Assembly: GCA_963790475.1 (NCBI GenBank)
Contig: CAWBOS010000015.1
Coordinates: 32,001-96,000 of the forward strand
Length of the DNA: 64,000 bases
From: an uncultured delta proteobacterium
GTDB lineage: Bacteria > Desulfobacterota > RBG-13-43-22
Reading direction: 5' to 3'
The position numbers were made by a program, and so were the translations under genes. Shown in pieces: positions 1 through 64,000 of the stretch. The stretch's first letter is position 1. Each line of letters begins with the position of its first letter. Under the pieces are notes generated by a model. It ran no database searches. It was not told the DNA's origin and saw nothing but the letters and a program-made list of their open reading frames with translations.

Positions 1-176
1 GCGGATGTTACGATGCGGTGGGCGAGCCTATCGGCTGGCAGAAAATTATAGAAAACGTCATATTGTTGGGCTTTACTATCCATGTCTTCTTTTTTGACCG
101 ACTTTTCCTGTTTCGCCGGGGAGGCCGGACCGATCCGGCAAAAATCACTGTTCCTCCTTCTAACGCCTCACGATAG
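1..176 (+). CDS. 3' end of probable MauE/DoxX-family membrane protein (partial, runs off window)
   Basis: Manual translation from nt 3: GCYDAVGEPIGWQKIIENVILLGFTIHVFFFDR...*; matches the (C)GC...IGW..I.(R/E)(D/N)..LL C-terminal pattern of MauE/DoxX proteins. Confidence 0.5.
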   Translation, partial: GCYDAVGEPIGWQKIIENVILLGFTIHVFFFDRLFLFRRGGRTDPAKITVPPSNASR

Positions 177-530
177 GTGTCTTATATGTTAATTAAGCCA
201 AATTCCTTTTTCCGTTTTCGGCTGTTGTCCTTCGTCCTGCTTTTGATCTTCGTAATCTCCTGTGGATCAAAAGACAAGGTCGCCGGGGTCTACAAGGCAG
301 AGGGAAAAGACTCGCCTAAACAGGTCGAAACCCTGGTCGAGCTCAAACCCAATGGGGACGGGGCCTGGAAGATAGGCGACGAAGAAGTCCCCTTCTCCTG
401 GTATATCAAGGGCGGTGAGCTTAGAATCAACACCAAAGGGGGCGGGGTCATCGTCGGCAGCATTGAAGGGGATACCATTCAGATGACCATCCCGGGCACC
501 AAGAAAATGGCCTTTAAGAAAATCCAGTAA
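177..530 (+). CDS. small hypothetical lipoprotein
   Basis: Basic N-region, hydrophobic stretch and lipobox-like VISC; beta-rich mature part. Confidence 0.65.
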   Translation: MSYMLIKPNSFFRFRLLSFVLLLIFVISCGSKDKVAGVYKAEGKDSPKQVETLVELKPNGDGAWKIGDEEVPFSWYIKGGELRINTKGGGVIVGSIEGDTIQMTIPGTKKMAFKKIQ

Positions 531-870
531 TTACTCCGGGCTTATCGGATTCACCGCATTTTTTTACTGATGACCTGGAGGGCCGCATCCAAAGAGAGGG
601 GAGCGAGTGCGGATCACTGATCAACCCATCGATGTCGATGACCCGGCACCACCTTTTCTCGAAACGTTTTGGTAGAAACCTGAAAGGCAACCTAAACTCA
701 CAGGATGAAATCAAGATAAAAGTACTGATGGCGGAGCATGTGAAATTAACAATGAGTGAGGCTTCGCCTATTTCTGATAAAGGGGAAAAGAAACCAAGAA
801 TTTCTCTCTGATACAAAATCCATTATAGGGGTGGCCGCCAAACCCTGTCATTAGGGGGGGGACATCTACC

Positions 871-3800
871 ATGAACTGTCCGAAATGCAGGAGCGAGAAT
901 TCTGAAGGGACAAAGTTCTGCCGCGAATGCGGCGCCCGGTTGGAAAGGGTTTGTCCCCAGTGCCACGCCGCCAGTCCTCCCCACTTCAAATTCTGCCGAG
1001 AGTGCGGGCATCCCTTGTCCGCATCTTCGGAACCACCTATCCCAAAATCCCTTTCGGAAAAACAGCCGACCCCCTCCCCTCCCCCCCAAGAGCTAACCGA
1101 GAAAATCTTGGCCCAGAGGGGGCGGATCGAGGGCGAGCGCCGTCAGGTGACGGTGATGTTCTGCGATCTGGTGGGTTCTACCGCCCAGACCGAAAAGCTG
1201 GGAGACGAGAAAGCCTTTGCCCTCATCGATGAGCTCTTCGGCATCCTGACACAGCAGGTCCACAGATATGAGGGGACGGTCCAGGAGTTTCGGGGAGATG
1301 GCATTATGGCCCTTTTCGGGGCCCCCCTTGCTCTGGAAAACACTGCCCAGCGGGCCGTTAGCACCTCTCTGGCCATCCACCAGGAGGTAAACCGGTTCAA
1401 CAACCGGTCCCTTGAGGGATCCCGAAGCCCGGCCATCCGCATGCGGATCGGAATCCATACCGGTCCGGTCATTCTGGGCAGCATCGGCAGCGATCTGCGT
1501 CTGGAGTTCCAGGTCATCGGTGATACGGTAAACCTGGCCGCCCGGATGGAAGCGCTTGCAGAACCGGGAACCACCTATCTGACTAAAGAGACCTACCGAC
1601 TGGCTAAGGGCCTGTTTCATTTCCAGCCCGTGGGGGAAAAAGTAGTTAAAGGTAAGGAAAACCCGATTTCCGTCTACAAGGTTCTTTCCGCCAAAGAAGA
1701 CGTGTACCGCCCTCGTTTGGGTTCTGAGCGGCAGATTTACTCCCGGATAGTCGGAAGGGACAGCGAGCTGAATAAGCTCGAGCTTCAGGTGATGAAAGCG
1801 GTCAACGATCAGGGATCAGTCGTTAATATTATCGGCGAAGCTGGTATTGGAAAATCGCGGCTCCTGGCAGAGTTGAAAAATCGGGAGGTAATGAAAAGGG
1901 TAACCCTCATGGAGGGAAGGGCGATTTCCATAGGCAAAAATCTGAGCTTTCACCCGATTACTGATCTTTTGAAACAATGGGCGGGCATCAGGAGTGACGA
2001 TGGCGAGGCCAAGACTTTTGACAAACTCCAGGCTGCCATAAAAAGGGTCTTTCGCGAAGAGTATAGTGAGGTGCTTCCTTTTGTGGCCATCCTGATGGGG
2101 ATGAAGCTGCCCGGAATCCATGCCCAGAGGGCAGAAGGGATAGAGGGCGAAGCCCTGAATAATCTGATTCTAAAAAGTGTAAGGGATCTGTTGGTCAAGG
2201 CGACGGAACTGACTCCTCTGGTGATGGTGATCGATGACTTGCATTGGGCTGACACCAGTTCCATCGAGCTCATGGAATCCCTTTTTCGCCTGGCAGAGAC
2301 ACACAAGATTCTTTTCATCAATCTTTTTCGGCCCGGCTACCAGGAAACCGGAGACCGCTTAGTTGAATCCCTCAAAGACCGCCAGGTGAACTACTATGTC
2401 GAAATAGTGCTGGAGCCCCTGCCGGAAAAAATGAGTGAAGCCCTCATCGGCAACATGTTGAACTTCAAAGAGCTTCAACATGCCTGGGTCACCGGCATCG
2501 TAGAGAGAACTGGAGGCAATCCCTTCTTTATTGAAGAAGTCGTTCGCTCCCTGATCGATGAACAAGCGCTTTTGCCGAAGGGAGGCGCATTTCATTTGAC
2601 CGATAAAGCGGCAACCATCTCTATTCCCAACACTATTGAAGAGTTACTGATGACCCGGATCGACCGGTTGGAGGAGCAGACCCGTGACCTGGTGAAGGAC
2701 GCATCGGTAATCGGAAGGTCTTTCTTCTATCGCATCCTGGCCAAGGTGGCCTCCGAAATCGAAAATATCGATGCCCGGCTCACCTATCTGCAGGAAATTC
2801 AGCTCCTCCGGGAACGATTGAGAATGGGCGAGTTAGAGTACCTCTTCAAGCATGCCCTGGCCCAGGAGGTGGCTTACGAATCCATTCTGCCCCTGAAAAG
2901 AAAGGAGCTTCATCTAGCGGTAGCCCAAGCCATAGAAAAGGTCTTTGAGGAAAGACTCCATGAATTCTACGGGATGCTCGCCTATCATTATTGCCAGGCC
3001 GAAAGTCTGGAGGAGGCCGAGGAGTGCCTGATCAAGGCTGGGGAGGAGGCCCTGAGATCAGCCGCCTCAGATGAGGCCCTGCATTATTATGAGGAAGCCC
3101 TCCAGCTCTATCTGAAAAAGTCCGGCAAAGACGCCCATCCCGAAAAGCTGGCCATGTTGGAGAAGAATATTGCCCTGGCTCTGTATAACCGGGGGCAGCA
3201 TCAAGAGGCCGTTAATCATTTTGAAAAGGCCCTGGATTATTACTGGCGGAAATTACCGAAAAGTGCGGTTTTTGTGACAGTCAAACTCTTTTCGGCGTTA
3301 AGTCACTTCTTCTTAGCCTTGTACCTGCCAACCATGAAGTTCAAGAAGACACCGTCAGAGCGGGATATCGAAATCGTCGATCTATTTTTTAAGAAGATCA
3401 ATTCGATCTCATTAACCGATGCTAAGAGATCTTTCATTGAGTATTTCCACTTGTTCAGGTTTATCAGTCTCTTCAACCTTCGTAAATTCAGAGATGGTTA
3501 TGGAATCTTCTCCATGTCCAGTGCTTTGTTTGCCTACTCCGGAATTTCATTTGCTTTGAGCAGAAAAGTCTTAGATTCCATTAGAAACAAAGTCGACAAA
3601 AACGACCCTATAAACCAGATAATGTTTGGGATTTGTGAAACAGTGTATCTTTTTTTGGGAGGGGACTGGAAAAATTTAAAGGACTATGATGGTGAACTGG
3701 TAGAACAGAATTGCAGGATTGGGGAAATTTATAATGTTTCACAATACTTGTTCTGGAATGGGCTTGGTGCGATCTGCCGAGGTTATTTCGACAAAGCCGA

Positions 3801-4551
3801 GGAGATTGCGAATAGATTGCATGATCTCTACGAAGTCTATGGGAATGTACTTTCCGAAATTTTTAGATACGAAGTCAGTACCATGCTGCTGATCGAGTCC
3901 GGTAAACTTGATGAGGCAAAAGTTGAATCCGAAAAGGGAGTTGCCTTCGGGCAAAAAACAAATTCAATTTATTGGTGGGAATTGCATTTATGCCAAGCCT
4001 ATATACACATCTCGAGGGGTACAATCGAAAAGGCACAGGAATACCTTGAGCAGGCCGACAGAATTAGGGTTCAAACAGAAACAGCCCCATTGCAATTGTC
4101 ATGGCATTATCAAATTCAATTGGAATTTGACCTTTACCACTTAAGGGAATCAACTAAGAGCGGAAATCGAACAGAAATTGATAAATTCCGAAGAGCAACC
4201 CTCAAGTCTATCAGGGCACTCGAAAAGGTTGCACGAAAAGTAGCCTATCATCGAACCGATTCATACAGGCTTACCGGAGCCTATTACTGGATGATCCATA
4301 AACACGAAAAGGCTCTCGGATGGTGGCAGAAAGGGGTTCAGGAAGGGCAGCGCCTGGGAGCGCGCCCTCAACTGGCCCGGCTGTACTTCGAGGTAGGCAA
4401 GTGCCTGATCGAGGAAAAGGGTAAATATTCAAAACTGGCTGGCCTCGAGGGAAAGGAATATCTGGAAAAGGCCAGGGCATTGTTTGAAGAAATGAAAATA
4501 GAATCCTACCTGGAAGAAATAGATCGAGTTGTCGAGATGAGGAGCCTTTGA
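871..4551 (+). CDS. double zinc ribbon + class III adenylate/guanylate cyclase + STAND-type AAA ATPase + TPR protein
   Basis: CPKC..FCRECG..CPQC..FCRECG; cyclase motifs VMFCDLVGST, FRGDGIMALFGAP, GDTVNLAARME; Walker A GEAGIGKS, Walker B VIDDLHWAD; GGNPFFIEE; YLFKHALAQEVAY; helical TPR-like C-terminus. Confidence 0.92.
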   Translation: MNCPKCRSENSEGTKFCRECGARLERVCPQCHAASPPHFKFCRECGHPLSASSEPPIPKSLSEKQPTPSPPPQELTEKILAQRGRIEGERRQVTVMFCDLVGSTAQTEKLGDEKAFALIDELFGILTQQVHRYEGTVQEFRGDGIMALFGAPLALENTAQRAVSTSLAIHQEVNRFNNRSLEGSRSPAIRMRIGIHTGPVILGSIGSDLRLEFQVIGDTVNLAARMEALAEPGTTYLTKETYRLAKGLFHFQPVGEKVVKGKENPISVYKVLSAKEDVYRPRLGSERQIYSRIVGRDSELNKLELQVMKAVNDQGSVVNIIGEAGIGKSRLLAELKNREVMKRVTLMEGRAISIGKNLSFHPITDLLKQWAGIRSDDGEAKTFDKLQAAIKRVFREEYSEVLPFVAILMGMKLPGIHAQRAEGIEGEALNNLILKSVRDLLVKATELTPLVMVIDDLHWADTSSIELMESLFRLAETHKILFINLFRPGYQETGDRLVESLKDRQVNYYVEIVLEPLPEKMSEALIGNMLNFKELQHAWVTGIVERTGGNPFFIEEVVRSLIDEQALLPKGGAFHLTDKAATISIPNTIEELLMTRIDRLEEQTRDLVKDASVIGRSFFYRILAKVASEIENIDARLTYLQEIQLLRERLRMGELEYLFKHALAQEVAYESILPLKRKELHLAVAQAIEKVFEERLHEFYGMLAYHYCQAESLEEAEECLIKAGEEALRSAASDEALHYYEEALQLYLKKSGKDAHPEKLAMLEKNIALALYNRGQHQEAVNHFEKALDYYWRKLPKSAVFVTVKLFSALSHFFLALYLPTMKFKKTPSERDIEIVDLFFKKINSISLTDAKRSFIEYFHLFRFISLFNLRKFRDGYGIFSMSSALFAYSGISFALSRKVLDSIRNKVDKNDPINQIMFGICETVYLFLGGDWKNLKDYDGELVEQNCRIGEIYNVSQYLFWNGLGAICRGYFDKAEEIANRLHDLYEVYGNVLSEIFRYEVSTMLLIESGKLDEAKVESEKGVAFGQKTNSIYWWELHLCQAYIHISRGTIEKAQEYLEQADRIRVQTETAPLQLSWHYQIQLEFDLYHLRESTKSGNRTEIDKFRRATLKSIRALEKVARKVAYHRTDSYRLTGAYYWMIHKHEKALGWWQKGVQEGQRLGARPQLARLYFEVGKCLIEEKGKYSKLAGLEGKEYLEKARALFEEMKIESYLEEIDRVVEMRSL

Positions 4552-5543
4552 TGGAACGCAGGATCGCTGATTTACGGTCATTCTGCTCCCGGGTCGATTT
4601 TGGCCCTGTAGACCTCTCCCGAGAAGAAGAAGAATTCCGTGGGGAGCTGAACCGGGAAATGCTCTCGTTCTGTCAATGCCTGCCGAAATCTATGCGAACG
4701 AAGGCAGCCCTGTTCTTGATGGAATACCTGCACGCCTCCTTTAGGGAGGGCCTTAATTTTGTCAACTACTTCTACGCCCCGGCCTGGTCGATCCTTTTTT
4801 GGCTTCATCGATCCTGTCCTAATAACAGGAAACTGACCCCAAAATATTTAAAAGATGCAAATACCGGCCATACCATGGCCATGTTCCTTCATGCCTTCGA
4901 CGACCATCTTACTGATGGTCAATTGCCTGTTTCAAACCTAGCTCTGCTAATGAGAAGCCACGCCTGGATGATCATGAACCAGGCCTTTGAAAGATTAGCC
5001 AAGGGAGTTGGGAATGGAGAATCAATTGTAATCGATTTTATCAACGATTACTATTCCAGTATCGATTCATCTGACCAAAAGGGATCCCTCGACAGCTACT
5101 GCAAGTTTTTCAGAAAACAGATGGCGACATGGTTGATTGCTCCTGTACTTATCGCAAAAAAGATCAATTCCAATGAAGAGTTTGTCCGCTCTATTGAGAC
5201 AGCCTATTCCTCTTTCGGCATTGCCTATAGGCTTCTCGATGATCTACAGGATATTGAAAAAGACATGATAAAAGGAGTCCATTCTTCCCCATATACTTGT
5301 CTTCCCGCCAAGATGAGGAAAGTTTGGAACCACGTAAAGGAAGAAAAAGCGGATGGAAATGGCGACTATGCCAGGCAGATTCTGAACTACATCCAGAAAA
5401 ATGGGATAATCGATAGAATAAGGAAAAGGATATGCGATGAGCTGGAAACAGCCACATCCAGGGCGGATTCTTGCAAGATGTCAGGCTTCGCTGATGAGCT
5501 TCGTTGTCTTTTGAGACCATTGAAGAATGGGGAGAATCACTGA
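4551..5543 (+). CDS. class I isoprenoid synthase / prenyltransferase-fold protein
   Basis: Two Asp-rich motifs: HAFDDHLTDG (FARM-like) and FGIAYRLLDDLQD (SARM, DDxxD); all-helical; ATG 4551 overlaps the cyclase stop (TGATG). Confidence 0.72.
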   Translation: MERRIADLRSFCSRVDFGPVDLSREEEEFRGELNREMLSFCQCLPKSMRTKAALFLMEYLHASFREGLNFVNYFYAPAWSILFWLHRSCPNNRKLTPKYLKDANTGHTMAMFLHAFDDHLTDGQLPVSNLALLMRSHAWMIMNQAFERLAKGVGNGESIVIDFINDYYSSIDSSDQKGSLDSYCKFFRKQMATWLIAPVLIAKKINSNEEFVRSIETAYSSFGIAYRLLDDLQDIEKDMIKGVHSSPYTCLPAKMRKVWNHVKEEKADGNGDYARQILNYIQKNGIIDRIRKRICDELETATSRADSCKMSGFADELRCLLRPLKNGENH

Positions 5544-6706
5544 TGAAAGGGACCACTTCAGATGAAATCTGTCGAGGAGTGGAGCAAGAAAAACTCTCTA
5601 TCGAAGTGACCACGCGATGCAACGGCTCCTGCCTGCATTGTTTTGCCCGCTCCAATAACTCCAGAAGCTCTACCCTCCCTGTCGATTTGGTCAAAGAGAT
5701 CATAGTCGAGGGATATGATGCCGGATACCGTCACCTCCATATTACAGGGGGTGAGCCCCTGCTTTGGGAAGGCTTGTTCGAGACCCTGGACTATGGCCTT
5801 GGTATCGGATTCGAAACAATCTTCATGAATACCAATGGAACACTCATAACGGAAGAGATCAGCAAGAGACTCGCCGACTACAGCACCTTTTTTTCGATGT
5901 CGATCAGCCTGGATGGGCCCGAAGCCTTGCATGACCGCATACGAGGAAAGGGATCGCACCAAAAAACGATGCTGGGCATTGAGAGGGCTCTCAATAGGGG
6001 AATTGATCTTACCATCTTCACAACGGTTACAAAAAGGCTATTACCCGAGTTGCCGCTATTCGTCGGTGACCTGTTCAAGCGATTTCCCAATATTGACTAT
6101 TTGATTCTCATCCAGCTTATCAAAACGACGAATGTCCCCTTTGCCCTGTCGGAAGAACTTCTTAACCCGGAAGACTTCGTGCGACTGGTGCGAATGGTTG
6201 CCCTTCTGGATGTCGGCGGTTTCCGCGCCATTGTGAAGAAGAACCCTTTGGCCAACGTGGTTTCCAAGATGCTGGAGATGCCTTGGATCCCTCGGGTCCC
6301 TCCCCTTTACCGCGAGGGATGCCTGATTGTCCTGGCCAACAGGCATGTCAGTGTGGTGCACTCCAACAGAAATAGCCTCGGCCGATACACGTCCGGTATG
6401 ATTCGAAAAGTCCTGGACTCCGATGAATATCGCAAAACCGTTGCGCCGGATAATACGACCTGTCCATGGTGCAGTTATGTCCAAATATGTGAAGAAAATG
6501 GAATGATTCGGCCCCCCCATGGGTACGGAGACATTTACGGCGATTCGCCTTTTTGCCGCCGGGTATTGGATAGTCTTGCACAGGATCAACCGATTTTCGG
6601 GGCTAACTTAGGCGGACGCGTACCCTTATCAGCTGATAAGGCGTATACCAAGAAGAGCCGGAACCGGTCACTGACTAAAACGCTAAAAGAAAGGAGGGAT
6701 ATATAA
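5543..6706 (+). CDS. radical SAM protein with partial SPASM-like C-terminus
   Basis: CNGSCLHC (CxxxCxxC), TGGEPLL, TNG, SLDG motifs; C-terminal CPWC-x5-C...C; ATG 5543 overlaps the upstream stop (TGATG). Confidence 0.88.
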   Translation: MKGTTSDEICRGVEQEKLSIEVTTRCNGSCLHCFARSNNSRSSTLPVDLVKEIIVEGYDAGYRHLHITGGEPLLWEGLFETLDYGLGIGFETIFMNTNGTLITEEISKRLADYSTFFSMSISLDGPEALHDRIRGKGSHQKTMLGIERALNRGIDLTIFTTVTKRLLPELPLFVGDLFKRFPNIDYLILIQLIKTTNVPFALSEELLNPEDFVRLVRMVALLDVGGFRAIVKKNPLANVVSKMLEMPWIPRVPPLYREGCLIVLANRHVSVVHSNRNSLGRYTSGMIRKVLDSDEYRKTVAPDNTTCPWCSYVQICEENGMIRPPHGYGDIYGDSPFCRRVLDSLAQDQPIFGANLGGRVPLSADKAYTKKSRNRSLTKTLKERRDI

Positions 6707-6865
6707 AGCCAAGAATAGAGAACAAAACTCTCAACGGTTTTGGCGAAGAGCAAGAGGGCTTTCAGATCGAAAAGAACCCGGTATGAAAAATGGCTCTACG
6801 AGGATCTTCGGCAGGAGACAACCTCATGATTTCAAACATTCAACACAAAAGATAAGGAGGAAAAG

Positions 6866-7108
6866 ATGACAACCAATAGAAAAAGAAGTGATTTCATTAA
6901 CTTCATCATGGATGCTGAAAAAAACCAAAAAATGCTAGACGAGTTTCTGAAAATAAAAGAGGCTAAAAAACTTTACAATTTCTTCAAAAGAAATAACTAC
7001 ATAGACATACCTTTCAATGATTGCCAAGATATACTGAAGGCTATGAGATCTTGGATTGGAGGGGGAGGGAGGGGACCTATCTGTCCCCCTGGAGCAAAGA
7101 TTTACTAA
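6866..7108 (+). CDS. putative RiPP precursor peptide (Nif11-like leader, GG motif, core RGPICPPGAKIY)
   Basis: 80 aa with a strong AAGGAGG RBS, located between two rSAM genes; amphipathic leader FINFIMDAEKNQKMLDEF...NNYIDI resembles Nif11-type leaders; GGGG then a Cys/Pro/Tyr tail. Confidence 0.62.
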   Translation: MTTNRKRSDFINFIMDAEKNQKMLDEFLKIKEAKKLYNFFKRNNYIDIPFNDCQDILKAMRSWIGGGGRGPICPPGAKIY

Positions 7109-7294
7109 TATGAGAACAATGTGTAACTAAGACTCTGGGGCGTGAATATCTGTTCGCTTATCCAAGCTGCCTTGAGCTCGAATTTCGATCAATTGTCTGA
7201 ATTTGGATGAGTTAAAGAGCGGGAGTGAGAAACGAAGGGCGCTATTCGTTTGCCTGGCAGTGGTTGCTTGCAATGACTCGTAGTAATGTGGTCT

Positions 7295-7323
7295 GTCGGT
7301 GGGGTTCCTCAAACCCCACCGAC
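7295..7323. terminator. 12-bp perfect hairpin between precursor and second rSAM gene (attenuator, stabiliser or REP-like)
   Basis: GTCGGTGGGGTT-CCTCA-AACCCCACCGAC. Confidence 0.55.
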
Positions 7324-7364
7324 TCACTTTGTAAATCGATTCGACCTAGAAGAAGAGGCTATTT

Positions 7365-8726
7365 GTGATTAAAATCCTCAAGTCAGATTTCAATTCTGTT
7401 GCATTCAGCACGGAATCATTGACCTTGTACCCGTTGCCGGCTCGGATTGGTGAATCTCTTATGGATAACGAGGAGTATACTTCAGAACATTTACCGGAGA
7501 CATTTAAGGATGATTACATCAATGACAATCCGGTGAAAATCAATCGGCTCCTATTATTAGTGGCACAAACCTGTAATATCAAATGCTCTTATTGTATTGC
7601 CGAAGCTTACATGGGACCATATTCTGTAGATCAAATTATGAGCCCGACTACCGCCTGTGTCGCGATTGAGAAAGTGTTCAAAAGCGCACCGGATGTTTCG
7701 GAGGTTATTTTTTTTGGAGGAGAGCCTTTGATGGGTTTTGCTACCATCAGGAAAGCGGTACAAGCCAGCGAAGAATACTGTGGGGCGCATCAAATTCGGA
7801 AGCCCTCTTTTTCTATCACCACCAATGGAACATTGATAAACCAAGAAATGATCGAATTTTTTAAGGAACATAATTTCTCGGTGACTATTAGTTTGGATGG
7901 CCCTCCGCACATTAATGATAAGCAACGCCGGTTTCCGTCAGGAAAAGGCACTTATGACTTGGTCAAGAAGAAAATTGATCTGCTTTGCAGTTCGGGCTTA
8001 GAGTTCGGAATAGAAGCCGTATTCACGGACCGCCATAGGGAATATAAAGAGACCATTGAATCGATCTACAAGTTTCTTCTTAGATTGGGTGCCCGGGAAA
8101 TTAGCCTGACCCCTCCTATAGGGGGATCACCGGACGAATGGATTAATCGGGATTTGTTGACCGATTTGGAACAAAGCTATGTTTCTTCGACCGAGAAGAT
8201 TATGGAAAGTTGGTTGAGCGACTCTCCGATTAGAATGCCTTATTGGATCGACATGTTAAAAACGCTCGTATCCCGGGAGGGCAAAACCCATTTCTGCGAT
8301 GCCGGTTACGGGGGGATTGCAGTGGACTGCACCGGGAGAGTATTTCCCTGCCACGCCGTTATGGGCAACAGCCTTTATATGGGAAGCGTCTACGACAAAG
8401 AGTTCCCCGGCGAGGACTTCAGAAGGGTAGCGCTGCGGATGCGCCAGACTTCAAAGGACAGCTTTCCCAAGTGTCGCGGATGTTGGGCCAAGAATCTGTG
8501 CTCTCCATGCTACGGTGATACTTTTGTTAAATCCGGAACTCTAAGTGCACCCCGAGAAAGTATATGTATAATAATTCGCTCGGTTGCCAAAGCTATATTG
8601 CTTAAGGTGGCGGAATTCATGTCTGATGAAGAGAAATGGAAAAGGTTCACTGAGGTTTTTAATCTTTCACAGTTTTATTTCGATATGGACCACAAAGATT
8701 TCAATACAGCCCATCATTCAAAATAG
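7365..8726 (+). CDS. radical SAM/SPASM peptide maturase (anSME/SCIFF/QhpD-like)
   Basis: VAQTCNIKCSYC, FFGGEPL, TTNGT, SLDG; full SPASM: CDAG..VDCTGRVFPCH...CRGCWAKNLCSPC...C. Confidence 0.9.
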   Translation: MIKILKSDFNSVAFSTESLTLYPLPARIGESLMDNEEYTSEHLPETFKDDYINDNPVKINRLLLLVAQTCNIKCSYCIAEAYMGPYSVDQIMSPTTACVAIEKVFKSAPDVSEVIFFGGEPLMGFATIRKAVQASEEYCGAHQIRKPSFSITTNGTLINQEMIEFFKEHNFSVTISLDGPPHINDKQRRFPSGKGTYDLVKKKIDLLCSSGLEFGIEAVFTDRHREYKETIESIYKFLLRLGAREISLTPPIGGSPDEWINRDLLTDLEQSYVSSTEKIMESWLSDSPIRMPYWIDMLKTLVSREGKTHFCDAGYGGIAVDCTGRVFPCHAVMGNSLYMGSVYDKEFPGEDFRRVALRMRQTSKDSFPKCRGCWAKNLCSPCYGDTFVKSGTLSAPRESICIIIRSVAKAILLKVAEFMSDEEKWKRFTEVFNLSQFYFDMDHKDFNTAHHSK

Positions 8727-8736
8727 GAGATCAATC

Positions 8737-10476
8737 ATGCCAAAAATAACGCACGTGCAATTGCCCGGTAGCTATCGAAGTAAAGACCCCACCGCCTTTC
8801 GGGTTGGTGATGTCAACCCCAAAGAAAAGATCATTGTCACCATCGGGCTTAAAGGCCCGAAACTCCCTGGTCCAGGAGAACACATCGGCCATACCTTTAC
8901 GCCCGATCAGATAGCCGAGAAATTCAGCGTAGAGAAGACTGATGCTGTTAAGGTAACAGAAACACTAAAGAATTATGGCCTAAAAGTTTTAGAAATCTCA
9001 CTGGTGACGCGCAGCATGCGCCTCATCGGAACGGCAGAAAACATGGAAGCCGCTTTCAAACCTGACTGGGCGGTCATGAGCTCATGTCGCCAGCCACGAT
9101 ATCGTGGTCGACAGGGAGTACTCTACATACCTGAAAAGCTTAAGGGTATTGTGACTGGGGTTTTCGGACTCGATCAGCGGCAAATGGCACATCGGAGGAC
9201 GGGTCTAAAGGGCCCGACAAATATATCGTCTGTGCTAGAAAGCCCGTTTACACCGAAAGATATCATAAGGCAATATAATTTCCCATCAGGGGATGGTTTA
9301 GGCGAAACTATTGCGATCGCGGCGTTTGCTGGCGGCTATTTCGCCGAAGACATGGATGCCTATTTCGTTAGAGTCTTCAGAAGTCAAGGGCAAAATATAC
9401 CCACCCCTGGTGTTAAAACAATTTCGGTAAATGCTCCAGCCTACACACTTCAGGAGATTCTTTCGCTCCCTATTCCGGAGCAAATAATAAACCAAATTAG
9501 CTATAGTTTCGAAGTGATGACGGACACCGAACTAATCGCAGGATTATGTCCAAAGGCGAACATTGTAGTCTACTTTTCCACATTTGACGAAGGTGGATGG
9601 ATCGGTCTCCTCGACAGGATTTTCAACGACGCAAAGCAATCCCATCGCGTCCAAAAGCCAATCCCGGTCGCGCTTTCAATCAGTTGGGGTTTGCCTGAGG
9701 ATTATTGGACAAAGAATCAAAGGGACCAAATCAACGATCAATTAAATAGATTAAGCCTGCTGGGTATCACCACCTGTGTCGCCTCAGGGGACGACGGTTC
9801 GAGAGGTTACATCCAGGATGGCCAAGCCCATGTCGATTTTCCAAGCTCTAGTCCCTTCGTGTTGAGTGTTGGCGGAACCATGCTGAAGGCTAATATTAGA
9901 AATAATCCGATAATCGGTAATCCGATAATCCGTGTCCAGGAGGTTGTTTGGTGGGAAACATGGACCGATCCACTCCGCATCTCCTATGTATCTACGACGG
10001 GGGGCGGAGTTAGTACGAAAAATCTACGCCCGAATTGGCAGGATGGTCCGCTGGTTACCCCACTCAGGCAACAACCCCTCAATCCGCTAGCCTTTGACGG
10101 TCGTGTGGTGCCCGATGTTGCTGCTCTGGCCGGAAAACCATATTATGACTTGATTTTCCTTGGGTTACCGGTGAAGACCGGGGCGACAAGTGCCTCGGCA
10201 CCCGTCTGGGCCGCCCTCATCGCACGAATCAATGCCAAACTCCCACAAAATAGGCAAGGGCGATTTCTGACTCCTCTGCTCTACCAGAAACTGCCACCGC
10301 CAGACGGCCGGGTTGTTGGTCAGGTCTCGTGCCGGGATATTACCCAAGGTGATAATACACCTGACTACCCCCCTCCTAATGGCTACAAGGCGGGGATAGG
10401 GTTCGATAAGGTTACAGGGTGGGGAGTCCCGGATGGGATGAAACTTCTCGATTGTTTGAATCAGGTTATACCTTAG
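8737..10476 (+). CDS. S53 family peptidase (sedolisin/kumamolisin-like) with prodomain
   Basis: Start MPKITHVQ after AGGAGA RBS; catalytic EVMTD (ExxxD), ASGDDG, VPDVAALA, ATSASAP, Ca-site GFDKVTGWG. Confidence 0.9.
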   Translation: MPKITHVQLPGSYRSKDPTAFRVGDVNPKEKIIVTIGLKGPKLPGPGEHIGHTFTPDQIAEKFSVEKTDAVKVTETLKNYGLKVLEISLVTRSMRLIGTAENMEAAFKPDWAVMSSCRQPRYRGRQGVLYIPEKLKGIVTGVFGLDQRQMAHRRTGLKGPTNISSVLESPFTPKDIIRQYNFPSGDGLGETIAIAAFAGGYFAEDMDAYFVRVFRSQGQNIPTPGVKTISVNAPAYTLQEILSLPIPEQIINQISYSFEVMTDTELIAGLCPKANIVVYFSTFDEGGWIGLLDRIFNDAKQSHRVQKPIPVALSISWGLPEDYWTKNQRDQINDQLNRLSLLGITTCVASGDDGSRGYIQDGQAHVDFPSSSPFVLSVGGTMLKANIRNNPIIGNPIIRVQEVVWWETWTDPLRISYVSTTGGGVSTKNLRPNWQDGPLVTPLRQQPLNPLAFDGRVVPDVAALAGKPYYDLIFLGLPVKTGATSASAPVWAALIARINAKLPQNRQGRFLTPLLYQKLPPPDGRVVGQVSCRDITQGDNTPDYPPPNGYKAGIGFDKVTGWGVPDGMKLLDCLNQVIP

Positions 10477-10623
10477 TCAGCACTCCATGACTTGTATCTA
10501 AGAGCGTTCCCGAAAAGTAAATCCTGCTTTTAACTTTATTTTAATAAAAGGATTTTGGCCAGGCAAGGGCGCTGACCACCAACACGGCTTGACCGGAAGA
10601 GATATGCTTAGTCATAAGGATTT

Positions 10624-11826
10624 GTGATGCCTTCGCGAGGATTAAAAACGACAGCCGGTTTATTGAATTGCCCGATCATGATTGTTGGGGCGGGACCTGC
10701 CGGGATTTCCACCTGGCTGCATCTTCAAAAGGAGGCCCCGCAATTGGCCCGCTTTTCCCTTGTCATCGAAAAGGCCATTTTCCCACGAGACAAATTGTGT
10801 GGGGGCGGTTTATGCTCTTGGGTTGCCGATGCGCTGGCCTACCTGGGGGTGGACCTTGATATACCATCCTTGTCTGTTTCTGATCTGGAGTTCAGATTTG
10901 GGAAAGAGATCGATCTTATTCACCAGGATAATTATTTCCAAGTCGTCCAGCGTGTTGATTTTGATCAGGCCCTGGCAAGAGCCGCGGTTAAGCGAGGCCT
11001 TGACCTGCATGAAGACGAAATACTTGTCGATATTCTTCGGACCCGGAACAAGCTGGTTGTAACAACCAATAAAGGGAAATATGCCGTGCAAGCCCTCGTT
11101 GGTGCGGACGGAGCTTTCAGCTTAGTTCGCAAGAAGATGATCTCATCCCGGAAACATCATCTTGCGCGTACACTTCAGGTATTCGCTCCCGCTGACTCCC
11201 GATATGATCACGAATTCACGGAAAAAAAGACGGTTGTCGATCTCACGCCCATCAAAAAGGGTTTGCAGGGCTACGTTTGGCACGTGCCTTGTCTGAAGGA
11301 TAAGACCCCTTCCATCGCCCATGGCATAGTTGATTTCCGGGTTTGGCCTGATAGACCAAAGGCAGACATGAAGAAGATATTCGGCCAAGAATTGGAAAGC
11401 AGAAATATTCATCAGGACCCTAAGGCCTGGTCCAGTCACCCCATTCCTTGGTATTCGGAGGAGGACATCCTGTCACAGCCCAATGTGATCCTGGTAGGAG
11501 ACGCCGCAGGAGTTGAGCCGGCCTTTGGAGGAGGTATCCACCTCTCACTGGCCTACGGGGAGGTTGCCGCTAAAGCTATTATCGATGCCTTCCAAGCCGA
11601 TGACTTATCTTTCCAGGATTACACCCAAAGGATACAGTCCCATCAAGTTGGGCAGCATATATCCAAATGCACCCGTATAGCCCGGGCAATGTATGGTGGC
11701 AAGATGAATCCTTTGGATGGGGCACGGGAGGTTTTTGCTCCCGAATATGATTCCTCCGCTATGATGCGTGAATTGCTGTCCAGGTACTTGGAACTCCATC
11801 CCCAATCGTCTTCAGACCCTAAATGA
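10624..11826 (+). CDS. geranylgeranyl reductase-family FAD-dependent oxidoreductase
   Basis: VGAGPAG, EKAIFPRDKLCGGGL, VGADG, LVGDAAG..P..GGGI motifs. Confidence 0.82.
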   Translation: MMPSRGLKTTAGLLNCPIMIVGAGPAGISTWLHLQKEAPQLARFSLVIEKAIFPRDKLCGGGLCSWVADALAYLGVDLDIPSLSVSDLEFRFGKEIDLIHQDNYFQVVQRVDFDQALARAAVKRGLDLHEDEILVDILRTRNKLVVTTNKGKYAVQALVGADGAFSLVRKKMISSRKHHLARTLQVFAPADSRYDHEFTEKKTVVDLTPIKKGLQGYVWHVPCLKDKTPSIAHGIVDFRVWPDRPKADMKKIFGQELESRNIHQDPKAWSSHPIPWYSEEDILSQPNVILVGDAAGVEPAFGGGIHLSLAYGEVAAKAIIDAFQADDLSFQDYTQRIQSHQVGQHISKCTRIARAMYGGKMNPLDGAREVFAPEYDSSAMMRELLSRYLELHPQSSSDPK

Positions 11827-11972
11827 TTCTGTAACGGAATCGGTGAACCTATACAGATCACCCGAGGTCAGAAAATACGCCGCCAGTTATCAAACAATTA
11901 CTTCTTTCCAACCAATACCCGGAAACTAAAGAAAAAGTATTTGATCCCGGTTACATTTTTCACCGCCAATTA

Positions 11973-12753
11973 TCAGGGCCACCTTCTGGTTAAATCAAGA
12001 TAGTAGCTCGTGGTCTCAGTTGACTGGTCCTTATACTTAATCGTTATCTCGATCGTGAATTGTCCCCTTCCTGATGATTCCAGGGCGAATTGGTCGTCAG
12101 GATTTGACCGCACCTGCAAGGGATTGGGAAACGTCGGACGTAATAGATACTGGACTTCGGCTATTTGATTGAGGACTTGAAAAGGTTCATCCACAAAAAC
12201 ACGCCAGTTGTAATAGTTCCTGCCCTGAATTGCAGATATGCTTCTGGCATAATTGTTGATCCTGACCTTGATTTTCCTTTCAGCCGCGAAGGCGCTTCTT
12301 GTCAGGCTCAGGGTAAGCAGAGATTTCGCGGCCTGGTTTTGAGGGAGGACGGTGGCAATCAATGATTGTCGTTGATAATTGGGATAAAAGGGAAGCACCT
12401 TCCACAGATTTCCATTCTTATCCGTCAGGGTCATCCGGAAAGCTTTGGTCATGCCATTAAAAGGAATTTTAGCCGTCCACCAGCCGATGATCTGTCCGGC
12501 CGTCAGTTCAACTGGTCCGGACCGCGTCTCGGATTTCCCTGAGCTTGATTGCTCATTATATTCATAAGTACCCCTTTGGAGTTCGAAGGTCTCCACTTTC
12601 ACATTTGCAGGTGGTTCGAGATTGACAAAAATGTCCAGTGGTAACGATGGTGATTGGGTTTTGGCCCATATGATCACCACGCCAACAACAGCGGCGGCAA
12701 ATCCCCCCCACCGCCCAATTACGAAATTTCTTGTCCGTTTTTATGACGCCGAC
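11973..12753 (-). pseudogene. membrane-anchored protein with C-terminal prokaryotic YEATS (pYEATS) domain; 5'-truncated, +1 indel in a G7 run
   Basis: C-terminus YNWRVFVD..IAEVQYLLRPTFPNP..FALESSGRGQFTIEITI is the YEATS signature; removing one G near 12705 gives VGVIKTDKKFRNWAVGGFAAAVVGVVIIWAK (TM helix); no own start codon. Confidence 0.7.
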
Positions 12754-12754
12754 A

Positions 12755-12883
12755 CATAATTTCCGCCTCATCCGGTGAAAAGAGTTCTTTCAAAATTTTT
12801 AATTCAACCCCGCTTTTGGTCTTTGGGAACCCCTGGGGAAACATATCGAGTCTTTCTCCGAGCCTCTCATAAATGTCGGTCAT
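12755..12883 (-). pseudogene. N-terminal fragment of a 4Fe-4S-binding protein, truncated after ~43 aa
   Basis: MTDIYERLGERLDMFPQGFPKTKSGVELKILKELFSPDEAEIM resembles N-termini of deltaproteobacterial 4Fe-4S dicluster proteins; sequence then switches to the pYEATS gene. Confidence 0.6.
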
Positions 12884-12919
12884 GACTTTCTCTCCTTCCG
12901 GCTTTACGCCCATCCAGTA

Positions 12920-13690
12920 TTAAATTTCCCAATCGTATTTGTTGAAGGTGTAGGGCAAATAGGTTTCGGCATCGACCTCGGCGACGACTTCCCCGGCTTT
13001 CATGCGAATTTCCATCCCTTTGGTATAGGCGGCCATGACGACCTGTTTGATAGGGATTTCGTAAAGGAAGTCATACTTCGATTTGCCCAGGGTCACCTTG
13101 CCTTCTCCTATCTCAATTTCTCCCCAGTCGATGTCGTTGTATTGCTTTAACAAACGGGGGTTGTAATCGAATCCGCTGAATGTCGGGGAGATGAAGCCTT
13201 TATAAAGATAATGAGGCTCCGGAGGCGGCATCGGGCCGGGGAATGGCCCGGTGAGTTTTGCCTCTATTTGTAATATGGGGAATCCTCTTCGGACACAGGT
13301 TCCCGTGACCTTATTGCCCTTTCTCTTGACCACAATCGTTTCGGCGATCTTCTTGGGATAACCGAAAACCTCCCTTCCAGCGATCATGGCCATGTCGTTC
13401 GTGACCGGCATGGACAAGCAGTATCTCCCCAACACACCCTCGTATTGGGCGGCCAGGAACAAGGCCGCTTCGTTATAGGTCACGCCAAAATTGGTTCGAT
13501 GGAATTCAGCAACGTAGGCCATACCCATGGGAGTGGACGCCGGTTGAAGCGGCGGGGGCAGGACCTTCTTGACGACCTTCGGATCGGTCTCAAAAACCGC
13601 CATGACCATGGTCGCGTCACCCAGGATGAAACCCGAGGTAAAGCTTTTACCCCAATTCCTAATTTTCTTTTGGGATTGAACCAGTTCCAT
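12920..13690 (-). CDS. acetoacetate decarboxylase-family protein
   Basis: LPPPLQP, YNEAALF, GREVFGYPKK (Schiff-base Lys motif). Confidence 0.85.
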   Translation of the reverse strand: MELVQSQKKIRNWGKSFTSGFILGDATMVMAVFETDPKVVKKVLPPPLQPASTPMGMAYVAEFHRTNFGVTYNEAALFLAAQYEGVLGRYCLSMPVTNDMAMIAGREVFGYPKKIAETIVVKRKGNKVTGTCVRRGFPILQIEAKLTGPFPGPMPPPEPHYLYKGFISPTFSGFDYNPRLLKQYNDIDWGEIEIGEGKVTLGKSKYDFLYEIPIKQVVMAAYTKGMEIRMKAGEVVAEVDAETYLPYTFNKYDWEI

Positions 13691-13792
13691 TTTGATTCCC
13701 CCCTTATTGTGTATTCAGGCCTGCACAAACCTTCAAAACCTCCACTAATTTGGAAAAGGAGGATTGAGGAAGATTTTAAATCATTCCTCCCC

Positions 13793-14272
13793 TTAAATTT
13801 CCAGAATCTCTCCCTTTATTTCCGAATCAGTGATATGGATGAATCCTATCGTCGGTTTTCCGAAGAATCCGATCCCGGAGGCCGATCCCGGATTAAAAAA
13901 TAGGACCCCCTCGGACCGGTGATTGGCCGGCTTGTGCGAGTGGCCGTACACCAGGCAATCAATGTGGTCAAATCCAGGAAGAATACGGCCCTCCAATCCA
14001 TGGGCTGATCCCCAACCGTGGATCAGTCCGATCTTAATGCCGCCGAAGGTAAAAGTTTTTTTGGCCGGAAGGATCGCCCTTAAATTGCCTTCATCCATGT
14101 TTCCGCGAACCGCTTCAACTCCCAGGGGTTGGAGAAATTCATACACCGGCAGACCAACCATGTCCCCGGCATGAAGGATCAGATCCACATCGGTAAAATG
14201 GGTCTTAACCAGAAGCTTGAAACCCGGGGTTACCCGGGTCAGGTGGGTATCGGATAAAATTCCAATTTTCAT
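13793..14272 (-). CDS. YfcE/MJ0936-family metallophosphoesterase
   Basis: SDTH, HAGD, VRGNMD, HG, GHSH, NPGS motifs. Confidence 0.9.
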   Translation of the reverse strand: MKIGILSDTHLTRVTPGFKLLVKTHFTDVDLILHAGDMVGLPVYEFLQPLGVEAVRGNMDEGNLRAILPAKKTFTFGGIKIGLIHGWGSAHGLEGRILPGFDHIDCLVYGHSHKPANHRSEGVLFFNPGSASGIGFFGKPTIGFIHITDSEIKGEILEI

Positions 14273-14476
14273 TTAGGATGGCGTAGGGGATGACCCATAT
14301 TCATCCAATGTGCATTGGGTGAAGTCGATTTCCTCTTTACAGCTCTTGCAGTTATGGCTCCTGTCGAATTCGTCGGAAAAGATCTCGTTTTCATAACCGC
14401 AATTGGGGCATTTACAGGTAAAGGATTTGAGATTCTTAAATTGCTGATAACCCGGACAATGTTGTGGTGTGGTCAT
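14273..14476 (-). CDS. small zinc-ribbon protein
   Basis: HCPG..CPNCG.ENEIFSDE...CKSC; tightly packed in the operon. Confidence 0.7.
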   Translation of the reverse strand: MTTPQHCPGYQQFKNLKSFTCKCPNCGYENEIFSDEFDRSHNCKSCKEEIDFTQCTLDEYGSSPTPS

Positions 14477-14506
14477 TGGTTTCTCCTTTTGAAAAATATT
14501 TAAGGA

Positions 14507-15100
14507 TTAGGGCCGGGACAAAGGATAGTCCAAAACCGCCTTATTACCCAGTTCATAGGCCTCCTGCAGGGCAGTGGGATGGTCGGTAATCTTCCCTTTA
14601 CCTTCTACCGCCCGGAAAAACAGCCCGCCTTCATAATTTTTATCCAAGGCATCAAAAAAATATTTGGCGGTAAGTTGAATACCCTCAAACAGATTTTTTC
14701 CTTTGGTGGCTCCTACCGCAATCAGATAGCCTCTTCCGTGATTATACCCCTTTCTCTGATCCGGGGCCTTTTCCAGCATCCTTTTGGACCACATGGCCTG
14801 GGAACGATCGACCAGCATCTTGGCCTGGGACGGCAGCCCGTAAAAAAATATCGAGGAAGATAAAAAAATAATTGGAGTGTTCCAAAGCAGGGGATAGACC
14901 TTATCCATCTCATCCGAAATCACACATTTTCCGGTCTTGTCGCACCCCCCGCATTCCTGGCAGCCGGATATTTTCAGTTCCCGAACATAAATTTTCTCGA
15001 TTTCCGCCCCGGCCGATTTTGCCCCTTCCAGGACTTTGTCAAGCAGAAGATCGCTGTTTCCCTCTTTCCGGGGACTGCCGTAAATCCCCAGCACCTTCAC
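14507..15100 (-). CDS. iron-sulfur flavoprotein / NADPH-dependent FMN reductase family
   Basis: GSPRKEGNS, CQECGGCDKTGKC (Cx2Cx2Cx5C). Confidence 0.88.
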   Translation of the reverse strand: MKVLGIYGSPRKEGNSDLLLDKVLEGAKSAGAEIEKIYVRELKISGCQECGGCDKTGKCVISDEMDKVYPLLWNTPIIFLSSSIFFYGLPSQAKMLVDRSQAMWSKRMLEKAPDQRKGYNHGRGYLIAVGATKGKNLFEGIQLTAKYFFDALDKNYEGGLFFRAVEGKGKITDHPTALQEAYELGNKAVLDYPLSRP

Positions 15101-15285
15101 TTTGAAGGGACCTCTTCTTCCACGATCTGGCCCTTATGCTTGGTCCCGCACAGGGGGCAGAGGATATCGATTTCCTTCTCGTCGCCGATGAATTTTTCCC
15201 GAAGCTTTTCCGGCCCCAAGAAACTCACGTCACCGCAGGCACAGGCCGGGCATTCAGCCCGAACCGTATATTTTCGTTTCGACAT
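15097..15285 (-). CDS. small CxxC...CxxC metal-binding protein
   Basis: CPAC and CPLC; AAGGAG RBS; overlaps neighbours. Confidence 0.7.
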   Translation of the reverse strand: MSKRKYTVRAECPACACGDVSFLGPEKLREKFIGDEKEIDILCPLCGTKHKGQIVEEEVPSK

Positions 15286-15456
15286 TATTTTTCTCCTTTA
15301 AGTCTTTGATCGGATCCGGTCGATTCGCATTCCGGGATATAACAGGTGATGTTTAAGAATTCACACTTCTGTGTGCAGGATGGACATTGATCCGGGGGAG
15401 CGTCCGTCTTTCAAGGTATATCCGCAGTTACTGCATTTCCATTCGTTCTCAGCCAT
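15285..15456 (-). CDS. rubredoxin-like small protein (one apparent +1 indel), missed by ORF track
   Basis: Removing one A in TTGAAAGACG gives MAENEWKCSNCGYTLKTDAPPDQCPSCTQKCEFLNITCYIPECESTGSDQRLKGEK*; AGGAGG RBS; stop overlaps next ATG. Confidence 0.7.
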
Positions 15457-15460
15457 GATC

Positions 15461-16133
15461 TCACCTCCTGTTTTGATTTTCTCAATAGCTTCCTCAGCCC
15501 ATTGTCCTAAAGGTTTTTCCTGAAATTGATTATTGACGTTCAGATTAATCTATCTGTTTTTCCTTTTGCAAGGTTTTAAGAAAAGGAACCGCTTCCCGGG
15601 CACCCAACTCCCCCAGGGTCCAGGCGGCAGTCCCTTTCATCGAGGGATCGGAATGTTTCAGGGCTCGCAGGAGAAAGGGGAAGACCTTGTCTTTCAGGGC
15701 CTCATCGATGGTCTTTAAGCGCCCAAGTCCCCAGATTACCCCTTTTTGTAATTGTTCATTTTCCAGAAAGCAGCCCTCCTCGACAATATAGGCAACTAAT
15801 AAGCCGGTATATTCCTTTTGTAAGCGCAGGAATAACAGCCAGAATCTCTCCCAGGGCCTCCGGCATTCCCCAACCGATTCCGCCGGATTCATCGTTTAGA
15901 TTCCAAATCAACTGCCGGATAACCCTTCTGACCTGTTCCGGATCTTTGGAGAACAATTGGGCGGTCACCTGTCCCAGGGCTTTGACGGCCCGCCACTTAA
16001 CGGTTTCGTTCGAATCAGTCAAGAGGCCGATCAACCCGCTGGCCCATTTTCCTTCCCGGCCCCCAGCCATCTCAACCAGGGAGCCATAGGCTTCCTTTTC
16101 CAGAAGGGACCTCAGGGTGATAAGAAAGTTCAA
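15461..16133 (-). CDS. HEAT-repeat protein (DVU0298-like), split by apparent indels
   Basis: ORFs 15756-16133 and 15545-15892 join; IWNLNDESGGIGWGMPEALGEI signature, GVIWGLGRL, AAWTLGEL. Confidence 0.7.
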
Positions 16134-16142
16134 TGGGGTTCT

Positions 16143-16304
16143 CTATTCCTCCGGCGTAAATTGATCCTTGCCTACACCGCACAAAGGGCACAACCAGTCA
16201 TCCGGAAGATCTTCAAAAGCCGTACCGGGGGCAATCCCATTATCCGGGTCCCCTTCCGCCGGGTCATAGACATACCCGCAAACTTCACAGACATATTTCT
16301 TCAT
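16143..16304 (-). CDS. rub: rubredoxin (53 aa), missed by ORF track
   Basis: Manual translation [53 protein letters not shown]. Confidence 0.96.
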
Positions 16305-16348
16305 CCCCTATTCCCTTTCCTCTAATGATAAATAGAATTTCCCGGCCA

Positions 16349-17200
16349 TTAGGCATAACCCTCCATGATGTTCATCAATCTCTCCTGATCCATTTCCCGA
16401 CCGACCAGGGGACCTTGTTTCAATACCGGAAAATGTTCTTCAAAGGTCGGCCGTTCATTTTGATAAATGACGCCCACTGGAATCCGTTCTCCCCACTCCC
16501 AGGCCGTCCTCATGGCCGTTTCCCAAACCTTGGGATTATAGTCTGGAGGCAGCTCATAACAGCGCTTGTTATACCAGGCAAAGGTGTTTACCTTATTAAA
16601 GGAAACGCAGGGCTGAAGGATGTCCACCAGAGAGAAACCCTTGTGAGTTATGGCCTGCTGAATCAACCGGGTTAGATGATCGGTCATTCCTGCAAAACCG
16701 CGGGCCACAAAACCGGCTTGCATGGCCACGGCTATGGCTATCGGATTAAACGGGCTCGATCGCACCCCCTGAGGCTGGGTCTTGGTGACCAGGCCCTCAT
16801 CGGAGGTCGGGCTGGCCTGACCCTTGGTCAGACCATAAACTTGATTATTGTGAACCAGCAGGGTTAGATTGATGTTCCGGCGGATGGCGGCCAAAAAATG
16901 ATTACCCCCTTCCCCGTAGTTGCACCCGTCCCCGCTTTCGACAATAACCGTCAATTCCGGGTTAGCCAGTTTGGCCCCCGTGGCCACGGGCAGGGAGCGG
17001 CCATGCAGTCCATTAAAGACATTGGCCCTCAAATAATGGGGGGCCTTGGCGGCCTGACCGATACCGGAGACAAAAAGGACTTCCTGGGGTTTTAAGCCCA
17101 GGGCGACCAGGGACTGTTTAACCGCCTGAAGTATGGGAAAATTCCCACATCCCGGGCACCAGGCGGTTTCAAAATTTCCGTACTCTTCTAAAGTGACCAT
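16349..17200 (-). CDS. 2-oxoacid:ferredoxin oxidoreductase beta subunit
   Basis: WCPGCGN, SGIG, LHGR, GDG..NN TPP-binding motif, YGLTKGQASPT, QPCVSFN. Confidence 0.93.
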   Translation of the reverse strand: MVTLEEYGNFETAWCPGCGNFPILQAVKQSLVALGLKPQEVLFVSGIGQAAKAPHYLRANVFNGLHGRSLPVATGAKLANPELTVIVESGDGCNYGEGGNHFLAAIRRNINLTLLVHNNQVYGLTKGQASPTSDEGLVTKTQPQGVRSSPFNPIAIAVAMQAGFVARGFAGMTDHLTRLIQQAITHKGFSLVDILQPCVSFNKVNTFAWYNKRCYELPPDYNPKVWETAMRTAWEWGERIPVGVIYQNERPTFEEHFPVLKQGPLVGREMDQERLMNIMEGYA

Positions 17201-17286
17201 AGCTAATTCCGTTGTAGGACTGCCTTATTTAAACAGAAACCATCACTCCATTAAATTTTTTCCCCCACCTTATACCGTCCAGTTTT

Positions 17287-18969
17287 TCATGCTCCCAAGT
17301 TTTTAAAAATATACTCCGGGGTGATCGGCAATCCATCATAACGCAGCACCTGTCGGGTGATATGAAAACCCGTCTCTCTGCGGATAAGCCGCGAAAACTG
17401 TCCCAGGGCATTTCCTTCCACGGCGATCACCTCTCCCGCCTCTTTCAGGAAAGAGACAATTTGATCCGGCACCAGAGGCCAGACTTGCGAAAAGCAAAGA
17501 GTCCCCACCCTTTTCCCCTGTAATCTTAATTTGGCGGCGGCTTCCAGGACCGATCCTTTAGTGGAACCCCAGGTAACCAGTAATAGTTCCGGTTTTGATT
17601 CCCCGCTGAATTCCGGTGGCAACGTCTGCCTGATCATTCCCTTCATCTTGTTTAGCCTTTTTTCCACCATTTGCTTCCGGACCGACAAGTCTTCAGTCAG
17701 ATGACCGTCTTCCGTATGTTCATCACTGTCGGCCACTACCAGGTTCTCGGTTTTTCCCGGAAGGAAACGGGGGGACACACCGTCTTCGGTCAGGGCATAT
17801 CGAAGATAAGGCCGAGGTGCAGGAGACCCATCTGAGCCCGGATGAATCCAGGAAAGGTCCTTTACTTCAAAAGGATTTACTGCCCGATAGGAGTCGGCCA
17901 AAAATTGATCGGTTATAAGAAAGATCGGGGTCTGAGAAGACTCGGCCAGTTCAAAGGCCTTTCGGATCAAATGAAAACATTCCTCCACACCGCCGGGAGT
18001 AAAGATGGCCCTCGGAAATTCGCCGTGTCCGGCATGTAAAATAAAATCCAGGTCCGCCTGTTCGGTTCGCGTCGGCAATCCGGTGGCCGGTCCGGGACGC
18101 TGGGCCACGACGATGACCAGCGGGGTCTCGGTCATCCCGGCCAGGCTGACTCCCTCCACCATCAAAGCAAATCCTCCTCCTGAGGTGGACACCATACTGG
18201 GAGCCCCGGCAAAAGAGGCCCCGATAGCCATATTGACGGCCGCGATTTCATCTTCGGCCTGTTCGACGATCAGTCCCAGGGTCTCGGCCTCGGCAGCCAG
18301 GGAAAGGGCAATAGAGGTAGCCGGGGACATAGGATAGAACGAGAAGAATTTTAATCCGGCGGATAAGGCCCCCAAGGCGAGTGCTTCGTGTCCATTCATC
18401 ATCAAGCGCCGGGAGGGGTTGGAAATAAGAGGCAACTTCGGAAAAGCGGGAGACCGGCCTTCGGTCCATTGATAAGCCGTTTTCAAGGCCTGGTGGTTTT
18501 CTTCGAATGAAGATGGGTCCTTGTGACCCCAAAAATCACCTATGGTCGAAAGGAGGCCTTCTTCCGGAAGCCCAAGCAAGACACCAATGACACCAAAAGC
18601 GAGTATATTGACGAATTTTTCAGCAGCTAATTCCTTAAAGGGGACCTCTAAACAGGCCGGCCCTTTCACCATCCAATCGCGGTCAACCACCATCAGGCCT
18701 CCCGGTGAAAGTTCAGATCTATGAAGGGCCACGGTCTGATCATCAAGGGCGATCAACAGGTCAATCGTTTCCCGGGGAGCCAGAATTTCATCAGGCCCGG
18801 TTCGAATGGCAAAAGTGTTGTGCCCTCCCCGAATTCGGGATTGATACCCCTGAGTAACGTGGATAAAGTACCCGTTGCGAACCAGGGCCTTGCCCAGCAA
18901 CTGTCCGATGGTGACCAACCCTTGTCCCGCTTCACCCCCGATGACGATATTTACGGTGTCGACAGCCAT
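17287..18969 (-). CDS. 2-oxoacid:ferredoxin oxidoreductase alpha subunit (gamma-alpha fusion)
   Basis: GGEAGQG, YQSRIRGGH, YPMSPAT, QAEDEIAA, TSGGG, RPGPATGLPT. Confidence 0.93.
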   Translation of the reverse strand: MAVDTVNIVIGGEAGQGLVTIGQLLGKALVRNGYFIHVTQGYQSRIRGGHNTFAIRTGPDEILAPRETIDLLIALDDQTVALHRSELSPGGLMVVDRDWMVKGPACLEVPFKELAAEKFVNILAFGVIGVLLGLPEEGLLSTIGDFWGHKDPSSFEENHQALKTAYQWTEGRSPAFPKLPLISNPSRRLMMNGHEALALGALSAGLKFFSFYPMSPATSIALSLAAEAETLGLIVEQAEDEIAAVNMAIGASFAGAPSMVSTSGGGFALMVEGVSLAGMTETPLVIVVAQRPGPATGLPTRTEQADLDFILHAGHGEFPRAIFTPGGVEECFHLIRKAFELAESSQTPIFLITDQFLADSYRAVNPFEVKDLSWIHPGSDGSPAPRPYLRYALTEDGVSPRFLPGKTENLVVADSDEHTEDGHLTEDLSVRKQMVEKRLNKMKGMIRQTLPPEFSGESKPELLLVTWGSTKGSVLEAAAKLRLQGKRVGTLCFSQVWPLVPDQIVSFLKEAGEVIAVEGNALGQFSRLIRRETGFHITRQVLRYDGLPITPEYIFKNLGA

Positions 18970-19505
18970 TAGGGGGCCCCGTCCAATCCGGCCCGTTCCT
19001 TTTCCATAAACCAGCCTTCCGGATCAGTCAGATAATAGCGGGTATCTTTGAGGGCCTTCCAGTGCTCTTTTTCTTCCAGGATCATCTGATCCAAAAAAGC
19101 AGCCTCCAGGGGATCGGCTGTCCTGGCTCGGTGTTCCTGGTAAAATTTCAGACTGGCTGATTCAAAATCCAATCCGATATCCACAGCCTCCAAATCCGTC
19201 GTTTCGGGTTTGATTCTTTCCCTCTCCCGGGCTGCCAGATTCCGAAACAGCAATCCCAAATCTTCGGAAAAACCCTTGATGGATTCCCAATCCCTGGTCC
19301 AGCATTTTCCGGAGGTCAGGGTATCATGGATTTGTTTAATCCGGTCCTGATGAAGGACCTCGTCCTTCATCAGGGCGGAAAAAATCTCCTTACACTGGGG
19401 GTTCCGGCAGGTGGTTACCGACTGTTCATAAAAGGCCTTTCCTTTATCTTCCATTTCCAGGGCCGTGGCCAGCATGTCTATTGAACATTGAATTGGATCG
19501 GTCAT
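18969..19505 (-). CDS. ferritin-like / rubrerythrin-domain protein
   Basis: ALEMEDKGKAFY...DEVLH...FESASLKFY...EEKEH diiron pattern. Confidence 0.82.
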   Translation of the reverse strand: MTDPIQCSIDMLATALEMEDKGKAFYEQSVTTCRNPQCKEIFSALMKDEVLHQDRIKQIHDTLTSGKCWTRDWESIKGFSEDLGLLFRNLAARERERIKPETTDLEAVDIGLDFESASLKFYQEHRARTADPLEAAFLDQMILEEKEHWKALKDTRYYLTDPEGWFMEKERAGLDGAP

Positions 19506-19510
19506 TTTCT

Positions 19511-19891
19511 TCAGGCCTTCCATAACCCATGAAGGTTACAATATTCGCGGGCAGTAATCTGAGCGGCCTGGATTTCAAAGGTGGCTTCCGGGGCCTCTCC
19601 CGGTTTAAGAAATTGGCGGTAGGCCTTTCCATCGGCAATCACTTCAATCCACTCAATATAGTGCTTTTCTTCCATAGGATGGGCGACTGCCCCTACTTTC
19701 ACCTTAAAACCAGTGGCCGTTTTTTCAATAACCGGCACATGTTTTTCCTTGGAGGCATCGACCGTATTGGCGACGAATAACTTCATGGGTTGGCCGCAGC
19801 AAACCAATTCCCCTACACCTTCATGAAGAACCTCCACGATGTTGCCGCACACTTCACATTTGTAAACCTGTAATCTTTCAGTCATGTCCAT
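19511..19891 (-). CDS. dfx: desulfoferrodoxin (superoxide reductase)
   Basis: [16 protein letters not shown]; [26 protein letters not shown]. Confidence 0.96.
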
Positions 19892-20012
19892 TCTCCTTTC
19901 ATAAATAAAATCAGGTTAAAGGTGAGTTAGGCTGAAGGTCGAAGGTATCCAAGAGCCGAAATAATTTTTTTGTTTGTAGCCAAAACCTCATGCCTCAGGC
20001 CTATTGATCTTC

Positions 20013-20585
20013 TTACCAGTTTTCTGCCAATAATTCATAAAAGTCCCTGGGGTGATCACAGGCCGGGCATTCTTCCGGTGCTTCGACCCCTTCATGAAGA
20101 TAGCCGCAATTCAAGCATCTCCAAACCACCGGCCGGTCCTTTTTAAAAACTTTCCCGGCCTGAATATTAGCCAAAAGCCCCAAATATCTTTTTTCATGCT
20201 GCTTCTCGGCCACAGAAATGTAATCGAATATTGCGGCTATGTCGTTAAAACCTTCCTTCCGGGCGATTTTGGAAAAACCAGGATACATTTCAGTCCATTC
20301 ATAGTGCTCACCACCGGCGCTGGCTGCCAAATTCTCAGCGGTGGAGCCGATAACCCCGGCCGGAAAAACCGCTTGAATTTGTGCTTCGTCTCCCTGAAGC
20401 AGCTTGAACAGCCTTTTGGCATGTTCTTTCTCCTGATTGGCCGTCTCCTCAAAAATAAGCGATATCTGAACCAATCCTTCTTTCCTGGCCTGGCTGGCAA
20501 AGTAGGTATATCGATTCCTGGCCTGGGATTCCCCGGCAAAGGCGGTAAGGATATTTTTTTCGGTATTGGATCCTTTCAATTGCAT
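20013..20585 (-). CDS. rbr: rubrerythrin
   Basis: AFAGESQARNRY, QEKEHA, GEHYE, EKQHE, C-terminal CLNCGY..CPACDH. Confidence 0.96.
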   Translation of the reverse strand: MQLKGSNTEKNILTAFAGESQARNRYTYFASQARKEGLVQISLIFEETANQEKEHAKRLFKLLQGDEAQIQAVFPAGVIGSTAENLAASAGGEHYEWTEMYPGFSKIARKEGFNDIAAIFDYISVAEKQHEKRYLGLLANIQAGKVFKKDRPVVWRCLNCGYLHEGVEAPEECPACDHPRDFYELLAENW

Positions 20586-20609
20586 CAGAGGGTTCTCCTT
20601 TCGATTCCA

Positions 20610-20828
20610 TCATTCTTGAATGGCTGGCTGGCTTGACTTTGGTTTAACCGCTTGGCAGGCCGGACAAACGCCAACCAGTTCTAATTTATAGTCAACGATT
20701 TCACAATCACCCAGTTTGGAAACGGCTTGGTCGATCTCCTTCAAGGGATGAGTGGTAAGATCTTTTATTTCTTCCAGTATGATCCGCCGGGCATCCGTTT
20801 GTCTGAGTTTTTTTTGGGAAAGAGGCAT
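20610..20828 (-). pseudogene. perR: Fur/PerR-family regulator with large in-frame internal deletion
   Basis: N-terminal RQTDARRIILEEI...HP joined directly to C-terminal ...YKLELVGVCPACQ; recognition helix (TVYR) and His/CxxC core absent; 72 aa versus ~140 typical; heads the rbr-dfx operon. Confidence 0.72.
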
Positions 20829-20841
20829 AGATATTAAACCC

Positions 20842-20885
20842 GATAATAGTTATTATTAACATAAAAATTATTTTTTATTTGTCAA
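20842..20885 (-). promoter_or_regulatory. sigma70-type promoter with overlapping Fur/Per-box-like site
   Basis: TTGACA (20885-20880, minus) then TATGTT 16 nt on; GATAATAGTTATTATTAAC (20842-20860) matches 14/19 of the classical Fur box. Confidence 0.55.
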
Positions 20886-20946
20886 GGTCGGCACGAAAAA
20901 AGTTATAGATTTTGTTGGTGTGACCCGGTTAAGGGCTAAGAGAGGG

Positions 20947-21147
20947 CTAAAGAGATCGGTCGGCGCCGCAATCAGGACAGATCCAGGTAATACTGTTGCA
21001 GGTCATCCCCCAGGCGTTGTCTTGCATACAATGCCGGCAAATTTGAAATCCGCATGGGCAAGTCCAGCAAAACTCTTCCCCGTGCCCGCAGCAGTGACAT
21101 TTAAAGGTTCTTCTGAGTTTTCTATTTCTTCTCATTTCATCTGTCAT
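20947..21147 (-). CDS. small Cys-rich putative zinc-finger protein
   Basis: CHCCG..CWTCPCG..CRHC..C..CPDC in 66 aa. Confidence 0.65.
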   Translation of the reverse strand: MTDEMRRNRKLRRTFKCHCCGHGEEFCWTCPCGFQICRHCMQDNAWGMTCNSITWICPDCGADRSL

Positions 21148-21174
21148 CGGTCGAGAAAAGCTACCCCATGCTTT

Positions 21175-21720
21175 CTATCGGGAAACGATAGTCAAAGTTT
21201 CCCCCGGACGAACCGGTTTATTCTTATTCCTTTTATTCCATTGGAGCAGATCGCCGGAAGAAACCTTGTACTTGGCAGCAATACTCTGCAGTGTTTCCCC
21301 TTTTTTCACTTTATGTAGAATTTTCTTCTTGCCCGGCCTGTCCGCAGACGCCTTTTTATCCCCGGTCTGGGGTGGTTCTATTTTTCCCTGTTTAGCCGGT
21401 AAACCTTGATTGGCGGTTTCCAATGCTTTCAACCGGGATTCCATTTGGGCCTGACTGTCTTGAATCGCTTTTATCCTCTTATCGAGTTTTTCGCCCTGCT
21501 CCCGGGAAATGGTTTCCAGATTTCTTATCTTCTTTTCCAAAGTTGCACCCGTTCCGGAACTATCCTGAAAGAAAATAATATATCCAATATAAATCAAACC
21601 CAGAACAATCAGGCCCCCAAATATGATTTCCAAAAAAGAGAGGGGGAAGCGTTGTTTGTTGAAAGTCGATTCCAATGGGCTCCGGTTGGGAGTGTTTCCT
21701 GTTTTTGTTTCATTTTCCAT
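21175..21720 (-). CDS. membrane-anchored coiled-coil protein with C-terminal LysM domain
   Basis: TM helix, coiled coil, HKVKKGETLQSIAAKYKVS..DLLQWN..VRPGETL. Confidence 0.85.
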   Translation of the reverse strand: MENETKTGNTPNRSPLESTFNKQRFPLSFLEIIFGGLIVLGLIYIGYIIFFQDSSGTGATLEKKIRNLETISREQGEKLDKRIKAIQDSQAQMESRLKALETANQGLPAKQGKIEPPQTGDKKASADRPGKKKILHKVKKGETLQSIAAKYKVSSGDLLQWNKRNKNKPVRPGETLTIVSR

Positions 21721-21970
21721 TGTTTTTTTCCAGAAAGGGAATTTTAATTTTTAGAAAATTGGCCCCAGAGTTTCAGTTTTAAATAATTTATTATACCAAA
21801 TATTTACTTGCTTTGTCAATTTATGAGACGGGGAAGCCCACAAAGATATTGCCGGTTGTGATCAGCGGTTAGAAGTAATGGTGGGGTGATGACAGGGACG
21901 GCAGGAAAAAGACTCTGTGAGGGGTATTTTTGCATCAAGGTCACCATTTTTGGTGCCTTTTTCAGATTTT

Positions 21971-22924
21971 CTATCTCCAGGGCCGGATGACACCCCTATC
22001 CTCAACGGGGAAGGCCAGTCGCTGCCAGGCCTGAATACCGCCGGCTAAAAGCCTGACCCGGGTAATGCCCTGTTGTCGTAATAGAAGGGCCGCACGGGCG
22101 CTTGAGGCCTCATTGGGTCAGGCGCAATATAGAATGATGTCCCGGTCCCGAGGCAGACTATTGCCATTTCCTCCTAACTGGTCCAGGGGGAGATGAAAGG
22201 CCCCGGGAATAGTCTGTGGCTCTAACTCGAGTTCGAGGTTGCTGCGGATATCCAAAACCAGCAGGTTCTCATTGGCCACCAGCCTTTCTTTCACCTCTTC
22301 CGGGGTGATCCTGGCAGCGGTTATTTGATGCATAAAACGCCGGCGCCGCAAATACTTCCAGCCGACAAAGGCAACCAGCCCTGCGGGAATAACCAAACCC
22401 AGGGAGAGGCTTATACTCGATGTGTTGAGTGTCAGGTGTTCCAATTGCTGGCTGAATAGGTAACCGACACTCAGGTAAAAGACGACCCAGAAAAATACCC
22501 CCAACCCATCATAAATAAAGAACCGAAGTAGAGGCATATGAAAAATGCCGGCCAGCGGGGAAGTAATTGGCGTCATGCCCGGTATGAATTTGGCTATCAG
22601 AAGCGAGCTATGTCCATGGCGGGCAAAGATATTTTTGGATTTACTGACACAAGAGTCGGGATCGAGGGAAAAACGGCAGAGCAGAGGTAAGACTTTACTT
22701 CCATGCCGGCGGCCGATCTGATACCAGAAAAAATCGCATACCAGAGAGGCTAAAGCAGCCAATCCGAGAATAACGAAAAAATTAAAAATCCCTATCCCGG
22801 TCAGAATTCCAGCCGCCATCAGGATCAGGGCGCCCGGGATCGGTAAACCCAATTGCTGGAAAAATATCCAAAAAAAGACAACCGAATATCCGTTTTGGAT
22901 TAAAAACTGGATGATTTCAGACAT
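21971..22924 (-). CDS. DedA/VTT + rhodanese fusion, probable selenoprotein (UGA at 22118-22120 read as Sec)
   Basis: ORF stops at IILYCA-TGA but the frame continues PNEASSARAALLLRQQGITRVRLLAGGIQAW...TAG (21971), completing the rhodanese domain; corresponds to YCxCPNE of Cys homologs. Confidence 0.8.
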
Positions 22925-23444
22925 TTGATTCTCGAGAGGATCGAATGAATTTTGTCTGGGATGGTTTCTTACCTTTTCGTCCTTTTGGTATCATCCCTGG
23001 TTTTCCGGCCTGATTTTGATTAATGCTAGGCAGGGATCGCTTTATTGTCAAGTCCAATTCGATATAACACCCTATAATCTTAGAATTTATCTTTAACGTT
23101 GTTGGCCAGGTCTTTAGCCGTAGTCTGTTTTGCCGGACCAAAACAAGAACTTCACTCCGAAAACAGCCTACCCCGATTCCCAAAGCGAAGCTTAGATAAA
23201 GGCTCCGCTTCCAACCTACCTTAGCTATTCCGGCCGGATTGGAAATTAAAAATCATCAGTTAGACAACTTCATAAGCAAGACCCCTATCCACCTAAATTT
23301 GAAATATCTCCGTTTGGAATTTAGATTGGCCGGAATAAGGAAAGGACGAGGGGAAGAAGTGAATCGGCATCCTGCTTGACGAACTCGACGGTAAAAGTTA
23401 CTATCTCTTTTAACAATTCCCTTGGTTCAGTTCAGGAGAATAGG

Positions 23445-24728
23445 ATGGGATATTATCGGGAACATCTTTGCACGGCTGAAGAGGCGGTCCGAAAGGTCCG
23501 GTCAGGTGATCGGGTAGTCTTTTCCCACGCCTGTGGAGAACCCCGGGTATTACCCGGGGCTTTGGTCAAGAGAGCTGCGGAACTCCGGAAGGTCGAGATT
23601 GTGCATATGGTCCCCATGGGCGAAGCCCTTTACTGCCGTCCGGAATATGCGTTAAGCTTCCGCCATGTGGCTTTATTTTCGGGAGTCGCGACCCGGGAGG
23701 CTATTTGGGATAACAGAGCTGATTACCTGCCCTGCGCGTTCAGGGAGATCCCCTTACTCTTTGAGTCCGTGCTTCCGCCGGATGTGGCCATGGTCAGCGT
23801 GTCTCCCCCCGACAAAAATGGACTTTGCAGTCTGGGTGTCTCGGTGGATTACACCAAAAAAGCCCTGGAAACGGCGCCAATGGTTATAGCCGAGGTCAAT
23901 CCGACCATGCCGAGAACTCACGGGGAGTCCTTTGTTCCTCTTTCGGACATCCATTATTTTGTGGAGGTAACGGAACAGATCGCCGAATTGGAAAACGGCA
24001 AATTGACGGAGGTGGAAAAAAAAATCGGACGTTTCGTGGCCGAACTCATCGATGATGGAAGCTGCCTCCAACTCGGGATTGGAGGCATTCCGGACGCCGT
24101 ACTTATCTATCTCACCGGATTTAAGGATCTGGGGGTGCATTCGGAAATGATTTCCGACGGCGTGAGAATACTGGTGGAGAAAGGCGTAATCACCGGCCGA
24201 AGAAAAATGATCCACAAAGGCAAAATTATTGTGACCTTTCTGATGGGATCGAGGGCCTTCTATGATTGGGTCGATGACAACCCCCTGATCGAGATGCATC
24301 CGGTTGATTATACGAACAACCCCCAGGTCATCGCCCGAAACAAAAATATGATTGCCGTAAATTCAGCTCTGGAGGTTGACCTCCTCGGCCAGGTCTGCGC
24401 CGATACCTTAGGTCCAAAACAATTTGCCGGAGTAGGCGGGCAGCTTGACTTTGTCAGAGGGGCCGCGATGTCGGAGGGCGGAAAGGCGATCATGGCCCTG
24501 CCTAGCACCGCCAGGGATGTTTCCAGGATAGTCCCCACACTCAAGATCGGGGCGGCCGTGACCACCTCCAGAAACGATGTGGATTATGTGGTTACCGAAC
24601 ACGGGATAGCCGCCTTAAAAGGCAAGACTGTCCGTCAGCGGATGAAGGCCCTGATCAACATTGCGGACCCCCTTTGGAAGGAAGAGCTGATGAAACAGGC
24701 CTTTGAGATTTATCACATAAAACTCTAA
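23445..24728 (+). CDS. acetyl-CoA hydrolase/transferase family (4-hydroxybutyrate CoA-transferase-like)
   Basis: LQLGIGGIP, LGVHSEM (catalytic Glu), NSALEVDL.GQV, GGQLDF, VVTEHGIA.L.GK; AGGAGA RBS before ATG 23445. Confidence 0.9.
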   Translation: MGYYREHLCTAEEAVRKVRSGDRVVFSHACGEPRVLPGALVKRAAELRKVEIVHMVPMGEALYCRPEYALSFRHVALFSGVATREAIWDNRADYLPCAFREIPLLFESVLPPDVAMVSVSPPDKNGLCSLGVSVDYTKKALETAPMVIAEVNPTMPRTHGESFVPLSDIHYFVEVTEQIAELENGKLTEVEKKIGRFVAELIDDGSCLQLGIGGIPDAVLIYLTGFKDLGVHSEMISDGVRILVEKGVITGRRKMIHKGKIIVTFLMGSRAFYDWVDDNPLIEMHPVDYTNNPQVIARNKNMIAVNSALEVDLLGQVCADTLGPKQFAGVGGQLDFVRGAAMSEGGKAIMALPSTARDVSRIVPTLKIGAAVTTSRNDVDYVVTEHGIAALKGKTVRQRMKALINIADPLWKEELMKQAFEIYHIKL

Positions 24729-24884
24729 CTCAGGGAGGTGGAAATTCTTTTGTTGCGAGTTGCGGGTTGGGAGTTTTTAGAGAAAAGGTCACGCAGCAGG
24801 CAACCGGTAACGCTGGGAGTTTTTATGAAAGTGATAAGCCGTCAGATTTGAAGGTGCGAGAAGTATCAATTCGGCCCGTCAAAC

Positions 24885-24926
24885 AAAAAAAGGGGGTTGA
24901 AGATGGATTCAACCCCCCTTTTTTTT
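24885..24926. terminator. bidirectional intrinsic terminator
   Basis: A7-GGGGGTTGAA-loop-TTCAACCCCC-T-run between convergent genes. Confidence 0.85.
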
Positions 24927-24942
24927 GATGATTAACGAGTTT

Positions 24943-25146
24943 CTACAGTGTTTTTACATTGACTGCCGCCGGGCCTTTTTTGCCCTGCTCGATGTCAAAG
25001 CTAACCCGCTGGCCTTCTTGTAAGGTCCGAAAACCCTGCATACTGATAGCTGAATGATGAATAAATACATCCTTATCCTGACCATCAACTTCAATAAAGC
25101 CAAAACCTTTGTTCTCGTTGAACCACTTTACTTTTCCTTCTGGCAT
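24943..25146 (-). CDS. csp: cold-shock protein (CspA family)
   Basis: [42 protein letters not shown]; AGGAGG RBS. Confidence 0.95.
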
Positions 25147-25369
25147 AGTCTTATCCCTCCTCTTGAAGTATTTCTCAAGTTGGGATACGACCTGCCTAAA
25201 AAAAAAGCATCCGAGGATACATTCTCCGATGCCAAGGCCCGTCGAATTGTTCACCAACTTCGACCGTCATCCACACCTTACTGGGTCGATGGCGGATTTA
25301 TTACGGAATAGTATAAACGACCTATCAGGGTAAGTCAAGGTTTTTTTAATAATTATTAAATAGATCGGC

Positions 25370-26299
25370 CTATCCCGGCCTTGCCTGTTGAAAAGCTCGA
25401 ATGATCTGTTTAAACAGAGGAATACAATTCCCCCGGCTTCTTACAAGATATTGAAACCAAATTCTTTTCTGGCGGTACAACAAAAACGGCCAGAACCCCG
25501 CCGTGAGGTATTTAAAGAAGAAATACCAGTCGTTAAAGATCGTACTTTCCAGATATTGCCGGGGAGGGGGGGTTCTGCTTCCCCCTTTTCGGGCCATGAC
25601 ATGAAAGACGACGGCCTTGGGCTCATAAAGGATCCCGTAACCATGGGCCCTGATTTGCATGGCATAGTCCACCTCTTCCCATAAAAGGTTGCCCCAATAA
25701 TTCAAATCGAATTCTCCGACTTCGTTAAGGACATCCCGCCGAATAGACATATTACAACCGTAGAGGGTGGGAACCAGACATCTTTGATTGGTGGTAAAAT
25801 TCCGCAGGTATTTCCCGCTGCGGGTAATTCGGGCTGCCCAGGGCAGATCGTTTTCTTCACTCCCGTCATAAAGGACTTTACCGGTTACGGCACCCAGAAT
25901 CCGGTCCTGATAGTTTCTCAGATGATGCTGAATCAAGTCTGGATAAAAAAGGACATCATCATCCAAAAATAAAATAAGATCTCCCTTGACTTCTTTCCGG
26001 GCCTTATTGCGGGCGGCAGTGGTAGATGGAGAAGAAAGGGTTATGAGGCGGACCCGGTCCTGGTTATCTCTCATATAATTCCAGGTGGCCGGCTTGTGTT
26101 CCAGGCTTTGATCTATGACCAGGATTTCAAGAGGAGATACGGTCTGATCCTTTAACAGTTCCAGGACATGGATCAAAGGTTCTTCCCGGTTGAGGGTGCA
26201 AATGACAACCGAAACCGTGGTCGTTTGTTGAAAAACGTCTATCGGTCCCGCCGCGGCGGGATTGTTCTCATCCCTTCTTTTATTGGGGGGCACTGTCAT
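25370..26299 (-). CDS. glycosyltransferase family 2
   Basis: VSVVICTLNR, ARN, LFLDDD, GCNMSIRR..GEFD, EEVD. Confidence 0.9.
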   Translation of the reverse strand: MTVPPNKRRDENNPAAAGPIDVFQQTTTVSVVICTLNREEPLIHVLELLKDQTVSPLEILVIDQSLEHKPATWNYMRDNQDRVRLITLSSPSTTAARNKARKEVKGDLILFLDDDVLFYPDLIQHHLRNYQDRILGAVTGKVLYDGSEENDLPWAARITRSGKYLRNFTTNQRCLVPTLYGCNMSIRRDVLNEVGEFDLNYWGNLLWEEVDYAMQIRAHGYGILYEPKAVVFHVMARKGGSRTPPPRQYLESTIFNDWYFFFKYLTAGFWPFLLYRQKRIWFQYLVRSRGNCIPLFKQIIRAFQQARPG

Positions 26300-27516
26300 T
26301 GTCTAACCAGGCTTAAAAATAAGGACTCCAAACGATCAACGAACCGGCTGATCTCAAACCGATTAACAACTTTTAACCTTCCCTTTTCCCCCATGGTCTT
26401 TCGAAGCTCAGGATCTTTTATCAGCTTGCTGACCGCGGAGGATAGACTGAGCGGATCCCCGTAGGGAACCAGAAGTCCATCTTCTCCATCATCAACCATC
26501 TCCTCAATGGCGGGTATGCGGGCTCCGATCACCGGCTTGCCTTTGGCCCAGGCTTCCAGAAAAACCACTCCAAAACTTTCAGCCTGGGAGGGCAAAATCA
26601 GGAGGTCGCAAGCGGCCAGGAGGTCGGCTTTTTCTTCTTCCCGGAAATTATCCAGCGAAAAAATACGGCGATCCCGGGACAGGGGGTGGCTGTTGAATAG
26701 GGTCTGAAAATAAGGGCTGGATTGCCCGGCCAGGATCAAGACCGCACGAGCCTCTTCTCTCCAGATCAAGGGCATGGCTTCCAACAGGGTGTCAATCCCT
26801 TTGTTTTCCACCTTGCGGCCCATAAAAAGAATCAGCGGTTCATCGGAAAGACCAAAAGCATCCCGAAACCGGAGGCCGTCTCCTCCCTCCAGGAGAGAAA
26901 GGTCAATCCCCTGCCCTAAGGCGTAAATTTTTTCTTCCGGAATTCCCTGTCTTTTTAAATACTCCCTTTCGGCCTTGGTATTGGTCAGAATTGCAGATGC
27001 CCCAGGAAAGATCCAACGAAGGATTTTCATCAGGGAGGTGTTTATATCTTTGATATGCAAATGAGGTTGAATGACCCAGGGACAGCCCGTTTTTCTGGCG
27101 GCCACCGAAGCATAATAGATTGTGGCGGTAGGAAAAGGGACGGCGTAAATCAGGTCCGGCTTCAGCTCTCGGGCTCTTTTGATCATCTGGGGCAGGTATG
27201 GGACTTGGGTTTTGAACCAGAGGGCATCTCCACCGGGCATATAACTCCGCAAGGCCAAGGCCCCTGCCTTGGCCAGAAAAAGCCGCTGTTTGAGAGTCAG
27301 GGGCACCCGGATAATACGAATCCCTTCCTTGATCTCCTCTGGCAGCCAGGAAGAATTGGCTTGAGGGTGAGCAAAATCCTCCAAAGTCCCCTGGTTGGAG
27401 GTAACTACGGTTACCCGGTGTCCTTTTCCAACCAGTCCCTTAGCCCATTCCAGGAGAGAGATTTCCGTTCCTCCCCGGGCCGGATAAAAAAGATGGGTCA
27501 GGGCAACGATGTGCAT
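26296..27516 (-). CDS. glycosyltransferase family 4
   Basis: GGTE, GRKVENKG, LPSQAESFGVVFLEAWAKGKPVI (Ex7E). Confidence 0.92.
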   Translation of the reverse strand: MHIVALTHLFYPARGGTEISLLEWAKGLVGKGHRVTVVTSNQGTLEDFAHPQANSSWLPEEIKEGIRIIRVPLTLKQRLFLAKAGALALRSYMPGGDALWFKTQVPYLPQMIKRARELKPDLIYAVPFPTATIYYASVAARKTGCPWVIQPHLHIKDINTSLMKILRWIFPGASAILTNTKAEREYLKRQGIPEEKIYALGQGIDLSLLEGGDGLRFRDAFGLSDEPLILFMGRKVENKGIDTLLEAMPLIWREEARAVLILAGQSSPYFQTLFNSHPLSRDRRIFSLDNFREEEKADLLAACDLLILPSQAESFGVVFLEAWAKGKPVIGARIPAIEEMVDDGEDGLLVPYGDPLSLSSAVSKLIKDPELRKTMGEKGRLKVVNRFEISRFVDRLESLFLSLVRQ

Positions 27517-27525
27517 CGCCCTCCT

Positions 27526-27896
27526 CTATCCCTCAAGCGTGAAACGGACCAAGATTTGAATCTCCGGTTTTTTGGGATGGGTAGTAAAACATTTAATCAT
27601 TTTCTTTTGTTCCCATGAATTGAACCAGGGAGGATGGCCCGATCAAAGTGGGCCACAGCGCAACCTCATTCGGGGCGGACATCATTAATCTCAAGAATTC
27701 CTGATCCGGTATTCTTGACTAAGTATTCATGGGAGAGGATACTTCCTTCTTCCGCCTCCCCAAAATAATAATCGGCGACCGGAAGCTGGATAGAAGGGGT
27801 AGAGACCACAGCGAAAGTAGATCCACTCCAGATGAAAGGCCCCAGGATACAGATCGGTTTAAGCCATAATGGTATTTTAGAACCCGGCCAAGGCAT
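27526..27896 (-). CDS. DUF1573 (Ig-like) exported protein, probable selenoprotein (UGA 27666-27668); 3' part frameshifted and possibly shortened
   Basis: YYFGEAEEGSILSHEYLVKNTGSGILEINDVRPE-TGA-GCAVAHFDRAILPG matches the DUF1573 V.PSCGC motif with U at the first Cys; a shifted frame gives MIKCFTTHPKKPEIQILVRFTLEG*. Confidence 0.68.
27635..27655 (-). promoter_or_regulatory. candidate bacterial SECIS hairpin
   Basis: UGGCCC-ACUUUGAUC-GGGCCA beginning 10 nt 3' of the in-frame UGA. Confidence 0.6.
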
Positions 27897-27977
27897 TGAA
27901 GACGACCTCCCGGCTTTTTTTCTTCAGGGAAAAGAGAGTATTAACAGTGCGGTCCCCTTGTCAAGGGAAAAGGGGTA

Positions 27978-29606
27978 TCAGGCCATCCAAATTTGTTCCA
28001 AATAGGGCACATTGGCTGGATCAATGGAAAACAAAGGACTGTTCCTATCCAAATTCCAAGGAATAAAAAAGGCCAGATCCAGCAATCGTTCCCGCTCTGG
28101 AACCCTAATATGTTCCTTTATCCATTCCATAACTTCCCTTATCGTTCCGGTTACTTTCGCATCCAAGCCAAGGTGTTGATTGAGGAATCGCAGGCCTGGA
28201 TTTTGTTTCAATTGAAAAACAGCTTCTTCCCAATGAATGCCATTAATTTTTTTTCTTAAAATATAGCCATTCCCATGATCCTGAATCCATAGAAGAGGGG
28301 GATTGATTTTGACTTGGGCCTGGCAGATTCTGGCCCCTTGTGTTTTCTTCTCGATCCTTTCCAATAAGTCTTTTCTTTTTTCGGTACCTTTCAACAAAAC
28401 CGGAGAGATCCTTTCAAACATATACAACTCGTCCCGGATAACAATTTCCCGTAGCCGAGTGGGATCGAACCCCAAATCCAGAAGATCGGCAATCGTTAGT
28501 TTCAGGGGTTCGGTCCGATTTTTTTCTGTCATCCATTGGGTAAGAAAAGGCCGCTGATATAAAGGGAGCCCTTCAATGCCCATGGTGGGATTTAATCGTA
28601 TGGTTTGAGGCAAAGAAAGCCATAAAGAATGGTCTCCAACCGATTGAACATCCGTTATTTCCGGATCGAGGATATAAGTTTGAATGGGAAGAGAACGGAC
28701 TTTCCGGGAAAGGGTAATCTGTTCCAGCGATTCTCCGCCGGTATACCCCAGTAATTCCTGGATGCGTCTATGAAAACCTAACAATCGAGTCGTAAACTTA
28801 GTGAACATAAAACACATAAGAGGGGTAAACCGGCCGCATTCTCTCTCTGTGCAAAAAATCTTTTCCAGAGCCTGATAGATTTGATTGAACTCCTGAATCG
28901 TTCTTCGAACCATCAATTCATTATCCTGCATTTCAATAACCGGTCTTTTTTTCTTAAGATTAAAGATCAGCTTGGGAAGCTTGAGGGAAAGATGGTTTTT
29001 TTTCAGACCGTCAGGGAGGTAAACCATATAATGATTCCGGTCCAGGTCTTCGCTAAAATCGATCAATTTTTCAAGAGAGACCCAACCCAACTTGTTGTAA
29101 ATGTCAAAGGTCGGGTCTTCAGGAGGGATGATATTGTCCAAGAGGCCCAGGGCGCCTTTCTCTTCCACATAATCACGAAAGGCCTCCAGTATCCGGTTTC
29201 CCAGGCCTTTCCTTCGAAAGGAAGGATCCACCTCCACGTAAACCAGATAGCAACAGGGTAATGGCTTGCGTAAGTACAGCATATTTAAATAGGCCAACAC
29301 CTCCCCCCCAGCGGTGTAGACCTCAAAAACCTGAAAGGGTTGACTGGGCCCTTGGGAACCGAATCGTTTTATCCGGCTTCCCTTGACCGTAGAGTGGGTT
29401 AGCCGATCCAGGGTACTAAATAGCAGGCCGGATGGGGTGGAGACCGACCCTCGTGGAGTATCCTCCCGGGTCATTTCTATTATGGACAGGGCTTCCTTGA
29501 GCCCGAGTCCGGCCTCCATAATTTTTTTTTCGATCTGTCCTGGGGATAGATAAAGAGATTTTTTTTTCATCGTTAAAACAAAAGAGGCCTTGAGATGAAC
29601 GCCCAA
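27978..29606 (-). CDS. large protein with internal GNAT acetyltransferase domain (alternative start 29570)
   Basis: LVYVEVDPSFRRKGLGNRILEAF (motif A), IYNKLGW. Confidence 0.72.
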   Translation of the reverse strand: MGVHLKASFVLTMKKKSLYLSPGQIEKKIMEAGLGLKEALSIIEMTREDTPRGSVSTPSGLLFSTLDRLTHSTVKGSRIKRFGSQGPSQPFQVFEVYTAGGEVLAYLNMLYLRKPLPCCYLVYVEVDPSFRRKGLGNRILEAFRDYVEEKGALGLLDNIIPPEDPTFDIYNKLGWVSLEKLIDFSEDLDRNHYMVYLPDGLKKNHLSLKLPKLIFNLKKKRPVIEMQDNELMVRRTIQEFNQIYQALEKIFCTERECGRFTPLMCFMFTKFTTRLLGFHRRIQELLGYTGGESLEQITLSRKVRSLPIQTYILDPEITDVQSVGDHSLWLSLPQTIRLNPTMGIEGLPLYQRPFLTQWMTEKNRTEPLKLTIADLLDLGFDPTRLREIVIRDELYMFERISPVLLKGTEKRKDLLERIEKKTQGARICQAQVKINPPLLWIQDHGNGYILRKKINGIHWEEAVFQLKQNPGLRFLNQHLGLDAKVTGTIREVMEWIKEHIRVPERERLLDLAFFIPWNLDRNSPLFSIDPANVPYLEQIWMA

Positions 29607-29753
29607 GGCCTCTGAAAAGAATCCCTACTCCTTTACCCTAGTCCGTTTTTTTTGGGGTGCAGGCCATTGAACTGATAATATCAGAAAGTTCCGACATATT
29701 CAATAAAATAGAAAATACACCTAAACGTAACTACTTATTTAGGAGAAAAAAAT

Positions 29754-29789
29754 AAGCCTCCATAAAGGGGTGTCCCCCTTTGGAGGCTT
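29754..29789 (-). terminator. intrinsic terminator
   Basis: AAGCCTCCA.AAAGGGG-TGT-CCCCCTTTGGAGGCTT hairpin followed by a T-run on the minus strand. Confidence 0.65.
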
Positions 29790-29863
29790 CTTATAGGTAC
29801 TTTCCGAATCTCCCACTTCATTTCCCGGTGGGACAAGATGCCTATGAAGCACAAGGGCTGAGA

Positions 29864-29945
29864 TTATTCTTTCTCCCAAATAATCGCAATCACTTCACCA
29901 GTACCATGGACACCCAGGGTCAGGGTGAGTTCAATGTCCCCGATG
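29864..29945 (-). pseudogene. C-terminal remnant of LUD-domain (LutC/YkgG) gene
   Basis: Manual translation GDIELTLTLGVHGTGEVIAIIWEKE*; DIE..L..GVHG is the LUD C-terminal signature; rest of gene absent. Confidence 0.65.
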
Positions 29946-30043
29946 CAGTTGGGGGTTCGCCGGGCTTAGGGAAGTTGGAGGATTTGCAAAAACCTTGCCT
30001 GAAAAAATTATGCATAGGAATAAAAAAAATCCTTGTGGGAAGG

Positions 30044-30298
30044 TTAGTGGCTGTGCCCGCAACAACTCCCCGGTCCGGAACAGCCTTCAGCCATTCCCGG
30101 AGCCGAGCCGCAGCAGGACGTATCCCCAAGCCCCGGCAGTCCCTGTCGGCTTGCACCGGAAAGGGACGAAGGGGCCGACAACATACGTTTGACGTTTGTG
30201 CTTCCGCAACTGGTACATTCCGCCGTTTCACTGGAGCTGGTCAAAAGGGTCTCGCTCACCTTACCGCAATCCAGACAAAGAAAATCATACAAAGGCAT
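30044..30298 (-). CDS. FmdB-family zinc-ribbon protein with Cys-rich tail
   Basis: MPLYDFLCLDCG..E...CTSCGS..VKRMLS; tail SCCG...C.GPGSCCG. Confidence 0.85.
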   Translation of the reverse strand: MPLYDFLCLDCGKVSETLLTSSSETAECTSCGSTNVKRMLSAPSSLSGASRQGLPGLGDTSCCGSAPGMAEGCSGPGSCCGHSH

Positions 30299-30321
30299 TT
30301 CTCATTCTCCTTCCAAGTCAA

Positions 30322-30757
30322 TCATAATGGTTGTTTATCCTGATATTCCTTAATAGCCTTTTCAAGAGTCTTTACCGCCAACCGAATGCAATGCTGTTTC
30401 TGGTCTGGTATCTCAACCAGGGCTTTGAACACGTCATCGTCTTTGACTTGTAAAGCACTTCTCAGGTCTTTTCCTCTGACCAGATCAGCCAAAGCCATGG
30501 CGGCTGATATAGCGCCGGGACAGCCCAGAACATCGAACTTGACATCCTGAATTTTCCCCTGGCCGACTTTTAGATAACTTTTCATGGTATCGCCGCAAGG
30601 GCCGGTCATCTCGGTCACCTGATCAGCATCTTTAAGCGGCCCCCTGGTTGGGTTTGGTAAGACAGTACTCAATGGCCTTTTCACCATAACCCGAGTTTGA
30701 AAGCATCTCCCTTATACTCGATAAGTTGTTATTATTTGATGTGATGTTCTGTCTCAT
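30322..30757 (-). CDS. NifU/IscU N-terminal-like Fe-S scaffold protein (+1 indel in a G run near 30640)
   Basis: GPCGDTM, DVLGC, QHC three-Cys pattern; correcting G5 to G4 restores MRQN..SGYGEKAIEY..KPNQGPLKDAD. Confidence 0.8.
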
Positions 30758-30771
30758 TTCAACGTTCTCTT

Positions 30772-31152
30772 CTAATGTACGCATTCATGGCCGTCTTTAT
30801 GTCCGGCACAGGTCATACTTACGGCAAATTCCGGTAATTTACCGGATTTCAACAGTTCCAGGTTTTCGCTGACGTTTCCTTCTACGGCCCGGAAAACCCT
30901 TATTCCTTCATTCTGCAGCTTCATGAGCGCCCCGGCACCTATGCCTCCAATAACCATTGCATCCACACTCTTACCATCAAGGGCCTTAATTGGATTACAG
31001 GCACCATGGACATGGTGTAAGTCTCTGTTGTTCACTGTTGCAACATCTTTCCCCTCGGTATCGACGATTATAAACACCGGGGCCGAACCAAAATGGTCAT
31101 AAACCTTACTCTTAACTCCTTCATTACCCTGTACTGCAAAACCTACTTTCAT
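30772..31152 (-). CDS. NifB/NifX-family (dinitrogenase FeMo-cofactor-binding) protein
   Basis: HFGSAPVFIIVD, HGAC, GGIGAGA...GIRVF. Confidence 0.88.
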   Translation of the reverse strand: MKVGFAVQGNEGVKSKVYDHFGSAPVFIIVDTEGKDVATVNNRDLHHVHGACNPIKALDGKSVDAMVIGGIGAGALMKLQNEGIRVFRAVEGNVSENLELLKSGKLPEFAVSMTCAGHKDGHECVH

Positions 31153-31177
31153 GACTTTTTCCTCTCCCGGTCCCTGT

Positions 31178-31645
31178 TTATTGTTTTGGTTGAGTTACCC
31201 GACAAAATTTGCCTTGTCCTTTTTCGAATCCTCTATCTGCATCTGCTCTATATATGTTGCCACCTTTGCAGGAAGGGCAGTTCTTTGGTCTACCCGTTCC
31301 GTAAGGTAGCTCCCACGAGTGTTGGCATTCATAACATCTAAAATTTCTCATTGTGGCCATATTAAAATCACCCCCTTCAATCTTCAATGCCTTACCCTTA
31401 ACCAAAGCTTCTGCAACCTTTTTATGTCCCGATGCGATAATCCTTCCAAAGGTTTGGCGGGAGACATTCATTTTTCCAGCAGCCTGATCTTGGTATAAGC
31501 CTTCAAAATCAGCTAACCGAATGGCCTCAAATTCATCAACTGTCAAATTTATTTCATCAAGGGCCGAAAGGGGGATTCCTCTTGGTTTAAAATACTCACT
31601 CCCAGGAAGACACCCAACTCTCCTACAATTTCTCGGTCTGGCCAT
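31178..31645 (-). CDS. DUF134 HTH protein with C-terminal zinc ribbon
   Basis: MARPRNCRRV, FKPRGIP, DEFEAIRLAD.EGL.Q..AA..MNVSRQTFGRI, ALKIEGG; CYEC..CPSC. Confidence 0.9.
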   Translation of the reverse strand: MARPRNCRRVGCLPGSEYFKPRGIPLSALDEINLTVDEFEAIRLADFEGLYQDQAAGKMNVSRQTFGRIIASGHKKVAEALVKGKALKIEGGDFNMATMRNFRCYECQHSWELPYGTGRPKNCPSCKGGNIYRADADRGFEKGQGKFCRVTQPKQ

Positions 31646-31667
31646 AATGTATTTCTCTTTTATAACT

Positions 31668-31696
31668 AATTATAAGCATATGCTCATAATTGTCAA
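31668..31696 (-). promoter_or_regulatory. consensus sigma70 promoter with 24-bp palindromic operator
   Basis: TTGACA-16 nt-TATAAT on minus strand; AATTATAAGCATATGCTCATAATT (31668-31691) is palindromic except for one pair. Confidence 0.8.
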
Positions 31697-31827
31697 GTAA
31701 AAAAATGGTGATCGTTAAATCATAAAAATACAATGTGAGAGCCAAGGCAAAAAAAACTATCCCGGATAAACCTTTCAACGAGTCTTCAAAGAGACTTCTG
31801 GGTCGGAATTTATTCTAATAGCTTGAG

Positions 31828-31977
31828 AGGTCGCCTTTCCGGAGCCGGCGATATGCGGTAAGCTGACATTAACCACCGATACATCCAAAACTTCCATGAT
31901 TGAGCTGGACATAACGGCGATACCGATGATCCATGGACTGATCTTGGGTCCGAACCCAAGGGCACTCTCACCGACAT
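31828..31977 (-). pseudogene. N-terminal remnant of EmrB/DHA2 MFS efflux transporter
   Basis: Manual translation SPWIIGIAVMSSSIMEVLDVSVVNVSLPHIAGS (motif D1) after AAGGAGG RBS; then similarity ends. Confidence 0.65.
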
Positions 31978-32167
31978 GTCGATCTAAGACCCCTCCTTAA
32001 CCGAAAGGTAAGATAGGAAAATGGTAAGTATACACGATTTTAGGAATAGTAGATAGGGGGATTTTTCGTTAGCTGGAACCCTTATTCGGGGGGCTGTTAA
32101 CGAGTAGCGTTATATAATCCGCTGCATGTCAGATGAGGCGACGAGTAGTGTCTCTCCTTATAAATGG

Positions 32168-34142
32168 GTAGAGTAGAGAGCTGGAACCTGACTGGTGCCA
32201 CTTTTGGTCTTTCCGATGCACGCATCTACTACGAGCTATAGTGGTCAGCCGGGGCCAGCCCTCCCTCATCAAACCGTGCATGCGGTTTTCCCGCACACGG
32301 CTTTCCGATGTCCTTCACCGCAGGGCATGCGCTTTGTCCAGCCCGCCGAAGTCGGCACCTTGTAGAGACCGTACTTCTCGTATAGCGCCCTTCGTTTGAA
32401 CCTGAGATACCCCATCTTTCTATCTCTGACCTTGTGCCGCTTTCGCAGGTGTGTGATCAACCGCTCTTCCACATGCCCCCGTATCCGAGCCAGTGTGGTA
32501 CTGCAATTGCGGTAATGAAAGTAGCCGACCCATCCCCGCACGGTGGCGTTAACTTCATTCACCACCCACTCGATAGGCATAATGGTTCGGGATCGATCCG
32601 TAATTGCCGTCACTCGGTCTTTGATAGATTGTATGGCTTTCTTTGAAGGTTGGACGTGAGGGTAGTACTTCCCCGTTCTATTGCTCCGTCCCATCCGGAT
32701 CGTATATCCAAGGAAGTTGTAACTCCCTTTGTAGGCATTGACGGTCTTCGTCTTGGCCTCGTTCAGGGTAAGCCCCAGTTTCGCCAGTATCCGTCGCAGC
32801 ATCTGCATCGGGCGTTCGGTTCCGCACCGGCAGAGGACAACAATATCGTCCGCATAGCGCACGATCCGTGCCCCGAGTTTCTTCTCCAACTGATGCCGTT
32901 CCCATATCCTGTCCATTAGATGCAGGTACAGGTTCGCCAATATTGGTGAGATTACCCCCCCTTGCGGGGTGCCTTGACGGTTTTCCTTGCCACCGCCGAT
33001 GTTCTTTTTCTTTCCATCCTGGTCCACTTCCATGACCGGGGCTTTGAGCCACATCTTGATGATGCGCAATATCTCACCATCACTGATCCGCTCGGCAACT
33101 ACAGCCAGGAGGTTGGCGTGGGGAATGGTATCGAAGTATTTGCTCAGATCGGCGTCGATGATCTCCGTGTACCCTCTATGCATGGCCGAGGCTACATCAT
33201 CAACGGCGTCGTGGGCTGACTTCCTGGGCCTAAACCCGTATGAGCTGTCGCAAAAGTCTGCTTCAAAGATCGGTTCGATGACCAGCTTTACGGCCATCTG
33301 GGCTACCCGGTCCCGTATCGTCGGTATACCCAATGGCCTTTTGTCACCGTTGGCCTTGGGTATCATCACCCGCTTTACCGGGTCCGGTCGATAAGTCTTG
33401 CTCTTCAGTGCTTCTTCCAACTCCGCCATAAAGGCGGTTATCCCTTCTTCCGTCTCGATAGCCTCAAAGGTAACTCCGTCTATTCCGGCGCTCCCTTTAT
33501 TGGCCCGGACAAGACTGTAGGCATGACTGAGAATGTCCGCCCGGTACACCTTGTCATATAAGGCGTAGAAACGATAGGCTTTCTCCTGCTTGGCCTTCCG
33601 GTAGAGCTTCCTCTGTAGTGTCCTGATACTTTCCGGGGTTGTTAGCATCGCTGCAATCCCCTCTCCCTCCACTCTTCGGTTACTTGAACAAAGCAGGGTC
33701 CCTTCCCTCGGGCCGGGTTTTGTTGTCCCTTGCCCTCAAGCGGTACTATGAACCCCTCCGACTCCCGATACGGCCCAATACGATTTCGTCTCCTTATACG
33801 TATCGGTTGATGTTCCTCTTCCATCACCTCATCGGGTCTCCAGCACTGGACTGTTTATCTTCCACCGCATGCCGTCCTTGCTACCCCGGAAGATCTCAAA
33901 GGCTGCTTCCGTTTTCCAAGCCCTTAACATCGGCCTTCCCCATATGTCCACTGGGTCGGCATCTTCACTTTATATTTACGAGGCTACCTATTGGTTCATT
34001 TCCATTACGGCCTGTGGCTTTGCCAATTGGGAACTTACGACCCCCGGTTACCCGAACGCCGCTCCCTTGATCTACCGGGGTGAACGGACAACTCCCCGGA
34101 CGGGACTTTAACCCGTAAGTGTAAACAGTTGTTACTGCGTAC
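32168..34142 (-). mobile_element. group II intron (full length, ~1975 nt)
   Basis: Domain 5 GAAAGCCGTGTGCGGGAAAACCGCATGCACGGTTTGATGAGGG; domain 6 ending CTCTACTCTAC; ~490-nt non-coding 5' region starting GTACG (GUGYG variant, 5' end less certain); RT ORF inside. Confidence 0.88.
32269..33648 (-). CDS. ltrA: group II intron reverse transcriptase/maturase, no endonuclease domain
   Basis: GSAGIDG, RPLGIPTIRDR, SYGFRP, DADLSKYFD, GTPQGGVISP, RYADD, NFLGY, domain X; native stop probably 32315 (TKAHALR*) after a one-base indel. Confidence 0.93.
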   Translation of the reverse strand: MLTTPESIRTLQRKLYRKAKQEKAYRFYALYDKVYRADILSHAYSLVRANKGSAGIDGVTFEAIETEEGITAFMAELEEALKSKTYRPDPVKRVMIPKANGDKRPLGIPTIRDRVAQMAVKLVIEPIFEADFCDSSYGFRPRKSAHDAVDDVASAMHRGYTEIIDADLSKYFDTIPHANLLAVVAERISDGEILRIIKMWLKAPVMEVDQDGKKKNIGGGKENRQGTPQGGVISPILANLYLHLMDRIWERHQLEKKLGARIVRYADDIVVLCRCGTERPMQMLRRILAKLGLTLNEAKTKTVNAYKGSYNFLGYTIRMGRSNRTGKYYPHVQPSKKAIQSIKDRVTAITDRSRTIMPIEWVVNEVNATVRGWVGYFHYRNCSTTLARIRGHVEERLITHLRKRHKVRDRKMGYLRFKRRALYEKYGLYKVPTSAGWTKRMPCGEGHRKAVCGKTACTV

Positions 34143-34306
34143 GGGCATCCTTATTAATTTCCTTTTTAACGATGTCCCCGGGAGGCGTCACTACAGAAGC
34201 AATAATAACAAACCATTGGTTCACTCTGGTCTGGTATATGGGAGGTCATGGTGGCCAACTCTAAGGCATCGAAGTTTTTTTCTTACCGATTGCCTAAACC
34301 CAATGT

Positions 34307-35173
34307 TTACTCTGAGCGCAGCCCCAGGAGTCTTTGGGCGTTGCCACCGAGCCATTTTCTTTTAACCTCCTCTTTGAGCGGCAAGGCCTTCAGTTCATCA
34401 ATGCAGCGTCGCCAGGGTATCATGTCATCGGTGGCAAAGAGGACCCTGTCCTGCAGCAGGCTGTTACCGTAGACCATAAGCGGGTCCCATCCCGTTCCAG
34501 GCATGCCGATATACTTTGGCGAAACTGCCCCAATCTCCATATAAACGTTTTTGTGCTTCCAGGCCACGGCTACCATCTCGGCCACCCAAGGCCAACCTCC
34601 GTGATTACCTACAATCTTAAGATCGGGGAAATCGCAGGCAACATGGTCGATGTAGATGGGGCGGCTGAAATCGATGGCGCGGTCTATCGTGAAGTTTATA
34701 GACGAATGCATGGTTACCGGTATGCCTAGCTCCTGACACTTGGCATAAACAGGGTACAGCCTCTTATCATTCGGATACATGCGCTGAGCCCAGGTCTGGA
34801 AATTGACGCCGCTGAAACCGCGTTCCCTGACTTCATTTTCCACTACTTTAACCATGTCGTCATCCTCCAGTGCATTAACCGTCAGGTAATATCTGGGAAA
34901 TTTCTTAGGGTACTTCTGAGCTATCTTGTAGACAGCGTCGTTCAGCCTCCTGTAATCGCCCAGGGCCCATTCGGCCTGGAGCACACCGTAGGTAACACCC
35001 GCATCGTCCATCGCCTGGACCATGCTCTCAGCGGTCACGCTGTACATGGCCGACACTTCGTAGGCTGACTCTGCGTACCCCCTCATATAGCTGCTCAGGA
35101 ACAGGCGCTTGGCCTCCTCTACATCATCAGTCCATTCCTGGATCGGTGCGGTCACACGAAAATCGATAATCAT
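34307..35173 (-). CDS. amidohydrolase_2 family protein
   Basis: MIID, LYPVYAKCQELGIPV..H, DFPDLKIV..HGGWPW, VLFATD. Confidence 0.88.
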   Translation of the reverse strand: MIIDFRVTAPIQEWTDDVEEAKRLFLSSYMRGYAESAYEVSAMYSVTAESMVQAMDDAGVTYGVLQAEWALGDYRRLNDAVYKIAQKYPKKFPRYYLTVNALEDDDMVKVVENEVRERGFSGVNFQTWAQRMYPNDKRLYPVYAKCQELGIPVTMHSSINFTIDRAIDFSRPIYIDHVACDFPDLKIVGNHGGWPWVAEMVAVAWKHKNVYMEIGAVSPKYIGMPGTGWDPLMVYGNSLLQDRVLFATDDMIPWRRCIDELKALPLKEEVKRKWLGGNAQRLLGLRSE

Positions 35174-35190
35174 TTATCTTTCCTCCGTTA

Positions 35191-35961
35191 TTATTTTTTC
35201 TTGGTCCTTTCAAGGGCGGCCTTGGCGCGCATTTTTGCCTCCATACCTGTCAAGCACAGAACAACGTCGTGCGCTTCGAGTTCGAACTGCTGCTCGTAGT
35301 CCTGATAGACACCGTAATTCAATTGGCGCTTGGTCAGTTTAATGGATAGCGATGAGTTGGCCGTAATCTTCTTTATCATCGCCATGGCCGTCTGGTCAAG
35401 CCGGTCCGGTGCTACCACGAAATTCACCAGGCCCCACTGCTCGGCTTTAGCGGCGTCGATATGTTCATTGGTGAATGCCATCCACTTGGCGCGCCCAATG
35501 CCGATCAGTAAAGGCAGGAGCTTTGTGCCGCAGTTGGTAATCCCGGCCCCGACGTTGGTTTCCGGAAACCCGAACTTCGTTCCTTCGGCTGCTATGCGAA
35601 TATCGGCGCTCATCGCCCACTCACAACCAGCGCCAAGTGCGTACCCGTGTACGGCGGCGATGACGGGCTTCTCCATATTGAGCATAAGGCGAGTGGTATC
35701 CTGAAGCACCTCAACATGTCGAAGAACATCTTCGACATTCCAGCCCGCCGGGCTTTCAGAGAGATCGTCACCGGCGCAGAAAGCGCGTCCTTCGCCCTTG
35801 AGGATAACACCTTTTACCTTGGTATCCTGTGCGGCCTCGGCCAGAGACAGGTGCACCTCTCGCGTCAATTGCACATTGATGGCGTTGAGAACTTTAGGAC
35901 GGTTCAATTTGATGACAGCGATATCCGCAACCTTTTCATACAGTACAGTTTCCAGTGTCAT
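35191..35961 (-). CDS. enoyl-CoA hydratase/isomerase family
   Basis: LNRPKVLNA, AFCAGDDL, GYALGAGCE, FGFPE. Confidence 0.92.
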   Translation of the reverse strand: MTLETVLYEKVADIAVIKLNRPKVLNAINVQLTREVHLSLAEAAQDTKVKGVILKGEGRAFCAGDDLSESPAGWNVEDVLRHVEVLQDTTRLMLNMEKPVIAAVHGYALGAGCEWAMSADIRIAAEGTKFGFPETNVGAGITNCGTKLLPLLIGIGRAKWMAFTNEHIDAAKAEQWGLVNFVVAPDRLDQTAMAMIKKITANSSLSIKLTKRQLNYGVYQDYEQQFELEAHDVVLCLTGMEAKMRAKAALERTKKK

Positions 35962-35980
35962 GTTGGGTCCTCCTGTTAAA

Positions 35981-36736
35981 TTACTCGAGCTTCCATTGAG
36001 GTGGCCTCTTTTCAAAGAAGGCCGTCACGCCCTCTACGGTATCCTTCATCTTAAGAACAGGACCAGCCAGGGCCTTAAAGAGACTCAAGCTGTCCTCCAG
36101 CGACAGATACCTGGCCCTTTTGTTTATTTCTTTGCAGGCCCAAAGGGCCAACGGACCGTTGTTGCAGATTTTTTTGGCTATCGCCTCCGCGGCCGGGATC
36201 AATTCGGCCGGGGGCACAAGGCGGCTTACTAACCCGATCCGGTAGGCTTCCTGGGAGCTGACCCGATCACCAGTCATCAATATCTCCATGGCTATTGAAG
36301 CAGGGATCATCCTGGAAAGCATGATTGAAGCATAGGCGTCCACCGTGTTCAGCTTCTGGTCGGGCGTACCCAGGGAGGCTTTCTCCGCGGCTATCCTGAT
36401 ATCGCAACACAGGGCCAGCGTGAACCCGGCGCCTAAGCAATAGCCATTGATGGCGGCGATGAGCGGCTTTTTAACATTGGCCAACTGCCAGTCATAATCG
36501 GCCTCCCATCTTTCCGGATCTATCAGGTGTTGCGGGTCGGTCAAATCCGCCCCGGCGCAGAAGGACCGCTCACCCGCACCGGTTACGATCCCAACGTACA
36601 GGTCATTGTCGCGGTCAAAGTCCTGCAACGCCTTGATCAACTCAAGCGACAGTTCCCTGCTCATGGTATTGAGCGGAGGACGGTTGAGGGTGATGGTGAC
36701 TATATGGTCTTTCTTCTCATACAGGAGAATGGACAT
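35981..36736 (-). CDS. enoyl-CoA hydratase/isomerase family (non-canonical catalytic residues)
   Basis: LNRPP.N, FCAGADL, NGYCLGAGFT, LGTPD, EGVTAFFEKR.P. Confidence 0.9.
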   Translation of the reverse strand: MSILLYEKKDHIVTITLNRPPLNTMSRELSLELIKALQDFDRDNDLYVGIVTGAGERSFCAGADLTDPQHLIDPERWEADYDWQLANVKKPLIAAINGYCLGAGFTLALCCDIRIAAEKASLGTPDQKLNTVDAYASIMLSRMIPASIAMEILMTGDRVSSQEAYRIGLVSRLVPPAELIPAAEAIAKKICNNGPLALWACKEINKRARYLSLEDSLSLFKALAGPVLKMKDTVEGVTAFFEKRPPQWKLE

Positions 36737-36794
36737 GAGGAACTCCTTTCCCGCACCTGGCGAAGTTCGTTGCCTTCTATGGCGGTAACGGCGG

Positions 36795-38003
36795 TTAAAG
36801 GATGACTTTTTTCTCTTTGAATTGGCCTATATCTTCCCAAGTATAACCCATCTCCAGCAGGACTTCCTCGGTATGCTGGCCGAATTCCGGGGCTCCAAAA
36901 GGGGTACGCTCGGGTGTGCCCTTCAACTGGATCGGGCAGCGGATACCCTTGAGCTTACCGTAACTGAAGTGCTCGTACTCTATAATGTATTCGTTTTCCA
37001 GGGCTATCGGGTCTTTAATAACTTCCGTTGGGGTCAGGGCCGGGGCCCAGATCAGGCCGTTTTCATCAAAGCGCGGCCCCCAATATTCGCGGGATTGTTT
37101 GGCGAATAATGCGTCCAGTTCCCTGATGATCGTCGCGCTGTCCTGGCATCGATCGACATGGGTCGGATACTTGGCCTCCCATTCCGGTTTGTCCACGGCC
37201 TTGCACACCCCGGACCAGAAGCGGTCGGTCTCCAGCATCTGGAACATAAAATACTTGCCCCCCTGGGCCTCATAGGTATTGTACAAGGGGTTGCCCTGGG
37301 TAAGGCGCGACTGCCTGCCCATCTCCATCTTATAGACCAGGGCGCCCTGAATATCGATGCCGGCGACCCACATGCCGTTACCATAAAGAGAAAGCTCCAC
37401 CAGCTGGCCCTTTCCGGTCCTCTCCCTGGCAAACAAGGCCAGGGTTATACCGCCCAGGGCGAACATGCCGGTCGTGTTGTCGCCCATCGCGCCGCGCAGG
37501 GGAACGGGCGGTGTTCCCGGCTCTCCCATGGTCGACATGATCCCTGAGCGCGTCCAGAAGGCGGTCTCATCGAAAGCCGGCCAGTTGGCGCCGGGGCCTT
37601 TGGAACCATAACCGGTGATGTTGCAGTAAACCAGCCGGGGGTTGATCTGATTCAGGGTATCATAATCCAGCTTGGCCCGTTTCAGGGTAGCCGGGCGTAA
37701 ATTGGCCAGGAAAACATCCGCTTCCTTGATCATCTTATGCATGATCCTGTGGCTCTCTTCCTGTTTCAAGTCAAGAGCGATGCACCTTTTGCTTCGATTA
37801 GCCATCTCCCACATCCAGTTGTAGGTATTGGCCAGCTCAGCAGGCAGGGCTCCCGAGCTTAAGATGCCGCGAAGCGGATCACCCTCAATGGGCTCGGCCC
37901 GCACCACGTCGGCTCCATGCTCCCCCAGCCACATGCCGCAGGTCGGCCCGGCAAACCATGTGGAAACCTCCACTACCTTAACACCACTCAAAGCTGATTC
38001 CAT
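36795..38003 (-). CDS. CaiB/BaiF family III CoA-transferase
   Basis: LSGVKVVE, AGP, GADV, NRSKR..LDLK, ITGYG..GP, catalytic GD, APEFGQHTEEVL. Confidence 0.93.
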   Translation of the reverse strand: MESALSGVKVVEVSTWFAGPTCGMWLGEHGADVVRAEPIEGDPLRGILSSGALPAELANTYNWMWEMANRSKRCIALDLKQEESHRIMHKMIKEADVFLANLRPATLKRAKLDYDTLNQINPRLVYCNITGYGSKGPGANWPAFDETAFWTRSGIMSTMGEPGTPPVPLRGAMGDNTTGMFALGGITLALFARERTGKGQLVELSLYGNGMWVAGIDIQGALVYKMEMGRQSRLTQGNPLYNTYEAQGGKYFMFQMLETDRFWSGVCKAVDKPEWEAKYPTHVDRCQDSATIIRELDALFAKQSREYWGPRFDENGLIWAPALTPTEVIKDPIALENEYIIEYEHFSYGKLKGIRCPIQLKGTPERTPFGAPEFGQHTEEVLLEMGYTWEDIGQFKEKKVIL

Positions 38004-38083
38004 TCGGGTACCTCCCATCCAAATATTATTTTCCGGTTAAACAAGAGTTTCAGGCCATCAGCAACCGGGAGCTTGAATTTCGT

Positions 38084-39523
38084 CTAGGCTGATAATTTCT
38101 CTTCCGCCTCAGCCAGCGTCGCATCGGCGATTTTTTGCAGGTTCTCCGCCAGGTCGATCCCTTGGCCTTTTAAATAGGACTTGCGGGCGAAATACCAAAT
38201 AAGGCCGACCATCAGAAAGCCGATGAAGACCAAAACTACCCAGGGGGTCTTGGTCGGATTGCCTTTGGCGTCCATCGTGTCCAGAAAAATACCCATGAGC
38301 AGGATAAAACCGGAGGTAACGCAGACACCGATAAAGGTGAACCACCGCCAGAAACCCCCAAACCTGAAGATCGATTTCTTGTAGAGGTCGGGAAGTTTCT
38401 GGGGAAAGCGCAACACGCAATAGGCGCCGATGATCTGGATCACCATCAAGGCCAGCACCGTGGCCAGGGCATATTTATCGATTTCAGCGGCAGTCAGAAC
38501 TCCAATAAACTCCAGTATGGTGACAATGAGGATGGCCAGAGCCGGTGTCTTATATTTGGGGTGCAGGTTGGCCACAGCCTTGGGGAACAGCCCGTCACGG
38601 GCCCAGGCCATCAAATCCCTGCCGGCTGACCAGGTCAGGGCATTGATGGTGGTGAGAATGGCTCCCATGGCCGCGATAAAGATAATCCAGATGCCCCAGC
38701 CCGGCATCAGTTTGTCCGCATCGATCATAATGGCCGAAGCGCCCTCCTTAACTGCGGCCGGAGCACCCATGGAGGCCACCAGGGCAAAGGGCTGCCAGAT
38801 GTAGAGTGCCAGTATGATCAAGAAGGAGATGACCAGCGCCAAGGGCAGATTGCGCCGGGGATTTTTAACATCGCCTCCAATATCGGCCAGAGCCACCAGG
38901 CCGGCCCAGGAGAAGCTGGCCAGTACTGTAGCCACGATGAACATCATGACCCCCCCGGAGAATAAGGGAGTCATATGGGCCGGGTTGTAGTTGGCCGAAC
39001 CTGCAAGGCTGAAGATGATCATGCCGATGACGAAGGCCAGGAACAAAATGATCTGAACCACACTGGCGACTTCCACGCCCAGGAAGTTGAGCAGGGAGAA
39101 AAACAGCAGAACCGCCAGGGGCAGGATCAGCGGATGCAGATTGAAACCGGGATTGAAGGATTGAATAAAGGTGACCACATATTTTCCGAAACCCACAGCC
39201 ACCAGCACATTGGAGGCGATCAGGGCCAGCACCGCCGAAAAGGAAAGGATGGCGCCCCAAGCCGGGTTCAACACCCTGGTCACCGCCACATAGTTGGCCC
39301 CGGTAACCGGCAGTGTGCCGGTCAGCTGTATCTGGTAGAGGACCACGAAAAGAGCGGGGATAGCCGCTGCCGCATAACACAGGTACACGCTCGCGCCGGT
39401 CATTCCGATCAGTGTAGGCACCAGTATGAAAATGGAAGCCCCTACTACCAGCCCGGTGATCATAGCCACTGCTTCAAAAAGGCCCACCTTGCGTTGCAAA
39501 ACTTCAGTTTTTTGTTCTGCCAT
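38084..39523 (-). CDS. APC-family amino acid permease
   Basis: About 12 TM helices; GASIF, DVKNPRRNLP, ARDGLFP, KTP motifs. Confidence 0.9.
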   Translation of the reverse strand: MAEQKTEVLQRKVGLFEAVAMITGLVVGASIFILVPTLIGMTGASVYLCYAAAAIPALFVVLYQIQLTGTLPVTGANYVAVTRVLNPAWGAILSFSAVLALIASNVLVAVGFGKYVVTFIQSFNPGFNLHPLILPLAVLLFFSLLNFLGVEVASVVQIILFLAFVIGMIIFSLAGSANYNPAHMTPLFSGGVMMFIVATVLASFSWAGLVALADIGGDVKNPRRNLPLALVISFLIILALYIWQPFALVASMGAPAAVKEGASAIMIDADKLMPGWGIWIIFIAAMGAILTTINALTWSAGRDLMAWARDGLFPKAVANLHPKYKTPALAILIVTILEFIGVLTAAEIDKYALATVLALMVIQIIGAYCVLRFPQKLPDLYKKSIFRFGGFWRWFTFIGVCVTSGFILLMGIFLDTMDAKGNPTKTPWVVLVFIGFLMVGLIWYFARKSYLKGQGIDLAENLQKIADATLAEAEEKLSA

Positions 39524-39945
39524 TTTTTCCTCCCGATAAAATTTTTGAGTTTGATCCGTATTTGGGCTTTGTTCTTCTCTTATCTCGTAACTATCACCCT
39601 CTTCCTCTGGTTATTTGCTGCCAAAGTATAATAGAGGCTAATTCACATGCAGAACCGATTCTGTAAATGGTTTAACCCCAACTGTTTTATCTAACCTCCA
39701 TTAAAACCAAAAACCCCGCCTTTCTTTTGAAAAACGGGGTCCACTATTTTTCCATCGACACTCCTTTGGTTTAAGGGTTGCCTGCAAGAAAACGGTTTAA
39801 TATTACTTGAGAATTTTTATCTTTTCACAATCTAAAAGTCAAATAAAATCCTTAGGACATTATTTTACCAGAAAGGGGGTTAGTACCACCTACAACTCTT
39901 GAATGGGAACTGGAATGAAAAAGAATGATTACAGGCTGAAGGTTA

Positions 39946-40014
39946 GCATAGCCTTTGAGATGAGCGGACAGCAGAGGCGGGCCGGAGTGGGTCCGCCTGA
40001 TAGAAGGGTTAGGC
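39946..40014 (-). mobile_element. attC-like integron recombination site
   Basis: Minus strand GCCTAAC (RYYYAAC, contains gene stop)-CCTTC-TATCAGGCGGAC...GTCCGCTCATCT-CAAAG-GCTATGC (degenerate GTTRRRY); 69 bp imperfect palindrome. Confidence 0.7.
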
Positions 40015-40782
40015 ACCGGCGGCAAACACATACCGAGGATAGGTTCGCCGTGCTGCGACTGTGGCCGTAAGGTCGATATCCAGTGTGCGGAACGGTGCCT
40101 GGCTGCAAGTCTTTGCCAGTATTTCGCCGTCCGGACTGATGATCCAGCCGACGCCGCCGCACGAACCGTCCGGGTGTACGCGGTTTGATGACATACTGAA
40201 GGCCGCCGAACGAACTGCTGCAACCGTACCGACTGACAGCCACTGGTTCGTTGTTGCGGCAGATGTGGCCCGCGGGGACAGGACGGCGTTGATGTTCAGC
40301 AAGGCATAAGAACTGTAGGTTTCCAGCGCCCACAGCTCGGTGCAGATGTTCAACCCGAACGACAAGTCTCCAGCAGTGAACTGCGGGAACTCCCGATCTC
40401 CCTGGGCGAACCAGCGAGCTTCCCAGCCGCCAGGCTCGTTGGGCAGGAAGTACTTCCTGCGAAGTGGGATAAGGCCTCCCTCGTTGGACCAGACGAAGCC
40501 CTCGTTGTAGTGCTGACCGGCCTACAGTGAGACCGGTCGAGCGCCTACGACGTGTGATGCCTGGAGCTCAGGTAGGCGGCGAAGCCAGGTGTTGCACGTC
40601 GCCTCGGCCGTGGCCCAGAGTAAGGAGTCGAAGCGATCGGTTTCCCAAACTGGTTCAACGAAGGCAAACTCAGGCAGCAGCACCAGTTCCGAACGATGTT
40701 GCCTGGTGTGCTCGCAGAGGGATGCCCATGAAACAGCAAGAGGCCCGGGCTGATGTGATAACTCACAGACAGTGACTCGCAT
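40009..40782 (-). pseudogene. carbon-nitrogen hydrolase (nitrilase family) with in-frame TAG at 40522-40524
   Basis: One frame throughout: LLPEF (Glu), ...PVSL*AGQHYNEGF..RRKYFLP (Lys), NICTELW (Cys), GWIISPDGEIL. Confidence 0.8.
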
Positions 40783-41063
40783 GGTTTCCTTTCGGTGCCT
40801 GACAAGTTATTCTAAAGTTCTATATGACTCCCCAACTCAAAATATCCCTCCTGAACGTTGGGCCTTTAATATCTCCTTAGGCCTCAGCGCTCGTACGAGA
40901 GAGGGTTGAAAGGGCAGAAGTCGCGCTCTTGCAGGAGAAGGCTGACTGAAACCCTTGACCACAATCCACGCATTTATCAATCCCTCATCCACAGCCGGCG
41001 CAAGCAGGATTATGCAAATCAAGGACTTGGTTAACCTTCAACGATATTGTTCCAGGTCCTGGC

Positions 41064-42239
41064 CTATATACCCAGTCGTTTTCTCATATCGTCCATCAAC
41101 CTAATAAGGTCAATCTCCCCGGCGGGTTGCTTCCTCGCTTCCAGTACCTTCGCAGTTGTTTTACTGATGGCGAGCGCCCTGGGATTCACATTCTTCTGCC
41201 TGGACTCGTTAAGTATCTGCGTGGAAATTGGCCCGATGTAATTGTTCACAACCTTAAAGACATCGTCGGATTTACCACCCAGCACATCCACAACGCCAAG
41301 GATGACGCCGCCTGCATTTGATATAAAATCAGGCACGGACAGCACACCTTTCTTGAATAGTATTTCCTCCGCCTCGTCCGTTATTGGGACATTGGCAATG
41401 CTGGAAATTACTTTGGCCTTGATGGCTTCGACGTTATTCCTGGTAATAAGATGCGGCCTGGCGCCGGGTATAAGCACGTCCACCGGAAGGCTGTATATTT
41501 CCTGTGGTTTCATGTGCTTGGCATCTTTATAGCCGGAGACCGCTTGGTCACCGGAAGTCTTGCGGGACTTCAGCAGCGCCTTTACATCCAGGCCATCCCT
41601 ATTATAAATGGTCCCATCGATGGTGGATAAAGCCACAACCTTAGCCCCTGCTTCAGTGATATAGCGCAATACGCCGCTGCCGACTTTCCCGAAACCCTCG
41701 ACAGCCACCCTTGCTCCCTTGATATCAATGCCGGCCAGCTTGCAGGCAGTCAGTGCCGCGACCACGACGCCGTAGCCAGTGACATAATCTTCCAGCGGCT
41801 CACCATTTATTTTTTGAGTTGACAGTCCGGTAAATCTCTGGGGGATGCCTGCGCCTTCGAAGAACAGGGCTACATCGTCATTATCAGTGCCCATATCGGC
41901 GGCCATAATAATCCCTGAGCTGAGCAGGGGTTTAATGGCCTTGCCGAAAGACATCATCAATTCCTTGCGCTTCTGGCCTTTTATGGCAGGGTCTGCCCAG
42001 ATGCCTGCCTTGGCGCCGCCGACAGGGAAGTCCAGTATGGCATATTTGTGGGTCATAGCACGGGCAAGCCGAAAAATCTCGTCGGTGGTGATATCGGGCA
42101 GCATGCGTGTCCCACCCCCGGCACCGGCAAGCGACACGGTATCAACGACAACAACACCCTTCATTCCCGTATCGGGATCATAAACGTGTACTATTTTCTG
42201 TGGCCCCAATGGGTCGATCATTTTCATCCATTCAGACAT
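41064..42239 (-). CDS. Glu/Leu/Phe/Val dehydrogenase family
   Basis: GGTRM, LARAMTHK, GGAKAG, ADMGT, EGFGKVG, PDFISNAGGV; GAGGAGG RBS before ATG 42239. Confidence 0.9.
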   Translation of the reverse strand: MSEWMKMIDPLGPQKIVHVYDPDTGMKGVVVVDTVSLAGAGGGTRMLPDITTDEIFRLARAMTHKYAILDFPVGGAKAGIWADPAIKGQKRKELMMSFGKAIKPLLSSGIIMAADMGTDNDDVALFFEGAGIPQRFTGLSTQKINGEPLEDYVTGYGVVVAALTACKLAGIDIKGARVAVEGFGKVGSGVLRYITEAGAKVVALSTIDGTIYNRDGLDVKALLKSRKTSGDQAVSGYKDAKHMKPQEIYSLPVDVLIPGARPHLITRNNVEAIKAKVISSIANVPITDEAEEILFKKGVLSVPDFISNAGGVILGVVDVLGGKSDDVFKVVNNYIGPISTQILNESRQKNVNPRALAISKTTAKVLEARKQPAGEIDLIRLMDDMRKRLGI

Positions 42240-42258
42240 TACTTTCCTCCTCGTATTT

Positions 42259-43362
42259 TCATACCGTATGGGATTCATTTTCCGTATCCTTCAGACACGG
42301 TATCAGATTGTCCTGAAAACACCAATGCAGCGTTCCCGGCAGCAGTGCGTAATCATGGCTTTTCTTGATAAGGTCCGTGAAGTCCACACCGTTATAGGTA
42401 TTCCAGAACAGTAAGGGGGCGCTTTTCATTTCCGGGTGCCTTTTTATGAAATCAAGCATGGCCGCCATCGTTTTGGCCGTATAAGTGAGGTCCAACCTGA
42501 TGCCTTCGGTCTGTTCCACCAGGCCCAGGGCCTGCTCCCCTTCCCGGGTAATGGCCCCGTATTCCTCTCCGAAGAAATCATGGGTGACCAGTAGATCATC
42601 CATCGTGAATTTGAGCGGGGCCACGTCCTTATCATACTTCCTCATGAGGGATACTAGGCGATTAGCCAGGCGCACGGTTTTTTGTGGATCTGTGACCCAT
42701 TCCATGGCAACGCGCACGCCGTACACCCTGGTCTTCATACCCGACAACCTGGTACCCAGCATAAGTCCGGCCAGCGTACCCTTGGAACCAAGCGGGCAGA
42801 AGATATATTCCGGCTCGGGCAGCAGTCCATCGTCTATTTGCTTCTTTAGCTCGAGCGCGGCATTGACATAGCCGAGGCTTCCCAACGTCGACGAGCCGCC
42901 GGGAGGTATGAAATACACGTTCCCATGCCTCAGATAAATACCGGCTGTTTGCAGGCCTCCTATAATATTATTCGGCGCATAGTGTATCTCCGCCCCGAAA
43001 TGGTGATCGAGGAGAAGGTTCTCCTGCACGTGGTCGGTCAACGGCTGGCGGATGAGCACCAGGGCCGTCTTCAGGCCCAGCCGCCGGGCATGGATGGTGG
43101 TGGCGAGTCCGTGATTAGTGCCGATTCCCCCGTAAGTAATGACCCATTTACAGCTTCGACGCCGGGCATCCGCCAGTATGAATTCCAGTTTGCGTGCCTT
43201 GTTACCGCCGTAGAGGTCGGACGACCTATCGTCGCACTTGATCCAGAGATTGTTGTGGCCAATAATTTTTCCCAGATTATCCAGTCTCGCAACAGGTGTA
43301 GGCAAGGTGGCTAAAGACACCCAGGGCACATGCTTTTCAAGCCCGCCGTACTTTTCAAACAA
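42259..43362 (-). CDS. PLP-dependent D-cysteine desulfhydrase / ACC deaminase family
   Basis: LPTPV, GGNKARKLE (PLP Lys), IPPGGS..G.LGY, GS.GTLAG, LDLTYTAK. Confidence 0.9.
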   Translation of the reverse strand: MFEKYGGLEKHVPWVSLATLPTPVARLDNLGKIIGHNNLWIKCDDRSSDLYGGNKARKLEFILADARRRSCKWVITYGGIGTNHGLATTIHARRLGLKTALVLIRQPLTDHVQENLLLDHHFGAEIHYAPNNIIGGLQTAGIYLRHGNVYFIPPGGSSTLGSLGYVNAALELKKQIDDGLLPEPEYIFCPLGSKGTLAGLMLGTRLSGMKTRVYGVRVAMEWVTDPQKTVRLANRLVSLMRKYDKDVAPLKFTMDDLLVTHDFFGEEYGAITREGEQALGLVEQTEGIRLDLTYTAKTMAAMLDFIKRHPEMKSAPLLFWNTYNGVDFTDLIKKSHDYALLPGTLHWCFQDNLIPCLKDTENESHTV

Positions 43363-43813
43363 AGGTAATTTCAGAGTCTTACTCCCGAAATTTCATCATT
43401 ATGTAGATTACCTATCAGCCATATTTAATGGTTATCCTGCCAGGCATCATACGGTGAGTTTTTCTTATACTCGACCAGCGTGGCATCGGTCAACTTGGTA
43501 AGGTTGGCTGCAGGCGATGCTGGAAGACAGGTTACCATACTGATCCGGCCTTTGTATGGGTCAAATTATACATGTTTTTGGGATTAGCAAATAGTGGGAT
43601 TTATGCTTCAAATGGGATCATTCTTTTGAATGTGTTTTCCCCAAATTACCCTGTAAACTCTTCCATTTTTTGGTTTATAGCCCATTGCCGGGTACAAAGA
43701 AGAATTGTATGAAAAGAGGGGACTCTATTTCAAATAAATTCTATTCTGGCTAAGAAATAATAAAGTATCTCCCCATTAATATCACATAATTGATAAAAAA
43801 ATTCGGCCAATAA

Positions 43814-45118
43814 TCAGTCTTTTTTCTCTCCAACCAGATGTTTGGAAAGTCGCTTACCCAGCCCGATGATGGTATTTGTGGGTGGCAATCCCCATGCTTC
43901 CGGTATAACGGAGCAATCGCAAACATAAAGGTTATCATACTCGGTTTTTAGATTCGAATCGACAATATCTCCGACTTTCGCGGAACCTCCTGGATGGGAA
44001 GCCAGGTAACTTGTTTTAAATATCCCTTTCGCTCCCGCATTTTTCAGTATCTCTTTGGCTCGTTCATATCCTCGATCGAGTTTCCGCTTTTCTTTTTTAT
44101 CCAGGATCTTTCTAACACCTCCACTGTCCGTTAGACTGCCTCCCAGCTCATCTTTGGCTTTAATCATGATCTGGAGTGTTCTTTCCCGTGAAAAAACCTT
44201 ATCCGGTCTGAAGGCAACGGCTGCCAATGCCGCTGATGTTGCAAAGGGATGGGACATGTCCGTCATCATGTAGCCTTCGTCTTCCAGGTGAATCCCGCAT
44301 GACATCGGGATTTCACTTAATGGCACCTCCAGGTCTTTAATAGATCCCCGGACACCAATCAAGGGGTCGAAAAAGAAATTATAACCCGCTCCTTTGATAC
44401 CGCTGGCTCGCAGGATAACAGGCGAACCAATGCCTCCGGCAGATATTACTATAGTAGGGGCAAATACCTTAAAAATCTTTCCCTTTTTTCTATATTCAAC
44501 GCCAACAGCACTTTTTCCTTCAAAAATCACTTTTGTGACTTTGGCCCTCTCGATCAACACTCCACCATGAGCGAGGGCCTCGTCTATGTACATTCTTGCG
44601 CTCCATTTCACACCATATGGATCTCCAAAATGGCCAAAGGGAAAATCCCGATTCCAGCGGTCCTGGTACATAAATTTATCCAGCTTACGCCAGCTATAAC
44701 CAAGATCCTGAGCGCTCTCCATAATCCGTCTCGACATCGGGCCTATCATTTCGTCTTTAAGCGGTGCTACCGGAAGTTCATTCCGAATTTCTTCAGCTTC
44801 CGTTGTCAGGTCAATACCATGGCGCTTGAGCATCTCGAAGGGCACAGGAAAACACGTTGCATAGTAATAAACGGTGCTTCCTCCTGTTGTGATACCCCTC
44901 ACCACTCCCAGTAACTGTCTGGTTAAAAGCATACCCTTCCCCGGAAAAAGTAAAGTCTTGGCCCCATACCAGAAACTGCCTGTTAAGGGATTGTTATCCC
45001 CCCACTCTAAAATGAGCACCTTCTTTTTTCTCAAGGTCAATTCTTTGGCGACTGTAGCTCCACCTGGTCCAGAGCCCACGATAATGAACTCGGTATCTGT
45101 TTCTCTTCCTTTGTTCAT
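43814..45118 (-). CDS. GMC-family FAD oxidoreductase
   Basis: IIVGSGPGG, GGST, SAGGIGSP.IL..SGI, HPGGS, NLYVCDCSVIP. Confidence 0.88.
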   Translation of the reverse strand: MNKGRETDTEFIIVGSGPGGATVAKELTLRKKKVLILEWGDNNPLTGSFWYGAKTLLFPGKGMLLTRQLLGVVRGITTGGSTVYYYATCFPVPFEMLKRHGIDLTTEAEEIRNELPVAPLKDEMIGPMSRRIMESAQDLGYSWRKLDKFMYQDRWNRDFPFGHFGDPYGVKWSARMYIDEALAHGGVLIERAKVTKVIFEGKSAVGVEYRKKGKIFKVFAPTIVISAGGIGSPVILRASGIKGAGYNFFFDPLIGVRGSIKDLEVPLSEIPMSCGIHLEDEGYMMTDMSHPFATSAALAAVAFRPDKVFSRERTLQIMIKAKDELGGSLTDSGGVRKILDKKEKRKLDRGYERAKEILKNAGAKGIFKTSYLASHPGGSAKVGDIVDSNLKTEYDNLYVCDCSVIPEAWGLPPTNTIIGLGKRLSKHLVGEKKD

Positions 45119-45639
45119 CTTCCCTCTCCGCTATAAAGTTATCCAAAAATAAAAAAACCTCACTACTCAGCTGAGAAATGGGGTTCTTTGAATCTTCATC
45201 CGATAACCTCTTTAAAAGGCCCAACGCAAAAAAAGCTCCGATATTTGAAAGAATATTATTTTTATTGGAACAATGTCAAGACCTATAGCTCTGACCGCCT
45301 TCTGCTAAAGATTATCGATGAAGCCTTGTGTTTTCCCGGAAAAGCAATGTGAAAAATTTCAGGAGAGAACTATTTTATTTTCCTTGAAAATTTGTCTTTA
45401 CAAGTTTTTTGCTTGAGCAAGTATTTTGCTTGCTGATTACTATTTGAACTTACTCGACCATCCCGACAAAAAAAGAAATGGCTCAGAACGTCATTTCAAT
45501 AGATGGATAAGGATTGAGGTCCTCCTGATTTTATTTTTGACGAAGCCCCCTGGAGTAGAGTAGGTGTCAAGCTTGTTGCGGTTTATGGTCAAGATGGATT
45601 TCAGAGCCCGGCCATCGAGAGCCTGCCAATTTGGAATTT

Positions 45640-47055
45640 CTACTCTCCATGTCCCGTTATCTCCCTCGTCCGTTCTTTCCAGTTAACTCCCTTTTTTTTC
45701 AGCCAGTTCACTCGCAGGAAATAATAGATGGTATAGAGTAGAGTGAGTCCGATCAGGAGCCCAAGTATCAAGGCCGTATTCTTATAGTCCAGCATTACTA
45801 GCACGACAAAAGGAAGGCTGGTGACGGCAGTAATTATGGCCAGGATAATAAGCCAGATCCTGGGGATCCGGATGTAGGCCCTATTGTATTCTGCAAGGTA
45901 CCTGGTGGGCAGGTTGATAACTGCAAATGCGCTTATGACGGTCATGAGAAGGATGCCAACTGCAGCCATGACGCCATAGAAATCTAGATCTATATTTATA
46001 AATTGAAGAAAAAGCAAGATAAATACAATTAAGAAGTAAAGACCGATGGCGCGCAAAGGTGTTAGTGTCCTTGGGCTGACCTTACCGATACCTGATGGCA
46101 GCAGGTCATCGCGCGCCTGAGACAGTATTTCACGCGGTAACGCTATTGCGCCGGCATTGAGGGCGGTCAACGCTGCAAAAAACGCTCCGAAACCAAGAAA
46201 GGCTACCAATCCCTCGGGCAAAAATGTCCTGGCCGAGTCCAGGAGAGGGGCTTTCATTTTCATCAAGGCTTCATAGTTATATGGCATTGAACCTGTGAAG
46301 ACTACCCCGACAAAAATATAGATAACCAACACGATTATTCCGCCAATGACCATTGCCAGCGGTATGTTCCGTTTCGGGTTTTTCATTTCCTCGCCCATTT
46401 CGGCAATAACCTGGAAGCCCATGCAGGCGCTATAACACAGGACCACCGCCAGCACCATTCCGCTTATACCCTTAGGGGAGAAGAAAGATAGTTGGATTGG
46501 GTGGGTTACCACGAATAGGCCGGCTGCGATAAATAGAACGAGGGCGAGAACCTTGAGGATGACCATGATTATTTGCACCCAGTTGGCAAGTTGAAGCTTA
46601 AAAAGGTAAAGCCCCATAAACAGGACGGGGATTATAAGCGACAGAATCTTAATTTCTAATGCCTTATCGATGTCCCAAGCCCAGTAAGCTGCCACATTGC
46701 CGGCGAAGCCGATACAAACAAAGCATGTCGAGCACGCACCGCCAACAATGGCCCATAATGAGGTAATGCTTCCCCAATAAGGATTGGAAAGTCGGCTGGT
46801 AGCGAGGTAGGCCAAACCGGCTCGCGGTATGGCACTAGCCCCTTGGATTATCGGAATCACCCCTACGGCAGAGATAATGATTGCAATCGTGAACGCCAGC
46901 CACATGGCGTTGCCCGCATTGGCTGTAATCGGGGCTAGCAATGCATATATACCCATGCCGATGATACTGCCCACGACAAGGGCTATTCCTCCACCCAGGC
47001 CGAAAGCCCTGCCGAGTTTGACTTCCCGGGAATGTCCGGATTTGACTTGTGCCAT
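45640..47055 (-). CDS. APC-family amino acid permease
   Basis: IIGMGIY, GFQ...GEEMKNPKRNIP, ARD..LP; about 12 TM helices. Confidence 0.9.
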   Translation of the reverse strand: MAQVKSGHSREVKLGRAFGLGGGIALVVGSIIGMGIYALLAPITANAGNAMWLAFTIAIIISAVGVIPIIQGASAIPRAGLAYLATSRLSNPYWGSITSLWAIVGGACSTCFVCIGFAGNVAAYWAWDIDKALEIKILSLIIPVLFMGLYLFKLQLANWVQIIMVILKVLALVLFIAAGLFVVTHPIQLSFFSPKGISGMVLAVVLCYSACMGFQVIAEMGEEMKNPKRNIPLAMVIGGIIVLVIYIFVGVVFTGSMPYNYEALMKMKAPLLDSARTFLPEGLVAFLGFGAFFAALTALNAGAIALPREILSQARDDLLPSGIGKVSPRTLTPLRAIGLYFLIVFILLFLQFINIDLDFYGVMAAVGILLMTVISAFAVINLPTRYLAEYNRAYIRIPRIWLIILAIITAVTSLPFVVLVMLDYKNTALILGLLIGLTLLYTIYYFLRVNWLKKKGVNWKERTREITGHGE

Positions 47056-47286
47056 GTTATTTCAGTACTCCTTATTTAATATCGAGATTAATTAAATATT
47101 TAGTGAGCAAAAATCTTGGCGGCTTTCTCTTAACCTACTTAATTCTTAATGATATTTCGACCTTTATTGAATACACCTACAAGTCTTTCACCGAGCATAT
47201 CATGAAAAATGAGTATTTCCAATTGAACTAAACAAGACATTAATGGTTAGGTCAAACATAGGGGCTTTTTTGTTTTAACAATTCAA

Positions 47287-47410
47287 GTTGATCCACGGAT
47301 GTGCCCCCACTGCCAGAAGGTGATGCAGATCATCATAATTATTGAGGACCAGGAACCTATCGAGAGCCTCAAGGTCGAACGAGTGATCGACAAGATTTTA
47401 GGGCATTGGG
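47287..47410 (+). pseudogene. remnant resembling the C-terminal zinc-finger tail of IS91-like transposases
   Basis: Manual translation VDPRMCPHCQKVMQIIIIIEDQE...VIDKILGH, cf. VDPLxCPxC..M.II.FIED..VI.KIL.HL. Confidence 0.5.
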
Positions 47411-47629
47411 TATTGGTCCCTAAAAAGGTTGGTTAACAAATATCGTTTGTGCTATGTCGTTTTTCCAATAATCTAATTTTTTATGTTTCAGGAAGGAATT
47501 GCCGAGAAATACTTAATCTGGTGGCTGGCTTTTAAGCTCCCAGTAATCGGTAATGTCACAAAAAAGGTGGGATCGAAAATGTCAACCCCACCTTTTTTAA
47601 TGAATTTGAATAAACTATTTTTAAAAAAA

Positions 47630-48049
47630 TTAGAATTCAAATCGGAATCTAAAACCGCCAAACCATTCTTTTTTGCTGTCAGGTTGGGTGATATAGCCGC
47701 CTGGTAATTTTTCCAATTCATAATGAGCAAACATCGAGGCCACATAAAAAAAATCGGTAATCTTATAATCGATGCTGGCACCGTGCATTATCCGGGAACT
47801 GGCGTCGTTTCCTGAATTCCACTCATTTCGGTTTTTGGCACTATCATAATTAAAATGGATACGGGAGGTTATCGTGCGAAAAGTGAAGGTTAAATCGTCA
47901 AATTGATGTAGTTTTCCTACAGGATTCTCAAAAAAGGGAAGGTCCTTAGGAAGCCCCGTATGGAGAATCAAGTCGTTTCCTTGGACGTTCCCGGCTACGA
48001 AAATTGCCCCCCAAAACAAAAACATTATGAATAACTTCGATAATTTCAT
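47630..48049 (-). CDS. AT-rich exported hypothetical protein with beta-signal-like C-terminus
   Basis: Signal peptide; alternating beta pattern; ends GFRFRFEF. Confidence 0.55.
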   Translation of the reverse strand: MKLSKLFIMFLFWGAIFVAGNVQGNDLILHTGLPKDLPFFENPVGKLHQFDDLTFTFRTITSRIHFNYDSAKNRNEWNSGNDASSRIMHGASIDYKITDFFYVASMFAHYELEKLPGGYITQPDSKKEWFGGFRFRFEF

Positions 48050-49049
48050 TGGTTTCGCCTACTTAATACTTAAAATAATTAATTCATGAATTTCAATACG
48101 TAGAAATTTTTTCCTAAAGGTATAGACACTCTTAAGATTGATTAAATTAAATCCCCTATCCTCTTTTTTTCTCACCTTGACCACTCATCATCTTCGATTA
48201 TGGCCAGAGCTTCCGGGTTATAAAGCAGCGGGCCTTTGAATGGACCACATTATTCACGGGTTTGGGAAATGTAAATAGGAAGTTTTCCAATAAATGGAAT
48301 CCTTAATCGGGGGGATACTTAAACGGTTTGAATTTGAAATAGTTCAAAATAGGTAAGAGGCCAAAAACAAGTGTACAGGAAGACCTTTCCGAATGGATTA
48401 TCCAATACATCTGGCCTTTAACCGCCAAATCTGCTGTCCCCCTAAAGCCGTCTCCCCCCCCTTAGTTAAGATCATTGATTCTGATGTCAAATAGACGGTC
48501 TATTTATCACTTCCCTAAACCAAAGCCTCCGGACTTCACATAGAAGCCAAAAATTGATCTCCCATTTTTTCCCCCCAAGTTTTGGCCATATCTGACAAGC
48601 CCCCATGGTAGGATATTACCTGATTATTCCGAAGGCTTAATAACGAGGCAGTTGGCTGGCAATGGCCATCGCCCAGGAACCCGGGGATTTACTTAGGCCC
48701 GGGCTGCGGACATACCAGTGTCTATAGTTGAAAAAGATGGGGCCCGGCCAGGCGCGGGCCGCGAAGATACCGGTGGGTATAGCAGAAAAGGATGCGGCCC
48801 GGGAGGTCACCCGAACGCGGGGAGATGCATAGGATGGACCTGAAGATAGTTGAAAAAATCCTTGAAAAATTATGTGTATTATGAAAATCCAAGGGAAAGA
48901 GGATATTTCACCTGGATATCATTAACTCCTTCCTTCTCAGCTCCATTTGGGGGTATCAGTTTTGCTTTCGGGGTACTTTAGCTCTATTTCTACCCCCAAT
49001 ACCCTGGATGTCAATGGATTTTATCGGACGCTATGAAGCAATAGGCAAT

Positions 49050-49077
49050 AAAAAACCCGCTATTTAAGCGGGTTTTT
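49050..49077. terminator. intrinsic terminator downstream of tRNA
   Basis: AAAAAACCCGCT-ATTTA-AGCGGGTTTTT. Confidence 0.8.
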
Positions 49078-49108
49078 GTACTTCTTGGGATTGTGTTGGA
49101 CTGTCAAA

Positions 49109-49185
49109 TGGTGGCGGTGCAGGGAGTTGAACCCCGGACACTGCGGATATGAGCCGCATGCTCTGACCACCTGAGCTACACCGCC
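49109..49185 (-). tRNA. tRNA-Met (CAT), elongator type
   Basis: GGCGGTG acceptor stem with paired 1:72, D arm TAGCTCAGGTGGTCAGAGC, anticodon arm TGCGG-CTCATAT-CCGCA, GGTTCAACTCC, encoded CCA; Ile2 not excluded. Confidence 0.92.
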
Positions 49186-49194
49186 ACATGGACC

Positions 49195-50893
49195 CTATTT
49201 GGGGCTGGGTTTAACCTCTCCCAAATCATAACAATATAATACACTCCGGCCATCGGAAATAAAGGTCAGTCCGGTGGATTGGACAATCCCCACCACTAGT
49301 TGTTTCTGGCCGTTATTTTTAAAATCAGCAACGCCGTAATTGGCTATATAGTCGCTGATCGTCGGTGTCCTCCAGTTTTCTTTCATGGTTCCCCCATCCC
49401 AGGAGAGAGAAAAGATTTCGCCGCTGGTATAGGCGCGGTATTGGGACAGAAAGTTTAAAAACGACCCTTTGTTTTTATTCAGGATGATTTCCTTTTTCCC
49501 TGGGGTTGATAGGGAAGTGACCACCAAACGGGACGGGATAACGGCCCGGCTTTTTTCTTCATCTCTCTCCTTCAGAGGGTTGAGATCGTCAGTTTCCTGG
49601 ACGAGGTTGACGGTCCCCCCATAAGAGTCGCTGCTGGAATATTTCGCCTTGCCTTTTTCCGACAAAACCATCAATCGGTTTGAGGAATTCAGGTGAAGTA
49701 TTTCCTGAGAACCGTCCTTATCGTTTCCCAGAAAAACAAAATCAAAGACTGTTAAGCCCTCGGGGACTTTCAACCGTTCAACCGAAATATACTTTCCATC
49801 TTTCCAGGAAAGGACAACAATTTTAGAATCAAAGAGTTGCTCGCCATACTTTTGTTGGCCTAAAAGGACCAGCCCCCTTCCGGGCAATTGATGAACGCGA
49901 AGATAATAGGGGATATTTTGGGCAATTGTTTTATATTCTCCCCCAGACCAGGAAAGGGATAGAGATCTTAACCCGTCATCCTCGAAAATTGGTAACGAAA
50001 ATCTGAGGATGACCGGTTCCGTTAATATCGGCCACGTCAACACTGATGTAATTATCCCAAAGCCCTCCGGGAATCTCTTTGATCAACTGGAATTTGTCTT
50101 GGAGGTTACGATAGATATAGATTCGGTTCTTGCTGATCAAGACCGTTTCTATTTTGCCGTCACCGTCTAAATCCCCAAAGGCCATATCTATCATGGCGAA
50201 GGGCAGGATCGTACTTCGCCACACCCCGGCCATATCAAAACCGCCGGCATTGATAATGATCTGCGGTGAAAGGGGATTGATGGTGTATCCCTTGAGTGAT
50301 AGAGGTCCCTTCCCCGCGGGGGGAGTTTCACCGGAGGGCTCCGGACTCTTGGTTTGAGGGGCTGTGGCTATTGCCCCCGCGGCCGGGGTCGTCCGGGCAC
50401 GATCAAACACTTTCTCATTAATCATGTCCGACAATTCGCCAACCCGGATAATGACCTCATCGATCCCCTTGGCTTGGGCATAGAATTTTTTCACGGGTTG
50501 ACGAAGGGTAATATTCACCAGGTTAACGTCCAGACTTACACTGGTCCCCAATACATTGATACTGCCCCAAAGGACTACATCGGCGCCCAATTGTTTTCCC
50601 ATCTCAACCGCCCGGGATTCATCCACTGGTCCTGACATCTTTTCTCTGACCTTCTGAATTTGGGCGTTGTCTAAAACCACGACCTTGTCTTCCCAGCTCA
50701 GACGGGAGGCGAACATGTCTTGAACCCCTTCCCTTAAATAGTCCATCCGTTCCGAGGCGTTGATAACAAAAGGAAAAACGGCTACCCGTTTTATTTCTCC
50801 CGCCCAGGACGGGGCAGCCAGAAATAAATTGAGGATCAAAAAAATTCCCCATAGACCTTTGAGGCAGGAAAAAGGCGCACTATTTTGATTCAT
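49195..50893 (-). CDS. exported protein with TolB-N/CsgG-like domain and FG-GAP/VCBS repeats (indel near 49980)
   Basis: Signal peptide, VAVFPF..GADVVLWGS; GDLDGDGKIE, ADINGTG, ADFKNNG repeats; two overlapping ORFs join. Confidence 0.78.
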
Positions 50894-50963
50894 AATCAAT
50901 TCTCCTTTAATTTAAAGGAAAATAGCACGCCCTTTTGATTCTGTCAACCCTGTAGTGGCTCTT

Positions 50964-51043
50964 GCCCCCCTTCACTTTACCCAAACTAGTCCTTTTTATT
51001 CTCTTTTTAATGACGAGGCCAGGGGGTTTATTTGGGTTGCCAA
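50964..51043 (-). repeat. non-coding element copy 1 (inverted paralog of 51197-51273)
   Basis: TTGGCAACCC.AATAAACCCCCTGGCCTCG-variable-AAAGTGAAGGGGG on minus strand. Confidence 0.7.
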
Positions 51044-51196
51044 CCCAATTCCTCAGAGTACCTTCATGGTAAACCTCTTTCGAGATACTCTTTAAGGCAG
51101 GCCAAAGGGGAAAATTCTCCAGTAGAACCAAAGCTTGTTATTTTCCTCAAAATGTATTTAATACTAAGGGCCGCAAAAAAAGCGGCGGATTACCTT

Positions 51197-51273
51197 TTGG
51201 ACAACCCTGAATAAAACCCCCTGGCCTCGCGGACAACAGCGCAACAGCGGCATCAGTTAAAAGTGAAGGGGGC
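51197..51273 (+). repeat. non-coding element copy 2
   Basis: TTGGACAACCCTGAATAAAACCCCCTGGCCTCG-variable-AAAGTGAAGGGGG. Confidence 0.7.
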
Positions 51274-51300
51274 TAAGCATCGTGGCTGCAAAACCAGTCC

Positions 51301-51329
51301 TTGACTTTGTTTATGGTTTCTTTCATACT
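51301..51329 (+). promoter_or_regulatory. sigma70-type promoter
   Basis: TTGACT-17 nt-CATACT upstream of 51386. Confidence 0.6.
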
Positions 51330-51385
51330 ATTTCTCGTGGCAATAACTTGAGTTAATTTCAGGATAAAGGGGAATTTTATCGACC

Positions 51386-51595
51386 ATGGATCCGGGACTC
51401 TTAAAACAAATCAATCAGCGGGTTCAAGAAGAACTCCTGAAAAAAGAGATTGAGGTGGTCCAATATAGTCTGACCGAATTGGAACGCCTGATAGAAAAAC
51501 GCCATCAGGACATGGCCAGTTTGCAGGTGGATTTAAAAGGCCTGGCCCAGAAATTCCAAAATCGCCTTAAAATTTTAAAAACTTCGGGGATATAA
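51386..51595 (+). CDS. small coiled-coil hypothetical protein
   Basis: 69 aa with heptad pattern; co-oriented 6 nt before queD. Confidence 0.7.
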   Translation: MDPGLLKQINQRVQEELLKKEIEVVQYSLTELERLIEKRHQDMASLQVDLKGLAQKFQNRLKILKTSGI

Positions 51596-51601
51596 AATTA
51601 G

Positions 51602-51973
51602 ATGTTTGAACTGAAAATCATCACCCAGTTCGCCGCCGCCCATCGCTTACTCAATTTTCAGGGAAAATGCGAACAGCTCCATGGTCACAACTGGAAAGTG
51701 GAGGTCTTTCTCCGGGCCGCCCGGTTGGATTCCGCCGGTTTGGTGCGGGACTTCGGAGAAATTAAAACCATTACTCATGAAGTGTTGAATGGGTTAGACC
51801 ACCAGTATTTAAACGAACTTTTCCCTTTTAAAGAAGAAAATCCTTCTTCGGAACACATAGCCCGCTATCTCTTTCATGAATTAAGCCGCCGCCTCAACGA
51901 TGATCGGGCACAGGTGAGCAAAATTTCTGTTTGGGAATCGGATTCTGCCTGTGCGACCTATTGGGGGGAATAA
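51602..51973 (+). CDS. queD: 6-carboxytetrahydropterin synthase
   Basis: FAAAHRL, CEQLHGHNW, DF, LDH.YLN, NPSSE, VWES. Confidence 0.95.
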   Translation: MFELKIITQFAAAHRLLNFQGKCEQLHGHNWKVEVFLRAARLDSAGLVRDFGEIKTITHEVLNGLDHQYLNELFPFKEENPSSEHIARYLFHELSRRLNDDRAQVSKISVWESDSACATYWGE

Positions 51974-51976
51974 AAA

Positions 51977-52089
51977 TAGCTGATAGCTTGTAGCTCAAAG
52001 CTCATAGTAATAATTATTTTTTTTAAATTGTTACCAAGCAAAAAGAGAAAATTTTTTGGCTTTCCTTTGAGCTTTGAGCTATCAGCTAT
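51977..52089. repeat. inverted arrays of degenerate 7-mer repeats between convergent queD and serS
   Basis: TAGCTGA TAGCTTG TAGCTCA AAGCTCA ... TTGAGCT TTGAGCT ATCAGCT A; can fold into a long hairpin. Confidence 0.7.
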
Positions 52090-53409
<1,320 letters not shown>

Positions 53410-53422
53410 TCAGTCAATCATT

Positions 53423-54676
53423 TCAGCGATTCTCCTCCAATTGCTCTATAAAAGCCTCAATATTGGTCTTGGTTTGCTCGTCGGAAACCAGCCGCAGGTC
53501 GTTTAAATCCCCATTGATCGTCAGACTCGGGATCCCGGTCGCTTCCTCGATTCTTTGGGGCATACCGTAACGGCAATTGGAATTGTTGGGGCAGGTCTTG
53601 GCATCATGGAAGATAATCCCATCCACCTTGAAAAAATCCATCATTTTCTTGATGTAGATCTCCTTGAAATGGTCGGAGCGAACGATAAACAACTCCGTAT
53701 AAGCCCTGGCCATGCTGTTAAAGGGATCCTCCGGTTCGAAAGCGGTAAAGATCCAACTGTTGCAATAGGTGGAGGCCAATACATTGGTTCGTAGTTCGGA
53801 AAAAAGATTGGAGTGGGCGCTCAGCCTGCCCCAAACCGGCATACCATCCCAATACAATCTGAATTTTTCATTTTCCACGGCGCCCACGCCGTTTTTGATC
53901 CGCTCCTTGAGTTCCGCTAATAATAACCGGTAGTATTCGACTGCCGCCCGGGTTCCTCTCAAAACAACCGCCGGTCCCATATGAATGGTCCCGTCAAAAA
54001 AAGTGATCGGAGAGGGAACGGCCGAGGCCGTATCCAGCACTTCCTTCCACAGGTCGGAACAGGTTCTGGATAAGGCCAGGACCTCTTTCATCTCGTCCAA
54101 ATCAAATTTTTTACCCGATATTTCCGACAAGGGTTCTATGAGCTTTTCCATTTGTCGGGCAATGGACTGAACGTGGGCCTCGGTCACCTCATTCACCCCG
54201 CAATGGGTGGTAATCCCCAGCAGCGGAACATTGAGCCTTCGGGCATACCAGGAAAACCAGTCCTGCACATCCCGGCATTGATTGGTATTGAAAACCAGAA
54301 CGTCGGGTTTGGGGACTTGTTCAATCCCTGGGTAGGCTTTGGACAAGGGCGTAACCCCCTTGAGATAGGCCCCTATATCTGCGGTCAGATAAGAACAGAT
54401 ATCCGGAGAATATCCGATGGCATTGGCCTCGGGGATAAAATCTGTGGCCAAACGTGTGGACCCGAGCATGGCCCCGTGATTTTCCGGAAAGTGGACCAGA
54501 AAGCCCAGGGCCCTTAAAATTTCGGCCGGTCCGACACTGGTACACCAGGCAATCTTTTGCTCGCCGGTCTTTGAGGCCCGGTCCAGTTGATAAAAATATT
54601 CAGACATAATCCGGTTCATCTCAGCGGTGGCTTCGATTTTTTTTCGTATCGGTTTTTTCTTCTCTTCCATAGTCAT
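53423..54676 (-). CDS. 2-hydroxyacyl-CoA dehydratase / benzoyl-CoA reductase subunit family
   Basis: FPENHGA, GYSPDICSY, NQC, VDGIIFH..KTC, GDLND, TNIEAFIE. Confidence 0.9.
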   Translation of the reverse strand: MTMEEKKKPIRKKIEATAEMNRIMSEYFYQLDRASKTGEQKIAWCTSVGPAEILRALGFLVHFPENHGAMLGSTRLATDFIPEANAIGYSPDICSYLTADIGAYLKGVTPLSKAYPGIEQVPKPDVLVFNTNQCRDVQDWFSWYARRLNVPLLGITTHCGVNEVTEAHVQSIARQMEKLIEPLSEISGKKFDLDEMKEVLALSRTCSDLWKEVLDTASAVPSPITFFDGTIHMGPAVVLRGTRAAVEYYRLLLAELKERIKNGVGAVENEKFRLYWDGMPVWGRLSAHSNLFSELRTNVLASTYCNSWIFTAFEPEDPFNSMARAYTELFIVRSDHFKEIYIKKMMDFFKVDGIIFHDAKTCPNNSNCRYGMPQRIEEATGIPSLTINGDLNDLRLVSDEQTKTNIEAFIEQLEENR

Positions 54677-54839
54677 TTCCTTATCTCTTTTCTTTGGAGA
54701 CCTCTGAAAAATATTCAATTTTGTCCAAGTTCAAGGAAGACGATCCCGCAAAAGGCGGGATTAACCACAGGCATACATTTAGTATTTCGAGGATTAAAAT
54801 TTGAGTCTGAGGCAGAGATCGGGCAAAAGGGGATGTTTT

Positions 54840-55626
54840 TCAAGCGTCTCCCTCCATGGCATACAAGGCGGCCCCAATAGCCCCGGTCAATTGGGGATGT
54901 TCAGGGACCAGGATCTTTCTTCCAATGATCTCCTCGGTCATGGTCACCAGAAAGGGATTGTGGGCCACCACACCGCCGGTCATGACCACGTTCTCGGTCA
55001 AAGAATCCATTTCCAACACCCTTTTGACGACTGAGAAAAACAATCCTTTGATGATATCGGTTACCTTTTTCCCCTTGCCGGATATTTTCCAGAACCTCGG
55101 TGGCGGAAAAAACCGTACAAAAACTGCCCAGTTTGACCATCTCTCGGGATTGGCGGGCCAGAGCGTCCATTTCCTCTATGGGGATATTCAGCCGCAGGGA
55201 CATTTCTTCCAGAAAAGCGCCGGTGCCGGCGGCGCACTTTCGGTTCATTTTGAAATTGATCCTTCGTCCTTTTTCATCCAGCTTGATAATCTTATTGTCC
55301 TGCCCTCCGATATCGATGATGGTTATGGGCTTGGGGAAATAAAGAAAACATCCTCGGGAATGACATCCGATTTCCGTTTTATCGGCCTTGGCAAAAGAGA
55401 CATTCTTCCGGCCATATCCAGTGGAAACCGCATTAACCATTTGGTTTCTTGAAACCCCGGCCATTTCCAGAGAGGCGGCCAGGCAGCGATCGGCCACTAA
55501 AGTAAAATCCGTACCTGATTTCTCTACCGAGTACCCGAGCAAATTTTTGTTGGGACCGAGAACGACGGCTTTGGCCCTCGACGCCCCCACATCCACTCCT
55601 ACGAAAACAGGCTTTGCACTGGTCAT
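54840..55626 (-). CDS. acyl-CoA dehydratase activase (HgdC/BcrAD-like ASKHA ATPase), indel near 55070
   Basis: GVDVG, STGYGR, TEIGCH, DIGGQDNK, MNRKCAAGTG, CTVF; second frame MTGGVV..PQLTGAIGAAL. Confidence 0.9.
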
Positions 55627-55808
55627 TTAATCTTTGCCAAAATACCCAAATTTTTGGTTGTTTAGAATTTTTTCCTAATTTATTGAACAGACCTTGTTTT
55701 TTAACATAAAGAACTTAAAATAGAAAGGGATTGGAGGTCAAGGAGAATTTAGAGCGAAAGAATTTAAAAAGTCTTGTTCCTTCCCTTCAGATATGGTAGC
55801 TATCCAAA

Positions 55809-57178
55809 ATGCCTAAAACAGAATCCCTCAAAAGGCATCCTGACTGAGATTGCCGCTTTTTTCGCCTCGGTTAAACTGGCCCTGGTCCTTCTCATTACTC
55901 TGGCCATAACCTCTATCCTGGGGACTGTTCTACCCCAAGGGGAACCCATGGCCTTTTATGATCAGGGTTATAGCCCGATAACCGGCAAACTGATTCGCTT
56001 TTTTCAGCTTTATGATATGTATCATTCCTGGTGGTTTCAATGGGTTTTGCTTTTGTTGACCATTAATTTGCTGGTCTGTTCTCTGAAGCGGTTTTCTTCT
56101 ACCTGGAAAGTGGTCAACGCCCCTTCCCGCTCCGTCTCCGATCATTTATTTGAAACCCTTCATTTCCACCGGAAATTCTCTTTCCAAGACCAGCCCGCAG
56201 ATTCCCGAGGCCTGGGTTCAATCCCTGTTGGGCCGGCATTTTGGAAAACCTGTCTCTCTTTCGGCTCCCCAGGGATCGGCTTTTTACCTGGAGAAGGGTC
56301 GATTCAGCCGATTCGGGGTCTATCTGGTCCATTTAAGCGTCCTGGTCATTTTTATGGGGGCCATCATCGGTTCCCTTTACGGCTTTAAAGGCTTTCTGGA
56401 ACTTAAGGAAGGGGAGAGTAAAGACCAAATTTTCATCAAGGGTCCCCAACCCCTTAAGAAAAAGAATTGGGGTTTTCCGTGCGGCTGGATCGCTTTACCC
56501 TGGCCTCTTACCCCAATGGGATGCCCAAGGAATATCGTTCGGATCTGAGTGTCTGGGAACAGGGATTGGAAAAAATGAAGGCCTCTGTCCGGGTTAATGA
56601 TCCTTTTACCTATAAAGGAATTACTTTTTATCAATCCTCCTGGGATCAGTTTCCCATCTCAATCAAACTGTCTTTAATAAAAGGCGGACAGGAATCGGAA
56701 TTAGAGATCAAGATGGATGAAAGAGTCCAGATACCCGGAACGCCTTTCTCCTTACAGGATAGTCCGATACGTTAACAACATGGGTAATCTGGGACCGGCC
56801 TTGGGAGTGATCTTGTTTAAGGATCAGGAAGAAATCGATCAGGGTTGGATACTGGCCAATCATCCCGATTTCCACGGCAACCGGCTGGGAGAATTCCAAC
56901 TGAAGGTCAAGGAAATCAAAACCCGGTACGTCTCCGGGTTGCAGGTCAATCGGGACCCCGGGGTCTGGTTTATCTGGATCGGGGCGTCGCTGATGCTCAT
57001 TGGATTTATCATTACTTTTTATTTTTCCCATCAACAGGTCTGGGTCTGGATCCGGAAGGGAAAGGAATCCAAGGGAAAGGACCAATTTGAAATCCTGGTA
57101 GGCGGAACGGCCCACAAAAACCGAGGGGCGTTTGTCCGCAAGATGGAACATTTAACCGAAAAGGTGCAGGGAAGTTGA
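55809..57178 (+). CDS. resB: cytochrome c biogenesis protein ResB/Ccs1 (several apparent indels)
   Basis: ASVKLA, GTVLPQ, YHSWWF, NLLVCS, GVYLVHLS, VNDPFTYKGITFYQSS, SGLQVNRDPG spread over four overlapping ORFs. Confidence 0.88.
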
Positions 57179-57179
57179 G

Positions 57180-58033
57180 ATGAACAGTTCTTTTTTGCTG
57201 AGTTGGGTGACCTTCGGCTACTTTTTTTCAGCCCTTTTTTATCTGATCGCCCTGGTTTTTAAAAAACAGGGTGTCGGCCGAATAGCCGGCTGGGTCATCC
57301 GGATTTTTTTTATCATCCAAACCGGGGCCATCATCTTGCGCTGGGTTGAATCGTATCAGATGGGGATCGGTCATGCTCCGCTTTCCAACCTGTACGAGTC
57401 TCTGATCTTTTTTTCCTGGACCATTGCCCTGATTTATATCTGGATTGAATGGAAAACCAGATCCAGGACCATCGGGGTCTTTGCCACCCCCTTTCGCTTT
57501 TCTGTCTATGGCCTATGCCTCTTTTTCTCCCGATATGAACTACCCGCATCCAGCCCTTGATGCCGGCTTTGCAGAGCAACTGGCTGATTGCCCATGTCAT
57601 CACCTGTTTTTTGGGGTATGCCGCTTTTGCCGTCTCCTGCAGCCTTAGCATCATGTATCTGATCAAAAAACGCCGGTCCGGAAAGAAAACGGGTACCCAG
57701 GGCATTACTTCTTATTTCCCCGGGATTCCGGTCTTGGATGACTTGATTTACCAGATGATCATTGTCGGATTTTTGTTGTTGACGGTGGGCATTGCCACGG
57801 GTTCGATCTGGGCCCATTCAGCCTGGGGGACTTATTGGAGCTGGGACCCCAAAGAAACCTGGTCCTTGATCACCTGGCTGCTTTATGCCGCCTTATTGCA
57901 TGCCCGGATGATTAAAGGCTGGTATGGGACCCGAATCGCCTGGCTTTCGATCATCGGATTTGCCTGTGTGCTTTTCACCTATTTCGGTGTCAATTTTATT
58001 TTATCAGGGCTGCACAGTTACGGAACGGCCTGA
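57180..58033 (+). CDS. ccsA: cytochrome c biogenesis protein CcsA/ResC (apparent indels near 57490-57560)
   Basis: [41 protein letters not shown] (WWD motif), SGLHSY. Confidence 0.93.
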
Positions 58034-58094
58034 TTCGTTAATGACCTGCTCGCCATGATCCTCATGGGCAGGTCAATTTTTGGAGGTTGCTATT

Positions 58095-58445
58095 ATGTTT
58101 GGTATCGGGATGCCGGAATTTTTGTTGATCCTGGTTGTTGCTTTAGTGGTTTTTGGCCCCAAAAAATTGCCCGAACTGGCCAGAACCATAGGAAGGGCCC
58201 TAGCGGAATTTAAAAAGTCAGCCGACGAGCTGAAGGAAAATTTGAATGTGGGGGAAGAGTTTAAAGACGTTCAGAAAGATTTCAAGGATTTGGTGGATCC
58301 CTCCAAGATTCTCTACCCATCTGAAGTCACTCCGCCTCATTCTGAAGTCACGTCGCCTCATCGGGACGACAACCAGGAAAAGCTCGAGATCAAAGCTTTC
58401 CCGGGAACTCCGACGGATCCCTCATCGAAAGCCCCCGATGCCTGA
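58095..58445 (+). CDS. tatB: twin-arginine translocase TatA/TatB subunit
   Basis: MFGIGMPE..LVVFGPKKLPELARTIGRALAEFKK; contains a 21-bp tandem duplication (SEVTPPH/SEVTSPH). Confidence 0.88.
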   Translation: MFGIGMPEFLLILVVALVVFGPKKLPELARTIGRALAEFKKSADELKENLNVGEEFKDVQKDFKDLVDPSKILYPSEVTPPHSEVTSPHRDDNQEKLEIKAFPGTPTDPSSKAPDA

Positions 58446-59190
58446 CGTCAAGATGCCCTTTACCGCCCATCTGGCGGAGCTTCGAAAACGGCTGATCATC
58501 AGCTTTGTCGCCGTCGGAATCGGTTTCTCGGTCGCCTATGCCTTCTCAGCCGAGATTTTTGACTGGCTGGTACAGCCCTTGATCAAGGTCCTGCCTCCGG
58601 GAGACAAATTAGTCTTTACGGCCCTGCCGGAGGCCTTTTTTATTTATTTGAAGGCCAGCTTGATCGCCGGTATCGTCCTGGCCTCCCCGGTTATTTTTTA
58701 TGAATTGTGGATGTTTGTCGCCCCGGGTCTGCTTCAAAAAGAAAAAAGATTCGTTTTGCCTTTTGTAATCATTTCCACACTGTTATTTGTGGCCGGGGCC
58801 TTGTTCGGCTATTACATAGTATTCCCGGTCGGGTTTCGGTTCCTGGTCGGGTTTTCCACCGAAAACATTCGCGCCCTGCCTTCCCTTCAACTGTATCTTT
58901 CTTTTTGCATAAAAATGCTGCTAGGCTTCGGACTGGTCTTTGAATTTCCGGTCCTGGCCTATTTCTTGGGCCGGGCCGGGATCATCAATTCCCGAATGAT
59001 GGCCAAGAACAGACGCATCGCCATTTTACTCATTTTTATCGTTGCCGCTGTTATCACCCCCCCGGACGTCGTTTCCCAGATCCTTCTGGCTGTTCCTCTG
59101 TATGCTCTTTTTGAAGGAAGTATCCTGATCGTTAAATTTACCGGTAAAAAGAAAAAAGAGGAAGAGGGCGAAGAAGAATCTGAAGAATAA
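58438..59190 (+). CDS. tatC: twin-arginine translocase TatC
   Basis: MPFTAHLAELRKRL, FVAPGL..EK, FEFP, ITPPDV.SQ. Confidence 0.96.
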   Translation: MPDVKMPFTAHLAELRKRLIISFVAVGIGFSVAYAFSAEIFDWLVQPLIKVLPPGDKLVFTALPEAFFIYLKASLIAGIVLASPVIFYELWMFVAPGLLQKEKRFVLPFVIISTLLFVAGALFGYYIVFPVGFRFLVGFSTENIRALPSLQLYLSFCIKMLLGFGLVFEFPVLAYFLGRAGIINSRMMAKNRRIAILLIFIVAAVITPPDVVSQILLAVPLYALFEGSILIVKFTGKKKKEEEGEEESEE

Positions 59191-59206
59191 GGGGTTATCG
59201 CTGAAC

Positions 59207-60433
59207 CTATTTATACTCCTTATCCAATTCTTGGATAAAATCTTTCAACGTTCGGCCGTCCTGGTTGAAAGTCGCCACCTGATCCTCTTCCGGCGAGGGG
59301 GGGTTAGCAGGTTCGGAAATTCGTTTGACCTCCTTGGCCGTCTGTTTTTGGGAGGGGGTGGAAGGGTCCATGATCGGAGAACGATATTCGATTTCATCGT
59401 TGTTTTCTTGGGAAGGTTGAAAAATATTCACCGGTGGATTCATATTCTTTTGAGACAATAAATATTCCTTTAAGTACCGATCTCTTGTAAACATGCCTTC
59501 CGCTTTCCCCAGTTGAAGGATGTTTTCGATCTGATGCAGTTTGTCTTCCCGAATGGTCCCTTTGACCGACTGATTTCCGCGGAGAATGGAAAGAAGCGGG
59601 ACGCGAAATCCGAATTTTTCAAGATAAATCAAGTCTTGAATGATCAACCAGACCAGGGTCGAAGCCAGACGATTGCGAATATCACTCTGCGCTTCCATGG
59701 GAAAGGCGTTCAAAATGCGGTGAAGGGCCTCCTCGGAAGTGCTGGCATGAAGGGTGGCAATGACCAGGTGACCGGCTTCAGCGATATTCAGGGTCAGCTT
59801 GATGGTTTCCGGGTCCCTGATCTCCCCGACAACAATCACATCAGGATCCTCCCTCAAAACATCCAGCAACCCCTGCTCGAAGGCCGGCATGTGGACTCCC
59901 AATTCCCGTTGTTCGACGAAGGATTTCTTGGAGACCAGCCGATATTCAATAGGGTCTTCAAGGGTGATGATATGATAGGAACAGTTGCGGTTGATTTCAT
60001 CGACCAGAGCGGCAATGGTCGATGTTTTTCCTACACCGGTGGGTCCGCCGATGAGGATCAACCCGGATTTAAGATTACTGATTTCCTTCAGGGAAGGGTG
60101 AAGGTTTAACTGTTCGACCGTAGGTATGTTCCCGGGAAGGAGACGGATCGCCAGACTGAATCCCCGATTGGTACAAAAAATATTGATCCTCAATCGGGCC
60201 TGCTGCAAACCCATGGCGCAATCAATGGACTGGCGCTCTCTGAGCTGATCGATTTGTCTCGGTGACAGGAGATCTTTCACCAAATCATCGACTTCTTCAT
60301 GACTCCATTTAAAGGCCGGTTGAAATTTTAAATCACCGTTAATCCGAAAAGCCGCCGGATGGCCCCCGGTGATATGAACATCGGATACCCCAAAACCCAA
60401 AGCTGACTTGATCAGACTTTCAAACTTCTCCAT
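59207..60433 (-). CDS. PilT/PilU-family type IV pilus retraction ATPase
   Basis: SDVHI, AIRLLP, GPTGVGKTST, TLEDPIE, REDPDVIVVGEIRD, GHLVIATLH. Confidence 0.9.
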   Translation of the reverse strand: MEKFESLIKSALGFGVSDVHITGGHPAAFRINGDLKFQPAFKWSHEEVDDLVKDLLSPRQIDQLRERQSIDCAMGLQQARLRINIFCTNRGFSLAIRLLPGNIPTVEQLNLHPSLKEISNLKSGLILIGGPTGVGKTSTIAALVDEINRNCSYHIITLEDPIEYRLVSKKSFVEQRELGVHMPAFEQGLLDVLREDPDVIVVGEIRDPETIKLTLNIAEAGHLVIATLHASTSEEALHRILNAFPMEAQSDIRNRLASTLVWLIIQDLIYLEKFGFRVPLLSILRGNQSVKGTIREDKLHQIENILQLGKAEGMFTRDRYLKEYLLSQKNMNPPVNIFQPSQENNDEIEYRSPIMDPSTPSQKQTAKEVKRISEPANPPSPEEDQVATFNQDGRTLKDFIQELDKEYK

Positions 60434-60571
60434 AGCCCGATTGACCTCTATCTTGTTTTTCCACGACTTCTTTATCCGCTCAAGAATATACCCAGAGGTA
60501 ACCCTTCGGAGAAGGCCATTTTTTAAGCGGGGATGATCCTTGCCGGCCTTCTCCTGGTTTCTTCCTTCTAA

Positions 60572-60865
60572 TTATACAGAGGCCAATTCCTCCATAATGG
60601 TTACTTCCGTTTTCCCGGCGAACAGCTCAGCGGCCTTGGCCGAAAAGGCCTTAAAATGGGGGGTTGAGGAATGGATACCTAAGCTTTCTTTATCTTTATA
60701 GCGTTCCAGAATGACTAAGGTATAGGGATCTTTTTTGGAAACGTTCAGGGTATAGGACAGGGTCCCTTCTTCTTTAGCCACTTCCTTCATTAATTCTTTG
60801 AAGGCTTCGATGGCTTCATTCAGTTTTTCTTCTTTAACCGGGATCTTGGCAACAATGGATATCAT
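60572..60865 (-). CDS. ABM-domain putative quinol monooxygenase
   Basis: EEGTLSY, ERYKD..L..H..TPHF. Confidence 0.85.
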   Translation of the reverse strand: MISIVAKIPVKEEKLNEAIEAFKELMKEVAKEEGTLSYTLNVSKKDPYTLVILERYKDKESLGIHSSTPHFKAFSAKAAELFAGKTEVTIMEELASV

Positions 60866-61039
60866 AGACTGTTCTCCTTTTTTAAAATTCTTATTCGATA
60901 GCCTTTTATCTTAGATTGTTAGTTAATTGGTGTCAAAGGAAAAAACTTTAGGGAAGAAAATGCAGGTATTACGATCGGCCACTTAATAAGACCACAGGGG
61001 AACCAACCCTTTTGGCCGATCGGTCTCTTCCTTGAAGAA

Positions 61040-62125
61040 TTAGATAATGGTTGCGGTTACCCTGTTGCGGCCTGCTGCCTTAGAGTCATATAAGGCTTTA
61101 TCCGCCGACTGCAAAAGCTTTTCAGCGCTGTCACTATCTTCGGAAGGAATAATGGTAGCCACTCCCAGGCTGAGAGTGACTGAATCGCCCACCTCCGAGG
61201 CTGCATGCTCCCAGTTCATCTCGAACACCGCCTCACGAATTTTCTCAGCCAAATGATACGCCCCTTCGAAAGGGGAATTCGGTAAAAGGATCCCGAATTC
61301 CTCACCGCCGTATCTGGCTACCAGATCGGCGGGGCGATGCACACTTTCCTTGATGCAGGCCGCAACCGCCTTCAGGCAGTCATCTCCCAGTTGGTGTCCA
61401 TAATGATCGTTGTAGCGTTTAAAAAAATCGATATCGCAAAGGATCAAAGAGAAGGGTTGCTTTTCCCTTTTCATCCGCAGCCATTCCTCCTCGAACCTTT
61501 CATCAAAAATGCGCCGGTTGGCCACCTGGGTCAATCCATCAATGGCCGCCAGTTGTTCCAATTCCTTATTGGCCTTCTCCAGGGCTTCCTGGTAACGTTT
61601 TCGCTCCGTAATGTCCTTGAATTGTTCAACCAGACCTACAAGTTCACCTGCCAATCCGAACAAAGGCATCGCCGTCAACAGAAAGGGTACCTTCCGGCCG
61701 TTGCCGATCTCCCGTTGCTCATCCATTTCCACCCGCTGCTTTTTCGTCCGTATTTGTTCCAGCGGGCATTTAGGCGTTTGACAAATCCGGGAGGGAAACA
61801 AGTCAAAACACTTCCTGGATAGGGCAGCCTCTTTCTCCTTGAGCCCGAGAAGATTTAAAAAGGCCTTGTTGACGCGGACAACACGGTACCGTTCGTTGAT
61901 GACCCAAGTGGCATCGCCGACCGAGTTGAATATCTGTTCGAATTCCAAACGGGCGATCTCCACCTCCATCGTCAACGTGTTGACCCGGGCAATGGTCTCC
62001 TCAAACAGGTCGGAAAGAGCGCGATTTTCTTCCCGGAGATCAGTCAGCTGTTGTTCCGCTGTTTGTTGGTTATTTAAGTCTGGCCCGGAAGGGGACTGTC
62101 CAGCATTGGAGGGGTTATTGTCCAA
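61040..62125 (-). CDS. PAS-domain diguanylate cyclase
   Basis: DGLTQVANRR, DIDFFK.YND.YGH..GD, I-site RPAD, GGEEF, KAAGRNR; TTG start. Confidence 0.93.
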   Translation of the reverse strand: MDNNPSNAGQSPSGPDLNNQQTAEQQLTDLREENRALSDLFEETIARVNTLTMEVEIARLEFEQIFNSVGDATWVINERYRVVRVNKAFLNLLGLKEKEAALSRKCFDLFPSRICQTPKCPLEQIRTKKQRVEMDEQREIGNGRKVPFLLTAMPLFGLAGELVGLVEQFKDITERKRYQEALEKANKELEQLAAIDGLTQVANRRIFDERFEEEWLRMKREKQPFSLILCDIDFFKRYNDHYGHQLGDDCLKAVAACIKESVHRPADLVARYGGEEFGILLPNSPFEGAYHLAEKIREAVFEMNWEHAASEVGDSVTLSLGVATIIPSEDSDSAEKLLQSADKALYDSKAAGRNRVTATII

Positions 62126-62511
62126 GTCTCACCACCAACATGTTGATCATTTATCCATCTTTTTTCAGAGGAGTTTCCGGCAAACCTTCCAACCCCTATG
62201 AAGCTGGTAAATCTTGGATCGAGTCCAGGGCAGGCGCAGGTCTCCATCTTGATAGTAGCTGGGCTGGATTCCGGCTGGAGTTTCTCCCGCACGTAATGCG
62301 GGACCAGAATGATATTTTGTGAATCTTAGACAAGAAGATACAGGAAATTATAAAACGGAAAAGGATCAGGGGTCAAGGATAAAAGCGGGCAGAATTTTTT
62401 TCATTTTTTTTGGAAAACCTTGAAAAACTTGCTTTTGGATACAAAAAGTATAAAATAATAAGTAAGGTCAAAAAGAAAATGAAAAGAAGATAAATCCCTT
62501 AACGTATCGAC

Positions 62512-63060
62512 ATGAATGATATCAGTATGCTTTTGGATGCGGTTTTAGTCCCCGAGGCCGGGTTCTTCCTGGTTTTCCTCATCTTTTTTATTCTTCTCTG
62601 GATTATCTTACGGCGAATAAAAGGTCTGGGGAGTACGATGGCGGTTTTGGAATTGGGACAACTGGAGTTCTATTTCCAATCCTCGGAAATTCGGAAATGT
62701 CGACTGCGTTCGATAACAACGGAACGGACGGACATGAAGGCCCTTCAGGCCCGGTCCAGTGAACTTCTTAATTTTTTCGACCGAATCGGATTTTTAGTTC
62801 AAAAGGGGACCCTCCCCAAAAAAGAAATGTGGCAGTCTTTTGGAACCCCGATCCTGGGATACTTCAGCTTCTTGGTTCCTTTTATCCAGTGGTTGCGGAC
62901 TGAAGAAAGGGACCCTGAATTATATCTGTATTTTGAAGACCTCAACGAGGCCGTTTACCGCTTAAATTACAAAATGGATCGAAAACAGGCCCATCCCCTG
63001 ATGGAAGAAAAAGAATTAAAGCGGTTTATAGAAGAAGAAAAAGCGGCCCTTTCAGATTAA
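62512..63060 (+). CDS. membrane-anchored hypothetical protein (DUF4760-like)
   Basis: N-terminal TM helix; LLNFFDRIG.LV..G...LY..FEDL pattern. Confidence 0.6.
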   Translation: MNDISMLLDAVLVPEAGFFLVFLIFFILLWIILRRIKGLGSTMAVLELGQLEFYFQSSEIRKCRLRSITTERTDMKALQARSSELLNFFDRIGFLVQKGTLPKKEMWQSFGTPILGYFSFLVPFIQWLRTEERDPELYLYFEDLNEAVYRLNYKMDRKQAHPLMEEKELKRFIEEEKAALSD

Positions 63061-63138
63061 CCGCAATAATGCAAAAACCGGGAAAGAGGAAAACTTACTA
63101 CGAATTCGTTATCTTATATTTCGCGGTGAAATAATAGA

Positions 63139-63495
63139 GTGGTTTTACTGGAGAGATTGTCTTTGGCCAACCCCGACTTCCAATTCGGAAATCCGGACCG
63201 AAGAAGGTCCCCCCGAATTCCAGTGGGGGTTACCATCTTTATTCCCCATCTTCAAACAAAATTGATCTGTAATAACTTATCAATGATGGGCTGTTTTTTC
63301 CCTGCTTTCGATTTGGGCCCAGTTGGAGAAACCTTTTCCCTGGTGATCGACCCTCCGGATATTGGATTAATCTCTGTAGAAGCCCGGATCGTTCATAAAG
63401 GAGAGGATGGAAAAGGATCCGGTTTCCAATTTATTTCTATGGATCCGGGGCATGAGAGAAAACTTTCCTTTTTTTTAGATATTTTTAAGACCTGA
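63139..63495 (+). CDS. PilZ-domain protein
   Basis: RRRSPR (RxxxR) and NLSMMG (D/NxSxxG), GFQF. Confidence 0.8.
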   Translation: MVLLERLSLANPDFQFGNPDRRRSPRIPVGVTIFIPHLQTKLICNNLSMMGCFFPAFDLGPVGETFSLVIDPPDIGLISVEARIVHKGEDGKGSGFQFISMDPGHERKLSFFLDIFKT

Positions 63496-63557
63496 TTACC
63501 CGTCTTAATCCCGGTAAAGATACTTACTGAAGTCCCGCGGCGGTTCCCACCGACCTC

Positions 63558-64000
63558 TCAATCCAAACTCATGGGGAAGCGCACGATCATGGTGGTGGAT
63601 TTTTCCCCGACTTTGACTTCGATTTGGCCTTTAAGCAATCGGACGATACGATGGGTGATATAGATCCCCCGGCCTTGGCTTTCTCCATCCAGGAGTTTCA
63701 GCCGATCCTCTTCGGAGATCTGTCCGGCATTGGTAATCTCGGCACAAGCCCAATGTCCCTCGGCAAAGGTAGCTTATGGAAAGCGTCCCCCCCTGCCTGG
63801 GAATGGCCTTGGTGGCATTGTTGAGCAGGTTGTCTAAAATACGTTCAAGGTGAATGGCATAACAACGTACCGGTAAGGGGTCCTGGAAAGGCCCTTCCTG
63901 AAGGGTCACATTAGCCTTAAATATCTCTTTAATGACTTCTCTGTTGATCTCAAATCGCTTTTTAAGGATCTCCGTCAGATTGACAATCTGCTCCTTTCCT
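63558..64000 (-). CDS. C-terminal HATPase domain of a histidine kinase (partial, apparent indel)
   Basis: N-box RILDNLLNNATKA; other frame GRGIYITHRIVRLLKGQIEVKVGEKSTTMIVRFP. Confidence 0.72.

What the first reader, a model, noticed from the sequence alone, without database searches (positions are those of the whole stretch)
6866..7323. Nif11-like precursor with unusual core RGPICPPGAKIY and downstream hairpin
Seen: AT-rich 80-aa ORF with a perfect RBS; helical leader, then SWIGGGG, then a 12-aa tail with Cys73, three Pro and C-terminal Ile-Tyr; a second Cys (C53) lies in the leader; a 12-bp perfect hairpin (7295-7323) precedes the maturase gene. Known: Nif11 leaders end in GG; precursor-maturase hairpins often raise precursor mRNA levels; SCIFF/QhpD-type enzymes form Cys thioethers, and MftC acts on a C-terminal Val-Tyr. 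Inference: either a thioether macrocycle or terminal-Tyr chemistry is possible. The core matches no motif I recognise.
Basis: partly seen in the sequence, partly recalled or inferred. Interest (0 to 1): 0.7.

Follow-up and report, generated by a model that had tools for sequence, protein, structure and literature searches.

The report
Tyrosine-ended peptide precursor, likely prenylated
This small gene encodes one member of a bacterial peptide family whose only fixed tail residue is a final tyrosine, and the prenyl-synthase-fold enzyme encoded beside it likely attaches an isoprenoid lipid to that tyrosine, a reaction so far reported for this enzyme fold only on tryptophan.

Summary
The ORF, ribosome site and 12-bp hairpin are real. 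The leader is only remotely Nif11-like (no hit here; 8 of 149 relatives hit weakly). GGGG is not a family feature (GG near the end in 6 of 37 locus precursors). The one invariant tail residue is the C-terminal Tyr: 37 of 37 locus precursors, 142 of 150 profile hits, 2% background. IS keeps both Asp motifs, lacks the chain-elongation motifs, and is predicted to bind the leader (0.69, best control 0.00). Best reading, by analogy to PalQ/PalX (C-terminal Trp): IS prenylates Tyr80 and rSAM1 acts on the same residue. The downstream CteB/PapB-like rSAM2 is optional: all 10 loci with it have a core Cys, but 5 Cys cores lack it, so a Cys73 thioether is a likely accessory. No chemistry was shown. The scan noted this system before, on another genome (e1-6638258) and from the IS gene of this one (e1-9598780). 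Verdict: new variant of a known kind.

The parts
871..4551 (+). Zn-ribbon + adenylate/guanylate cyclase + AAA_16 (STAND-type) ATPase + TPR protein, 1226 aa; candidate intracellular sensor
   Evidence: Pfam; directly upstream of IS (or of the relocated precursor, L029) in 41 of 43 loci with >=300 nt in view; its C-terminal region has no paralogue in the genome although the ATPase part has about ten
4551..5543 (+). IS: class I isoprenoid-synthase (trans-prenyltransferase) fold protein; candidate Tyr prenyltransferase and leader-binding enzyme (ORF called from TTG 4548; ATG 4551 overlaps the cyclase stop)
   Evidence: fold; best Z 22.6, rmsd 3.0, 286 aligned; motifs; complex
5543..6706 (+). rSAM1: radical SAM enzyme, no N-terminal leader-binding extension, four invariant C-terminal Cys (CX2CX5C...C); ATG overlaps the IS stop
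   Evidence: follows IS in 43 of 43 loci with >=400 nt in view
6853..6860 (+). ribosome binding site of the precursor
   Evidence: sequence; conserved in 14 aligned loci
6866..7051 (+). precursor leader, residues 1-62: four helices, conserved F10, F13, I14, L/M23, F27, F39, F40, I48, D52, C53, I56; remote Nif11 relative
   Evidence: weak Nif11 hits in relatives; predicted interface with IS
7052..7108 (+). variable tail, residues 63-80, with Cys73 (position -8) and the invariant C-terminal Tyr80, then the stop
   Evidence: covered without differences by a contig of run X1, which may be the source sample
7295..7323 (+). 12-bp hairpin, part of the 5' region of rSAM2; no T run, no covariation
7365..8726 (+). 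rSAM2: radical SAM/SPASM enzyme nearest to thioether-forming CteB/PapB/nif11-class maturases; optional in the family
8737..10476 (+). S53/S8 (kumamolisin-like) peptidase with pro-domain; candidate leader peptidase (ORF called from TTG 8584; ATG 8737 has the ribosome site)
   Evidence: the slot is filled by S8, C11 or C25 peptidases in other loci
10624..11826 (+). geranylgeranyl-reductase-family flavoprotein (121 bits, below the 158.8 cut-off); optional tailoring enzyme

Best explanation
The ORF is the precursor of a conserved peptide-modification cluster in which only the C-terminal tyrosine of the tail is invariant, and the upstream isoprenoid-synthase-fold enzyme, predicted to grip the helical leader, likely prenylates that tyrosine. 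Shown: the family, the invariant Tyr, the gene order, the fold and motifs of IS. Predicted: leader-IS binding. Inferred, step by step: (1) IS binds the leader and transfers an allylic prenyl group (C5-C20, made by the genome's own polyprenyl synthases) to Tyr80, on O or on the ring; (2) rSAM1, translationally coupled to IS and lacking its own leader-binding domain, then works on the same residue or its prenyl group while IS holds the peptide; oxidative decarboxylation is the leading guess, and the order of steps is unknown; (3) in this locus rSAM2 adds a thioether from Cys73, most simply to the terminal residue, since no Asp/Glu/Asn/Thr follows the Cys; (4) the S53 peptidase cuts somewhere in the variable linker, not at a fixed GG; (5) the flavoprotein may reduce the prenyl chain; (6) the product is read by the TPR part of the STAND cyclase, which makes a cyclic nucleotide. 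Own odds: RiPP with Tyr as target 0.85; IS prenylates it 0.6; rSAM2 thioether at Cys73 0.55; decarboxylation by rSAM1 0.3; cyclase senses the product 0.4.
For: Tyr ends 37 of 37 precursors in loci (36 distinct tails), including 12 of 12 in a distant family fetched by IS alone after the prediction was noted. It ends 142 of the best 150 profile hits, and 103 of the 111 whose best-scoring stretch stopped short of the terminal column; background 60 of 2714 long frames. rSAM1 follows IS in 43 of 43 and the cyclase precedes it in 41 of 43 scorable loci, with TGATG overlaps here. In 401 phylum genomes IS occurs in 9 and the wide precursor profile in 5, all beside IS; two more IS genomes hold a diverged Tyr-ended precursor. 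IS has the trans-prenyltransferase fold with D118, D119, D123, D231, D232, D235, D239 invariant in 62 of 62, but lacks the GKR and RRG motifs that the genome's two full-length housekeeping synthases keep; these motifs serve chain elongation (own knowledge). Complex prediction IS + precursor: 0.69, best of 3 controls 0.00; runs share at least 47% of contacts, partner pLDDT at least 72; mark reached by 116 of 157 solved and 2 of 215 mismatched pairs, counts only rough with own alignments; contacts use leader residues 9-18, 24-28, 47-63. PalQ/PalX is a close precedent: same superfamily, helical leader plus conserved C-terminal aromatic residue, sensor gene alongside (PMC10853753, results read). 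IS has invariant Arg228 where PalQ has the Trp-recognising Gln197. GG-reductase-like genes lie in 10 loci counting the window and a CrtI-like gene in one.
Against: No activity, product or expression was observed. The complex model names no confident contact for the tail, so Tyr80 in the active site is not shown. IS has no sequence match to any solved structure and its nearest folds are chain-elongating synthases, not peptide prenyltransferases (Ord1 at Foldseek ranks 23 and 27). Canonical synthases also have Gln at the Arg228 position, so the change does not by itself point to Tyr. The flavoproteins score below their curated cut-offs and were seen in 0 of the 12 loci of family f57. Loci were mostly fetched by IS, so co-occurrence is conditional on IS. 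L094 shows no precursor in the 369 nt after rSAM1, and 8 of 150 hits do not end in Tyr.
Confidence: 0.58

Rival explanations
1. rSAM1 is the true Tyr-modifying enzyme (MftC-like oxidative decarboxylation to a p-hydroxystyrylamide, or another radical step), and IS serves mainly as the leader-binding scaffold, in place of an RRE, or uses a diphosphate donor other than a prenyl group.
For: rSAM1 is as fixed as IS (43 of 43); its best family hits are AhbD/AhbC/NirJ and MftC types and its best solved hit is a decarboxylase, BlsE; MftC decarboxylates a C-terminal Tyr (PMC10288494, passage); rSAM1 has only about 20 residues before the radical SAM motif and no PqqD-like gene was seen among the scanned ORFs; the predicted IS interface is on N-terminal helices 36-69, away from the Asp motifs.
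Against: Seven Asp of both metal-binding motifs are invariant in IS, which a pure scaffold would not need. rSAM1 scores 70 bits against the 265 cut-off of MftC and keeps only four C-terminal Cys; Val-Tyr is not conserved. Full-length similarity to MftC has mispredicted function before (StsB; PMC10288494). This rival is compatible with the best explanation as a second step.
Confidence: 0.15
2. The peptide is a disposable scaffold, as in mycofactocin: the product is a small prenylated, methylated tyrosine or tyramine derivative (a membrane phenol, cofactor or signal) cut off the end, and the variable tail does not matter.
For: Only Tyr is conserved; tail length and sequence vary freely. Optional genes are a B12-type radical SAM methylase-like protein in 18 loci, GG-reductase/CrtI-like flavoproteins and unrelated peptidases. 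No exporter or C39 peptidase among the 9 window ORFs scanned.
Against: A Cys at -5 to -10 in 61 of 142 Tyr-ended hits, peaking at -7/-8 and followed by Pro, and its tie to rSAM2 suggest that several tail residues stay in the product. The peptidases found are endopeptidase families, not ones that release a terminal residue (own knowledge). No dehydrogenases of the mycofactocin kind were seen in the loci viewed.
Confidence: 0.12
3. The defining chemistry is a Cys thioether macrocycle made by rSAM2 (a ranthipeptide/sactipeptide).
For: rSAM2 has a full SPASM domain; best hits rSAM_nif11, PapB, QhpD-type, SCIFF and solved CteB. All 10 loci with an open rSAM2 frame have a Cys at -6 to -9; L023 and L027 lack the Cys and keep only rSAM2 remnants. 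PapB can join Cys to C-terminal Gly or D-residues, D-Tyr at C-beta (PMC12373016, abstract and passages).
Against: rSAM2 is absent or a remnant in 22 of 32 scorable loci; 5 of these have the Cys (L012, L089, L090, L095, L100), and the four f57 genomes behind them hold no close rSAM2 elsewhere (best 27-33% identity). On the IS tree of 21 loci only 1-2 well-supported independent pairs exist, too few for a test. No conserved acidic acceptor (D/E between Cys and Tyr in 23 of 61). PapB's C-terminal activity was shown on engineered substrates. It fits as an accessory step only.
Confidence: 0.08
4. The ORF is a small regulatory or chaperone subunit of IS/rSAM1 that is not itself modified; the terminal Tyr is a docking residue for the TPR domain.
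For: Most conserved positions lie in the folded helical part; TPR domains commonly bind C-terminal peptides (own knowledge); no exporter seen.
Against: Remote Nif11 leader homology, leader-plus-hypervariable-tail layout, a Cys that tracks a thioether-type enzyme, and swapped peptidases are all RiPP hallmarks.
Confidence: 0.05

Closest known systems
PalQ / PalX / PalP of Paenibacillus alvei (PMC10853753; abstract and whole results section read)
   Same: Isoprenoid-synthase-superfamily enzyme beside a precursor with a helical leader and a conserved C-terminal aromatic residue; predicted enzyme-precursor complex; a sensor gene in the cluster.
   Different: Tyr instead of Trp; Arg instead of Gln three residues before the second Asp motif; Nif11-like instead of NHLP leader; one to three radical SAM enzymes; cytoplasmic STAND-TPR cyclase instead of a histidine kinase; no direct sequence comparison with PalQ was run.
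ComQ/ComX and the ChrPC P domain (PMC13290415, section 2.4 read)
   Same: trans-IDS-like peptide prenyltransferases; for ComX a variable peptide with a cognate receptor (recalled).
   Different: They modify an internal Trp; no coupled radical SAM pair is described in the section read.
Mycofactocin MftA/MftC (PMC10288494, passages)
   Same: Radical SAM enzyme with a precursor that ends in Tyr.
   Different: No Val-Tyr, no conserved core, rSAM1 at 70 of 265 bits with only four conserved C-terminal Cys, no RRE partner seen, and an obligate IS.
Ranthipeptide maturases CteB, PapB and TIGR04064 nif11-class rSAM (PMC12373016 abstract and passages)
   Same: rSAM2 is a SPASM enzyme of this neighbourhood and goes with a core Cys.
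   Different: Below every curated cut-off; one Cys only; no CX3D/E acceptor; Cys-to-Tyr spacing varies from 5 to 8; optional.
Cyanobactin/lanthipeptide ABBA prenyltransferases PagF, PirF, MppC (PMC12715784 abstract and first part; PMC13290415 passages)
   Same: Tyr prenylation of RiPPs is known (PirF); MppC needs a Nif11-like leader to prenylate.
   Different: ABBA fold, not the all-helical trans-IDS fold; no radical SAM pair, no cyclase.
TOMM kinase/cyclase (TIGR03903) and putative peptide-modification cyclase (TIGR04510)
   Same: Cyclase-ATPase-TPR proteins tied to RiPP clusters; 311 and 18 bits here.
   Different: Below cut-offs (706, 400); no kinase domain; a different RiPP chemistry.

Membership tests
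Nif11-leader RiPP precursors (PF07862, TIGR03798) | Match to the leader model at the curated cut-off | tested here: not met
   No PF07862 hit at E<=1 and no TIGR03798 hit at E<=0.1 for this protein
Nif11-leader RiPP precursors (PF07862, TIGR03798) | Remote homology of the family to the leader model | tested here: met
   8 of 149 relatives hit PF07862 at E<0.01, 1 over the cut-off (P0263, 24.2 vs 23.8); 3 of 4 picked relatives hit TIGR03798, all under 32.3 bits; 1 of 21 close members at E 0.24
Nif11-leader RiPP precursors (PF07862, TIGR03798) | Double-glycine cleavage site before the core | tested here: not met
   GG in the last 30 residues of 6 of 37 locus precursors and 29 of 142 Tyr-ended hits; the nearest homologue (66%) lacks it
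Nif11-leader RiPP precursors (PF07862, TIGR03798) | C39 peptidase/ABC exporter in the cluster (recalled as typical) | tested here: not met
   None among the 9 window ORFs scanned (177-12680) or the 15 locus neighbours scanned; S8/S53, C11 and C25 peptidases instead
trans-IDS-like peptide prenyltransferases (ComQ, PalQ, ChrPC-P) | Class I isoprenoid synthase fold | tested here: met
   Model pLDDT 86; best Z 22.6, rmsd 3.0, 286 aligned
trans-IDS-like peptide prenyltransferases (ComQ, PalQ, ChrPC-P) | First and second Asp-rich motifs | tested here: met
   DDHLxD and DDxQD invariant in 62 of 62
trans-IDS-like peptide prenyltransferases (ComQ, PalQ, ChrPC-P) | Gln just before the second motif, tied to indole recognition | tested here: not met
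   Arg228 in 62 of 62 at the position of PalQ Q197, by motif spacing
trans-IDS-like peptide prenyltransferases (ComQ, PalQ, ChrPC-P) | Conserved Trp acceptor in the precursor | tested here: not met
   Trp in the last 25 residues of 22 of 142; W63 not conserved; Tyr is
trans-IDS-like peptide prenyltransferases (ComQ, PalQ, ChrPC-P) | Binds a leader-bearing precursor | tested here: inconclusive
   Prediction supports it (0.69 vs 0.00) but does not show it; may reflect likeness to solved complexes
trans-IDS-like peptide prenyltransferases (ComQ, PalQ, ChrPC-P) | Prenyl transfer to the peptide | not testable with these tools
   Needs an assay
canonical polyprenyl diphosphate synthases (PF00348) | PF00348 cut-off and GKR/RRG motifs | tested here: not met
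   14.6 vs 27 bits; motifs absent in IS, present in the genome's two full-length housekeeping enzymes
ranthipeptides (PapB, CteB, TIGR04064) | Radical SAM plus SPASM maturase next to the precursor | tested here: met
   rSAM2:
ranthipeptides (PapB, CteB, TIGR04064) | Maturase reaches a curated family cut-off | tested here: not met
   198.5/518.7, 187.6/340, 152.6/425 bits
ranthipeptides (PapB, CteB, TIGR04064) | Cys donor with a conserved downstream acceptor (CX3D/E or similar) | tested here: not met
   Cys73 present, no D/E/N/T after it; D/E between Cys and Tyr in 23 of 61
ranthipeptides (PapB, CteB, TIGR04064) | N-terminal RRE on the maturase | not tested
   About 55 residues precede the catalytic domain; not modelled
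mycofactocin (MftA/MftB/MftC) | MftC family cut-off | tested here: not met
   rSAM1 70.4 vs 265 bits
mycofactocin (MftA/MftB/MftC) | C-terminal Val-Tyr | tested here: not met
   Position -2 is G 37, A 17, Y 17, S 16, K 12 of 142; Ile here
mycofactocin (MftA/MftB/MftC) | Oxidative decarboxylation of the terminal Tyr | not testable with these tools
   Needs an assay
intrinsic terminator / Rfam RNA | G+C stem followed by a U run, or an Rfam match | tested here: not met
   No terminator call; no Rfam hit at E<=1 in 6600-7500

The most novel reading that the evidence does not exclude
A RiPP class in which a trans-IDS-fold enzyme prenylates a C-terminal tyrosine, one radical SAM enzyme remodels that residue and a second closes a Cys-to-terminal-Tyr thioether ring of variable size, and the lipidated product stays in the cell to switch on its own STAND-TPR nucleotide cyclase: a self-contained modified-peptide to second-messenger circuit with strain-specific tails.
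Probability: 0.2. Interest if true: 0.85.

Novelty: new variant of a known kind. Interest (0 to 1): 0.62.

Why it matters
A 2026 review says every characterised trans-IDS-like peptide prenyltransferase acts on tryptophan (PMC13290415). A family of 333 close IS homologues paired with at least 250 precursor clusters that fix only a terminal Tyr would give a Tyr-directed, tail-tolerant, leader-guided lipidation enzyme, of use for peptide engineering. It would also offer a natural case of Cys-to-C-terminus radical thioether closure, so far seen by me only for engineered PapB substrates (PMC12373016), and a defined ligand candidate for one of the many orphan cyclase-STAND-TPR proteins of these bacteria (about ten paralogues in this genome). 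The test is cheap: two or three genes in E. coli and a mass spectrum. The idea is not unique to this window: the scan reached it before.

Tried and rejected
GG cleavage site and a conserved RGPICPPGAKIY core: rejected. W63 as a ComX-like prenylation site, my first idea: rejected, not conserved. Hairpin as a REP-like repeat: rejected, single copy. Hairpin as a structured RNA under selection: no support, 0 of 12 pairs show a change on both sides in 10 loci, no Rfam hit; conserved sequence alone fits an RNA stem or an operator. A hidden small ORF behind the second ribosome-site-like motif: no frame open across 14 loci. A strict two-way Cys/rSAM2 tie (10/1/0/10 in the first 21 loci) weakened to 10/5/0/17 after the f57 loci were added. 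Fold search with the precursor model: no Z of 5 or more; uninformative. Sequence searches of solved structures with IS: nothing significant. rSAM2 as bait in genome contigs: nothing; in 401 phylum genomes at E<=1e-60 only G000 and G017. The protein Atlas gave no answer. Sequencing runs: no RNA holder listed, so nothing on expression or a coverage step; two DNA runs were laid. One weak precursor-profile hit without IS (G129, E 6e-4, inside a 391-aa frame) was not examined and vanished with the wider profile. L030 and L031 were dropped as copies of L012. Only one complex job was available, so rSAM1 and rSAM2 with the peptide were not modelled. Literature searches that found no description of this cluster: (open-licence PMC and bioRxiv only; most subscription papers and all supplements unseen, including the PalQ and review similarity networks, which could contain this family; the ChrPC paper itself was not seen).

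Full report
Observation. The 80-aa ORF at 6866-7108, its ribosome site, its low G+C (35.8% against 48.7%) and the perfect 12-bp hairpin at 7295-7323 are as described. The protein has no Pfam Nif11 or TIGR03798 match. A model shows four helices over residues 9-65 and an unstructured tail. It is single-copy in the genome.

Neighbourhood. On the same strand lie a Zn-ribbon/cyclase/AAA_16/TPR protein (871-4551), a 330-aa protein with weak terpenoid-synthase hits (IS, 4551-5543), a radical SAM enzyme (rSAM1, 5543-6706), the precursor, a radical SAM/SPASM enzyme (rSAM2, 7365-8726), an S53/S8 peptidase and a geranylgeranyl-reductase-family flavoprotein. The first three overlap by TGATG. I fetched related loci, mostly with IS as bait. 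Of the 53 distinct loci tallied, rSAM1 follows IS in 43 of the 43 with at least 400 nt in view, and the cyclase lies upstream in 41 of the 43 with at least 300 nt; the exceptions are L036 (contig ends after the precursor) and L095 (a TPR-CHAT protein instead). Two loci (L061, L102) hold only IS fragments followed by unrelated genes, and L094 shows no precursor in the 369 nt after rSAM1. In 401 phylum genomes IS was found in 9 and the wide precursor profile in 5, each beside IS; two more IS genomes carry diverged precursors, one contig ends, one cluster is decayed. The cluster is patchy; the two named records are a Desulfobacterales MAG and the Olavius Delta 4 symbiont.

What the precursor conserves. 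In 21 close members the invariant columns are M1, F13, F27, F39 and Y80. A profile of them finds 250 representatives at 50% identity; 142 of the best 150 end in Tyr. This is not an echo of the profile: 103 of the 111 hits whose best stretch stops before the terminal column still end in Tyr, against 60 of 2714 long frames in the genome. Of the 8 others, three have a Tyr 4-5 residues from the end. All 37 precursors read from loci end in Tyr (36 distinct tails), including 12 of 12 in family f57, fetched by IS alone after I had noted the prediction. GG occurs in the last 30 residues of only 6 of 37 and 29 of 142; even the 66%-identical homologue lacks it. W63 is not conserved; C53 belongs to the leader (97 of 133). 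A Cys at -5 to -10 occurs in 61 of 142, mostly at -7/-8 and followed by Pro. Eight of 149 relatives hit Nif11 at E<0.01, one above the cut-off, so the leader is a remote Nif11 relative.

IS. The model (pLDDT 86) matches trans-prenyltransferases (Foldseek; best Z 22.6, rmsd 3.0, 286 aligned). Both Asp-rich motifs are invariant in 62 of 62 homologues; the GKR and RRG motifs kept by the genome's two full-length housekeeping synthases are missing; Arg228 is invariant where those enzymes and PalQ have Gln. A complex prediction of IS with the precursor scored 0.69 against 0.00 for the best of three controls (runs share at least 47% of contacts, partner pLDDT at least 72; the mark was reached by 116 of 157 solved and 2 of 215 mismatched pairs, only roughly valid with my alignments). 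Confident contacts join IS residues 36-69 to conserved leader residues; none is named for the tail. This supports binding and does not show it, nor where Tyr80 goes. PalQ of Paenibacillus alvei, in the same superfamily, prenylates the conserved C-terminal Trp of a leader-bearing precursor, needs it terminal, and sits with a sensor kinase (PMC10853753, results read). A 2026 review states that all characterised enzymes of this type act on Trp (PMC13290415 section 2.4). Tyr prenylation by IS is therefore an inference by analogy.

rSAM1. It keeps CX3CX2C and only four invariant C-terminal Cys (CX2CX5C...C), with His-Ser where rSAM2 has the Pro-Cys of its first auxiliary cluster, and has no N-terminal extension. 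Best family hits are AhbD, AhbC, NirJ and MftC, all far below cut-off; the best solved hit is the decarboxylase BlsE at E 1e-8. As the Tyr is the only residue common to all substrates, rSAM1 most likely acts on it or on its prenyl group. MftC-like decarboxylation (PMC10288494, passages) is the leading guess at about 0.3; Val-Tyr is not conserved.

rSAM2 and the Cys. rSAM2 is nearest to rSAM_nif11, PapB and CteB, below every cut-off. Of 32 scorable loci, 10 have an open rSAM2 frame (four run to a contig end) and all 10 have a Cys at -6 to -9; 17 lack both; 5 have the Cys without rSAM2; none has rSAM2 without the Cys; five loci were left out because the contig ends or the context is unclear. L023 and L027 lack the Cys and keep only remnants of rSAM2. 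The four f57 genomes with Cys but no rSAM2 hold no close copy elsewhere. On the IS tree of the first 21 scorable loci only 1-2 supported independent pairs exist, so the tie is not statistically established. No acidic acceptor is conserved (23 of 61). PapB can link Cys to a C-terminal Gly or D-residue, D-Tyr at C-beta, in engineered substrates (PMC12373016, abstract and passages). A Cys73 thioether, perhaps to Tyr80, is a likely accessory here.

Other slots. Peptidases vary: S53 (window, L009, L039), S8 (L010, L023, L058), C11 (L034, L035), C25 (L060), which fits the lack of a fixed cleavage motif. A third, B12-methylase-like radical SAM gene is in 18 loci but not in this genome. GG-reductase-like genes are in 10 loci with the window and a CrtI-like one in L058, all below cut-off, none in the 12 f57 loci. 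The cyclase's C-terminal part has no paralogue in the genome while its ATPase part has about ten; that it senses the product is inferred from position only.

Hairpin. It is conserved in sequence in 10 aligned loci, without covariation, and sits about 40 nt before rSAM2: in 8 of 10 rSAM2 loci (not L029, L039), in both remnant loci and in L019; it was not found in the rSAM2-less loci then in hand. It travels with rSAM2, not with the precursor (5 nt after the stop in L020, 186 nt here). A partial stop or stabiliser is possible and untested; no RNA holder was listed.

Verdict. It works most like PalQ/PalX with Tyr in place of Trp and radical SAM tailoring added; it fails the membership tests for canonical Nif11-GG precursors, for the Trp prenyltransferases, for ranthipeptides and for mycofactocin. 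Nine searches of the open literature found no description; closed papers and supplements were not seen. I stated my reading before the look-ups; earlier notes of this scan reached the same one on another genome and on this IS gene, which is no independent support. New variant of a known kind; interest 0.62.

Noticed in passing
window 6686-6700: A second ribosome-site-like motif (AAAGAAAGGAGG) 168 nt before the precursor start holds most of the invariant columns of the rSAM1-precursor spacer in 14 loci, yet no reading frame behind it is open across loci. Possibly an RNA-binding-protein site or a relic.
   Followed up: partly
window 871-1700; L009, L011, L013, L039, L047: The cyclase domain differs far more between loci (29-90% identity) than the TPR stretch next to the ATPase (60-89%), and the base-specifying position varies (Glu here; Lys, Glu, Asp or Arg elsewhere), as if effector domains are swapped.
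   Followed up: partly
L095:8293-11640 (-): A TPR-CHAT (caspase-like) protein stands in the cyclase's place upstream of IS, while a distant cyclase-ATPase lies downstream on the other strand.
   Followed up: partly
L029:253-495 and L036:63-302: The precursor gene has moved to just upstream of IS in two loci.
   Followed up: no
window 6600-6706: rSAM1 here runs about 25-40 residues longer than in relatives, reading through what is spacer in other loci.
   Followed up: no
L013:10571-12670: A 699-aa protein with no Pfam or NCBIfam hit sits in the peptidase slot between rSAM2 and the third radical SAM gene.
   Followed up: partly
L012:10475-11130: A broken transposase-like stretch (recalled likeness, not searched) lies where rSAM2 would be, and the flavoprotein gene is split, in the Olavius symbiont locus.
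   Followed up: no
P0211: A 166-aa hit with two matched leader stretches, ending in Tyr: possibly a tandem precursor or two fused genes.
   Followed up: no
window 11973-12680 (-): A prokaryotic YEATS-domain protein lies convergent with the end of the cluster; not seen as part of it.
   Followed up: no
window about 19345-19375: The only other perfect hairpin of 12 bp or more in the window, inside a ferritin-like ORF.
   Followed up: no
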